Part shown: piece after piece, positions 1 through 64,000 of the stretch
Layout of the letters: each line of letters begins with the position of its first letter
Position numbering within the stretch: position 1 is the stretch's first letter
DNA from: Paraspadella gotoi
Taxonomy: Eukaryota > Animalia > Chaetognatha
Assembly: GCA_051294375.1 (NCBI GenBank)
Contig: CM119269.1
Span: forward strand, 2,658,699 to 2,722,698
DNA: 64,000 bases
Direction: 5' to 3'
Made by a program: the position numbers and the translations under genes
Notes under the pieces: generated by a model
What the model was told of the DNA's origin: nothing
Seen by the model: only the letters and a program-made list of their open reading frames with translations
Database searches by the model: none

Positions 1-50
1 CGTCGCCTCATATCCCATGGGTCTCGGCTTCGAATCCTCGCACCTGACGA
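1..50 (+). mobile_element. Possible tRNA-derived SINE fragment (truncated by window edge)
   Basis: TCGCCTCATATCCCATGGGTCTCGGCTTCGAATCC aligns loosely with TCGCCTCCCAACCCAAAGGTCCGGGGTTCTATCC at ~60775. Confidence 0.3.
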
Positions 51-823
51 ACTGCGGTGGTTGAAGCTATCGGCCCGGTTCTTGTTCCCGCTTCGTCAAG
101 AACTGACTTTCGGATGGCAGATTCTCTTTTAAAACAATTCGGAATTTATGTTTACGTTTATAAAATTTGGAAAAGCAATTTAATGATTATCTAATGTCTA
201 ATGTAATTTAATAGATTATCTATGCCTCTTAAATTTGAACATTTGGACTCCATGCTTAATAAACATATTTCTTTGCCCAGTCATTTAGACATTGAAACAT
301 TATAGAAACTCTATCAACTAATAGTAAAACGTTTAATGTTGCGCAAATAATTCGGCATTGACTGCACAAAATGCATGAGTGGCAATTTTTCATTCAGGTT
401 TTTGATCGCGCGACATCGTCGGATTTACCGCGGCGCCAAAACACTTCCGGTTTCCATCTGCGTCTTAACCATCGGTAAGGAGAGAGAGAGAGAGAGACAG
501 AGACAGAGAGAGAGAGAGACAGAGACAGAGAGATGGTAACTACTTCAACCCTCTCTTCATCGTATGTCTTCCCAGAAAGCTCTGAGCGAAAAACACTCGA
601 TCACAGGTAGATGACGAATTTCTGAGAAAAGACGTGAGAAATAAATATCTTCGGGAGACCGACCGACCGACTGATGGACGGAAACATTAATTAACGGATT
701 GACCGAAGTGTTTTTAAAACTTAATAACCATCTTTGTTAGTAAAAAGAAGCCTAGAAGAGAAAGGCTTCACCTTTTAAGTCCGCGATAACGAAAGACTTC
801 GATCCGCTAAGAGGAGAGAGGAG

Positions 824-867
<44 letters not shown>

Positions 868-876
868 AGAAGAGAG

Positions 877-907
<31 letters not shown>

Positions 908-2426
908 CCTTGAGATCGGCAGGGAATATAATCTATATGCAAAATCTCCGGTCCGGCGTTAGAGAGTCGAGTTATGGCAAATTAAGTCTGATATAATCTT
1001 TAATTTTGAGACAGGGCGGAAAAATTTTGGGGGCGGGAGGAATAAGTGAGAATATGTGCGAGGAGAAATTGGAGGAGGGAAGGAAGAGAGTGAGAGAGAG
1101 AGAGAGAGAGAGAGAATGACGTATCACGTCGTAAACACGGAGCGAATACCGCCATACCGGTGAAACGTTTGCCCCTTACTTCGGCTGCTCGTTTATCGCC
1201 CAGAAACTGTGACAGGAGCGTTCAAATCACGGGGGAATAAAGTAACAGTGACTCGGCGGTGACGAGAGAGTCACGTGACATTCACGCGATGGTGAAAGTA
1301 CAAATGAACTCAATACCAATAAAAGCGACGAAACAGATAAAAAAGCAGACGCCCGAACGGAATTAAGAGTCATTCAGACCGCAAGCGAAAACTTCTGAGG
1401 ATTGGGTTCTGGTGAAAATCTTTATCTTCCGCTTATCTCCGGAGTTTTCTTTCTTTTTATTCCAATTCTTTTTCTTTATCTCTTTTTCTTTTTTTTTAAT
1501 TTTCTCCTCTTTCTATCCTACGTTTTCTCTTTCTCTCTTTTTCTGTTCCTCTCTTTTTCTTTGTTTCTATCTCTCTTTCCTGCTTTTGCTTTTTCTCTTC
1601 TCTCTTTCCTCTTCTCTCAGTTCTCTCAGATCTCCCTACTTTCTTTCCTCCCTCCTCTTTTCTCCTTTCCTCCCTCCTCTTTTCTCCTTTCCTCCCTCCT
1701 CTTTTCTCCTTTCCTCCCTTCCTTCCCAACCTCTTCAACGTTATTCCACTCTTTTCCTCTCGTTCGAGTCATATCGTCTTCTCCAGCCTACGGTTTCCTT
1801 TCTCGTTTCTCTTATCGCTGTCTCCTTCGTACTTTCTTTTTACAATCGGTATTCCTTCTTTCCTTCTCTTCTCCTTTCTTCTTTTCTCTTCTCTTCTCTT
1901 CTCTTCTCTTCTCTTCTCTTCTCTTCTCTTCTCTTCTCTTCTCTTCTCTACTTTACTCTCCTCTGTTTCATTCTAATTTCCCATTGAGCTTTTTTTTAAA
2001 TTTCCACTTTTCCAACTTTCTCTTTTTATGTTTTTTTTCTTTTCTTCCTTCTTCTTCTTTCTTTCTTCTCTCTTTTTCCTTCTCTCTCTTATATCTCTCT
2101 CCTTACCATTTCCCTTAACTTCCACCACTGTATCCCCTCCCCGCAACGCGTTCATCAATCGCCTTCGTGCATCTTATAAACGGACTCCTTCCCTATCCAG
2201 ACTTCCTCTCCACCTTCTTTGCCCCTTGCCCTCCTCAGACGACGGTATTATCTCTCTCTCTCTCTCACTCTCTCTCTCCTGTCCTCTCTTCTCTCTCTCT
2301 CTCGTCTTCTTCTCCTCTCTCTCACTTTTTGCCATCCCCCCCCTCAAACGTTTACTCCTCTCTCTCTCACTTTTGCCCTCCCCCTAAAATCTAATTATCT
2401 TCTCTCTCTCTCTCTCTCTCCTCTCT

Positions 2427-2472
<46 letters not shown>

Positions 2473-3239
2473 TCTGCTACTACCGAGGAAAAAAAAATCG
2501 CAAAAATGTGTGTGTGTCTTTTCCATTTAAACCGCGATAGACTTATCATATTCTCAGCTATTTTCCAGGCAAAATAAACAGTGATACTCTCCTTCTTTTA
2601 NNNNNNNNNNNNNNNNNNNNNNNNNNNNNNNNNNNNNNNNNNNNNNNNNNNNNNNNNNNNNNNNNNNNNNNNNNNNNNNNNNNNNNNNNNNNNNNNNNNN
2701 NNNNNNNNNNNNNNNNNNNNNNNNNNNNNNNNNNNNNNNNNNNNNNNNNNNNNNNNNNNNNNNNNNNNNNNNNNNNNNNNNNNNNNNNNNNNNNNNNNNN
2801 NNNNNNNNNNNNNNNNNNNNNNNNNNNNNNNNNNNNNNNNNNNNNNNNNNNNNNNNNNNNNNNNNNNNNNNNNNNNNNNNNNNNNNNNNNNNNNNNNNNN
2901 NNNNNNNNNNNNNNNNNNNNNNNNNNNNNNNNNNTAATAGAGAGATGGAAAGAGAGAGAGGGGAAAATGAGAGAGCGCAGATCGACAGTAGCTGAAATTC
3001 CCATTTCGAGAGAATGTAAACAAATACAAGTTTGTTTACGTAGCATGTTTGCCGACNNNNNNNNNNNNNNNNNNNNNNNNNNNNNNNNNNNNNNNNNNNN
3101 NNNNNNNNNNNNNNNNNNNNNNNNNNNNNNNNNNNNNNNNNNNNNNNNNNNNNNNNNNNNNNNNNNNNNNNNNNNNNNNNNNNNNNNNNNNNNNNNNNNN
3201 NNNNNNNNNNNNNNNNNNNNNNNNNNNNNNNNNNNNNNN

Positions 3240-3275
<36 letters not shown>

Positions 3276-5735
3276 TGGTAGACTTCCGAAATTGGAGTAT
3301 TACAAAAATACACAATAGTTTTTGGCATCGGAGAAAAAAAAGGGGGAATACAAATACAATTTTTTTGAGTAAATACATTAGGTTAAATAACTCGAAATAT
3401 AAGTAGCATTAACCGATTTAAATGTATAGCCTTAGGAATATCGAAATATTTCTCATCTTGGTTTAAAGTTTCAAAGAAGCCCTTGACAATTTTTTTTCGA
3501 AAAGGATCAACGTTTTAAACTTCATTTTTTTGAAAAAAATACTATTGTTAAAAAATATCTATTTTTCGAGGGAAGACGAACACCCTACTATTTTTTGTAA
3601 TAAACTGTCGGATATTTAACCTTCTTTTTTAAATTCTCTCCCTCCCACTCAACTCCACATCTCATCACATCACACCACTCCACACCACACCACTCCACAC
3701 CANNNNNNNNNNNNNNNNNNNNNNNNNNNNNNNNNNNNNNNNNNNNNNNNNNNNNNNNNNNNNNNNNNNNNNNNNNNNNNNNNNNNNNNNNNNNNNNNNN
3801 NNNNNNNNNNNNNNNNNNNNNNNNNNNNNNNNNNNNNNNNNNNNNNNNNNNNNNNNNNNNNNNNNNNNNNNNNNNNNNNNNNNNNNNNNGGGCTGCGTCT
3901 CTCCGCTCTCGCCGCTCCCGCCGCGCCCATCCTTGCCCTCGCACCTTACCTTCTCTTCAAGGCGGGGACGACGGCTAAAAAGTAAGTTCGTCTAGATATT
4001 TGCAATTACTTTTTTTTTTCGTTATTAAATCTTGATTTTTTGGATGGTTTTTGAAGATTGTAATTACTAGTAATACTAATACGAGTCTTAGACTTTAGAG
4101 GTCAGTCTTATACATTAGTCCTTACTACTTACTCTTCATTCAAAATAGCATTCGACGAAAAATTATGACACAGATCGTATTTACCTCCTGCGCCGATTTT
4201 TTTTAAAAAACGTAGTCATCTTCTCAAACATAAATTTGTTATCAAAATATAATTCTTCATGCGAGATAATTAGGCATTCTGCCTTTCTGCCTTTCTTCGA
4301 GTTCAAGTCGTTGCCAAGTTAGTAACAAAATAATGAGAAAAGTGAAATGAGATAAGAGTTGAAAAAAAGAAAGAAAGAGAAGGAGATCATAAACATTAAA
4401 AAAGTATATAAAAATATATGTCACGGCGATTTCTGTCGCGCTGATTAATTCAACGGAGAAGAGGACGAAGCGAAGAGAAAAAAAATTATTTATTGTCCAC
4501 GATGAAAATGTATTTGATTAATTCGCCCTGGAATTTATTTACAGTTTATCATTAATTAGCTTTAAAATTTTTTTTCGATCTGAGATCGGTTATCAATGAA
4601 GCAATGAAAAGGAATTTAGTGTTTTATCGTCTCATGATTGAGTCCGATTGCTGATACTATTAGTTACGCTATCAACATTCATTGTCCATTTGCTATGCAT
4701 CTGTTTCTTGCTCCAGCTGCCCTTCATATTTTTATCGGTTGCTTTCAACAGCAAATAATTGTTCTCGTCGGTTCGCTGTCGTCGCCCTCATTGTCTTTGC
4801 CCGCTTCGCCCACCAACTTGTTTTATTCCCGATAACAACAATGGTTAAGGCAAAAAAACCATAAAACCATATACCGTTTGATTAAACTCGTGAAAAATGA
4901 ATTAGATAATAATTTTNNNNNNNNNNNNNNNNNNNNNNNNNNNNNNNNNNNNNNNNNNNNNNNNNNNNNNNNNNNNNNNNNNNNNNNNNNNNNNNNNNNN
5001 NNNNNNNNNNNNNNNNNNNNNNNNNNNNNNNNNNNNNNNNNNNNNNNNNNNNNNNNNNNNNNNNNNNNNNNNNNNNNNNNNNNNNNNNNNNNNNNNNNNN
5101 NNNNNNNNNNNNNNNNNNNNNNNNNNNNNNNNNNNNNNNNNNNNNNNNNNNNNNNNNNNNNNNNNNNNNNNNNNNNNNNNNNNNNNNNNNNNNNNNNNNN
5201 NNNNNNNNNNNNNNNNNNNNNNNNNNNNNNNNNNNNNNNNNNNNNNNNNNNNNNNNNNNNNNNNNNNNNNNNNNNNNNNNNNNNNNNNNNNNNNNNNNNN
5301 NNNNNNNNNNNNNNNNNNNNNNNNNNNNNNNNNNNNNNNNNNNNNNNNNNNNNNNNNNNNNNNNNNNNNNNNNNNNNNNNNNNNNNNNNNNNNNNNNNNN
5401 NNNNNNNNNNNNNNNNNNNNNNNNNNNNNNNNNNNNNNNNNNNNNNNNNNNNNNNNNNNNNNNNNNNNNNNNNNNNNNNNNNNNNNNNNNNNNNNNNNNN
5501 NNNNNNNNNNNNNNNNNNNNNNNNNNNNNNNNNNNNNNNNNNNNNNNNNNNNNNNNNNNNNNNNNNNNNNNNNNNNNNNNNNNNNNNNNNNNNNNNNNNN
5601 NNNNNNNNNNNNNNNNNNNNNNNNNNNNNNNNNNNNNNNNNNNNNNNNNNNNNNNNNNNNNNNNNNNNNNNNNNNNNNNNNNNNNNNNNNNNNNNNNNNN
5701 NNNNNNNNNNNNNNNNNNNNNNNNNNNNNNNNNNN

Positions 5736-5771
<36 letters not shown>

Positions 5772-8153
5772 CCAGATTATTGTTGAGATTCAGTTTGGGA
5801 GGTTATCAGATATTTGGTTTGAGAAAGAAAGAGATCGAGAGAAAGAGACACACTTAGTTCCCTCATTTATTTATGATTTCTTTTTTGAATGATATATAAA
5901 TAATGTTTAAATTCAGGGGAAAGATAGCTTATTTATTAAATGAATGGATATTTTTTATATTGGTTGTACCAATTTCATATATATCTCCACTGAATATATT
6001 TTTTTTTAAATTTGCACGTTCGCTATTAACCAGTTACCACAGAGTATTTAATATGTTAGTCATCAAACTTCCAATTATTCAGAGCTTTAGAACTCGGACC
6101 ACCTGCAAGAAATATCTATTTATGCCCCTACATCTGCCATCCTTCTTCCGACATTGCCACTCTTCTTCCACCACTGCCACTCTTCTTCCGCCACTGCCAC
6201 TCTCTTTTAACTTTCCACAACCTCGCCAGACACGAAGCGCGAACTCGCGAACTAAATTTATCACCTGCGATTAATTCAAATCGTAAATATTTACGCGGAA
6301 AAATTTAAAGAGTGCGCGATTACAGATGCAGGCATANNNNNNNNNNNNNNNNNNNNNNNNNNNNNNNNNNNNNNNNNNNNNNNNNNNNNNNNNNNNNNNN
6401 NNNNNNNNNNNNNNNNNNNNNNNNNNNNNNNNNNNNNNNNNNNNNNNNNNNNNNNNNNNNNNNNNNNNNNNNNNNNNNNNNNNNNNNNNNNNNNGAGAGA
6501 AGGAGAGAGAGAAAAAATCTTAGAAATGCTATTGAAATAGGTAAACGAATATAAAGATCATCCATTCATAAAATGTTTATCATACGTGCAACAAAGATAT
6601 TCGTAAATTCCATTGTTTTATTTCGAATGACGCACGTAGGTCTAAGAGAGATGATATCAAATGCGGAGACTCGACGACGTGGACGACGACGACGGCGACG
6701 ACGACGACGGCGACATTGTTTTTTATTTTCTTCCCCTCTGGGTCTCCAACGTCCGAACGATCTTTTTCTTTTCGAATCAAAAATTATTTCTTCATCCGCT
6801 TTTTCCCCTAGCGGCTCCTTAATTAATTAATCAATCGTAATTCCTTTTCCTTTTTCTTTATATCTTTTCTTTCTCCCCTGTAATTTTTCTCGCTCNNNNN
6901 NNNNNNNNNNNNNNNNNNNNNNNNNNNNNNNNNNNNNNNNNNNNNNNNNNNNNNNNNNNNNNNNNNNNNNNNNNNNNNNNNNNNNNNNNNNNNNNNNNNN
7001 NNNNNNNNNNNNNNNNNNNNNNNNNNNNNNNNNNNNNNNNNNNNNNNNNNNNNNNNNNNNNNNNNNNNNNNNNNNNNNNNNNNNNNNNNNNNNNNNNNNN
7101 NNNNNNNNNNNNNNNNNNNNNNNNNNNNNNNNNNNNNNNNNNNNNNNNNNNNNNNNNNNNNNNNNNNNNNNNNNNNNNNNNCTCTCTCTCTCTCTCTCTC
7201 TCGCTCTCTCTCTCCACCTATCTCTTTTCCCATCCCCAACAGTCTTTCCCTATTTGATCTTTCCTTTTTCTCGTGCTTGACCCGAAGTGAACCAAGGCTG
7301 TTTTATTTATCCCACCCTTGTTCTCTTTCCTCTCTCTTCTCTTCTCTTTTTATTTCTTTTCTACTCGATGACATTTAATGAGAATCGCGAATCAACGAAT
7401 AAGACAAGCGAGAAGATCCAAAGAGATGCAAGGAGATGCAAGGAGATGTAGGAAAACACCGGGAGATAATAAGCTGCAGCATCATTCTCAGAAATGAGTG
7501 AAAAACTGTTGTCAGTTGTACGTAGATTTAGGGAAATGCCGAACCAATTGTATGCACATACCAAGAGTTATAAACATATATGAACAATTGAACATAATCA
7601 AAAACAGAAATATTTTTTCAAAAAATAAAAACTAAAAAATACCCGTTTTCTCATTCGTTGCTGATTTGTTAGTGAAGTTCTTAAACCAAAATGTGAATCG
7701 TGAATAGAAAGAGTGAAAAATTCATAGAAAGAGAAAGAGGGAGATGTATGTACAATGTATATTGTACAATGTACAATAACGAGAAAAAGAATTGAAAAAA
7801 TATAGAGAAAATAATTGAAAAACTAAGAACCAAACAACCTTAAAGACGATATCAAATTCTACGCTTTACAGTTCGAGGCCATTGATTACTGCTGAAGCTC
7901 ACAACAAAATGACAATTGCGAGGTAAAACCAATGAAATGAGTTTCTAATATTGATGGGTTAAGATTTTTTCATAACTAAATCAGACTGGGTCGTTGAGAC
8001 CTTGACCACATGAAAAAAAATGGGGAAAAATGATCTCAACTATCACAGAACGAAAAAAAATCATTGGGAATCGATTCAAAGGCAAAAAAAAAGAATTGTC
8101 CATAAAACAATTAGAGCAATTGGACGAGAAAAAGGAGGGCCAGTGGCCAATCA

Positions 8154-8270
<117 letters not shown>

Positions 8271-8501
8271 ACTTCGCTTTCACTCGGGTAAAAAGGCGGA
8301 AATTGAATGCAAGAATTGCATTGTTTTCAGAAGCAAACGGTTGGATGGTCAGACATCAACGGTTTAAATCGGCAGTTGCAGACACAAGGCATAACACAAG
8401 TCATATTCATTCAGGGTCAGCTATACTGCTTATTAAATTATAAATTTATTAGATGATAAAAGACGTTTTAAATTGTTCAAACAACGATTTTATTAGTGTA
8501 A

Positions 8502-8546
8502 GACGGACATGTTTCGTCTTTAATTGTACAAGCCTTCATCGGCGTC
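8502..8546 (-). ncRNA. Minimal type I hammerhead ribozyme-like motif, minus-strand twin (one stem II mismatch)
   Basis: Reverse complement reads GACG-CCGATGA-A-GGCTT gtacaatta AAGAC-GAAA-CATG-TC-CGTC. Confidence 0.55.
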
Positions 8547-8678
8547 AAAGATGTTTGTGAAATTTCAAACAAAGTTTGTGCAAAGGAAAGGAGAGAGAGA
8601 GAGAGAAAGAGAGAGAGGGCAAAGTTTCCAACTCCTTTCCTTTGCACAAACTTTGTTTGAAATTTCACAAACATCTTT

Positions 8679-8723
8679 GACGCCGATGAAGGCTTGTACA
8701 ATTAAAGCCGAAACATGTCCGTC
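8679..8723 (+). ncRNA. Minimal type I hammerhead ribozyme-like motif (variant core CCGAUGA)
   Basis: GACG-CCGATGA-A-GGCTT gtacaatta AAGCC-GAAA-CATG-TC^CGTC: stem I GACG/CGTC, stem II GGCTT/AAGCC, palindromic stem III ACATGT, predicted GUC cleavage after 8719; AATAAA ~11 nt downstream. Confidence 0.65.
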
Positions 8724-8910
8724 TTACACTAATAAAATCGTTGTTTGAACAATTTAAAACGTCCTTTATCATCCAAACACAACGAAACGAAAGGAAATAA
8801 CGATGTCTAAATTTATTAGAATACGACCGGTACTAAAATTTATTTTGACTTTAGTATGGAGAGAAAATAAAATTTATTTTTGTTTTGGTTTTTTTTTTTT
8901 TAATTCACAT

Positions 8911-8952
8911 TACACTGAAGAAGACTCGAAAAAGAGTCGAAACATGTCCGTT
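8911..8952 (+). ncRNA. Minimal hammerhead ribozyme-like motif with canonical core
   Basis: CTGAAGA-A-GACTC gaaaaa GAGTC-GAAA-CATG-TC^: canonical CUGANGA/GAAA, perfect 5-bp stem II, same CATG stem III and a similar AATAAAA..GTTGTTTG tail; stem I pairing is weak. Confidence 0.6.
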
Positions 8953-9902
8953 TAACAATAAAACTTGTTGTTTGTAAACAAAAAAAATGTATTTCTTTCA
9001 CTTTCACTTTTCACCACACCACACCTCACCACAACTCAACACATCACACTTCATCACACCTCACCACACATTAGATCACATCGTAATTCCTATAACGAAA
9101 ATTCACATATGATCTTAAAACACAAACTTTGTTTTCTCTCTTAATTTTAAACGCAACGAATCAAAAGTCTTTACTCCTTGACTTTAGTCAGTCAACAAGT
9201 TATAAATTTTAATAAAATTAAAAATAAATCAAAAAGTAGATTCTCAATCCCCAATTTAGCCAAAAGAATGCTTGTTTACTTTTTTGGTTTTGTTTTTACT
9301 TCTTTTTTCTTCAGTTTATTCCCATCATGATAATTTAATTTTCTCCATAAAAAGAAATCTAATAGCAAAAAAAGTTAACCTCTCGAGGCCAACAAGGGGC
9401 AAAGCGTTTAGGGCATTCGAAAATCGGGCATCTAGAGATTCGGCGAGGGCAATTTGATTATGGATGTAGTCCTTTCTTCGAAGGGCGCCCGCGCCCGAGG
9501 ATAAAAATGTCTGACGACTACAACGACGACGACAACGAAAACTACGTCGACCTCCGTTTACCCTCGAAGGGACTTCAGCGCCTCCCCTCCCCCCTGAACG
9601 AGCTCAACCTTTTAAGCCTTATCTTTCTCCGTCGGGGCTTCTCACATCCCACCCCCCAAATCCCTTAGCCCCCCCACCCTCTTTTTTCTTCACGCTTGAG
9701 TCGATCTCGAGGCCAGACAAATGTAGCTTTCTTATTCGCGCGGTCACTCATTTCTGTTTATTCTCTTTCATCCTTTCTCTTTGTTCATGCTTATCTTATT
9801 CCCTTTGCTATTTTTTCCCCTTTTTATCATATTTATTTATTTCTTATCGATAATCGGTTTATTTACTTTAAGTTAGGCTTAATAAGTAACTTATCAATAT
9901 TA

Positions 9903-9967
<65 letters not shown>

Positions 9968-10509
9968 CGAAGCGTCCACAGTTTTCGTACGTATCTTTCA
10001 GGGTTTGCGAAAAGTTTTCCACACTTCCAAGTTTTAACCTTCCTTAACATTCCTTTTTTCCACTCATTTCTAACTCTTCCTTCTTTCATCTCCACAACCA
10101 AACGATGTCTTCTCTTCTTATTTCACTTCATCTTTCCACTTTTACAACTCCCCACTTCTCCATCTTACAATCTTTCCTCTTTCACTCATTCACTCGGAAG
10201 TAAATCTTCACGCGTAAAACGAGATTTAAGTCTGTCGTCGGGATTTCTCCGTGCCCGCGGCGCTGCCGCTCGCAGTCCCACTGCTCTCGGTACAGAATGG
10301 TATAAATGTGACTCCTTCAGGAGCCCATCAACGTCTGATTTCATGCTGCAATTATTTACAATTTTTGTAACGACTCGACGCAGCAAATTGCAGCATCCGA
10401 AGGATTTAAGAAGACTCGTCCCCTGCGGAACTAAATTTCTTCCCTCGTCGGAGTGTCATTCCTTGAAACGGCAGTGGCGGTTNNNNNNNNNNNNNNNNNN
10501 NNNNNNNCT

Positions 10510-11200
10510 GCAGCAATAAAGTAGATTTTAAGCTAATAAGTCCCTTAAATTTGTAAATCGGTGTGCTGGAATTTTAAGATTGAATTAATTAAGCTGGATA
10601 TTGATATTATTAAATTTGTAATATCGTAATTAAGAAATTCAAATTAAGCTTAAGATTAATGCGAGTATGCGGCTTGATCTTAGAAGGATTGATTTAAGCT
10701 TAGATTGTTAGCTGTTGCATTAAGATTGATTAAGCTTATTTGTAGATGCGGCTGATTTTTAAGATTGATTAAGCTTTGATTGATTTAAGCTGATAAGATT
10801 TGATTAAGCTTGATTTTAGGATGCGCTTGGTTTTAAGATTGATTAAAGCTTGAGATTATTAAGGCTTGATTAAGATTGATTTAAAGCTTGATTTGTGAGA
10901 TGCGGCTTGTTTTAAGATTGATTTAAGCTTGATGATAAGCTTGATTTTAAGACTTGATTAGCTTGATTTGTAGATGCGGCTTGATTTTAAGATGATTAAG
11001 CTTGATTGATTAAGCTTGATTAGATTATTAAGCTTGATTTGTAGATTTGCGGCTTGATTTTAAGATTGAATTAAGCTGATTGATTAGCTGATTAAGATGA
11101 TTAAGCTTGATTTTGGGGATGCGGCTTGATTTAAGATTGATTAAGCTTTGATTGATTAAAGCTTGATTAAAATTGATTAACTTGATTTTGTAAGATGCGG
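10510..11200. repeat. Minisatellite, ~75-bp unit built from TTGATTAAGC subrepeats, at least 8 copies
   Basis: (TGTA)GATGCGGCTTGATTTTAAG recurs near 10666, 10745, 10820, 10899, 10973, 11045, 11118 and 11194; copies degrade towards the N-gap. Confidence 0.9.
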
Positions 11201-14200
11201 GCTCTGTTTTTAAGAGACGGGTTAAAACATAGGTCGGATTGCTGACTCGCGTTACTTTGGTTTTCTGACTGTCACCCGAGTTATTGGAGCATGTTATATG
11301 CTACTATGTGACGTAACGATTTGAATCTTACTATACGTCAGTTCCAGCTTCAACATTCCGCATTTTTTTTCCTCAGGAATTTCATTTGCTTCGGCCAGGT
11401 AATCGAGTCTGGCTACCAGAAATTCGTTCGCGAGGTTAAAAAAAAACGTCGACCTCTCGAACGAATTCATTGAATTCAAACTCGTTCGTGGATTCGACTC
11501 ATACAAGCAACGTAACCACACGAGATTAAGATCAAGGGTGTGGTTTTATTGCAATAAGCTGTTATTCTTTCATGATTAATTGTTTTGAAAGCTGATTTCT
11601 TGTAATACAGATGAAGACAATAAAATTTTAGTTAACACAAAGACAAAAAGGCGAACAGTTGTTTTTTTTTTTTTTTTTTTTTTAATTGCAATAGCTGTTA
11701 TTCTTTCATGAATTTAATTGTTTGAAAGCTGATTTTCTTGTAATACAGATGAAGACACATAAAAATTTTAGTTAACACAAACACAAAAGGCACAGAACAG
11801 TTTTTTTTTTTTGTTTTTTTTTACATATTGAGTGTACCAATTTCAAAGGAAACTATGCTTTTGCACCCCGAGCATCGTTTCATCGATTCAACCTTTTCCC
11901 TTCAGGTGACTTACACCAACGGCAAACCCGCCCGTCGACGAGAGGGATCCAAGTCGAGTTGGCGTCGGAAGGCGACACCGACGACTTCAACGTCACCGTC
12001 GATGGAGAGACGGCCGTCGTCGGCGTCAACCTTCGCGGCCAATTTCCTCGTCGGCGGTCACAACGTAAATGTACCGGACTCACGGCCAAAATCAGGTCGT
12101 TTTCCACTGGACGCCGATCGCGATGCGAGATTTAAAACGTGCACCACATTGTGGGCGGACCGTTTGCTGCTGCCGTCGGGCACATTCTTCCTTCGGGCTT
12201 GGAGATTCTCTGTCGGGCGATTCGCTCAAGCTGAAGCCTGTTGAGCTGAAGTGTGGCGAGAGAGCTTCGGTTTCGATCGAGTATAGCTCGCAGAATTCGG
12301 CGAAGGACGCAGAGGAGAAGCAGCGACTTTCTAATTCTTGCGCGAAACGGAATTCGTCGTCACGGACGGTGACGTTGAGAAAAGAGGGCGTGGTCGCCTT
12401 CGACGTCGATCCCAATTGGTCGCCGAAGTCGGCGTCGTCGTCTACGTCTTCAACGGCGTCGAGATCGTCTCAGATCATCTGCTTTCGATCTGGCGCCCTG
12501 TTTTCGAGAATGTCGTCTCTCTCTCTTTCATTCCGGCGATCGAACGGCGCCCGGCGCTGAGACGGAGTTGACGGTGACCCCAGCGGCGCCGTCCCTTGCG
12601 GACTCAGCGGGCGTCGATAAGAGCGTGGAGCTTGTTGGAGGCGGTGGAGAGGTGACGGTGGCGAAGTGTTGGAAAGGTATCCCGCGAAGAACGAGATGAA
12701 GAAACTCCGACTGTCGCGAGGCGATGGAGGACTTTTCGTGACGGATCTTCGGACGGTCGGGGATGTCTATGGTTGAGCTTTGTGAGATGGGGGTAAGGCT
12801 TTGTGAGATGGGTGTAAGGTCTTGTAGATGGGTAAGTCTTTGAAACGAAATTTGATAAGAGGGAATGAACGTTGATTAAGTTTCGATTTTTTTTTTGGTT
12901 CTTTAACATACCTAGAAATATTTACTTTTAATTTTTTGATATAAACTATTTAAATCAATGTACTAAGTACTGTGGCGGAAAATCAGTTGGTTGCGCTATT
13001 TAAGGCTATTTTCTAGCGCGTTTTTAAGTCATTCATAACATTAACATCCCATCCGTTCTTACAAGAATGTGGCGCGGTCGGAATCGAGGGGATGATGCAC
13101 AAAGAATGCGATATCGCCTCAGCTCGCTTTCGCCCGATGTCGGTTGACGAAGCGGCGGTCAGCGCGCCCGCTACGCGCTCCAATTTCCCGAGACTTGGCT
13201 GTTGAAACTGGTCAACGTACGGGGAAGAGCGCCGTCGTCGCCGCCAGAGTTCCCGACACGATCACCGAGTGGCGTCGCGTCGGCGCCGTCTGCCTCTCCG
13301 AGCGCGCCGGCTGGGCTTTGCCAAGGAGATCGGCTCACGGCGTCGCAGGATTTCTTCTTCGAGTTCACTTTCCACGAGGCAGTGAGAGAGAGTCGCTCTC
13401 CGCTCAAGGTGACATCCGTTGGAATCGATGATGACCGGCGATATATCAATGATTAGTTACAACTGCCCACTATCATGTGCCTTATTGTATAACCTATTAT
13501 GTTCTAAAGCAACTTATTTATGTATCAATTCAATCAATCAATCTCATTGGAGCAAATTTTTAAATTTTGAAAAAATGCAATCGTTTGTTAAAGAAAGAAT
13601 TATAGAATTAACTAATTCCCAAACTTCCACAGGTCCAAACCTTCAACTACCTCTCCGCCTGCTTGCCCGTTTCTCTCCGACTCGACGTAGCCAACGGCGT
13701 CGAAGTCCTCAGCGGCGCCAACGGCTTTGAATTCTGCGTCTGCGGGGCGTCGTTACCCAGGGAGTTCCGCTTGAAGGCGACGGAGGCGGCGACGTTGAAG
13801 TGGGCGTTGAGGCGACGACGACGAGGGACGGCGGAGTCTTGCGACGGACGGGAGGTGGCGAAGGGCGAGTCTTTGCCGATCGAGTGGAAAGGAAGTTGAG
13901 CGTTCGTGCGTCGAAGGATTCAACAACGTGAGCATCTGGTCTTCAATGAGACGAGTGTTGAAGTTGATTTGTCTCATTTCTGTTATTGTTGTTGTTGAAG
14001 ATGTTGACTGAGTCGTAAAGCGCTGTTTCTGCTAGAATTCCATTCTCGTCGGTCGAGTTCTGACGTTGTACTACTTGTACTACTTGTCTGACTTGTAATA
14101 TAGTTTCTAAAAACACAAATTATAAATGATGTTTAACACAATTAATAAGGAAACAGGTGACCGTCAGTGAGTCAAGAGTGAATACTGAAAGTTAATTACG

Positions 14201-16926
14201 AAGCTAATTTTATTATTAAATTATTCTTAAATAATTTAAATTATATTTATCACTGAAAATCAAAAAATATTAAAACTACCCTCTCCTTCAGGAACTCGTC
14301 AACTCAAAATTCATTGCCTCAATGACAACAAAAGGGAAGACTTTCCTTCGACCTGACCCGCGACGAAGCTCACGGCGCCATGATGTTCCCGGTTCATCCG
14401 CGGCGCCATCCAGGTCATTGGCGACGCCATGGGCCCCGCCCTCGGCAACCTCGACGGCCTGGTCCGCATGCCCTGCGGTTGCGGCGAGCAGACCATATCA
14501 CCATGTGCCCCAACGTCTACGTGCTCAAGTATCTGGCGGCGACGGGAGCAAGCCGAGCCGGAGATGCGGGCCAAGGCTCGGAGTTTCGCCTTGGAGGCTT
14601 ACAACAGGAAGTGACGAATTACCGGCGGCGCGACGGCTGTTGCTCGGCCTTTCCGACCGACGCCAGCGGCAGCGCCTGGTTGACAGGCTTCGTCTTAAAA
14701 TGCTTTGGTCAGAGCGAGGGGCGTGGTCTCCGACTTGAGCGACGTCGAGAACGTTCTCGGCCAAGCGTCAGTGGTTGAGCGAGAGGCAGAACGAGAACGG
14801 GAGTTATCAAAGCGTCGGTAGGGTAAGTTAAGGGTGGGTGAAGTTGTGGAAGAAAGAAGAAATCGATTGTAATGTAAAGTAACCGTTTATTTATCATTTT
14901 GATTTTTTAGAAAATAAATCGATTTTGTTAGAATCCAAGCAAGAATCGCTCTCTTTTTTTAACCACAAACTCGCAAACAAACTTTCTCCACGCCCCGGTC
15001 ATCCACACCGAGATGAAAGGCGAATTGGGATCCTCGGAATTCGGTCGCACAGCCTTCATCCTGACGGAGTGTTGGAGAGTGCGTACTCCGCCGCTTCGGA
15101 TTCCATCAACTCCGCCGTCCGCTTCCTACTCGCTCACAACCACACCGCCTTGCCCACCTTCGCCTTCGTGCTCGAGGCCTACGCCTTGGCGCTCAGCGGC
15201 GATCGAATCAGCGCCGCGCAGATGGCGCCGTGGGTGGCGGAGCGGCCCGGCGTCGTGTCGCCGACGCCGCTGGGAATTTATTGGCGCAAACGACGACGAC
15301 GACAGAAGCGAACACGGACCGGATGCTGCTGCGACGGGACGACGAAGAGTCGACGAAATCAAGGCGTCGACGTTGAGACGACGAGTTACGCCCTCTTGTG
15401 GACGCTGACGGAAAAAAGAGCGCGACTTGGGCGTCGTTTGGGCGTGGTCAAGTGGCTGACGGCGCAGCAGAAAGCCGGCGGAGGATTCGAATCCACGCAG
15501 GACACGATTTTGGGTGAGGGCGGTGTCGGTGTGAGGAGGTGGGATTGAAAAGAGGTGGGCGGAATTGAAGCAGCATTGTGTCTATATTTCTTTATTTCCT
15601 CCAGTCTGCCGTTATATGAAATTGGTAACAACCAATATAAATTATATATATTCGAAACCATTTGCCGTATAACCTCAATAAAATTCCAAATAACTCATCA
15701 GCCTTCGTCTTAATTTATTTTTTCCTCGTCACACCGCTTCCTTTCTCTCCCGCTTCAGGCCTCCAAGCTTGCAGAAAGCTGCGACCGTCTTGTACCGAAA
15801 CAACAAACAAAGACTCCGTCTCTTTGAGATGGACGAGCGAGGACGGAGAGAGGCGAAGATTCTCCTCTCGTTGATCAGTCGATTTCCAAAGAGAAACGGT
15901 CAGTTTCAGTGGGGGGGGGTTACTTTGGGATGGCATCCCTTTTCGGGACAGGATCAATTTCATTATGAGGTCGATTTTAAGGGATGGTTTTAAGCGGGAC
16001 TCTTTAAAAAAAGATGAGTAAAATTTGACGAATTTGTTAAGCGGAATTCACGACATTTCAGACTCGTGCTACAACGCGCTGCGTTCCCGTCGTGGGCGAG
16101 ACACTAAATTAATCGGTCTCTATGACGACGAAGGCGCCGTCTAATGCGTGCGTTCTCGCACAGGCGATACTTAGATACAACACAAGAGGTCTGGAGCACC
16201 GAGGTACATTTATGCGGCGATGTGTTAAAATGGATAGATTTACTTAAAGAATGAGTTTACGAACGAATCAAACTACTTGATAAATAATGAATGAAGGAGT
16301 ACAAATGAACGATGAATGGATCAATAAGTAATCGAATAAATTAGTGAATGATTTAACTACCCAACACCCGCGACTCAGATGAAAGAAGTGAAAGTGAACG
16401 CGACGACGACAAAGATCGAGCGGACGCGGAAGCAATCGCGTCGGACGAATGGAAGTCTGTCTCTTCTACGGAGATGAAGATCCTTCGGGGTGTACATCGC
16501 CGAGGCCAAACTTGCCGACCGGGTGGAAGCGAACAAGGTTCGGCTTGGACCACGATGGTGAGGGAAGAACGAGATTTTGTTGTCGATTCATTCATCTATT
16601 CGTAATTGATTTGTTTAGTCATTTTTTTTTTTAGTTAGCCGGTAAAGTTAACAATCAATTATTCGTTTATTAAATTCGTTCATTCATTGACTCGTCATGT
16701 ATGTATAATCTATTTCAACCATTCATTTATTTCCAGGCTCTCCCATCATGATGCAGGAGAACCGTCGCCAAGACTCTCCATCGCCGTCTACTTCGACGAA
16801 CTTCGGCCCAACGAAACCCACATGGCTCACTTTTCCGCCCACAAAGAATTCCAGGTAAGGCTACCACAAATTAAAAGATCTAGAAAAATCTGAAAGTTTA
16901 TTTCTCACGCCTCTTCTCTCTCTCTC

Positions 16927-16976
<50 letters not shown>

Positions 16977-17235
16977 TCTCTCTCTCTCCCCGCTTCTTCT
17001 AGGTTCCCGACGCCATTGCCGGGCAAAGTCGTTGCCACGATTACTACCCACCCAGAGTTCAGATGATGACGGAATTCGTTCTTATCGACGAGGGCAGCGC
17101 GGAGTCTTGGGCGTCGCCGATGGACCCAAAATATTCGATCCCACCGGCGCCGCCAACGCCGTCTCTGTCGGCTGGACTCTCGCGTCATTTTGCTCGCCAT
17201 CGCTCACGGTGTCGCGTCTTCGATGTTCACGTGTG
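11192..17235 (+). pseudogene. Frameshifted, 5'-truncated inverted copy of the TEP gene (MG3 to stop); pseudogene or uncorrected duplicate assembly
   Basis: Reverse complement of ~26990-20956 including introns; the same motifs (MPCGCGEQ at ~14470, VIHTEMKG at ~15000, GGFESTQDT at ~15490) are broken by many 1-bp indels. No copy of exons 1-6 was seen upstream. Confidence 0.85.
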
Positions 17236-17857
17236 AACCGAAAAAAATGAGATCACTGCTTTTACAATCGACGGAATCAAAATTGAATTTAGATTTTAGA
17301 ATCACATCCATGACGTCAACACGCAATAATTTAGAAAATTGATTTGTTTAAATGTCAAGAATGATTGGAAAGAATCGACCGGATTGCTCGTGAATGTTCG
17401 AAACTGCTTTCTTGTATTTGCCACCTTGTTGCTCTATTATTACTGGTTTAGCTATGACTAAATTATGTGTGATAATGAACGCTCATTGCAAAAAGTCCTC
17501 CTTGCCTTTCTTCTGCCCAGTTTTATCGTTCAAAGAACAGTTAAATCGATAAATAGTGAAATGATTCGTGAAAAATTTAATGCCGCCGTAATTAATTTGT
17601 TATCTCGATCGCGAGGCTTGTCTTCTCGCCGTCTCATCCAAGCTTCTCTCCCAAGCGGAAAAAGCTTGATTACTCGATGGAATCTCATTTGGTGGCGAGC
17701 GAAACTCGTTGGGCGAACTCGTGCGTCGAAGACGACGACGACCGACGACGAACGACGACGACGACGCAAAAGACGAAGATCATTAATGCGACGTCGATTG
17801 TCGACGACTACAATCGCTGTACGGAATGGAGAGGTTTATAATTACGTAGAGAGAGAG

Positions 17858-17890
<33 letters not shown>

Positions 17891-18065
17891 AGAGGGAGAG
17901 AGAGAGAGAGAAAGAGAGAGAAGAGAGAAAGAGAGAGAGAGATCAGCTATTACGGTCAAGAATGAAAAATCTTCCTTTTCAAGTCGAGCGAGAGATGAAG
18001 AGTCGATAGTCAGATCCTCGTTTTCTGGAAGAAGAATTCTCAAAAACTTTGCTCTCTCTCTCTGC

Positions 18066-18117
<52 letters not shown>

Positions 18118-18963
18118 CTCTCTTTTACTCTTTTCTTTTGTATTCTTCTCTATCGCCGGCGCGCTTTTCAAAAAAGACGGCATCGCGAGACGATGACTTT
18201 AATGACAGAAAGAGAAGAAAAGAAAGAAAAAAAAAAAGATGATTTCTTTACTCCCCATCCCCATCGCTTGCGTGAGTTGGGCTTCTTAACGACGTCGGAA
18301 AAGAAAAGGAGAAAAAAAAGAAGCTGCATCGATGGGGTTCGAACCCGCGAATAGTGAGAGAAAAATCGACGCGGGTCCAAAAAAACGAAATGGAACCATT
18401 TTTGGCTTTGGATCTCAGATTTTGCGATCATTTGATTCCGTTTCGATTGGATTTACGATTTTGCCATCATTTGTACTTCAAGTTTGCTTTGTGAGAAGGT
18501 CTTGTCAAGAACGTTCCATTCTTTATATTGGCCGATTTCTATCCTCTTTAGTTGAGCGAGTTTTCAACTCAGCGGTCGTTGGTGGGCCTGTTCTGTTCAT
18601 GAGTCTCTCCCTTACATTATAAATGCTCATATTTCGGATAATACGATTACCAGAAAAATATATGTGAAAGAAAGTCACTGCTGCCGCAACACATTGGATT
18701 ACCTTCTGTTTCACATTGATGCAGTTCGTCATGAGTTATTAGTTTTAATGTTGCACCACGAAATAAAGTAAAGAATAACTGGACAAACGTGTTCGTATTT
18801 TAAAACGGACTCCCTTTATAATAAAAAACATGATTCGATTTCAAAAACCCGCTCTGATTTTCTCCCGACTTCAATTCAAGATGTTAAACAATTAAACAAA
18901 CTGGCGTTATTCTCTCTCCTCTCTCTCTCCTCTCTCTCTCTCTTCTATCTCCTCTCTCTCTCT

Positions 18964-19017
<54 letters not shown>

Positions 19018-19199
19018 TCATCTCTCTCTCTTTACTTTTCCTCTCTGTCGCGATTCTAATCCAAACCAATTCTCGAAGGCGACAAACAATTTCATGCAAT
19101 TTGTTCTCCTTAAACACATCGACTTGATAAGCCGCTGTCGCCGCCGCCGCTATCGCACCGCCGCCCGCCGCCACCGCCGCCGCCGCCTCTAGCGCCGTA

Positions 19200-19236
<37 letters not shown>

Positions 19237-20034
19237 GCCAGTTTGTTTAATTGTTTAACATCTTGAATTGAAGTCGGGAGAAAATCAGAGCGGGTTTTTG
19301 AAATCGAATCATGTTTTTATTATAAAGGGAGTCCGTTTTAAAATACGAAAACGTTTGTCCAGTTATTCTTTACTTTATTTCGTGGCAACATTAAAACTAA
19401 TAACTCATGCACGAACTGCATCAATGTGAAACAAGAACGGTAAATCCAATGTGTTGCGCAGCAGTGACTTTCTTTCACATATATTTTCTGGTAATCGTAT
19501 TATCCGAAATATGAGCATTTATAATGTAAGTGGGAGAGACTCATGAACAGAACAGGCCCACCAACCGACCGCTGAGTTGAAAACTCGCTCAACTAAAGAG
19601 GATAGAAATCGGCCAATATAAAGAATGGAACGTTTCTTGACAAAGACCTTCTCACAAAGCAAACTTGAAAGTACAAATGATGGCACAAATCGTAAATCCA
19701 ACTCGAAACGGAATCAAATGATCGCAAATCTGAGATCCAAAGCCAAAAATGGTTCCATTTCGTTTTTTGGACCCGCGTCGATTTTTCTCTCACTATTCGC
19801 GGGTTCGAACCCCATCGATGCAGCTTCTTTTTTTTCTCCTTTTCTTTTCCGACGTCGTTAAGAAGCCCAACTCACGCAAGCGATGGGGATGGGGAGTAAA
19901 GAAATCATCTTTTTTTTTCTCTTTCTTTCTCTTTCTGTCATTAAGTCATCGTCTCGCGATGGTCCGTCTTTTTTGAAAAGGGCGGCGATAGAGAAGAAAT
20001 AAAAAAGAAAAGAGTAAAAAGAGAGGGAGAAGAG

Positions 20035-20104
<70 letters not shown>

Positions 20105-20253
20105 TGGCAAAAAGTTTTGAGAATTCTTCTTCATAGAAAACGAGGATCTGACATAGACCTTCTTCATCTCTCGCTCGACCTTGAAAAGGAAGATTTTTCA
20201 TTCTTGACGCGTATAATAAGCTGATCTCTCTCTCTCTTTCTCTCTTTCTCTCT

Positions 20254-20294
<41 letters not shown>

Positions 20295-20425
20295 CCGGTC
20301 GTCCGTCTCTCCTCACCCTCCCTCCTCTCTCTCTCTCTCTCTACGTAATTTATAAACCTCTCCATTCGTACAGCGATTGTAAGTCGTCGACAATCGACGT
20401 CGCAACTTAATGATCTTCGTCTTTT

Positions 20426-20457
<32 letters not shown>

Positions 20458-20955
20458 TTCGACGCACGAGTTCGTCCAACGAGTTCGTCGCCACCAAATG
20501 AGATTCCATCGAAGTAATCAAGCTTTTTCCGCTTGGGAGAGAAGCTTGGATGAGACGGCGAGAAGACAAGCCTCGCGATCGACGATAACAAATTTAATTA
20601 CGCGGCATTAAATTTTCACGACTCATTTCACTATTTATCGATTTAACTGTTCCTTTGAACGATAAAACTGGGCAGAAGAAAAGGCAAGGAGGACTTTTTG
20701 CAATGAGCGTTCATTATCACACATAATTTAGTCCATAGCATAAACCAGTAATAATAGAGAACAAGGTGGCAAATACAAGAAAGCAGTTTCGAACATTACG
20801 AGGCAATCCGTGTCGATTCTCCCAATCATTTCTTGACATTTAAACAAATCAATTTTCTAAATTATTCGTGTTGACGTCATGGATGTGATTCTAAAATCTA
20901 AATTCAATTTTGATTCCGTCGATTGTAAAAGCATGTGATCTCATTTTTTTCGGTT

Positions 20956-21238
20956 TCACGTGAACATCGAAGACGCGACACCGTGAGCGATGGCGAGCAA
21001 AATGACGCCGAGAGTCCAGCCGACAGAGACGGCGTTGGCGGCGCCGGTGGGATCGAATATTTTGGGTCCATCGGCGACGCCCAAGACTCCGGCGCTGCCC
21101 TCGTCGATAAGAACGAATTCCGTCATCATCTGAACTCTGGGTTGGTAGTAATCGTAGGCAACGACTTTGCCCGGCATGGGCCGTCATGGGAATCCTAGAA
21201 AGAAGCGGAGAGAGAGAGAGAGAGAGAGAGAGATGAAC

Positions 21239-21322
<84 letters not shown>

Positions 21323-24300
21323 AGAGAGAGGAGAGAGGGAGGGGCGTGAGAAAATAAACTTTCAGATTTTTTCTAGAATCTTTAATTTGTGCTTGCCTTC
21401 CTGAAAAAAATCTTTGTGGGCGGAAAAAGTGAGGCATGTGGTTTCGTTGGGCCGAAGTTCGTCGAAGTAGACGGCGATGGCAGAGTCTTGGCGACGGTTC
21501 TCCTGCATCATGATGGGAGAGCCTGGAAATAAATGAATGGTTGAATAGATTAATACATACATGACCGAGTCAATGAATGAACGAATTTAATAAACGAATA
21601 ATTGATTGTTAACTTTACCGGCTAACTAAAAAAAAAAATGACTAAACAAATCAATTACCGAATAGATGAATGAATCGACAACAAAATCTCGTTCTTCCCT
21701 CACCCATCGTGGTCCAAGCCGAACCCTTGTTCGCCTTCCACCCGGTCGGCAAGTTGGCCTCGGCGATGTACATCCCCGAAGGATCTTCATCTCCGTAGAA
21801 GAGACAGACTTCCATTCGTCCGACGCGATTTGCTTCCGCGTCCGACTCGATCTTTGTCGTCGTCGCGTTCACTTTCACTTCTTTCATCTGAGTCCGGGGG
21901 TTGGGTAGTTAAATCATTCACTAATTTATTCGATTACTTATTGATCCATTCATCGTTCATTCGTGTACTCCTTCATTCATTATTTATCAAGTAGTTTGAT
22001 TCGTTCGTAAACTCATTCTTTAAGTAAATTCTATCCATTTTAACACATCGCCGCATAAATGTACCTCCGGTGCTCCAGACCTCTTGGTGTTGTATCTAAG
22101 TATCGCCTGTGCGAGAACGCACGCATTAGACGGCGCCTTCGTCGTCATAGAGACCGATAATTTTAGTGTCTCGCCCACGACGGGAACCGCAGCGCGTTGT
22201 AGCACGAGTCTGAAATGTCGTGAATTCCGCTTAACAAATTCGTCAAATTTTACTCATCTTTTTTAAAGAGTCCCGCTTAAAAACCATCCCTTAAAATCGA
22301 CCTCATAATGGAAATTGATCCTGTCCCGAAAAAGGGATGCCATCCCCAAAGTAACCCCCCCCCCACTGAAACTGACCTGTTCTCTTTGGAAATCGACTGA
22401 TCAACGAGAGGAGAATCTTCGCCTCTCTCGTCCTCGCTCGTCCATCTCAAAGAGACGGAGTCTTTGTTGTTGTTTCGGTACAAGACGGTCGCAGCTTCTG
22501 CCAAAGCTTGGAGGCCTGAAAGCGGGAGAGAAAGGAAGCGGTGTGACGAGGAAAAAATAAATTAAGACGAAGGCTGATGAGTTATTTGGAATTTTATTGA
22601 AGGTTGATACGGCAAATGGTTCGAATATATATATATTTATATTGGTTGTACCAATTTCATATAACGGCAGACTGGAGAATATAAAGAATATAGACACAAT
22701 GCTGCTTCAATTCCGCCCACCATCTTTTCAATCCCCCACCTCCTCACCCGACACCGCCCTCACCCAAAATCGTGTCCTGCGTGGATTCGAATCCTCCGCC
22801 GGCTTTCTGCTGCGCCGTCAGCCACTTGACCACGCCCACAACGACGCCCAAGTCGCGCTCTTTTTCCGTCAGCGTCCACAAGAGGGCGTAACTCGTCGTC
22901 TCAACGTCGACGCCTTGATTTCGTCGATCTCTTCGTCGTCCTCGTCGCAGCAGCACCGGTCCGTCGTCGCTTCTGTCGTCGTCGTCGTTGCGCCAATAAA
23001 TTCCCGCGGCGTCGGCGACACGACGCCGGGCCCGCTCCGCCACCCACGGCGCCATCTGCGCGGCGCTGATTCGATCGCCGCTGAGCGCCAAGGCGTAGCC
23101 TCCGAGCACGAGGGCGAAGGTGGGCAAGGCGGTGTGGTTGTGAGCGAGTAGGAAGCGGACGGCGGAGTTGATGGAATCCGAGCGGCGGAGTACGCCACTC
23201 TCCAACACTCCCGTCAGGATGAAGGCTGTGCGACCGAATTCCGAGGATCCCAATTCGCCTTTCATCTCGGTGTGGATGACCTGGGGCGTCGGGAAAGTTT
23301 GTTTGCGAGTTTTGTGGTTAAAAAAAAGAGAGCGATTCTTGCTTGGATTCTAACAAAATCGATTTATTTTCTAAAAAAATCAAAATGATAAATAAACCGG
23401 TTACTTTACATTACATCGATTTCTTCTTTCTTCCACAACTTCACCCACCCTTAACTTACCCTACCGACGCTTTGATAACTCCCGTTCTCGTTCTGCCTCT
23501 CGCTCAACCACTTGACGCCTTGGCCGAGAACGTTCTCGACGTCGCTCAAGTCGGAGACCACGCCCCTCGCCTGACCAAAGCATTTTAAGACGAAGCCTGT
23601 CAACCAGGCGCTGCCGCTGGCGTCGGTCGGAAAGGCCGAGAACGAGCCGTCGCGCCGCCGGTAATTCGTCACTTCCCTGTTGTACCCGTCCAAGGCGAAA
23701 CTCCGAGCCTTGGCCCGCATCTCCGGCTCGGCTTGCTCCGTCGCCGCCAGATACTTGAGCACGTAGACGTTGGGGCACATGGTGATCATGGTCTGCTCGC
23801 CGCAACCGCAGGGCATGCGGACCAGGCCGTCGAGGTTGCCGAGGGCGGGGCCCATGGCGTCGCCAATGACCTGGATGGCGCCGCGGATGGAACCGGGAAC
23901 CATCATGGCGCCGTGAGCTTCGTCGCGGGTCAGGTCGAAGGAAAAGTCTTCCCTTTTGTTGTCATTGAGGCAAATGAATTTTGAGTTGACGAGTTCCTGA
24001 AGGAGAGGGTAGTTTTAATATTTTTAGATTTTCAGTGATAAATATAATTTAAATTATTTAAGAATAATTTAATAATTAAAATTAGCTCGTAATTAACCTT
24101 TTCAGTATTCACTCTTGACTCACTGACGGTCACCTGTTTCCCTTATTAATTGTGTTAAACATCATTTTATATATCTGTGTTTTTAGAAACTATATTACAA
24201 GTCAGACAAGTAGTACAAGTAGTACAACGTCAGAACTCGACCGACGAGAATGGAATTCTAGCAGAAACAGCGCTTTACGACTCAGTCAACATCTTCAACA

Positions 24301-27300
24301 ACAACAATAACAGAAATGAGACAAATCAACTTCAACACTCGTCTCATTGAAGACCCAGATGCTCACTTGTTCGAATCCTTCGACGACGACGCTCAACTTC
24401 CTTTCCACTCGATCGGCAAAGACTCGCCCCTTCGCCACCTCCCGTCCGTCGCAGACTCCGCCGTCCCTCGTCGTCGTCGCCTCAACGCCCACTTCAACGT
24501 CGCCCGCCTCCGTCGCCTTCAAGCGGAACTCCCTGGTAACGACGCCGCCGCAGACGCAGAATTCAAAGCCGTTGGCGCCGCTGAGGACTTCGACGCCGTT
24601 GGCTACGTCGAGTCGGAGAGAAACGGGCAAGCAGGCGGAGAGGTAGTTGAAGGTTTGGACCTGTGGAAGTTTGGGAATTAGTTAATTCTATAATTCTTTC
24701 TTTAACAAACGATTGCATTTTTTCAAAATTTAAAAATTTGCTCCAATGAGATTGGATTGATTGATTGATACATAAATAAGTTCTTTAGAACATAATAGGT
24801 TATACAATAAGGCACATGATAGTGGGCAGTTGTAACTAATCATTGATATATCGCCGGTCATCATCGATTCCAACGGATGTCACCTTGAGCGGAAGCGACT
24901 CTCCTCTCACTGCCTCGTAGGGAAAGTGAACTCGAACGAAGAAATCCTGCGACGCCGTGAGCCCGATCTCCTTGGCAAAGCCCAAGCCGGCGCGCTCGGA
25001 GAGGCAGACGGCGCCGACGCGCCACTCGGTGATCGTGTCGGGAACTCTGGCGGCGACGACGGCGCTCTTCCCCGTCACGTTGACCAGTTTCCACAGCCAA
25101 GTCTCGGGGAAATTGGAGCGCGTAGCGGGCGCGCTGACCGCCGCTTCGTCAACCGACATCTCGGCGAAAGCGAGCTGAGCGATATCGTCCATTTTGTGCA
25201 TCATCCGCCCTCGATTCCGACCGCGCCACATTCTTGTAAAGACGGATGGGATGTTAATGTTATGAATGAACTTAAAACGCGCTAGAAAATAGCCTTAAAT
25301 AGCGCAACCAACTGATTTTCCGCCACAGTACTTAGTACATTGATTTAAATAGTTTATATCAAAAAAATTAAAAGTAAATATTTCTAGGTATGTTAAAGAA
25401 CCAAAAAAAATCGAAACTTAATCAACGTTCATTCCCCTCTTATCAAATTTCGTTTCAAAGACCTTACCCCATCTCACAAAGACCTTACCCCATCTCACAA
25501 AGACCTTACCCCATCTCACAAAGCTCAACCATGACATCCCCGACCGTCCGAAGATCCGTCACGAAAAAGTCCTCCATCGCCTCGCGACAGTCGGAGTTCT
25601 TCATCTCGTTCTTCGCGGGATACCTTTCCAACACCTTCGCCACCGTCACCCTCTCCACCGCCTCCAACAGCTCCACGCTCTTATCGACGCCGCTGAGTCC
25701 GCAGAGGGACGGCGCCGCTGGGGTCACCGTCAACTCCGTCTCAGCGCCGGGCGCCGTTCGATCGCCGGAATTGAAAGAGAGAGAGACGACATTCTCGAAA
25801 CAGGGCGCCAGATCGAGGAGCAGATGATCTGAGACGATCTCGACGCCGTTGAAGACGTAGACGACGACGCCGACTTTCGGCGACCAATTGGGATCGACGT
25901 CGAAGGCGACCACGCCCTCTTTTCTCAACGTCACCGTCCCGTGACGACGAATTCCGTTTCGCGCAAGAATTAAGAAAGTCGCTTGCTTCTCCTCTGCGTC
26001 CTTCGCCGAATCTTGTGAGCTATACTCGATCGAAACCGAAGCTCTCTCGCCACACTTCAGCTCAACAGGCTTCAGCTTGAGCGAATCGCCCGACAGAGAT
26101 CTCCAAGCCCGAAGGAAGAATGTGCCCGACGGCAGCAGCAAACGGTCCGCCCACAAGTGGTGCACGTTTTTAAATCTCGCCATCGCGATCGGCGTCAGTG
26201 GAAAACGACCTGATTTGGCCGTGAGTCCGGTACATTTCAAGGTGATGGACGCCGACGAGGAAATTGGCCGCGAGAGGTTGACGCCGACGACGCCGTCTCC
26301 ATCGACGGTGACGTTGAAGTCGTCGGTGTCGCCTTCCGACGCCAACTCGACTTGGATCCTCTCGTCGACGGCGGGTTTGCCGTTGGTGTAAGTCACCTGA
26401 AGGGAAAAGGTTGAATCGATGAAACGATGGACTCGGGGTGCAAAAGCATAGTTCCTTTGGAAATTGGTACACTCAATATGTAAAAAAAAACAAAACAAAA
26501 AAAAAACAACTGTTCTGCCTTTTGTCTTTGTGTTAACTAAAATTTTTATTGTCTTCATCTGTATTACAAGAAAATCAGCAAAACCTTTTACCTTCAAGCT
26601 TTCAAACAATTAAATCATGAAAGAATAACAGCTATTGCAATAAAACCACACCTTGATCTTAATCTCGTTGGTTACGTTTGCCTTGTATGAGTCGAATCCA
26701 CGAACGAGTTTGAATTCAATGAATTCGTTCGAGAGGTCGACGTTTTTTTTAACCTCGCGACGAATTTCGGTGCCAGACTCGATTATCTGGCCGAACAACA
26801 TGAAATTCCTGAGGAGAAAAAAAATGGCGAATGTTGAAGGCGGAACTGACGTATAGTAAGTCAAATCGTAGGTCACATAGTACGTCATATAACATCGCTC
26901 ACAATAACTCGGGGTGACAGTCAGAAACAAAGTAACCGAGTCACACTCCGACCTGTTTTAACCCGTCTCTTAAAAACAAGCCGCATCTACAACTTTCCCT
27001 TGTCATCTGCAATTCCAAATCCTTTCCACACGATCCATCCCACGGCACCTCGTTCCGCCGTATTCAGCTCCGCCTCCAAGCAACCCTTCTCCAAAGGCCC
27101 TCAAACTCTTGGCAGACTTCCGGATTCGGTTGCACCAAATCCGGCTCATCATTTCCCCCAGCACATCCGACGTTCCCGGCCGTGATGGTACCAGCCGCCG
27201 CGACACGCCTTTACGGCGGCCCGCCCGGCCACCGGGCCGCCGTGGGTGTATGTGCCGCACAGTCGGGCAATAGGATCGGGACTCGAAGGGTCCGAGTCGC

Positions 27301-27348
27301 CGACGGTAGATGGTGGACTCGAATTTGGGGAGGAGGTACTCGTCGACC

Positions 27349-27398
<50 letters not shown>

Positions 27399-29214
27399 AG
27401 AGAAAAGAGACATATACATAAGGCGTAGTGAAAGTTACATACAAAAATTCTAAAAGTCAATTATGAACAACATACCATCAGTGAACATTAATTTGTTAAA
27501 AAAAAATTAATTTATGTTTTTTAATTTTTCGCAGTAGGCTATATTATATATATAAGTATGACTATCCTTATAAAATCGAAAAATTTCAAAATAGGCTTTT
27601 CTTAATTTTGATTCAATTTGAATTCCTCTCAAAAGTTGATAAAAGAAAATATAAATCATTTTTACAAATTCTTTTCATTAAGTAGGTTAAAAATTAAAAA
27701 AACTATATTTAATATATAAAAAGTTAATTTTCGCTTCAAATATAGCTTTTTTAATTTTTGACCCACTTAATAAAGGAATTTTTCAAAAGAAGTTTTTTCT
27801 TTTTATCAACTTTTTATGACGAATCTAAATCTGGATTTTAAAAAAATGTTTTGCAAACATTTTTTAAAGTACTAGTATAAATACTGCGTAAATTGTAAAA
27901 TTTACTATTAAATTTTTTTATTACATAAATGTTCATAAGTATAATGTTGTTCGTTCCTCACTTTTATAATTTTAATTAAAAGTTAAATTTAGGAATTTTA
28001 CTACGCCTTAATATACAGATACAGATACAGAAAAAGAAACAAAGAAGTACGAAACGAAGTAAAAAAGCAACAACGGAAGCAAAACATTTTCACCTTAGTA
28101 AGGTCCTTACCTTGAACGATAGCGTTTCCTTTGAACCTTTAGAGTTGACGCACTCGATCGTGTAACTTCCCAGCATCGGCTCCAACTCGAGATGAAATTT
28201 CAAATCCTTGAGTCCCCCTTCCGGTTTTATGTTCAACCATTGACGCAACACGAACCTCCGTGGATTTTTTACGACGCATTTCTAAGACACACATTTCATT
28301 ATCAATTTCCAGTCGAAGATGAATTTCATAAATTTTGAAATTTTTTAAATAAAGAAATGAACAACTGGTAAAATAAAGGAATGAATAAAAGAATAAGAGA
28401 ATGTAGATATGAATGATTGAATGAATGAATAAATGAAATGAATGAATGAAAAAATGAAAGAATGAAAGAATGAAATTCATTTTTTTGTGCCGTGTCATCG
28501 GGTCCATTCAAAAGAGAAAAAAAAATAGGTATTCCTCTACGGCCCTTCTATTCTCACGAACGATATGAGATTCAGGTTTTAAAATCGTTCTTACGTTAAT
28601 TACGCTGTCATCAGGCTTCAGCTCGTCCGTCAACTTCAAAAGTCTGATGTTGACCGTTTGTCCCGGTTTGAAGACCGACTTGTCCGTCTCTATGAACATC
28701 AAGGCGCCTCCCTCGGCGCCTTTTCTCTTTTCCCCAGCTTCGGCCAAGGAGGTGGAGTTGAGAAGTTCCAAGTCGTTCGTCGCTCAAAATAAAAACCAAA
28801 ATCTAATTTGCATTTTACACTCTATTTCTCTTGAATTATTTTTGAGATTTTAGGACGTATTAATTTCGTAGTCATTCAGACAAAATAGATGCAAATAAAC
28901 CTTTAAGTAAAACTACTCTTTTAGCATATTAGTTTTTGTAGTTTCTGTAGTGTAGCTTACAAAACAAAAACCAATCTTGGCAGGGACTCACTCGAATTCA
29001 TGGCGAAGACATGCAAGTAAGGAAACTCATTTTGCTTGTCAGTCGGAGAAAATTTTACGAGATAGTTCTTTACTTCGTTCCCAACGGTCGGTTCCAGGGT
29101 TAGATCTCGGGACCCGATCACCGACGAATCACCCAACTTGGCGCGATGTGCCATTCGGGATTCTGTGAAAAGCACGGAAATTTATGATGAGGGGCTTGAG
29201 GAAAGTAATTATAA

Positions 29215-29262
<48 letters not shown>

Positions 29263-30099
29263 AATAGTGACAGAAGGTATGGAAAATAAGGAAGAAAAAA
29301 ACGAACTGGTGACAAATATCGTGATCGATGTTCGGGTCTCCACGTTCCACGTCGACAGCAAACCGGTGACGCCATCTTTGAACGAAGCGAAACGAGGGAC
29401 CGAGAGAAGGTAGCGGAACTTCCGGTCGGCCTGAAAGAAAGAAAAATAAGAAAGATTTACGTGCGTCCACTGCGCCCTCTCCAGTTGCTTTCTTTAATTT
29501 GTTTTTCACTCTTTGTTGTCTACTTGTTTTTCATTCGTTTCGTTTAGGTTGTTTTGTTTTTTCAAGGCGTCAAGGCCTCGCGACTTCTGAGAACAGGGGG
29601 GGGGGGACTCGAAAGCTTTCCGAGGTCGGTCGACCCTTCCGTTTTCAATTTACAGTCGCAGCGAGGCGCCGTGGTCGAAAAAACAACATCGAATTTTTTT
29701 TGGGGGGGGAACTACAGGCTAGGAAACAGCTCTTAACTGTTAGAGTGCTCCACCGTTACAGTCACAGTCACTGTTACAGTCACAATTCCGTCGAAGAGGA
29801 ATTCGCTGAGGCGAACATAATAAAAAACCTCACTTTATAAAACAATCGAAAATGGCGAAAAGTTCATTACAGTTGTGAGATAGCTGACTGGCTAAGAAAG
29901 GTATCTGAGCACCAAATAACATTTAAGCGAATAAATATTGAATCTACATAGTACTTACAACAATGCTCGGAACTTCCATATATAACCGGCAATCAAACGT
30001 AAACATAAGTAATCTGCAATTCAATGATTCGCCTACCGTCGACGAAGCGACGACGAAAATCAAGAGAAATAATAATTTCCAGGGACGAATGGAGTTCAT
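20956..30099 (-). CDS. Thioester-containing protein (alpha-2-macroglobulin / CD109 / TEP family), multi-exon, apparently complete gene; a few indels probably assembly errors
   Basis: Manual splicing: exon 1 30099-30037 MNSIRPWKLLFLLIFVVASST (signal peptide, GTAGGC donor); exon 2 29430-29307 ADRKFRYLLSVPRF (MG1); FIETDKSVFKPGQTV (MG2, ~28.7k); VDEYLLPKF (MG3, ~27.35k); CGLSGVDKSVELL (~25.7k); bait then RSNFPETWLW (~25.1k); RMPCGCGEQTM thioester (GCGEQ at 23793-23807); SAWLTGFVLKCF; GRVIHTEMKG; DVETTSYALL; GGFESTQDT; SGMYIAEANLPTGW, VYFDEL and VVAYDYYQP (MG8/receptor-binding domain); stop at 20956-20958. GT-AG boundaries seen at most junctions. Confidence 0.95.
25456..25523. repeat. 21-bp tandem repeat x3 spanning a TEP exon end and splice donor
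   Basis: CAAAGACCTTACCCCATCTCA x3 (minus strand TGAGATGG|GTAAGGTCTTTG); also present, degenerate, in the inverted copy at ~12780-12840. Confidence 0.9.
27421..28008. mobile_element. Degenerate foldback MITE in a TEP intron, putative TA target-site duplication
   Basis: Termini TA|AGGCGTAGTGAAA ... TTTTACTACGCCT|TA. Internal mirror blocks: GTGAACATT/AATGTTCAT, CGCAGTA/TACTGCG, AAAAGTTGATAAAA/TTTTATCAACTTTT, ATTAAGTAGGTTAAAAATTAAAAAAACTATATTT/AAATATAGCTTTTTTAATTTTTGACCCACTTAAT; centre ~27724. Confidence 0.75.
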
Positions 30100-30349
30100 C
30101 TTTGGTCTGAAGACTAAAGACGAACGGCGATAGACGAAGGACGAACTTTAGGAAACAAATTATTTTTGCTTTTATTATTTTGTAGGTCTTCTTTTTTTCC
30201 TAGAGGGCGGCGGAAGATATAGAAAAGGAGAACAAGAGGCGAATTTTGAATTTTCTCGCTTTTGTTCTTAACAAACAGCGTTAAAGTTTGAACCATTGTT
30301 TAGGAAAGTAAAAGAAAAGAAGGGAAAAAGATAAATTCTTTGAAAAAAT

Positions 30350-30406
<57 letters not shown>

Positions 30407-31216
30407 TGAGAGAGAGGAGAGGAGAGAGAGAGAGGAGGAAGGAAGAGAGAGCAGCTTTGAGACATTCCAGTTTGGTTATCAGTTTTAGTCCAACTCCAAG
30501 AGCCGATTCATTTTGAGTAAGGGGCGTCTTTCAACGCATCACATGATTTTGTTCTTATCGTATCTTCGGAAAAATAATATCGTATTACGTAAATACTGTC
30601 AGTGTTGGGCCATAGCAAATTAGGCTTAAAATTAAGGATCCCCAGGATGCGACCCTTTCTCGTTTTCTGTTCTACACTTAAGGCTAAGTATTAAAAAAAA
30701 AAATTGAGCTAAACTTTCAGCGCATCGCTCAATGACATGAAATAAAAAGATTTACATATACTAATGGTAATTTAATTTCATAAAATATATCATAATTAGA
30801 AGTAGATATATTTACAATACGAGTATTTTTCCTCTTAATTAACCATAACTATTGGAGTCTCGGAAATTCTTGACGGATGCTTCTGTTCGAAGTGATAAAA
30901 ACAAAAAGAGAGGAAGATATAAGAGGGAAGATGAGAGTGTTCAAAGAAGACCAGCGATGGAAGAAAGAAAAGCAGAGAGAGAAGAATCGCTCGTGATATT
31001 CTGCACTTAGTTATTCCCGGGGAAAAAAGATTACTGCTCTCTGTCTCTGTCCGTCCTGATCGTGTCGTTTGCGTGAACTAAGGGAAAGAGAGAGAGAGAG
31101 AGAGAGAGAAAGAAGAAAAAAAAACAAGAGGCGAGATTATAAGACTTCAATTTTACGTATGGCGGTAAACCATAGGGGATAATGGTTCTCTTTTAAATCT
31201 TGGTTATGGTTGCTAT

Positions 31217-31510
31217 TGCCATCTCCTCTTTCTATTTCATAATTCCATTCAATGCCATCTCCCCTCTCTATTTCATAATTCCATTCAATGCCATCTCCTC
31301 TTTCTATTTCATAATCCCATTCAGTGCCATCTCCTCATTTTATTTTATAATCCCATTCAATGCCATCTCCTCTTTTTATTTCATAATTGCATTCAATGCC
31401 ATCTCCTCTCTCTATTTCATAATTCCATTCAATGCCATCTCCTCTTTCTATTTCACAATTCCATTCAATGCCATCTCCTCTTTTTATCTCATAATTCCAT
31501 TCAATGCCAT
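31217..31510. repeat. 36-bp minisatellite, ~8 copies
   Basis: Unit GCCATCTCCTCTTTCTATTTCATAATTCCATTCAAT; it produces the spurious AISSFYFIIPFN repeat ORF. Confidence 0.95.
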
Positions 31511-31642
31511 TCCTTTCCTCTCGAAGACGATTATCCCTTTCGTCCCAAAGTCTTGAAAATTGGTCCTCGTAATAAATCTTTGGATTTCATTAGACTCTTC
31601 ATCTCGCCTCACTCCTGAGTGCCTATTTGGTGCTTTCTTTCT

Positions 31643-31695
<53 letters not shown>

Positions 31696-31751
31696 TTTCT
31701 TTCTTTCTTCTCTTTCTTTTCTTTTCTTTTTTCTTTCCTTATCTCTCTTCT

Positions 31752-31839
<88 letters not shown>

Positions 31840-32003
31840 AATGGATGATTCCCTCGACGCTCCCTCTTCAATCGGAGACGGTCGCCTCTCCCAGTCGTCG
31901 TCCCAACGGCGCCGTCACAATCACCCATCCCTCGTATTTCATTGCGGGATCCGCGACAGAGACCGTCCACCGCTTGTCCTCCCTTTTTCTTTTTTACTCT
32001 CTT

Positions 32004-32039
<36 letters not shown>

Positions 32040-32581
32040 GTGACCAAAATCAGGGCTTAATCCATCCACCCCTCCCGCCCTACCTCGTTTTTAAAGTCAT
32101 CAAGAACAGGCTTCCCAACGCCTGTCTTCACCTAGGATCCAAGATCGTCATTTAGGCACGACCTCCGCCTGTACCTGAGCCTGTAACTGGACCGGTACCT
32201 GGACCTGTACCTGGGTCTGGACCGTACCTGTAATCTTTATCTAATATATTATCTCGGTACATGCGATGACTCTCAAAAGAATTACTTTTGCTTTATTGGG
32301 CATTGCTCCAGCCCAACTTCTATTTTTTTTTTCTTGGCCCATAGCTCCACTTTAGCCCAACCCCTAACTTTCCGTTTCGTGGCCATTGCTCAATGCTCGA
32401 TTCCAGCCCAACCTAGAATTTTCTGCGTCCTGAACACCAACTCCCCTTTTTTCTTATTCGTTCCTCCCACTCGAGTCTCCTTCCTTCCCCTTGGCTGGGA
32501 AAGTTTTTTCTTTTGAGATTCTTGTGATAATCAAGTCATAAGTTGCTTTTGTCTTCCCCATATGGTTCAAAAGAAAGGGAG

Positions 32582-32631
<50 letters not shown>

Positions 32632-33504
32632 TAACATAAACCAAGTTGAAAAGTAAAAATTATCTCTTATATTTTTTTTATTTTTTTTATATTTAATACC
32701 AAAAACAGTATTAACATAATCATAAACAGGAAGAGTGTAAAAGACTGGAAAACTAAAAACTAAACTACTACTACTACTACTACTAAAAAACAAAAATAAA
32801 TAAAACAAATCAAGCAGCGAATCCGAGCTAATAAAAAACAAGAACTGGAAAGTTCAAGATGTTGCGCCGCAGTGATTGTCTTGTATGATTATAAGTATTT
32901 CCCGATAATCATATTATATAAAGCATATGCACAAGAGGCATCATATGGTTTATTACTTATTTGTTAAGTATTATATTAGTTAAAAAAACCAAATATCATT
33001 TAAAATAAGCCACATTTAATTATGCTTCATCACTTGACTAAACAAATATAAAACATATGCATTTGAAACATTTACTGATAAATTACAAATCTGCATAGTA
33101 TTAACTTAGATGACCCGGTATTTCATGAATCATACCACTTTGAGTTTTTGGTCATGTGATCCATCTTTTGGGTGATCACGTGACTGCACAAGTTCGTAAC
33201 ATATTCACATTAAAGGTCTCATGGTACCTTAACAATATTCCCAAATACGTACTTAATTGATGCCGTATCACTCGAGTAATGAACATTTAAAAGTTAAGTG
33301 GGACGGACAGACCGATCGATCGACCGACCGAGTTGCTTCACGAATACTCGCAGCGCAACTCACAACGGATAAAGCGCAGAGAAGGACGAGGCTCTTTTGA
33401 AGGTCTGCTTCTCCGAGGGAAAAAATATGCGCATAAAAAATAAGTTCGATTATCCACTTACCAAAATGTTCTGGCGAGATTTAGTCATCGCCAAGGCGGT
33501 GAGC

Positions 33505-33541
<37 letters not shown>

Positions 33542-33949
33542 TAACATAATGGACAATCGACCAATCGACCAACCAATCGACTTGAGTTCACAACTTGAGT
33601 TCACACGCTGTAAGCCGTAAGGTTGACTGGCGTTTACTTTGCCTCTCTGGCGACTAATAAACAATAAACTTAGATTTCTACAATGATTCAGACAAGCTCA
33701 GATGTTTATGATTTTTTTATCGAAATTTTCATATAATTCAGAAATCATTGAAAATCATGAAAAGTTTCGGTTGACTTTTGATTTCATTCTGTTACATCGT
33801 TAGATGTCATTCTTTCTTTTTCTTTTACTTTGTCTCGGCAAAGACACAGATCTCTTGGCATAACAATATGAATGTGATATGAATTAGATTTTACAGCTTT
33901 TTAATATATACCAACTAAATAATGTAGGATGAAATAAATATTAGTTACC

Positions 33950-36900
33950 TTAGATCCCAAGCAGCCCACGATATTCGTAAGGTGCATAAGTGAGTGTCTG
34001 TTTGAAAAATTGGTCGTAGTTAAAAAGAGTAAACAAGTTTATCAGGTATTATAAAAAATATATAAGCGAGCTTCGTCATTGTGCGCTACAAATTACAATA
34101 CATTCTTTTCATACGTACATATTGAAATAGAGCTATTGTCTTGACAATTATTTTTAGTCCTTGTTTCTTTTTGGTATTACCTCCAATTACATCTCCCCGA
34201 TTGATATTCATTAAGTCGATTTTATAATCTTGAATATCTTTGCTCACTGTTTCATCGTTAATAGTGCTTGCTTTTTGTTTTCTTTGGAGAAACCCAGTAA
34301 AAACAACGTTACCCGGTGAGACCTTTTATAGTGGTTTAAAAAAGCAGTTTTTTTCAGGAAATCTGATTTATTTCTTTATTTATAATTATTTTTCCAATTG
34401 GGAGATTCACCTTTATGGCTACAAAATATATTAATATATCTCCTTCAGTAAATTGGAAACATTCCCTGACTTTAACGAACTCAAATTGGACACAAAGATG
34501 GATTTTTTTAATTCTAGCGTTAATAATATTTAATAATACGGCGCCAACATCCGCAGCAACTGATGGAGAGACATTGGTTCCCTCGGGCCAGTAACAACTG
34601 CAGAATTCCAAGGGAATTCCCGCCGTTTGGCAGGTGCGGTTTTCGGGTATCGAAGTCATGAGGGAAAATCTTCGAGCTAAAATGAAGACGCAGCAATAAA
34701 TAACTATTGAGCTAAAAGGGAAACACGATGCGGGGATAAAACCTTTCCTACCTTCGGAGCCAAGTCCAGGCACAATGGAATCACCTTTCCATCGATCCGT
34801 TCGCGTTGCAAGATGTAACAAATGTCTTAAGGTCTCGTTAATGTCGTAGGTACTAACAAGACGTTTAGTATTAGCGACGGCGGCAGCGTACAAACTCGGA
34901 TATCGTTGGCGAAACCAATCAGGAAAGACGATGAACAGCATGGGCATACTGTCTTCATGCCTTCCGACGCTCGTAGCAAAGAGGTCGGACTGTCGAAATC
35001 CGTGATCAGCCCACAAGAAGAGAATTGAATTGTCGAGATGACCACGATCCTTGTGGGAAAATAATAAGCAATCAACTTTCACCAAATCTTCAACAAATGT
35101 GAATTGTGCAATCAACCTTCATCTTCATCAGCAACTGTAGCGAAGGTTTCTCTGCTTGTTTCAAACCGTTCAAACGTGAGTGGGTCCACTCCACAGCCAT
35201 AGTGTAGGTGAAAAGAGAGTCATTGAAAGCGGCATGCGCATCTAGCGTTTTCAAGAACCAATCATAAATAAGGTCTCCCCACGATTTTCCTCCCACGCAT
35301 TTGTTCTTGTAAGGATCTGCAAAAATATTGTTGATAATTTCAATATTTTAATAATGAAAAAAAAAATTTAGGATAGAACGACTGCAACAGAATGTGCTAA
35401 ATGATGAAAGAAAAAAATTTTTTTATTCATTATGATATATTATTACAAAAAATCGTTTTATTAATCTTTTGATTGACTGATATCAATAAAAAGAAACCTC
35501 CAGCGGCCAGAGCCATGGGTTTAAAGGCGTGGTCGATTTTTCTATAGTCTGCTGGCCATGCGCAACATGTTGAAGCCCAATCGTCCCCAAATGCGGTCCA
35601 ATACCCATTCGAAGCAAACGAGGTCCAGACAAGGTCTTCCGCTTTCGGATAATTTCTAGGATACTTACCACCAGAAAATAACGCAGCCATATTAGGGTTA
35701 GACTTCAACCAACCTATCAAATTTTCCATGATATTATAATATATACCAAAAAGTAAATAAAGATGATATCGGAGGGAGGATTTTTCTCTCACCTTGTTGT
35801 AACCGTAAAACTCCAAGGCTCCCAGTTGAGTGGTCAAATAATTTCTCAATTTAGGCAAATACCTAATAGTGTTAAGTCTCGAAGTTGAATCCATTGCAAG
35901 AATGTGGACATTGAATCGACATGGTAAGTCAGTTGGCGACGATTTGGCGCAAAGGTTCGCCCACTCTCCTTCCGGCTCGCCACCTTGGGATCTCGATACG
36001 GCAGATTTACGAGAAGAGCATCTTCTTCGCGCTTTTCGCACCAGATCTTTGCGTAGCTGGCATTAATGGTGGTCGAGTCATTGGCGTCGAACCGTACTGG
36101 CCTCATTATCCCCTTTTTCCTTGTTGGAAGTAACGAGTAGAAGCAGTGGCCCACGGAGGATTCAGTCAGAGGACGTTTTAAGAAAACCGTATTTTTCTGA
36201 GTCATGGAAGAATGATGAAATGGAGATTAATTTGATGAAGATTATTTAATCTTTTATTACTTATTAGCCCCTTCACCTTCTCAACATAAGATTATTTTAG
36301 AAAGAAATTATACTTTGGAAAAAGGCAGTTGTGGCGAATCCTAAATTCGCCTCCCGTATAGCTTGGTGAAACTCAGCTTTGAAAGCTAAGTACTCGTTCA
36401 CCAACCATGAGTTCCGTGTTCAATCCCCTCACGGTCACGCTGGTTAAAGTGTGATGGTGTTGACACGCCAGTGACATTGGGTGGTCACTGGTCAGTGCAG
36501 GTCTAAAGCCCTGAGCGCCAGCTGTTGAGAGATGCTAAACACCCCTGGCATCACACATGTCCCCCCGTTGCCATACAGTCTCATTTTAATATGATTCTGC
36601 CCAATTCTGTAATTTATTAAGGTTGCTATGGGCCCATGGCTACCAAACGGTCACTTTGATTTCGAAGATCCTTTCATTCGCTTTGCATTTCAGCTCCTCA
36701 TCCTTCTGATCGAGGATGTAGAGGATCGAGGCGTTGAAAGGGTCGATATCGGGGACGACGCAACCGCTCGTCGAGATCAGCGGCTTTGCCTTTGACAGTC
36801 AAACAAAAAGGGAATTTTGAATGAACAACACCGACTTTTCGTAGCCAAATCGCTCGCACATCTAACTCTCCCTCCCAACGAAGAATTTTAAAAAAATCAC

Positions 36901-37072
36901 ATAAAAAATGATAATATAAAAAAAAGTATATTACCTGCGGAAATACTTGGGCTTTAAAAGTCTTCTTCACATCAGGGCTGGCGATTTTTGCATTGAGTAA
37001 ACTGTGTATTACGAAGAATGACGCCATCTGGAAAAGAGTCAGCAAAGTGAACCATCGCCATTTAAGCTTCAT
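33950..37072 (-). CDS. DUF229-family protein (alkaline phosphatase/sulfatase superfamily), type II membrane, multi-exon; contains apparent frameshifts; 3' end approximate
   Basis: N-terminal anchor MKLKWRWFTLLTLFQMASFFVIHSLL; SGCVVPDIDPFNASI; NVHILAMDSTSRLNTIRYLPKLRNYL..GALEFYGYNK; LVWTSFASNGYWTAFGDD; EWTHSRLNGL; LDNSILFLWADHGFR; GRHEDSMPMLFIVFPDWFRQRYP; NTKRLVSTYDINETLRHL; SLMTSIPENRTCQTAGIPLEFCSC. These match the DUF229 motif order I recall. Confidence 0.88.
36350..36570 (+). mobile_element. Possible tRNA-derived SINE in a DUF229 intron
   Basis: Composition differs from the flanking intron; TAGCTTGGTG (A-box-like) and GTGTTCAATCCC (B-box-like), with a layout similar to 60748 and 1-50. Confidence 0.35.
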
Positions 37073-37207
37073 AACAACAACGTTGATTTTTCTTTGAATA
37101 ATTTTGTTTTCAAATCAATTTAAAGTAAGAGCTTCAATTTTTAGTATGAATTATTGGCATGAAAATTTTCTTTGCTTTTTTTTTCTTACTAGAAAAAATA
37201 AGTTTGT

Positions 37208-37308
<101 letters not shown>

Positions 37309-37812
37309 GGTTCTTTGAAATTTACGAGGGAAAAGCTTCCCGCCAAATTTCCTCCTTTTGAGTTGTTCTTTTGCCTGGCAATTTTGGGTAGCGCCTCCAT
37401 GAGGCTTCTAAAGTAAATAAATCAGTTGGAACATCGAATTAAGATTAAGATAAACAGAACTCAACAAAAAAGCCCAACCGGGATACCGGACAGGCCAAAC
37501 AATATTCCAGAAAGTCCAAACCCGGACGCAGGAGAGGCCAATATATCCGACGCCGAGTTTCGACCGATTTTCGTTCTTCTGAACCTCAGCCCGTTCCGGC
37601 TTCCGGACTGGCGCCGTCCATCATGGAGGCGGCGTTGGCGGCGGGGGCGACGTCGGGTCTTGGATCGGCTCCGGACACGCCACCGATGCCAGTGTCGGCC
37701 GATTCATCTTCGTTGCCCCGAAAATACTTCACCGCATATTTCAAATAATATTTCAAACTCACCGCTTCCCTTCTTTAAAAAAAAAACACCTTTTTTCTTT
37801 TAAATATATATA

Positions 37813-37870
<58 letters not shown>

Positions 37871-38835
37871 CATCTTCGACCTTTATGCCTTTTTATTACA
37901 CTGGGGTCGAAACGAATATAAAAAAAATGCCGGGAAAGTGTTTTGTTTTTTTGTTTTTTTTGAATTATGTACCAAACGCTAGGGAAAAAATGTTTTAAAA
38001 GAAACAACACCTCGCAGAAATGCTTTTACTTTTTCTTTAAATTTCAAACATTTCAAATCTTTTACTCATATTGTAATGTAATGTAAACGAACAGGCAGAA
38101 ATGCAAGGGTTGTTAACCCCGAAACACATTTTCTGTGGCGTTTTTGCCATTTCCGTCCAGTGGTTAGGAGGACTGCGGCGACGATGGCGGCGGCAACCGT
38201 GCAACTGATCTGATTGATGGGGGCCAAAGTGTTTGTCGGTCGAGCCAATGGTTCGTGAATATGAAAAGAGCGAGAGAAACTGAAAGCGCCGCGTTGCGTT
38301 CGAATTTGGAAACAAAGGAACATCGAGGGTGAAACAAGGATCATAGACATGTTCGACGAAGACTCCATGAACGAAAACCCAAGGGAAACTAACAACAGTA
38401 CTAATTTCGACGATATCAAATATCTCTTGACAACAGCGGTGATGTCATCACAAGTCAATCCAGAAATCTATAGAAAATGACATGGAAAAAAAAATTCTTA
38501 GCTAATTGAAAAAAAAATTAAAGAACAAAATCACGAGTAAAAAAAAAAAATGTCGTCAAATCAACAAATATTTTACTCTCTAGCACCACAGTCATTCGTT
38601 GATTGAGCGAGCGAAGGCGGTCGCCTGTTGAGATGAAACATTCAAAAATAAATTCGCTCAACATCAAAGCAAAAAAAAAGAAGGAATATATGAAGGAAAA
38701 AAAAAACAAAAAAAAAAAACAAGGATCTCGGCGTTTTCTATCCACGCGCGAGAGCAACAAATCTTTCATCTAAACAACTTATTGTATTTTTTCTTCCTCA
38801 TACAACCTGCAACGCTAAGGCCGCTTTTTCAGAAA

Positions 38836-38892
<57 letters not shown>

Positions 38893-39084
38893 GGCCGTCG
38901 ATGAACCCACCGAAGAAAGGAGAGAAAGCGAGGGGCGTGAGTTCGACCACCGGGTGAGTCACGCGGCGCCGATCGACGCTGGCTCAATCGGTTGAGACGG
39001 TGATACGTGGCCCGAAGGTCTCGACAACGAGGCGCGTTCCTGTACTTTGCTTTTTTTCGTACCTTCTCTCCAGTTTCTAGCCAG

Positions 39085-39116
<32 letters not shown>

Positions 39117-39288
39117 CTGCAGCGGGCGATCACGTGAGCGACGCGTGAATGGCGCGTGAACACCTGAATGCGGTATGCAAATGCGCGCCCGGAGACGACG
39201 GGGCATGATTGAATGCGGGCGAACGTGTCGGCGCGAAAGAATAGGGCGGATGGGCGCGTTCCGCGCGAGTGTGTGCCGAGCGAAGAGA

Positions 39289-39361
<73 letters not shown>

Positions 39362-39487
39362 TGAGAGACCCAAATCGTCCGTCGTGAATCTCTTGGGACG
39401 ACGTGAAGAGAAGAAAAGGTGTGCCGGTGTGGGCGGGGGAAGGAGAGACTTCCAGGCCGTTACCGTCGTTTCTGTCGGGTCTGTCGT

Positions 39488-39526
<39 letters not shown>

Positions 39527-40242
39527 GTTTAGAATGAGAGATACCATCGGCGCTGCTCTGATCGAAATGTCTCGAGCTCAACTTAATTGTTTCTCGGAGA
39601 CGAAGGAACTTCGCTCCTTCTCTCGACTTCATCGTTTCTATGAGAAAAAGGTTGGCTCGTGATTGTCAGAACAATCGGGTTCACAGGTTTATAACTTCTT
39701 TTTTTTTCAATCGTGAAGGTTTTTGAGGCTTTTTTTTCTAATAACTGCTCGATCTTAAGTATTCACTATTCTTGTATAGTTCAAATGTTTTTTTTTTGTT
39801 TTTTTTTCTGCTGAATGAGATCAAGAAAAATCATATCGGACAAAAGCTAGTTCCACACAATTTACAATGTTTTTTTATTTCTTGACTTTCTCGACAAATA
39901 AAAATTTTTTTTACTTTTTCGCGAATTCAATTTCACGAAAAAATCGACTTTGATTTCGTGAAATCAAAAACAAAATATCGACTAAAGAAATTCGAAACTT
40001 TTTTAGAGAAAATTTTTTTTTATTAAACATTTGTACGTCAGTTAGAATCATTCACGTTTCACTTAATTTTCGCTGAATGAAATAAGATCAAAAACAAAAA
40101 AGCAATAATGTGAAAAAAATACTTTTACATTACAAGAAAGAAATAACGTGGGCGTAGTAAAAACTGACTTATAGTTATATAAACTCAAAAAGAGTCATTT
40201 TTTAACCCACTCTTCTCTCCCACCCCCTTTCCCCCACCGAAG

Positions 40243-41569
40243 ACCCGGCGCCTTCGACGCCGCCTCCGCCAACGACGCCGCGCCTCCAACGGCGTCGCCT
40301 CGAAACGGCGACTCGGACGCTTTCGGCGCCAAACCCAAAACGACGCCGTCGACGAAGGACATGGAACAAAAGACGATCCCGAAGACCGCGATCGAACCGG
40401 CGACGCCGAAAAAGACGCCGGGAACGCCGTCGGCCAAGTCGACGCTGACGCTTCTTTCGACGCCGGGAGCCAACGGAGCCGTCGCCGGAGACGCCGGCGG
40501 CGGAGTCTCCCTCGGCGCCGTCGTCGTGGCCAAGATTGGCGCCGTGGACGTCATCGACGAGGCCGAGGACGCCGCAGCCGACGAAGCGGCCGCAGCGGAA
40601 GCCGCCGAAGCGGCGGAGCAGGAAGAGGAGGCGAGGGAAGCGAAGGAAATCGTTCTTCTCGTCGTCGTCTATTTGGCGTCGATTCTTCCGGTCGTCGTCG
40701 TCAAAGCAGCGGAAAGAAACGAGATGTGGAAGGACCGACTGCCGCAGGTTCGCCGGTGTTGTCGTCGTTGTCGTCGTTATCGTCGTCGTTGTTGTTGTCG
40801 TCGTTATCGTCGTCGTCGTCAGGTTCCTTACATTTTTTTCTTTCTTTGCTTTTCTTCGACGGTTTCCTATTTGTTTTTCGATTCATTTATTAATTTGTAC
40901 GTTCGTGAGTTCAAACCATGATTCTTTCCATTTGCTCGTTTTTTTTTTAGTATCTTGTTTGGTTCGTTCCTTCTTTCAGTTCGTAAATTTATTCATTTCG
41001 TCTTTTGTTGTTTAGTCACTCGCCACCTCATTCCGTAACATTCTCTGCATTCTCGGTTCGTTACAAAATCGTCAAGATGTTTCGTCCATCCTTCCTTTTC
41101 CGGATCTAATTGAAGACCCGGATCTAATTAAAGAAATAAACAGACGGGAATTTCCATGGATTTTCTTTAATGGATAAATCCTTCACGAACTCTCATATTA
41201 TTTTTTCTCTCTGGGTTTTCTTTTAAAATCTTTTTAATTTCAAGATTAAAAGGAGAACTTTTTACGGATGCGATGAAACATTTTTCTCTTGTTTGTTTTA
41301 CGTACTACTTTGTTTATTTTTGGCGGGAGTTATCGGTTATTTTTTTTAACTAGTAAGAGTAGTATTATTTTGCTACTAAGTAAGATTAAAAAAAAAAGTG
41401 GTTTTATTGGTCGACAGTGAATCGAATTCAATCAAGATTCGAGTCAATCTCGTCAGTCCTTCTTGGATCACTCTTCACTTTTATCCTCGTAATAACTCAC
41501 CCGAACTGAATTTGATCTCTCGATCTCCCTAAAAATTAATGAACCTCGTATTTCCGACCCAGACTTTCC

Positions 41570-41625
<56 letters not shown>

Positions 41626-42607
41626 TCTCTCTCTCTCTCTCTCTCTCTGTAAATTATCATCTCCCCACCCTAATTCTTTCCTTCACACTAATTCTCACCC
41701 AACGTTCACAGGCATCGTTTCTGTCGGTCTGGTTGTTCTTCTCTCACTCTCTCTGGAACTGCATCATTTACAGCCGAGGTGAGAAGACCCTGGAAAATTT
41801 CTTATTTGTCTATGAAAATATTTTTTTAGGATTTATTTAAATTAGGATAAAGTAAACTTTTTCCGACAAAAAGATGGGAAAATATGGAATGGATCGAGTG
41901 AATGTAGAAATCCCAAACTTTGAAAAAGTTTTTTATTCCATTTTTGAAGAAAAAAAGGAATATAAATCATAGCCAAAAAAAAATAAACATTTTTTATATA
42001 AACTTTCCATTTTTCTCCAATTATCCTATTTTTGTAATTAGTAAATAGTAAATGAAGTAAAACTCGACGTTTGAATTGAACATAATATATATGTTATATC
42101 TCATAACGAATCGGTGCCCAATCGCATTAACTTGATAATTCACTTACCCTGACCGTAATCTCGACCTTAGTCGGATTATTTCCTCCGTTTAATCTTTCAA
42201 CCTCAAAATAAATCTCTCCGCCCCAATTCCCTTTTATCCTTTGGTTTTTCTCCCGCAGGAGACTCGGAATTTCGTCGTCAACTGAAGAAGTTATTCTCAC
42301 GATGCAGACATCCGAAAAAGAAGGTCTACAGACTCAGGGAATCCGCGTCGGAATCCGACATGGCCGCCAGAATCAACGGTGAGATTCATCTCTCTCTCTC
42401 TCTTAATCACTCTCTCTTTCTCTCTCTTTCTATATTTTGTAATCCCAGAAAGGTAAACTAGTAGACAAAAACAAAAAGACAAACCCTAGTCTTGTCTTGT
42501 TTATCATACAGGTATTAATATGCGCTCTCTCTCACTTCGTTCCTCAGGCGACTATTCGAACGAAACGAAAGTGAAAAACGGGGGAGTAACTCGGTCACGT
42601 GACAAAG
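40243..42607 (+). CDS. Class A (rhodopsin-like) GPCR, partial: ICL3-TM6-TM7-helix 8-tail; exons 40243-40747, 41712-41778, 42259-42378, 42548-42607
   Basis: Phase-compatible GT-AG exons join to ...EEEAREAKEIVLLVVVYLASILPVVVVKAAERNEMWKDRLPQ|ASFLSVWLFFSHSLWNCIIYSR|GDSEFRRQLKKLFSRCRHPKKK...: TM6 with LP, TM7 with NCIIY (NPxxY variant), helix 8 FRxxLKKLF plus a Cys. Confidence 0.8.
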
Positions 42608-42667
42608 GTAATTTCATGCTACTTTTAAAATTTAAAAGAGAGACGGGGACGACGAGGAGGAGAGGAC

Positions 42668-42712
<45 letters not shown>

Positions 42713-42837
42713 GGATCTAGAGCGTGAATTTATAAGAGACGGGGGAGAAGTGGAGAAAGGGGAATTAAAACTTTGTGAGTGGGGATTTAAAATTAAATTG
42801 AAGAAGAATTAAAGTTGAGAGCGAAAAATAAAATAAA

Positions 42838-42898
42838 GAGAGAACTGATAAAATGAAGAGAGAACTGACAAAATGAAGAGAGAACTGATAAAATGAAG
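42838..42898. repeat. 20-bp tandem repeat x3
   Basis: GAGAGAACTGA(T/C)AAAATGAA repeated three times. Confidence 0.85.
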
Positions 42899-45800
42899 TA
42901 ACCTCAAATTTACAATTTAGGTAGGATTAAAAAAAGGCTAAGATTACAAAAAATTAAAATTTTATTACCAGTTGGTTTTGAATTTATTGCGACGATATTT
43001 TAAAAATAGTGTTCAATATGAAGAGTCGCCAAACTTTAAGAATATTATCAAGCCGTATTTGTGGTTTAAAGATGGGATCATGAAAAAGGCGTGGGCCGCT
43101 TGAACTCTTTCGCCCTCTCACGATCCTCTGACAAAAAACGACTCTCTCTCGCTCTCGCTGCTGAGCATTTCCGCACAAAGTGAAAGAAAGTCTTCGGTCT
43201 TTCCTCAAATTTTTTTTCTCCTTTCTGCTTGACGCGCTTCGTAGCCACTTCTTTTCCAGAAGGTCATTTGTGACCTTCGACCCATAAGTTTGACCTTTGA
43301 CCCTAAATGTCTCAATGGAATAGAATCTGTGTTTTTCGCCTTCGATGGTTCGGCGTCTCAAAGATGCTTTTTGTCTTCTTTTTTTTTNNNNNNNNNNNNN
43401 NNNNNNNNNNNNNNNNNNNNNNNNNNNNNNNNNNNNNNNNNNNNNNNNNNNNNNNNNNNNNNNNNNNNNNNNNNNNNNNNNNNNNNNNNNNNNNNNNNNN
43501 NNNNNNNNNNNNNNNNNNNNNNNNNNNNNNNNNNNNNNNNNNNNNNNNNNNNNNNNNNNNNNNNNNNNNNNNNNNNNNNNNNNNNNNNNNNNNNNNNNNN
43601 NNNNNNNNNNNNNNNNNNNNNNNNNNNNNNNNNNNNNNNNNNNNNNNNNNNNNNNNNNNNNNNNNNNNNNNNNNNNNNNNNNNNNNNNNNNNNNNNNNNN
43701 NNNNNNNNNNNNNNNNNNNNNNNNNNNNNNNNNNNNNNNNNNNNNNNNNNNNNNNNNNNNNNNNNNNNNNNNNNNNNNNNNNNNNNNNNNNNNNNNNNNN
43801 NNNNNNNNNNNNNNNNNNNNNNNNNNNNNNNNNNNNNNNNNNNNNNNNNNNNNNNNNNNNNNNNNNNNNNNNNNNNNNNNNNNNNNNNNNNNNNNNNNNN
43901 NNNNNNNNNNNNNNNNNNNNNNNNNNNNNNNNNNNNNNNNNNNNNNNNNNNNNNNNNNNNNNNNNNNNNNNNNNNNNNNNNNNNNNNNNNNNNNNNNNNN
44001 NNNNNNNNNNNNNNNNNNNNNNNNNNNNNNNNNNNNNNNNNNNNNNNNNNNNNNNNNNNNNNNNNNNNNNNNNNNNNNNNNNNNNNNNNNNNNNNNNNNN
44101 NNNNNNNNNNNAGAGAGAGAGAGAGAGAGAAAATTTACATAGTTTTAAAAAATTGAATATTTACTGATGGGGTTTAGAACAATCCTTGTTGTTAGCATAT
44201 GTTATGGTAGCTTTAATAAATTTAAAAAACTTATACAAACAACACGAGAGTACAATTTACTTTCCAATTTCAGGCGAAGCAAGAGACAAACTAAAAGGGT
44301 TAAACGTTTTAAAAAGAATGACGAAACTTTGGCTTTTTTTTGTTCGATATCCGTGGAAATCCCTTCGAAATCGGATGGCAAAAAAAATCAATGTCAAGAT
44401 TTGGAATTGGGAAGGATTTAATTCGGGGATGGCATTAAAAACTCGGGGGGGGNNNNNNNNNNNNNNNNNNNNNNNNNNNNNNNNNNNNNNNNNNNNNNNN
44501 NNNNNNNNNNNNNNNNNNNNNNNNNNNNNNNNNNNNNNNNNNNNNNNNNNNNNNNNNNNNNNNNNNNNNNNNNNNNNNNNNNNNNNNNNNNNNNNNNNNN
44601 NNNNNNNNNNNNNNNNNNNNNNNNNNNNNNNNNNNNNNNNNNNNNNNNNNNNNNNNNNNNNNNNNNNNNNNNNNNNNNNNNNNNNNNNNNNNNNAAGAGA
44701 GAGGAGGGAGGAAGAGGAAATAGGAAGAGAAGAGAGAGGAGGGAGGAAAGAAAAGAGGAAGAGAGGAGGGTCGGCGGAGAGAAAAGAGAGAGAAAAGAAA
44801 ATACGACGAGGGGACAAAGGTGACGAGAGCTTTGGCAAAGAAAAGTAAACAGAAGGGTTGAGGAAAGGGAACGAGTAAATCGTGGAGAGAGAAAGGAGGA
44901 AAGAAAAAAACGAAAAGGTCTAGGAGAATATTAAAACGTTGAGAGAAGGTGTTAGGAAAGAGGACCATGAATGACAAACAGTGAGAGATGGTGGTTGGAG
45001 AAAATAAAGAAAAAAAAGAGCAAAGATGCTGAGAAAAACGTAAATGAGATGAAATGAGGGAAGAGGGAAGGAAAGCATAAAGTGAGGGTGAGGTGTCGAG
45101 TCTGAAAGACGCAAATGACAAAGAGAGAGAGAGAGAGAAAGAGCCTCATAAAGAGAAGACGATTAGTAATTGGCGAAAAATTTATGAGAGGAAACGAGGA
45201 GAGGGAATTTTGATAAAGAAGAAAGAGAAGAGGGGTTGATTGTGAAGGCGGACAAATTAGTCTCGTTTATATTTAAGTTTATATTCGGTTACAGAATACT
45301 TTACCCAAACGACGATTTTCACGTGGTACTACTATTTTTTTGAAAAAACACTTAATTCTCTTACTTTTGCCATTTAGTGACTAAACTGAAGAAATAATAT
45401 TCGATTTCGACAAAGTAAAAATGTCATTTACTGTGCGGTGTGGGGTTTAAAAGAAATCAAATAAAAAGCTTTCGATCCTTGTATGTTTTTAGACGTTTCT
45501 TGAAATGGACTGGCTGCGGTCTCTGACGCTACAGTCTCCAGTTTCGACTATTTTGTGTTGTGGTCTACTTTCCTCAATCGCAGGTAGCCGCCCCCCCCCC
45601 ACAACGATTTTCCTTCCCGCGGGGAAAGAATCGTTACTGGGATGAGGAAAGGGAAAGACTGACGGGCGGGTCGCCCTCGAAAAGAAAGAATAGTACTATT
45701 GAGGAAAAAAAGAAAGAAAACATTATAAAGAAAAAAAAAGGAGGCCTATTGAAAAGAGCGGGACGAGGGAGAAACGAGAAAACGAACAGTGGAAAGAAAA

Positions 45801-46377
45801 AAAAAATAAAAGAAATCCGAGTGAAAGAAAAAAAGAAACATAAAAAGATTTGAAAAAGAAAGAAAAAGATAAAAAAAAGGTGAGAACTCGTGGAAAACAA
45901 CAGAAAAAGAAAGGAAGTTGAGGCGGGGAAAAAAAGGGGAAAAAAGGTAAAAAAATGGAGAACAAAGGCAAAAAGTAAATTCGAAAAAGGCACGGAGGAG
46001 ACAACGGAAGAGAGAGAGGGGAATGAGGAAAATATAAAAGAAATTATAAAGAAAAGGAAGGGGAAAATAAAAGATAGGAAAAATGAAAGGAAAGGAGGAA
46101 ATAAAAAAAAAACAAGATCGGTCCATCCAATGTGTTTCGCCGACTTTATTTTCACGTGTATTTCCCTGGGATTATATGACTACATGATATTACATGACTA
46201 CATGACCACAATAAATTTCTTAGCCTGTGACACGAACTGCATCGGAATCCCGTCTTTTATTCTTTATATTTTTTAGATTTCCTGAAGGCGGCGCTAGTAG
46301 TCACTTAAATTTGAGGATTTTTCCCTTCTTAACAAATGGGCACCTAACTATAGGCGAGTTATGAGCATTTTACCACT

Positions 46378-46462
46378 AGTGGGACAGACCGACCGACTAA
46401 AAGACCGACAGACCGACCGAAAAGTGACTTATAGAGTTGCTCCGCGAGTACTCGCGGCGAAA
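46378..46462 (+). mobile_element. Dispersed repeat end with (GACC)n tract and terminal palindrome (Helentron/HINE-like); related copy at ~33298-33361
   Basis: GTGGGACAGACCGACCGAC...TTATAGAGTTGCTCCGCGAGTACTCGCGG versus GTGGGACGGACAGACCGA...GAGTTGCTTCACGAATACTCGCAGCGCAACTC. Confidence 0.4.
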
Positions 46463-46472
46463 TTAAAAAGGA

Positions 46473-46588
<116 letters not shown>

Positions 46589-48194
46589 GAGAGAACGTTC
46601 GCCATTGAAATCGCGTTAGACTTCCGGGGTCGGGATACGACGCCGAAGTTTGTCGGGTCAACCGAAACGCGGGAAAAGCAATTTTACTGCTTCTGTCGAG
46701 GTGAATGTCACGTGACTCGAGGTGAAAAATGACGAGGAAAACGGAAGACTGGGATTTTCGAAAGGAGGAAGAGGGGGGAGAGGGAAGGGGGGAAAAGTGA
46801 AACAGGTTTGACTTTGAGAAAAAAAGGAAAAACGAAAACAACTAAAGAAATTAAATATATACAACTAAGTAATGTATTAAAATTGAAAGTTTAGGTAGAA
46901 AGCATGAAAGAAAATAAATTAAGTATCAAAAAGAAACAGAGAAAATGGGAAAATAATTTTTAAAGATAACTTTAAAAAAAAAAAACTTGATTGCAACAAA
47001 GACGGAAAAAAAGAGAGTTTTAAAAAATGTCCTCTTTTGTTATAAAGGAAGATCGAAGGAAAGGATTTTAAAATAATAGAAAGAAAAAAAGAGATAGAAA
47101 GAAAGCAAGAATATGAAAGGAAAGAGTCTGAGAGACGAAGGGCGCTTTGGTAGATCGAGGAATAGAAAAAGGTTCGACGCTGAAACTGATAAATGACGTC
47201 AAACGTCGGACGTCGAGATGAAACTTCCGGTTCCAGAGTCTTTTTTTTTTAGACTTTTGACCGACCTAAGAGGCGTGGAAAACTCAGCGCGTCGGGATGG
47301 AACATGGTGCCGTCTTTTAACCGAACGGCGTCCATCTTTATAACCCCCTTTGTCAGTGGGAACAAATTTGTGTCATGAGTATTCTTGCGAAGAGGCGGCC
47401 ACTGGAAGTGAAGCTGAAAGCTGTGGGCAGACAATTTGGTTTTATGTCATGTCTATATTTTGAAAAGTGAGTTAAATTAAGAATCAACCATAAAGCGTCC
47501 GTCCGAACTTCGTGTTAGTCTTCTTTATTCTTTGGCGGATAATGATCGAGGAGGGTTTCCGTCTGATATATAACTCTAATTTTGTCGGGATAACACGCTG
47601 TCAGGGATGGAAAACCACCATGGCGGAAGTTCTGAAACCAGCGCCATCGTAAATCCCAACTAAAAGTGGCGTCCAAAATGGCACCAAGGTGGAAGGAAAA
47701 GGATAAAGAGAGTTTAGAGAAAAAATTTTAAAAAGTACAATGACATTGTGAATTACATTTAAGACGCGTCATTCTTCCATGGAGACGAAACCCGACGTCA
47801 CTGTGGCGGAAATCGATAACGTCGGAATGGAATAACGCTGGGGGGGGACAAACCGGCGCCGTCGGGGATGAGATTCGGCGCCGTTGGGAATGAAGCCGGC
47901 GCCATCGGAGCAGACCATTCATTTTGACGAATGACGTCCGTCGCGTCNNNNNNNNNNNNNNNNNNNNNNNNNGCGACTTTAACCCTTCTCTGCGTACCGG
48001 ATCGAATCCCGTCATATCAATTTTGGAGGGGGGTGGCGTCATGGTGTGGCGGGGCGACAGGGGTGCGGAGGGGAAAAGCGGGAAAAGCTATGATCCGAGT
48101 TGGAAAGAAGAAGGATTTGGTTTTCGAATTGACTGGGGTGGGGTTGGATTTAAGAGCGGCCTCAATTCGGGCATTAAAAGGGAAGCGAAGAAGG

Positions 48195-50475
48195 GTCAAA
48201 CCAGTGAGTGAAATGAGGGATTGAAAAAGAATTCGACATTTCATATGAAGAGAGAGAGATAAAGTGGGTGCAACTATTAGGAGAAGCCAAAAAAAGGGAG
48301 TCGGATCTTTGTTTTTTTAAGTCTGGCCTAAAAGAGTTTCAGATTACAGAATCTTGCTCAAAAAAAAGTTTAATAGTTATAAAAGTATTTTATTTCGTTA
48401 TTTTGAAGGAAAAATAATAGTCTTTAGAACTCAGTTAGGTTAATACATTGTCGGACCACTTATTTGCTTCCAGCACCGTTTCCATGCAGATAAGGGAGAG
48501 AGTCATAGAGGCTGGGCAAATATTAAGAGTCAGCTCCCCCTAACTTGTGTGTTTAAATTTTCTCATTTATCGACTGTTATTGCGTTCTACTGCAAAATAT
48601 TCTTTTCATCAACACTTGACTAGACATTTTCGTGATTTGCAGGCTAACCGTATGAGCACCTCCATCCCGTGTTTTCTCATGAAATTTGTTGGAAGGGGCG
48701 TTGGCTTGTATCCAGGAGCTCTATTCCTCTATGAAAAGCCGCCCATTCACTATTAAATATTACTGGCAACAGATTCTTACTTCTCTCCAAAGTTTAAACT
48801 TTTTTTTGAGCAAATCTTTATGTATTTAGGAGCAAGAGTTTAAACTGCGCTTGAATTAGTGATAAAAGTGTAAGGTGCTGTTCATACACGGACCACTACG
48901 CACGGCACCGACCACTGATATAAGAGAAAAGGCGACTAAGAAACAAAGGGCTTAATGAAGGAACTGGTAACTTTGGCTATGGCCTAAGAAAATCGCCTTT
49001 TTTACATCAAAGAAGTTTGAGTTAAGAAAGACCAGAACAAATTTCCCCCCAGTACTAAAAAAAAAATTGCTTGTGTAAATGGTCTTCCCTCTTTATTATT
49101 TTCTTGACTTTACGCATTAATACACTTTTGCTCCAAACAAGGAGAAACGCGGTTTCGAATGGAACAACTCAAGAGACATTGACTTTGAACTTGTATCGAA
49201 AGTGTTTTTCAGATGTCGAGAGAAGAAGCGACGCAGGCTGCACAAACCTGAACTCAGCGCATCGAATCTTCATTTCTCCGACTTCTAACGATTGAGAGGA
49301 CAAATCAATGAGCAAAAAAAAAAAAAAGATCACGACTAACTACGACGACGCGGTCGTCCCTGACGACGGACGACGACGACCGAACGCGACGACGACGCGA
49401 CCGACGAACCGGACGACGACGAGCGACGACGACGACGACGACATAGAAGAACGATTATAGTGACAAAATCGATTCTTAGCAGCAGAAAAAAGAAGGACCA
49501 GCCTCTACGTGGATAGACCCGAGGGGAAAAAAATGTGCGTCTTTGCAATGTAAGAATCTTCATTCACGAGCTCCTGCTTGATGACGTTTTTTTCTCCGTC
49601 TTTTATATTTTCTTGACGAAAGTTAGATTCATTTTTGACTTAAATTTTTAGATACATCAAAATATTTTTGTTATTTAAACACGTGAACAGTGAAATGTTA
49701 CCTAAATTGAACTACGTAAACAATTTTAAAATACGATAAAAGTTACTTAGTACTTGAAAAACAGATGAATTCGTAAACTTTTGTTGTCTCCTTGCGTTGT
49801 TCAAGGACTCGCATGTTCTCTTTATAAAAAAAGTTTCTCGTCTTTCCTTTGCTTGGCTATATTTTAAAAATAAAATGGACAACATCTGTTTTCCTCGGCT
49901 CTCGGTTAATAACATAATGAGAAAAAGTAAAACTACCAATTAAGACTCACCTTCAACCTCGTGCCGTAAATTCTATTGCTTGACATCCAATTCGTTATCG
50001 GACAAAAGATCAGTTTAACCCTCGGGTCACTAGAACGATCCAGGGTCCGTGAGCTCTTCCGATTTTCACCAATTCTAAGAATGACGTGAAACAGAATTGG
50101 GTCACGTAAGGATAAGTGTGATTGCCGAATTAACTTACGCTGTTGGACAAAGAATTGTTGAGGTGTGTGACGAAGAAAGAACAATTGGTTTTCTCATCCA
50201 AGAACCTTCCGGCCTCGTTTATCTAGCATTCTTGATTGCGAAAGAAGCAGTCTCTCTCCTCTCTCCTCCTCTCTCCTCTCTCTCTCTCTCTACTCTCTCT
50301 CTCTCTCCTCTCGTCTCTTCTTTCTCTCTCTTCTCTTCGCGCAGTTCACAGCCTCAGATGTATGCGCGGGTAACGAAGATTGTCCTGGAAAACTTAGATT
50401 GCTGTCACTTGCGTCAGATGTTAAGCGACGGGTTTTTTATACTCTTATATTTCACTGTTGTCGTTTTCTTTCTCT

Positions 50476-50557
<82 letters not shown>

Positions 50558-53500
50558 TCTTCTCCCTCCCTCTCCCTTTCCCATCCCCATCAGAACTTAA
50601 TGACGACGAGCGCGACGCCGGATCCGCGTCTTCTTTTCGCGGCGCGCCAGTTTTCGGTTTCTCTCACCCGAAACGCTCGCTTCCCCTCCCTCCCTCCTCC
50701 TGTTTCCATCTCTTGGTCCAAGTTTCCGTTCCTCGATCTGGCTCGTCAATTGCTCTTCTGCGTCGTCGTCCTACCGCTCTCGCTGCGCCCCACCCGGCGC
50801 TCCCTCCCGCTCTTCCTCCTCACCCATCCCGCCCTGCCGACCCGCCGCCCCGGAAGCTTCGGACCAACCTGGATGTGGCGTTGAGGAAGCCTTAAATTTC
50901 CGGGATTCCGGGTTTGCTTGGCGTCGCAAGACGGACATTGGCGGCGGGTCCTGGTTTCAATCCCAGCCTGACCGTGACCGGTCGCGTCGCGGTCTAGAAC
51001 GCCTCTCATCGACAGTAGTCGCAGGCCAGGAGGGGGTAAGAACGGTGGTAAGCGCGCAAGGCAGGAGGTAGAAGTGATACGGAGGTAGTACGCCGCGGAC
51101 GATAACAAGGAATAGGAGAAGTACGAAGGAAAGCAAAGAATATTGTGAGAGGAAGCAAGGAAGCGAGCGATGGCAGACAGCCATTAAGCTAAGAAAGCTC
51201 TACTTTTTTCCACGCAGACAGAGAAATAAATCCAATTAACCTGTCCGACGTTTTTGCCTTTCTTACTCCCCCCCAGACGTGTACTGGCGTGCCCGGATCT
51301 CCCTTTCCTCCCCCCGCACCTTACCCCACTACCCAGCGCTGCGCTGGTGCTTGCTCGCAGATTCCTTCTCCCAAACTCACCCTTCTCTCCTTTTTCCAAC
51401 GACGACGGCCGCCACGAGTTCCGTGACCCCCGGGGCCGGGCTTTTTTCCTCGGAACGCCACGGCGAAGTCGCGACGCCGGCGGAGACGCCTCTTCGGCGC
51501 CGCCCTCCACCCGGCAGTCGTCGGACCGACGCCGCTCGACGGAGAGCGTCTCGAGCATTCTCGGCCTCTCCGGACTGTTCATCTCCGCGCGTCGGCGGCG
51601 GACCGGCGCTGCGCTCTAGCCGCCGTTCCGCTTTCGAAAGCCGGCCCGTCTGATCCGGCGTCGTCTGCGACGCCGATGGGAAGACGCAGTTGAGATGCGT
51701 CGACGAACGCCTTGGGACGCCATATTGGGACCGAAGAGCGCGACGGCGACGATGATGGCGCTTAGCACATCCTCTCCGTACTCGACTTTGCCGCGAATGC
51801 CGCATTTTCCGCAGCAGTTGCGCAGCAATCGTGGCCAACGGCAGCAACAACAACAGCAGCCAGCCGAGCACCAGCAGCAGCAGAAGACAGCTGGAGACGC
51901 TGGGTTTTTCGAGACGTCGCGGTATGCTGTGAGTGGTGCGGAGAAAAGAAATCCCATAAATAAACAAGATCGAAAGAATGTTTGGTGAATAGTATAGACT
52001 GATGTGATATGATATTGTGTGGTGTGGTATAGTGTGCGGTGGCTCTTCGGATGTCCTGTGTGAGTCGTGTGTGGCGGAGGGGGATTGGGGGAGTGGAGGA
52101 GAGTTTGGGGTCATCGATGATCACGATTGGGGGTGGTGTGGAGTGCGTGGTAGTGTGCAAGAGAGAGGAGAGGACACTGTAGAGCTTGAGGCGGTGTTTG
52201 GGTTGCTGATATGGTAGGAAGTGGTGGAGGGAGCTGGCCGTATGAGAGTGTGAGAGAGAGGTATGGTGTTTCAGGGCAGGGGTTGGTGAGGTATGGGGGG
52301 TGAGTGAGGTCAGATTGTAAAAATCATGAAGGAAGTGAAGATTAGAATTAAACCAAATGGGGGTGGGTAATAGATTGACTAGTGGTTTAGTGGTGATCTT
52401 GTGTATCGGATGTATGAGGTTGGAAACGAATTGGTTGTGGGAGGAAATAGACTGGTAGGAGTGAATTAAGACGAAGGCCAACTGGAGAGTTGCGCGCGTG
52501 CAAGGCGAGAGCTGGCGGTTATTCCGTGTCCCTTCTCCAGAGCGGAGCGTGCTTTCGCGTCGGGCTGCGGGGGCCGCGAGACTTACCGCGTGCGGAGGAT
52601 TGCGGTGCGAGGCGTCGCTCGAGCGACGACGAATCTCTCGTCTTGTTGGTCAAACCAGGAGTGAAATGAGGGATTGAAAAGAATTCGACATTTCATATGG
52701 AGAGAGAGAGATAAAGTGGGTCAACTATTAGAGAAGCCACAAAAAGAGTCGGATCTTTTTTTTTTTAAGTCTGGCCTAAAAGAGTTTCAGATTACAAATC
52801 TGCTCAAAAAAAAGTTTAATAGTTATAAAAGTATTTTATTTCGTTATTTGAAGGAAAATAATAGTCTTTAGAACTCAGTTAGTTAATACATTGTCGGACC
52901 ACTATTTGCTTCCAGCACCGTTTCCATGAGATAAGGGAGAGAGTCATAGAGGCTGGGCAAATATTAAGAGTTCAGCTCCCCCTAATGTGTTTTAAAATTT
53001 TCTTCATTTTATCGACTGTTATTGCGTTCTACTGCAAAATATTCTTTTTCATCCTTGACTAGACATTTTCGATGATGTTGCAGGCTAACCTATGAGCACC
53101 TCCATCCCGTTTTCTCATGAAATTTGTTGGAGGGGCGTTGGCTTTGTATCCAGGAGCTCTATCCTCTATGAAAAGCCGCCCATTCACTATTAAATTACTG
53201 GCAACAATTCTTCTTCTCTCCAAAGTTTAAACTTTTTTTTGAGCAAATCTGTATTTAGGAGAAGAGTTTAACTGCGCGGAACTTAGTGATAAAGAGTGAA
53301 TGGGCGTCATACACGGACAAGGTCGAGACGACTGTATATAAGAGAAAAGCGACTAAGAAACAAAGGGCTTAATGAGTAACTGGTAACTTGGTATGGCCTA
53401 GGAAAATCGCCTTTTTACATCAAGGAATTTGAAGTTAAGAAAGACAAACAAATTTCCCCCCAACTAAAAAAAAATTCTTGTGAAATGTCTTCCCCTTTTT

Positions 53501-53745
53501 TTTTCTGACTTTACGATTAAACATTTTGCTCCAAATAAGGAGAAGCGGTTTCGAAGGAACAACTCGAAGAGACATTGACTTTGACTTTGATCGAAAGGTT
53601 TTTCGATGTCGAGAGAAGAAGCGACGCAGCTGCTACAAACGAACTCAGCGCATCGAATCTTCATTTCTCCGACTCTTAACGATTGAGGACAAATCAATGA
53701 GGCAAAAAAAAAAAAAGATCACGACTACTACGACGACGGGGTCCC

Positions 53746-53806
<61 letters not shown>

Positions 53807-54558
53807 ATAGAAGACGATTATAGTGACAAATCGATCTTAGCAGCAGAAAAAAGTAGACACTCTCTACGGTGGAAGACCCGAGGGAAAAAAATGTGCTTTG
53901 CATTAAAATCTTTCATTCACGGCTCCTGCTTTGACGTTTTTTCTCCGTCTTTTTATTTTCTTGACGAGTTAATTCATTTTTACGTTAAATTTTTTAATAA
54001 TCAAAATATTTCTGTATTTAAACAGTGAACAGTGAAATTTACCTAAATTGAATCTACGTAAACAATTTTAAAATACGTAAAAGTACTTAGTACTTGGATA
54101 ACAGATGAATTCTAACTTTGTTGTCTCCTTCGTTTCAAGGACTCCATTTCTCTTTATAAAAAGTTTCTCGTCTTCCTTTCTTGCATATTTTTTAAAAATA
54201 AATGAGACAACATCTGTTTCCTCTCTGCTCGTGTAATACATAATGAGATAAAAGTAAAACTTACCAATTAAGACTCACCTTCAAACCTCGTGCGTAAATT
54301 ACTATTGCTTGACATCAATCGTTATCGGACAAAGACGTTACTCCTCGGTCACTAGAACGATTCCAGGGTCCGTGAGCTCTTACGATTTCACCATTCTAAG
54401 AATGACGTGAAACAGAATTGGGTCACGTAAGGATAAGTGTGATTCCGAATTAACTTACGCTGTGACAAGAATTGTTGAGTGTGTGACGAAGAAAGAACAA
54501 TTGGGTTTTTCTCATCCAAACCTCCGCCTCGTTTATCTAGCATCTGATGCGAAAGAAG

Positions 54559-54592
<34 letters not shown>

Positions 54593-56560
54593 TCGCTCGC
54601 ATCATCAAGCCTCAGAATGTTGCGGTACCGAAGAGGCCCTTCGAAACTTAGCGTCACTATGCGTAATTTAACGCCGGTTTTTTATCTCTTAATTATCAAC
54701 TGTGTGTTTCTTCTTTCTCTCGTCTCTCTCTCTCTCTCTCTCTCCTCTCTCTTCTCCCTCTCTCTCTCTCTCTCCCTCCTCTTCCCTCTCTTCTCTCTCC
54801 CTCCTCCCTCTCCCTTCCCATCCCCATCAGAACTAATGACACGAGCGCGACGCCGGATTCCTCTTCATCTTTTCGCGCGCCGCCAGTTCCGTTTCTCTCC
54901 CCAACGCCTCGCCTCCTCCTCCTTCCCCTTCCTCTTCCCAATCTCTCGCAATTCCCTCCCCCGTCTCGTCTCCACCGCCCGCTCGCCGCCACCCGCCTCC
55001 TCCCGCTCTTCCTCCTCACCCATTCCCGCCCTCCGCCGCCGCCGCCGACGCTTCGGACAACCTGATGGCGTTGGACCTAAATTCCGGATCCGGGTTTCTG
55101 CGTCGCAAACGACATCCGGGTCCATGGTTCGAATCCCACCTGACCGTGACGTCGTCGCGGTCTAGAACGCCTCTCATTCCGACCGGAGGTAAGTCGGGCA
55201 GGCGCGGGGGGAGGAGGTGAGTAAACGAGGTAGGTTAACGCCGGACGATACAAGGAAAATAGGGGAAAGTCGGCGGAGGAAAAAGAAACAAAGAAATATT
55301 TGAGAGAAGCAAGGAAGCGAGCGAGCAAGCAATTAAGCTAAGAAAGCTCTACTTTTTCCACGCAGCAGAGAAATAATCCAATTAACCTTCCGACTTTTTC
55401 CTTTCTTACCTCCCCCCCAACTTACCGTCCCATCTCCCTTTCCTCCCCCCCACTTACCCACTTACCCACCTCCTTCTTCCTCCAGATTCCTTCTCCCCAA
55501 ACTCACCCTTCTCTCCTTTTTCCAACGACGACGCCGCCACGAGTTCCGACGCCGCTTCCTCGGACGCCACGCGAGTCGCGACGCCGTCGGAGACGCTCTT
55601 CGGCGCCGCCCCTCCACCCGGCATCGTCGGACCGACGCCGCTCGACGGGAGAGCGTCTTCGACGATTCTCGGCCTCCCGGACGTCATCTGCGGCGTCGGC
55701 GGCGGACCGGCGCTGCTGCTGCCGCCGTCCGCTTTCGAAGCCGGCGTCGATCCGGCGTCGTCTGCGACGCCGATGGGAAGGACGCAGTTGCAGATGGCGT
55801 CGACGGACGCCTTGGACGCCATATTGGACGAAGAGCGCGAGGCGACGATGATGCTGCTTCAGCGACACCTTCCTTACTCGACTTTGCCGCGAATGCCGCA
55901 TTTTCCGCAGCAGTTGGCGCAGCACGTGGCCCAACAGCAGCAACAACAACAGCACCAGCAGCACCAGCAGCAGCAGAAGACAGCGGAGGACGCTGGGTTT
56001 TTGAGACGTCGCGATCAGGTGCGAGAAAGGAAATCCCATAAATAAAAAAGACTCGCAGATGTTTGGAAAGAAACGGGGAGTGATATATATTTTTTTCTTA
56101 TTTCGATTTTCGATCCTTTTGACTTGGCGAGGGATTGGGATGAGGGGAGGATTTGTCAGTCATGATCACGATTGGGGGGGGGTGATCTTAGGGTGCGGAA
56201 GAGAAAATACACTGTAACTTGACTTTTTTTTATATTAGATTAGACTGGCCTATGAATTAGAAGTATTTTTCACATTTAGTATGGTAGTAGTCATTTAAAA
56301 ATCATGGAAAATTAAATTAAATTAAACCAAATGTTATATTGACTATTTTATTATCTTTTATCGTAATGTTATTATTAAACAATTTTTAAAATTAATGTCG
56401 TGAACGTAGATGATATTAAACGAACCAACTGGGAGATTCCGGTCAACGAACTGACCTTGACTTCGCTTCCCTCTCCAGACGGAGCTCTTCGCGTCGTCTT
56501 CCGCCGAACCTTACCCCCTGCGAGGATTCCTGCAGCGTCCCTCCGACGACGACGACGACG
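48195..56560. repeat. Direct tandem duplication: ~48195-52630 (noisy) and ~52648-56560
   Basis: Both begin GGTCAAACCAG(T)GAGTGAAATGAGGG(G)ATTGAAAA and stay colinear (ACG repeat, CT tract, Q-rich exon). Differences are mainly indels; copy 1 becomes heavily G-inflated after ~51980. Confidence 0.92.
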
Positions 56561-58814
56561 ACCACGATTCACCCAATTCTATCCTCACCGCTGGAAATTC
56601 AGGTTCGATTTATAATCGGATTTCGACCAAGGTCGATTTTTTTTTTGCGCCGAAATCGCGAGACGACGCCGATATTCGTCGTCGTCGTCGTCGTCGTCGG
56701 CCTCATTGTCGTCATGGTTTCCAACCATTGTATGAATATGATAGTATTCGTCATCATCATCATTAACGTCATCATCATTGTAAATAACTTCATCAAAATA
56801 AGTTTTTAAAATAATTGAGTTGTACGTCGTTGTCATCATCAGCGATGTTGAAAAAAAAAAACCTTTAAATTGCGATTATTGCAATTAATTATCGCAATCT
56901 TGCAGAGCAAATTCGAAATTGATTTTCCGATCGATCTTACTCGTTGATATCGCATTTCAAAGTTAAAAATTGTTAAAAGCGATGCAGATTTACCTTGTTG
57001 TTTCTAAATCTCACGGTTTATTTGCGTAGATTTCATTTTTGATTGAAAGAGGAACCGGCGAATCGCATTTACCGCGGTGCAACAGTTGTGGTCGAATTTC
57101 GAAGGTGAATAATTACTTTCCGTCTCAGAAATTATTGACGAAAGCTCCAAGCACCCGATTAATTCATCTCAAACTATTTGGCGGAAGATAAATGAAGATC
57201 CTTTTTCTCGATCTCTTTCTTTGCTATTCGGTCTTTTAATTAAGACGTCGTCCGCGATGGCGTTTCTAGGCCACTCGCTCCACATCCTAAGATCTTCATT
57301 TCCGCCCCCCCCCCCCCCCGCCGGCTCTGCCCTTTGCCCAAGCTGCCCGAGGACGATCTCGGGGTCGCGGGTTCGATTCCAGCGACTTCCTTCTTCGGGT
57401 CGGCAGCGATCAGTGACCCTCAGAAGGGGCGGGGGAGAATTTGGAATATTAACGGCGATTAAGCTAGAACTTCAGAGATACCAGTTTATTTTATGTTAAA
57501 AATATTTATTTTTTTTATTCATTTAAAAGAGAAATCTCTAAAAAAAACCAAAAAAAACTATTTAATCAAAATTGCCACATATTTTTTTACATGAAGCAAA
57601 TTTTTTCGGTACAAACTTTTTGTTATGCCCATTGGGATGGGTCATCTCACTGTTGGCTTTGGAGGCTTTCTACCCTTAGTGACTCCTCCTGTCACTGGCG
57701 CGGTTACCCTAGGACGGTCTCGCTTTGCCAATGCAGATGGAAGTCGTTAGTGTCTGTGGAATGTGTGGAAGCATCGCAACGCTTGGGATGGTGTGTTCCC
57801 CCTCTGAGCCAAGGGAAGGGTGGATGGTGAATGTATCTCCACAAGGGGTTTTTTCTTTGGCCATGATTAATTTTCTTTGATCTTCCCCACTGATGCGAAT
57901 CTTCGCGACCCAAAATCCGTTCGGGGTTAATGAGGATCGAATTTAAATTCTAATGCGATTCTTTCTCGATTGGCAAATTTAGTTGATGAGAATTACCCTG
58001 TATTAAGAGCCGATAGTCGTCGGCATTCTCTTCGTTGGCACTGTAACGGAAGATCATCGTCGTCTTCTTAGCGAAAAGTTCAGTTTAAAATTGGTACAAC
58101 TATTATGTAAATTATCCATTAATTCGTTAGCGTCTCTTTTCAGTTTTTATACACATCAATTTATTTTATTTTTTTCAATTTTTTTCAGACAACTTATCTT
58201 CGTTCCCGGATCAAACATTTTCCGCCTCCGCCGCCGCCGCCGCCGCCGCCTCCGCTGCCTCCGCTGCCGCCGAATCTAACGCCTCCATTGTTCCCACTCC
58301 CAGCGAATATCTCCCTCCGCTGCCGCACCTCCAGCATTTGCAGCATCTTCAAATTTTGCAGCATCATAACCTCCATTTCGGTCCGGACCTGCAGCTCCAA
58401 GACGAGCAGCGTCAGAGCTTAATGGGTCAGCCGTCTCCTGCACTGCATCAGATGACGCTGGCGACGCCGCAGCACGGGCTGCAGCACGTGGGACCGATCA
58501 CTCATCAGCACGGACTTGACGAAATGTCAGTCCAACAGCAAACTCTGCAGCAAATGGCGCCGCCGCAATTTTTCTCAACAGAACTGGAAGCGACGTCGAC
58601 GACGCCGCTGCTGATGGCGTCGCCTTCGACGTTACGGCGTCCCCCAACATCAGCGGCGTCGGCAGCGGCAGCAATGGACAGCGCCGCCTCGCAGCACCAC
58701 AGAAGAATTTTGACCAACGAACAATTATTCATCCACGGAAACGACGGCGACGACGACGACGGCGACGACGATCTTAATAGAGTCATGGTCAGTCAAAGAA
58801 GCACCAGGTTATGA
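55486..58814 (+). CDS. 3' exons of an unidentified low-complexity (Ala/Ser/Pro/Gln-rich) protein tail ending STRL*; exons ~55486-56018, possibly ~56411-56601, and 58189-58814
   Basis: Polypyrimidine-AG acceptors, open GC-rich frames (DSFSPNSPFSPF...YSTLPRMPHFPQQ; NLSSFPDQTF...VSQRSTRL*), AATAAA signals ~25-35 nt after the stop. No family recognised. Confidence 0.6.
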
Positions 58815-59599
58815 TCAACTATCCTATTATCGTGAAAATAAAAAATAAATGCTTATTATCCGTAACCGTAGCAACGGCTAGAGATTTGGGTTCCGTTTTG
58901 CTTGGAAATTCGATGGTAAACCTTTCTTTCTTTCTTTTTTCTTGTTTACAATGGGCTGGGAAGTCGAAGTATTATTTCTATCTGTTACTTCATTTGGCCA
59001 AGACAAAAATAAAACAAAAATAGTCTTCGTATTTTTTCCTTTACTGAAATACTGTTACATTTTCGAGTTCACCACCGGTCCACCACCCAAGTGTTAAACG
59101 TTTTGAAATTCTTCGTTTATAATGAGACTTGTTTTGTGCTAAAGTTTTTTTTTCGAAATGATTAGCTCAGCATTTAAAGTAAATTGAACGGGTTTAACAG
59201 TTGCAGTTGCTCCTAATAATTGTAACCGTTACGTTAAAAGGATCATTTCCGTTTCACAAATGAATACTTTTTTAAAGATGTCCTTTAAGCGCTATCTTGA
59301 TCATAAAATTTGTTCTTCGTCAAATCTTTACTAGTTAAATATGTTTTTTAATGACCATATGTTTTGATAATTAAACAAATTCTCGGATGAAAATTCCTTG
59401 ATTTCCCCATAAAAAAAAAATTATTCGGAATGACACGAAAAGCAATTTATTCTCCTTCCAGCAAATGTATTTTCTCGATGTTTCTCTCTTACCGTGTTTC
59501 CAAATACAGTTTGAACGTTTATTTAACTTTTCTCGATTATTATGGATTGTGGAATAAAATAATTAGTTCAATTTGTGAGACAAAAAGTTAAAAAAAGTT

Positions 59600-59652
<53 letters not shown>

Positions 59653-60747
59653 CTAGACACGTGATTCCCATCCCCCGTCGTCTCCCCGCATTTAGTCACC
59701 ATTAACCTCTTTTCCAAGCCAAGGATCGGAAAAGTCGACTGTGAGCCAATTTAAGCGGCGATGAAAGCCAATTACGGGAGACGCCTCGTTTTTGAGAACC
59801 AATCGGCGAAAACGGTTTTGCCGAAATGGGAGCGAATAAATATACAATGCGACGCCAAAGCTGGGGAGGGGGTGGTGAATTTTGTCGGGAGGGGGTTGAG
59901 TCCCTTGTGTCTGCTACGTTAAAGTATTCCTAAATAATTAATTATTGAACTGAAATGTGAGAATACCAAACTATAATCTCGACAACGACAAAATTATTAA
60001 AAAATGAAATAAAAAAAAGAAATAGGAAGGAAAAGGAAAAGAAAAAGAAAAAGAAAAAGAAAAAGAAAGAAGAAAAAAAAAAGAAAAGAAAAGAAAAAGA
60101 AAAGAAATGAAAAGAAAAGAAAAGAGAAAGAGAAAGGAAAAGAGAACAAGCAGAGAAAATCTGATGTCTCTTTCCTCTGGAAGAAAATTGTTTTTATCCA
60201 ATCCCATCAAAGAAAAGGTGGAATCTTTTTCTCTTTTTTTTTATCTTTTCTCCTTTAGTATTTTTTAGTTAGTTCTGAGAAAAAAGTATCATAAAATAAA
60301 GAAAAATCAATAAAATTAAATGAGGGGAAAAAAAACTTGAGGAGAATTGTTATTAGCATTATCGAGTTTTCGTCTGTACGATTCGAAAAAACTGAATGGC
60401 TTAAGTACTTTATATAAATACATAAACGATGAAATAAACGAACGAACTTTACCTAAAAATATAGTGAAAAAAAACCTTCAGATTTATCCGCTTTTCTTTT
60501 TTTTTTTCGCATCGCACCATCACTTAGTCGAAAAAAAAAGAAGTAAAAAATCAACGCCGTGATGGGAATGAATAAATCATAAGACCTGAGAAAATTGTAC
60601 TTTGGAATATCCACGAAAAAAGGCGGGATTTTTGTTTCGTATCAACTTTTGTTGTTTTATTATAAGTTTGTAAAGAAGTCATGGCTTTGACATCTCTCCA
60701 ATATAAAAATTATCTATGGTGGAACAAAATCCACCAACCGTTCATCA

Positions 60748-60820
60748 GCGGTCATTGGTGCCGGAGGCAAGTCATTCGCCTCCCAACCCAAAGGTCCGGG
60801 GTTCTATCCCGGTGGCCGCC
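60748..60820 (+). other. tRNA-Gly(CCC)-like pseudogene or tRNA-derived SINE head
   Basis: Acceptor-like stem GCGGTCA/TGGCCGC, A-box-like TGGTGCCGGAGG, TCGCCTCCCA as in Gly-CCC tRNAs, T-arm CCGGG-GTTCTAT-CCCGG. The anticodon stem is broken, so it is probably not a functional tRNA. Confidence 0.55.
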
Positions 60821-61753
60821 TAGCAGTTAAGAGGGACGGGTCGCTTAACCCGCCTGTAACATGGTGTTACAGCCTGATCCGAAGCTCAGAGACTGCTTAT
60901 ATTGAACGGTTCTGTCATTAACATTTATCAATAATTATTGACTCTTCATATCATTCATTCGATAAACAAATTATCTTGCCCCCAAATTTGAACTGGCTAT
61001 GTTAATTTAAGTCCTTCCTCAGAACCCGGCAAGCTTCCAATCATCTCTCACAGTTTAGTTAAATTTAAATGTCTTTCGTGACTGAGTAATAATTTTTGTT
61101 ATATCAATTACAATTTCTCTATTATATATATTAATTGTTTACATAAAAGGTACCCATCAATATCGTCTTTTTTCTGAAAGACAAGATGTAGAACTAGTAT
61201 GAAATCCTGCACCATGTGTATTGTGTAGTTTTAATAATAAGTGGTATACCATCACTTCGCCTGCTATATCTTCTGGATGAAGCTGGAACACCAGCTCTTA
61301 GATTAAAAACAATTGGACATCAATGATACTGATCTTATGAATACTCGGAGTTAACCCACAAAGAATTTGATGCATATATAGTAAAAAAATTGAATTGAAT
61401 AAAATTTTAGAACCTTCAATCATTTACGATAACTGAGAAACTCAGGGATCGTTGTAACATTTTTTCCCACTTGAAGAGTTCGCGTCAAAAAAAAAAAAAA
61501 CTCGACTCTCGTCTAATAACATTAGAGCAAAAATACACGATATGCTTTCCCACGTTTTCCCTTTTCTTTTTTTCCTTTTTTTCTCTTTTCTTTTTTTTTC
61601 TTTTTTTGCTTTTTTTCCTTTTCTCCTCTTATTGGGATTTCTTTTTCCATTGGTTTCTCCAAATAAATAGCAGTCCGCGTACAAGCGTACAGTGAATATT
61701 TAGAATTGAAAAGAAAAGAGGGCGAGGCGAGTGGAGAGAGAGATGAGAGAGAG

Positions 61754-61788
<35 letters not shown>

Positions 61789-62086
61789 AGCGAGAGCNNN
61801 NNNNNNNNNNNNNNNNNNNNNNNNNNNNNNNNNNNNNNNNNNNNNNNNNNNNNNNNNNNNNNNNNNNNNNNNNNNNNNNNNNNNNNNNNNNNNNNNNNNN
61901 NNNNNNNNNNNNNNNNNNNNNNNNNNNNNNNNNNNNNNNNNNNNNNNNNNNNNNNNNNNNNNNNNNNNNNNNNNNNNNNNNNNNNNNNNNNNNNNNNNNN
62001 NNNNNNNNNNNNGAGCCAGACCTAAATTGACCATTTTCTCTCCAGCAGAAGAAAAGGGGTGAGTGACAAACTGTTCCGGTCACAGA

Positions 62087-62117
<31 letters not shown>

Positions 62118-63955
62118 CCGATATAAGGTTAGAGGAATTGGTAAGCGAGGGAGAACTAAAGCGAATGAGATGGATCGAGACAAAGGAGAGAGAGAGAGAG
62201 AAAGGACGAATACGACAGTGAAAAAGCAGCAGCGCAGCAGCAAAGAAGCTGGAAAGAAAACAAGAGCGAAAAGAAAATATATCCGTTTAAAAAAAAAAAA
62301 AAGGATTCGATTTTCGTCTTTTATTCAAAGAGAATCGGTAGACCGACTCCATTTGAAGCTTCTTTTTTTTTGGCCAAGTTCGTTGACATCGTCGCGTTCT
62401 CCTTGGAAGGGAAGGTGCGTCCAAGTCATACGTATTCTCGAAGCAGACACTGCGCTTTAATCTTTATCTACCCATTGTACCCAACCGCTCCAGTCGTTCG
62501 CTTTCGCCCGAACGAAATTCGAGCGTCCGCAGCCGACGGATAAACTTCATCCTTCTCCCAATGAATCTTTACTTCAATTAAACGTCTCCTTCAAACCAAC
62601 CGGACTCCTCCACTCCCTTTTTTTTGTCCTAATGAACGTCCCTTAATCCCCTGGAATAACTCACCCTCTTCTCTCGGCTTCCAATGAGCGCCTCCACCCC
62701 CCTTACTCTCAACAGAGGCGCCTCCGGACGTCTCGGCGTCAAAGATTCTCGAGGGAACAAAAGACGTCGATGCAGTTTTCGCTATGCGGCGTCACGCGTC
62801 TCGTGACGAGAGCGAGGACGAGGACGAGAAAGAGGGGGGAGGAAGATGAGGGGAGAAGAAGACGAAAGGGGGGGATGAGAAAGGACAACGACGACGAAAT
62901 TAGAAAGAAGTAAAAAAAAAAAAAATCGAGATTGAAAATTGAAAAGTGAAGAACAACAATCAGATCGACGAATGGAGTCGGTGAAAAACAAAACGGAAAA
63001 CAAACAGGAAAAAACAAAAAGAATCGAGATGAGATTTGCTTTTTAATTCTCATTCTCACATTTAAGTAAGTAGACAGAGATTTCAACCAAAGTGGATTTA
63101 TTTCTCAATATCGGAAGACAAAGAAAGGTGTGAGATAGATGAAATCAATGTGGATACAATCGGTATTTATACATTGGGCTCTCTTTCCCGATGGCATGAA
63201 GCCCCTCTTCTCATTGGTCCATTCCGATAACGGCTCAACCAATCAGAGATTCCACCTTCGATGCTCAGTTTGAAGAGATAAAAAAATAACTGAATTCCGG
63301 CCAGAATATAAACTTACGGTAGATACAATAATTTAGTAAAGATGAAACTAACCATTGATGTCCAAAGGGGACAAATCTGACTGATCCTTAAGAACCCAAA
63401 CCAAATTGGCGCGAGTTAAAGCGAGATACTATAAAATAGTGAAAATAAAAGAGAAGTTGATGAGCGGAATCGTTATGAGGGCGAACTGAGTGAAACCAAT
63501 CAGTACTCTTTGAAGAAGCCTCTAGAGTTCAAAGGGGGTCGACTTAACACTTGGCTGCAGAGGGAGAGAGAATGGGCGAGAGAGACAGAGCGAGAGAGAG
63601 AGAGGGAGACAGAGACAGAATAGGATTTGCATCGGATTCCCCTCCTTTGTCGCCACCTTTTTCATGTTAAAAAGTTTCTCGGTCTGTTTCCTCGCGTTTC
63701 GCTTTCTGACTTTTTTTTTCTCTCTCTCCATTCATTTCGATTCTCCGCGTTTTAACGTCAGTTTTTTTTTAATTTTAAAGGATTAATTATACCTTTCCAA
63801 CTTTAATCGCTTGCCTCTTTTTAAGGTATTATTCCATTTTTTTTATCGGCCGTTTTTAAAACGAAGCATTTCGAAAGTCAGCGATGAGTAAATTTTTCAG
63901 GAACGAAAAAAACAATATTTTCCTACGTCAGGTTCTCGAATTTTTTTCTGATATT

Positions 63956-63998
<43 letters not shown>

Positions 63999-64000
63999 TC

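What the first reader, a model, noticed from the sequence alone, without database searches (positions are those of the whole stretch)
8452..8773. Palindromic element carrying a hammerhead-ribozyme-like motif in both polarities
Seen: 142-bp inverted arms, each with GACG-CCGATGA-A-stem II-GAAA-CATG-TC-CGTC pointing outward and followed by AATAAA. Known: Penelope-like retroelements carry minimal type I hammerheads with a palindromic stem III in their pLTRs, which often occur inverted, and such minimal hammerheads are thought to cleave as dimers. Inference: this is a non-autonomous PLE/retrozyme-like foldback unit. A read-through transcript from either strand would contain one ribozyme masked by its own antisense in a long hairpin, a possible self-regulating or dsRNA-producing module. 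The core has C in place of the usual U4 in both arms.
Basis: partly seen in the sequence, partly recalled or inferred. Interest (0 to 1): 0.8.

Follow-up and report, generated by a model that had tools for sequence, protein, structure and literature searches.

The report
Penelope mirror stub, altered hammerhead core
This mirror-image stretch is likely a young, single insertion of two back-to-back ends of a Penelope-type jumping gene, a layout already known; the one odd point is that most related sequence in this animal's DNA carries C instead of the usual U in the core of the predicted self-cutting RNA.

Summary
The palindrome is real: 142-bp arms (8452-8593, 8632-8773, 2 mismatches), each with a minimal type I hammerhead motif. 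Public contigs of the repeat family end at that border. Inverted end + one-sided tail + target-site duplication is the published footprint of endonuclease-positive Penelope-like elements (PLEs). In unrelated contigs, 31 of 62 such hammerheads have a head-to-head mirror copy. So this is likely a dead-on-arrival PLE stub, not a designed self-regulating module. Antisense masking is predicted, but as a by-product. The left motif has a broken stem II pair. A second stub with a canonical core lies next door (8856-9177). The unusual point: C4 makes up 75-84% of summed contig depth at that position in four runs, while the other core and stem positions barely vary. U4C is known from a viroid (slower, still viable); I found no PLE report. 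This scan has already noted both the layout (603 findings, 49+ genomes) and U4C PLE families on other DNA. No RT/GIY-YIG gene was tied to this family; cutting is untested.

The parts
8441..8453 (+). Left target-site duplication TAAATTTATTAGA (last 2 nt also fit the arm, so 11-13 bp)
   Evidence: the word occurs only here and at 8808 in the window
8452..8593 (-). Left arm: inverted copy of the PLE end, without the tail
8502..8546 (-). Left minimal hammerhead, C4 core, stem II pair 2 broken by T8517; predicted cut after 8506
8594..8631 (.). Non-palindromic centre: (GA)n tract 8591-8617 plus a 14-nt filler that shares 8 nt with the arm
8632..8773 (+). Right arm; family homology starts at 8632-8636
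8679..8723 (+). Right minimal type I hammerhead, C4 core at 8684, extra A 8690, palindromic helix III ACATGT; predicted cut after 8719
8774..8807 (+). 34-nt AC-rich tail, present on the right only, shared with many family contigs
   Evidence: depth falls from 12,618 at 8801-8809 to 537 at 8810-8818 and 0 beyond, run X1
8808..8820 (+). Right target-site duplication
8856..9177 (+). Second, independent PLE-like stub of a related family: short inverted arm 8859-8881 (20 of 23 nt match 9118-9140), 37-nt tail 9141-9177, 11-bp TSD 8845-8855/9178-9188
8915..8948 (+). Third hammerhead, canonical CTGAAGA core, stem II intact, own stem I broken

Best explanation
The 354-bp unit 8454-8807 is likely one retrotransposition event of an endonuclease-positive Penelope-like element that left two short copies of the element's hammerhead-bearing terminal repeat joined head to head, a 34-nt tail on one side and an 11-13-bp target-site duplication. 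Shown in the sequence and contigs: arms, tail, TSD, multi-copy family ending at the TSD, intact cut site in both arms. Inferred from the in vitro PAc system (PMC11167929): a helper PLE protein nicks both strands of an AT-rich site 11-13 nt apart; each 3' end primes reverse transcription at one of two internal start sites that bound the tail; both cDNAs run across the uncut hammerhead, stop about 90 nt beyond it at or in a (CT)n tract, and are joined through a short filler; repair fills the TSD. The stub carries no PLE protein sequence and is likely inert. Any read-through RNA would zip into a 140-bp hairpin that hides both motifs. In the source element the C4-core hammerhead likely still folds and cuts slowly, as a dimer or with help from the PLE protein.
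For: TSD of 13 bp; 25 of 5000 random AT-rich zone pairs reach 13, and its right border coincides with the end of family depth in 4 of 4 runs. Tail 34 nt against the published 30-40 bp one-sided tail, and TSDs of 8-10 bp in Adineta Pen2a/Pen2/Pen3a. Summed contig depth over the hammerhead about 23,000 versus about 60 for neighbouring unique DNA in X1. In metagenome contigs, 31 of 62 same-type hammerheads have a head-to-head mirror, 1 of 62 tail-to-tail, control 11 of 252; median spacing 229 nt versus about 177 here. 6 of 28 testable mirrors show a TSD of 9 bp or more with a one-sided offset of about 28-36 nt, control 0 of 70. L030 has an RT fragment and L040 the C-terminal end of an RT/GIY-YIG-type protein upstream of such hammerheads. 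PAc nicks and extends both strands, its tail lies between two RT starts, and HHR cleavage is not needed for insertion.
Against: No PLE ORF was tied to this family: none in the window, no genome held, and read laying gives no contig sequence. Only 4 of 115 outside loci hit PLE-type proteins. No listed contig spans the whole unit or bridges a junction by 31 nt on both sides. One search lists no strand-changing joint, so other foldback copies in this genome rest on one joint with a 24-nt side (8548 to 8676, run X2). The order of the priming and joining steps is inferred, and Arkhipova et al. 2013 favoured self-priming on an antisense template.
Confidence: 0.85

Rival explanations
1. A non-autonomous foldback unit that is transcribed and mobilised whole.
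For: A small set of near-identical copies exists (X1 contig of depth 445, X2 contig of depth 1010, 1 difference over 134-138 nt). The centre 8594-8624 was skipped as repeat by the tool, so its copy number is unknown.
Against: No depth at 8625-8629 in any run. Another head-to-head joint has a different centre (weak). No tandem units. A full hairpin would hide the motifs. Tail on one side only fits building at insertion.
Confidence: 0.08
2. Same PLE origin, but the mirror arose by fold-back self-priming (one cDNA or an antisense template), not by priming from both nicked strands.
For: Proposed for Adineta Penelopes from palindromes at the inverted junction (PMC3846280). The arms are 99% alike and share one inner end point.
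Against: The junction here is a 38-nt non-palindromic spacer. PAc extends both strands. The arms differ at 8461/8764, where both states are common in the family (T in 3788 of 9524 depth in X1), which would fit two templates but may be allelic. This rival competes only with the mechanism part of the best explanation.
Confidence: 0.25
3. The hairpin was kept by the host as a regulator or dsRNA/small-RNA source.
For: Predicted hairpin of -268.6 kcal/mol, z -32. Adineta Penelopes give small RNAs.
Against: Any recent inverted insertion folds like this. The arms are as young as the family's newest copies. No host gene was found around it (nearest TEP-like ORF pieces start past 11.7 kb).
Confidence: 0.04
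4. Assembly or amplification chimera.
For: No contig or raw read spans the unit; the assembly has many gaps.
Against: A chimera would not give a TSD, a one-sided tail and unique DNA on both sides. Contig depth at the left-arm-specific T8517 is at about the level of unique DNA in 4 of 4 runs from 2 studies (92, about 200, 6.7, 8.3).
Confidence: 0.02

Closest known systems
Insertion units of EN+ Penelope-like elements with inverted pLTR, tail and TSD (Adineta Pen2a/Pen2/Pen3a, PMC3846280, passages and Discussion read; Craig et al. 2021 Fig. 2 legend, PMC8557442, passages, section 11 and supplement searches)
   Same: Head-to-head inverted end, 30-40-bp tail on one side, TSD of about 10 bp, AT-rich target.
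   Different: No ORF between the arms (354 bp); junction has a (GA)n tract and filler rather than an overlap or palindrome; clade not assigned.
Minimal type I hammerheads of metazoan PLEs (Cervera and De la Pena 2014, PMC4209133, parts 1-2 of 4 read)
   Same: 4-bp stem I, extra nucleotide between 9 and 10.1, G10.1-C11.1, small palindromic helix III; that paper already reports dual motifs about 100-700 bp apart on opposite strands.
   Different: Core has C4; the core variant reported there is U3-A8. Stem II is 5 bp.
PAc Poseidon element of Anolis (Frangieh et al. 2024, PMC11167929, passages and second part of main text read)
   Same: Tail bounded by an AC-rich start region, AT-rich target with ATT, hammerhead near the element end, cut site left intact in the inserted DNA.
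   Different: PAc is autonomous and canonical; the mirror structure is not explained in the parts read. The AUG in this core opens only 20 codons.
Natural U4C hammerhead of a viroid (as summarised in Perreault et al. 2011, PMC3088659, passages and section 8 read; the primary paper not seen)
   Same: Same core change; lowers activity in vitro yet allows infectivity.
   Different: One variant of an extended viroid ribozyme, not the majority state of a genomic retrotransposon family.
Metazoan non-LTR retrozymes (PMC7229834, passages; bioRxiv 10.64898/2026.07.22.740005, part 1 of 5)
   Same: Non-coding, type I hammerhead, PLE-related.
   Different: Defined by tandem direct units with a hammerhead in each; here inverted, single, with TSD and tail.

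Membership tests
EN+ Penelope-like element insertion | Inverted 5'-truncated copy adjacent at the 5' end (head to head) | tested here: met
EN+ Penelope-like element insertion | 30-40-bp tail at one end only | tested here: met
   34 nt, 8774-8807
EN+ Penelope-like element insertion | Short TSD at an AT-rich site | tested here: met
   11-13 bp
EN+ Penelope-like element insertion | Dispersed multi-copy family | tested here: met
   C4 depth 49-223 times unique-flank depth in 3 DNA runs; summed depth is not a copy number
EN+ Penelope-like element insertion | Family has a member with RT plus GIY-YIG ORF | not testable with these tools
   No genome held; none in window; link seen only for other families (L030, L040)
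Minimal type I hammerhead of PLEs | Stems I and II, extra nt before 10.1, G10.1-C11.1, palindromic 15.1-16.1 | tested here: met
   Right arm complete; left arm has one stem II mismatch
Minimal type I hammerhead of PLEs | Core CUGANGA | tested here: not met
   C at position 4 in both arms and in 75-84% of family depth; file as a core variant
Minimal type I hammerhead of PLEs | Self-cleavage as a dimer | not testable with these tools
   Active-dimer fold of the right motif -20.6 versus best dimer -26.0 kcal/mol; left motif -6.2 versus -24.0; prediction only
Rfam hammerhead families | Match to an Rfam model | tested here: not met
   No hammerhead hit at E<=10
Non-LTR retrozyme | Tandem direct units, a hammerhead in each | tested here: not met
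Non-LTR retrozyme | Abundant circular RNA | not testable with these tools
   Only contigs were available

The most novel reading that the evidence does not exclude
A recently active Penelope lineage has moved most of its copies to a C4 hammerhead core while keeping the rest of the fold under selection, so these elements favour a deliberately slow (or purely structural, protein-bound) ribozyme that leaves enough uncut RNA for two-ended reverse transcription. U4 and C4 subfamilies in one genome would then be a natural pair for testing what PLE hammerheads are for.
Probability: 0.35. Interest if true: 0.55.

Novelty: new member of a known kind. Interest (0 to 1): 0.3.

Why it matters
As a locus it is ordinary: one more PLE footprint. 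Its use is as test material. The role of PLE hammerheads is open (called unclear in PMC8557442; not needed for insertion in vitro in PMC11167929). A family in which C4 dominates but stems and the other core positions stay fixed, beside U4 relatives, allows a direct comparison of cutting rate against spread. The clean TSD, tail and spacer also help to tell two-ended priming from fold-back as the source of PLE mirror ends.

Tried and rejected
Whole genome: none held. Rfam: only sub-threshold microRNA-hairpin matches, no hammerhead; rejected as hairpin artefacts. Expression: no RNA holder listed; run X9 is a guessed RNA run whose listed pieces are relatives with 7-12 differences; not used either way. 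No cover at 8819-8861 or, in X2, X5, X6, at 8275-8439, and no empty-site joint listed: uninformative. PLE ORF in the window: none by tblastn of 65 proteins or by profile. Pfam on 20 ORFs upstream of outside hammerheads: 1 of 20 hit (RT). Viral contigs: 5 pattern matches, none with both stems. Exact motif or a C4 hammerhead in supplements of PMC8557442: none seen in the passages shown (line breaks could hide matches); PMC4209133: 0 in 2 files, file 1 not searchable. Lunse et al. on PLE hammerhead dimers is not held and may list core variants. Cis dimer between the right motif and the third motif at 8915: one of the two active sites can be drawn (-16.2 versus best -19.6 kcal/mol), but the arm hairpin outcompetes it in read-through RNA; judged chance adjacency. 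CpG decay as source of the U4 copies: no G-to-A row at 8685 at 1% and window CpG o/e 1.26; rejected. Host taxon: TEP homologs only 31-55% identical; an animal, not placed further. Pair counts come from 36 motifs that I selected for intact stems, so they are not independent proof of covariation.

Full report
Observation. The inverted repeat is at 8449-8593/8632-8776 with a 38-nt spacer and mismatches at 8451, 8461 and 8517. The right arm holds a complete minimal type I hammerhead motif (8679-8723): stem I GACG/CGTC, core CCGATGA with C at position 4 (8684), an extra A, 5-bp stem II, GAAA-CATG-TC, predicted cut after 8719, AATAAA at 8731. The left arm mirrors it, but T8517 breaks a stem II pair and its lone fold no longer resembles a hammerhead. 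A descriptor finds only these motifs in the window against 0.05 per shuffle (60 shuffles). A model from 36 unrelated motifs scores them 33.8 and 24.2 bits and finds a third at 8915-8948 (36.9 bits); the only other match is at E 1.6. Rfam has no match. The window is animal DNA (TEP/CD109 and DUF229 genes); no genome is held.

TAAATTTATTAGA flanks the unit at 8441-8453 and 8808-8820 and occurs nowhere else in the window; 25 of 5000 random AT-rich zone pairs share 13 or more letters. Between the right arm and the right copy lie 34 nt with no mirror on the left. Contigs of public runs (9 runs listed; 5 laid over) show a repeat family: about 23,000 summed depth over the hammerhead against about 60 for neighbouring unique DNA in X1. 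Depth is high over the tail, falls at 8807-8810 and is zero from 8819 in 4 of 4 runs; it starts at 8632-8636 (8594-8624 was skipped as repeat). A second unit, 8856-9177, has the same plan: 11-bp TSD (59 of 5000 in the null), 23-nt inverted arm, 37-nt tail, canonical core.

Is it real? No contig spans the unit or formally bridges a junction. But a chimera would not yield a TSD and tail, and contigs with the left-arm-only T8517 are present at about unique-DNA depth in 4 of 4 runs from 2 studies.

How common is the layout? I kept 88 of 115 as hammerhead-like (3 of 4 stem II pairs, local GC under 45%) and dropped 27. Of the 62 with 300 nt upstream, 31 have a head-to-head mirror and 1 a tail-to-tail one; random centres 11 of 252; dropped loci 1 of 27. 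Of 34 mirrored loci, 6 had flanks too short; 6 of the other 28 show an exact TSD of 9 bp or more with a one-sided offset of about 28-36 nt, against 0 of 70 shifted controls. These loci are AT-rich and likely host-animal DNA (inference); some are duplicates (e.g. L044/L096) or kin, so the counts are not independent. Protein links are sparse: 4 of 115 loci hit 65 RT proteins found with the L030 ORF. L030 has an RT fragment just upstream. L040 has the C-terminal end of such a protein upstream of one arm's hammerhead; Pfam called GIY-YIG in 1 of 4 of those proteins scanned.

Literature. Craig et al. (PMC8557442, passages) describe an inverted 5'-truncated copy at the 5' end and a 30-40-bp tail often at one end only. 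Arkhipova et al. (PMC3846280) describe Pen2a with inverted pLTR, 31-bp tail and 9-bp TSD, call head-to-head the most frequent arrangement and suggest self-priming on an antisense template. Cervera and De la Pena (PMC4209133) define the minimal motif, its extra nucleotide, low dimer activity, and dual motifs about 100-700 bp apart on opposite strands. Frangieh et al. (PMC11167929) show that PAc nicks and extends both strands at AT-rich sites, starts RT at two internal sites bounding the tail, uses uncut RNA, and has a protein-assisted hammerhead that insertion does not need.

Mechanism. Shown: arms, tail, TSD, family ends, intact cut site in both arms. Inferred: staggered nicks 11-13 nt apart, priming from both ends at the two start sites, copying across the uncut hammerhead, a stop at or in a (CT)n tract, joining through a filler that shares 8 nt with the arm. 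Both arms share one inner end, where family homology also starts; this fits run-off at a fixed RNA end (a reading taken from earlier finding e1-10280228) or a stop at a microsatellite that belongs to the element; I could not separate these. Masking is predicted (stem II probability about 1e-20 in the whole unit, 0.998 in the right arm alone; hairpin z -32) but needs no selection. Against my reading: no ORF tied to this family; one search lists no strand-changing joint; the one other foldback joint has a 24-nt side.

The C4 core. At 8684, T holds 4775 of 19008 depth in X1, 8123 of 44902 in X2, 251 of 1043 in X5 and 137 of 840 in X9, so C is 75-84%, or 49-223 times unique-flank depth in the three DNA runs (not a copy number; the 80% cut-off favours close kin). 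In outside loci C4 is 6 of 88. Of 34 paired or catalytic positions other than 4 and 7, 1 varies at 1% or more (A8680G, which keeps a wobble pair), against 15 of 35 loop and flank positions (Fisher p 9e-5; alignment bias and shared ancestry inflate this). That points to a fold still under constraint. U4C is known from a viroid, lowering activity but allowing infectivity (PMC3088659). Searches for a PLE case (supplements 37, 38, 53, 56) found none; Lunse et al. was not available, one supplement file of PMC4209133 was not searchable, and bioRxiv supplements are closed, so prior report is not excluded.

Earlier findings of this scan. 603 findings in at least 49 genomes hold the words for Penelope hammerhead palindromes, and several describe U4C PLE families elsewhere. 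None matches this sequence or place. They are unchecked notes and are not counted as support.

Verdict. Real feature, known kind; reader partly right. Interest 0.3, carried by the family-wide C4 core.

Noticed in passing
window 8856-9177: Second PLE-like stub 35 bp from the first, with canonical CTGAAGA hammerhead core, short inverted arm, 37-nt tail and 11-bp TSD; suggests a local AT-rich hotspot.
   Followed up: yes
window 8985-9120: About 135-150-nt AC-rich insert inside the second stub; family contigs skip it (joints 8979-8984 to 9118-9133) while one unique-depth X1 contig bridges it.
   Followed up: partly
window 8461 versus 8764: The arms differ at a site where both C and T are common in the family; could mean two RNA templates, an allele or an assembly error.
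   Followed up: partly
window about 11700-15600 (+) and 22500-28700 (-): Two TEP/CD109-like thioester protein gene copies in opposite orientation.
   Followed up: partly
window 34357-36062 (-): DUF229 gene pieces.
   Followed up: no
window 10540-11000: Imperfect short direct repeats built on GATTGATTTAAGCTT.
   Followed up: no
L040:400-1500: Head-to-head pair whose centre is the broken C-terminal end of an RT/GIY-YIG-type ORF; a clear outside example tying this hammerhead type and layout to PLEs.
   Followed up: yes
L048, L092: Outside copies with C4 and intact stems; the mirror arm of L048 has a different core change, which looks like decay.
   Followed up: partly
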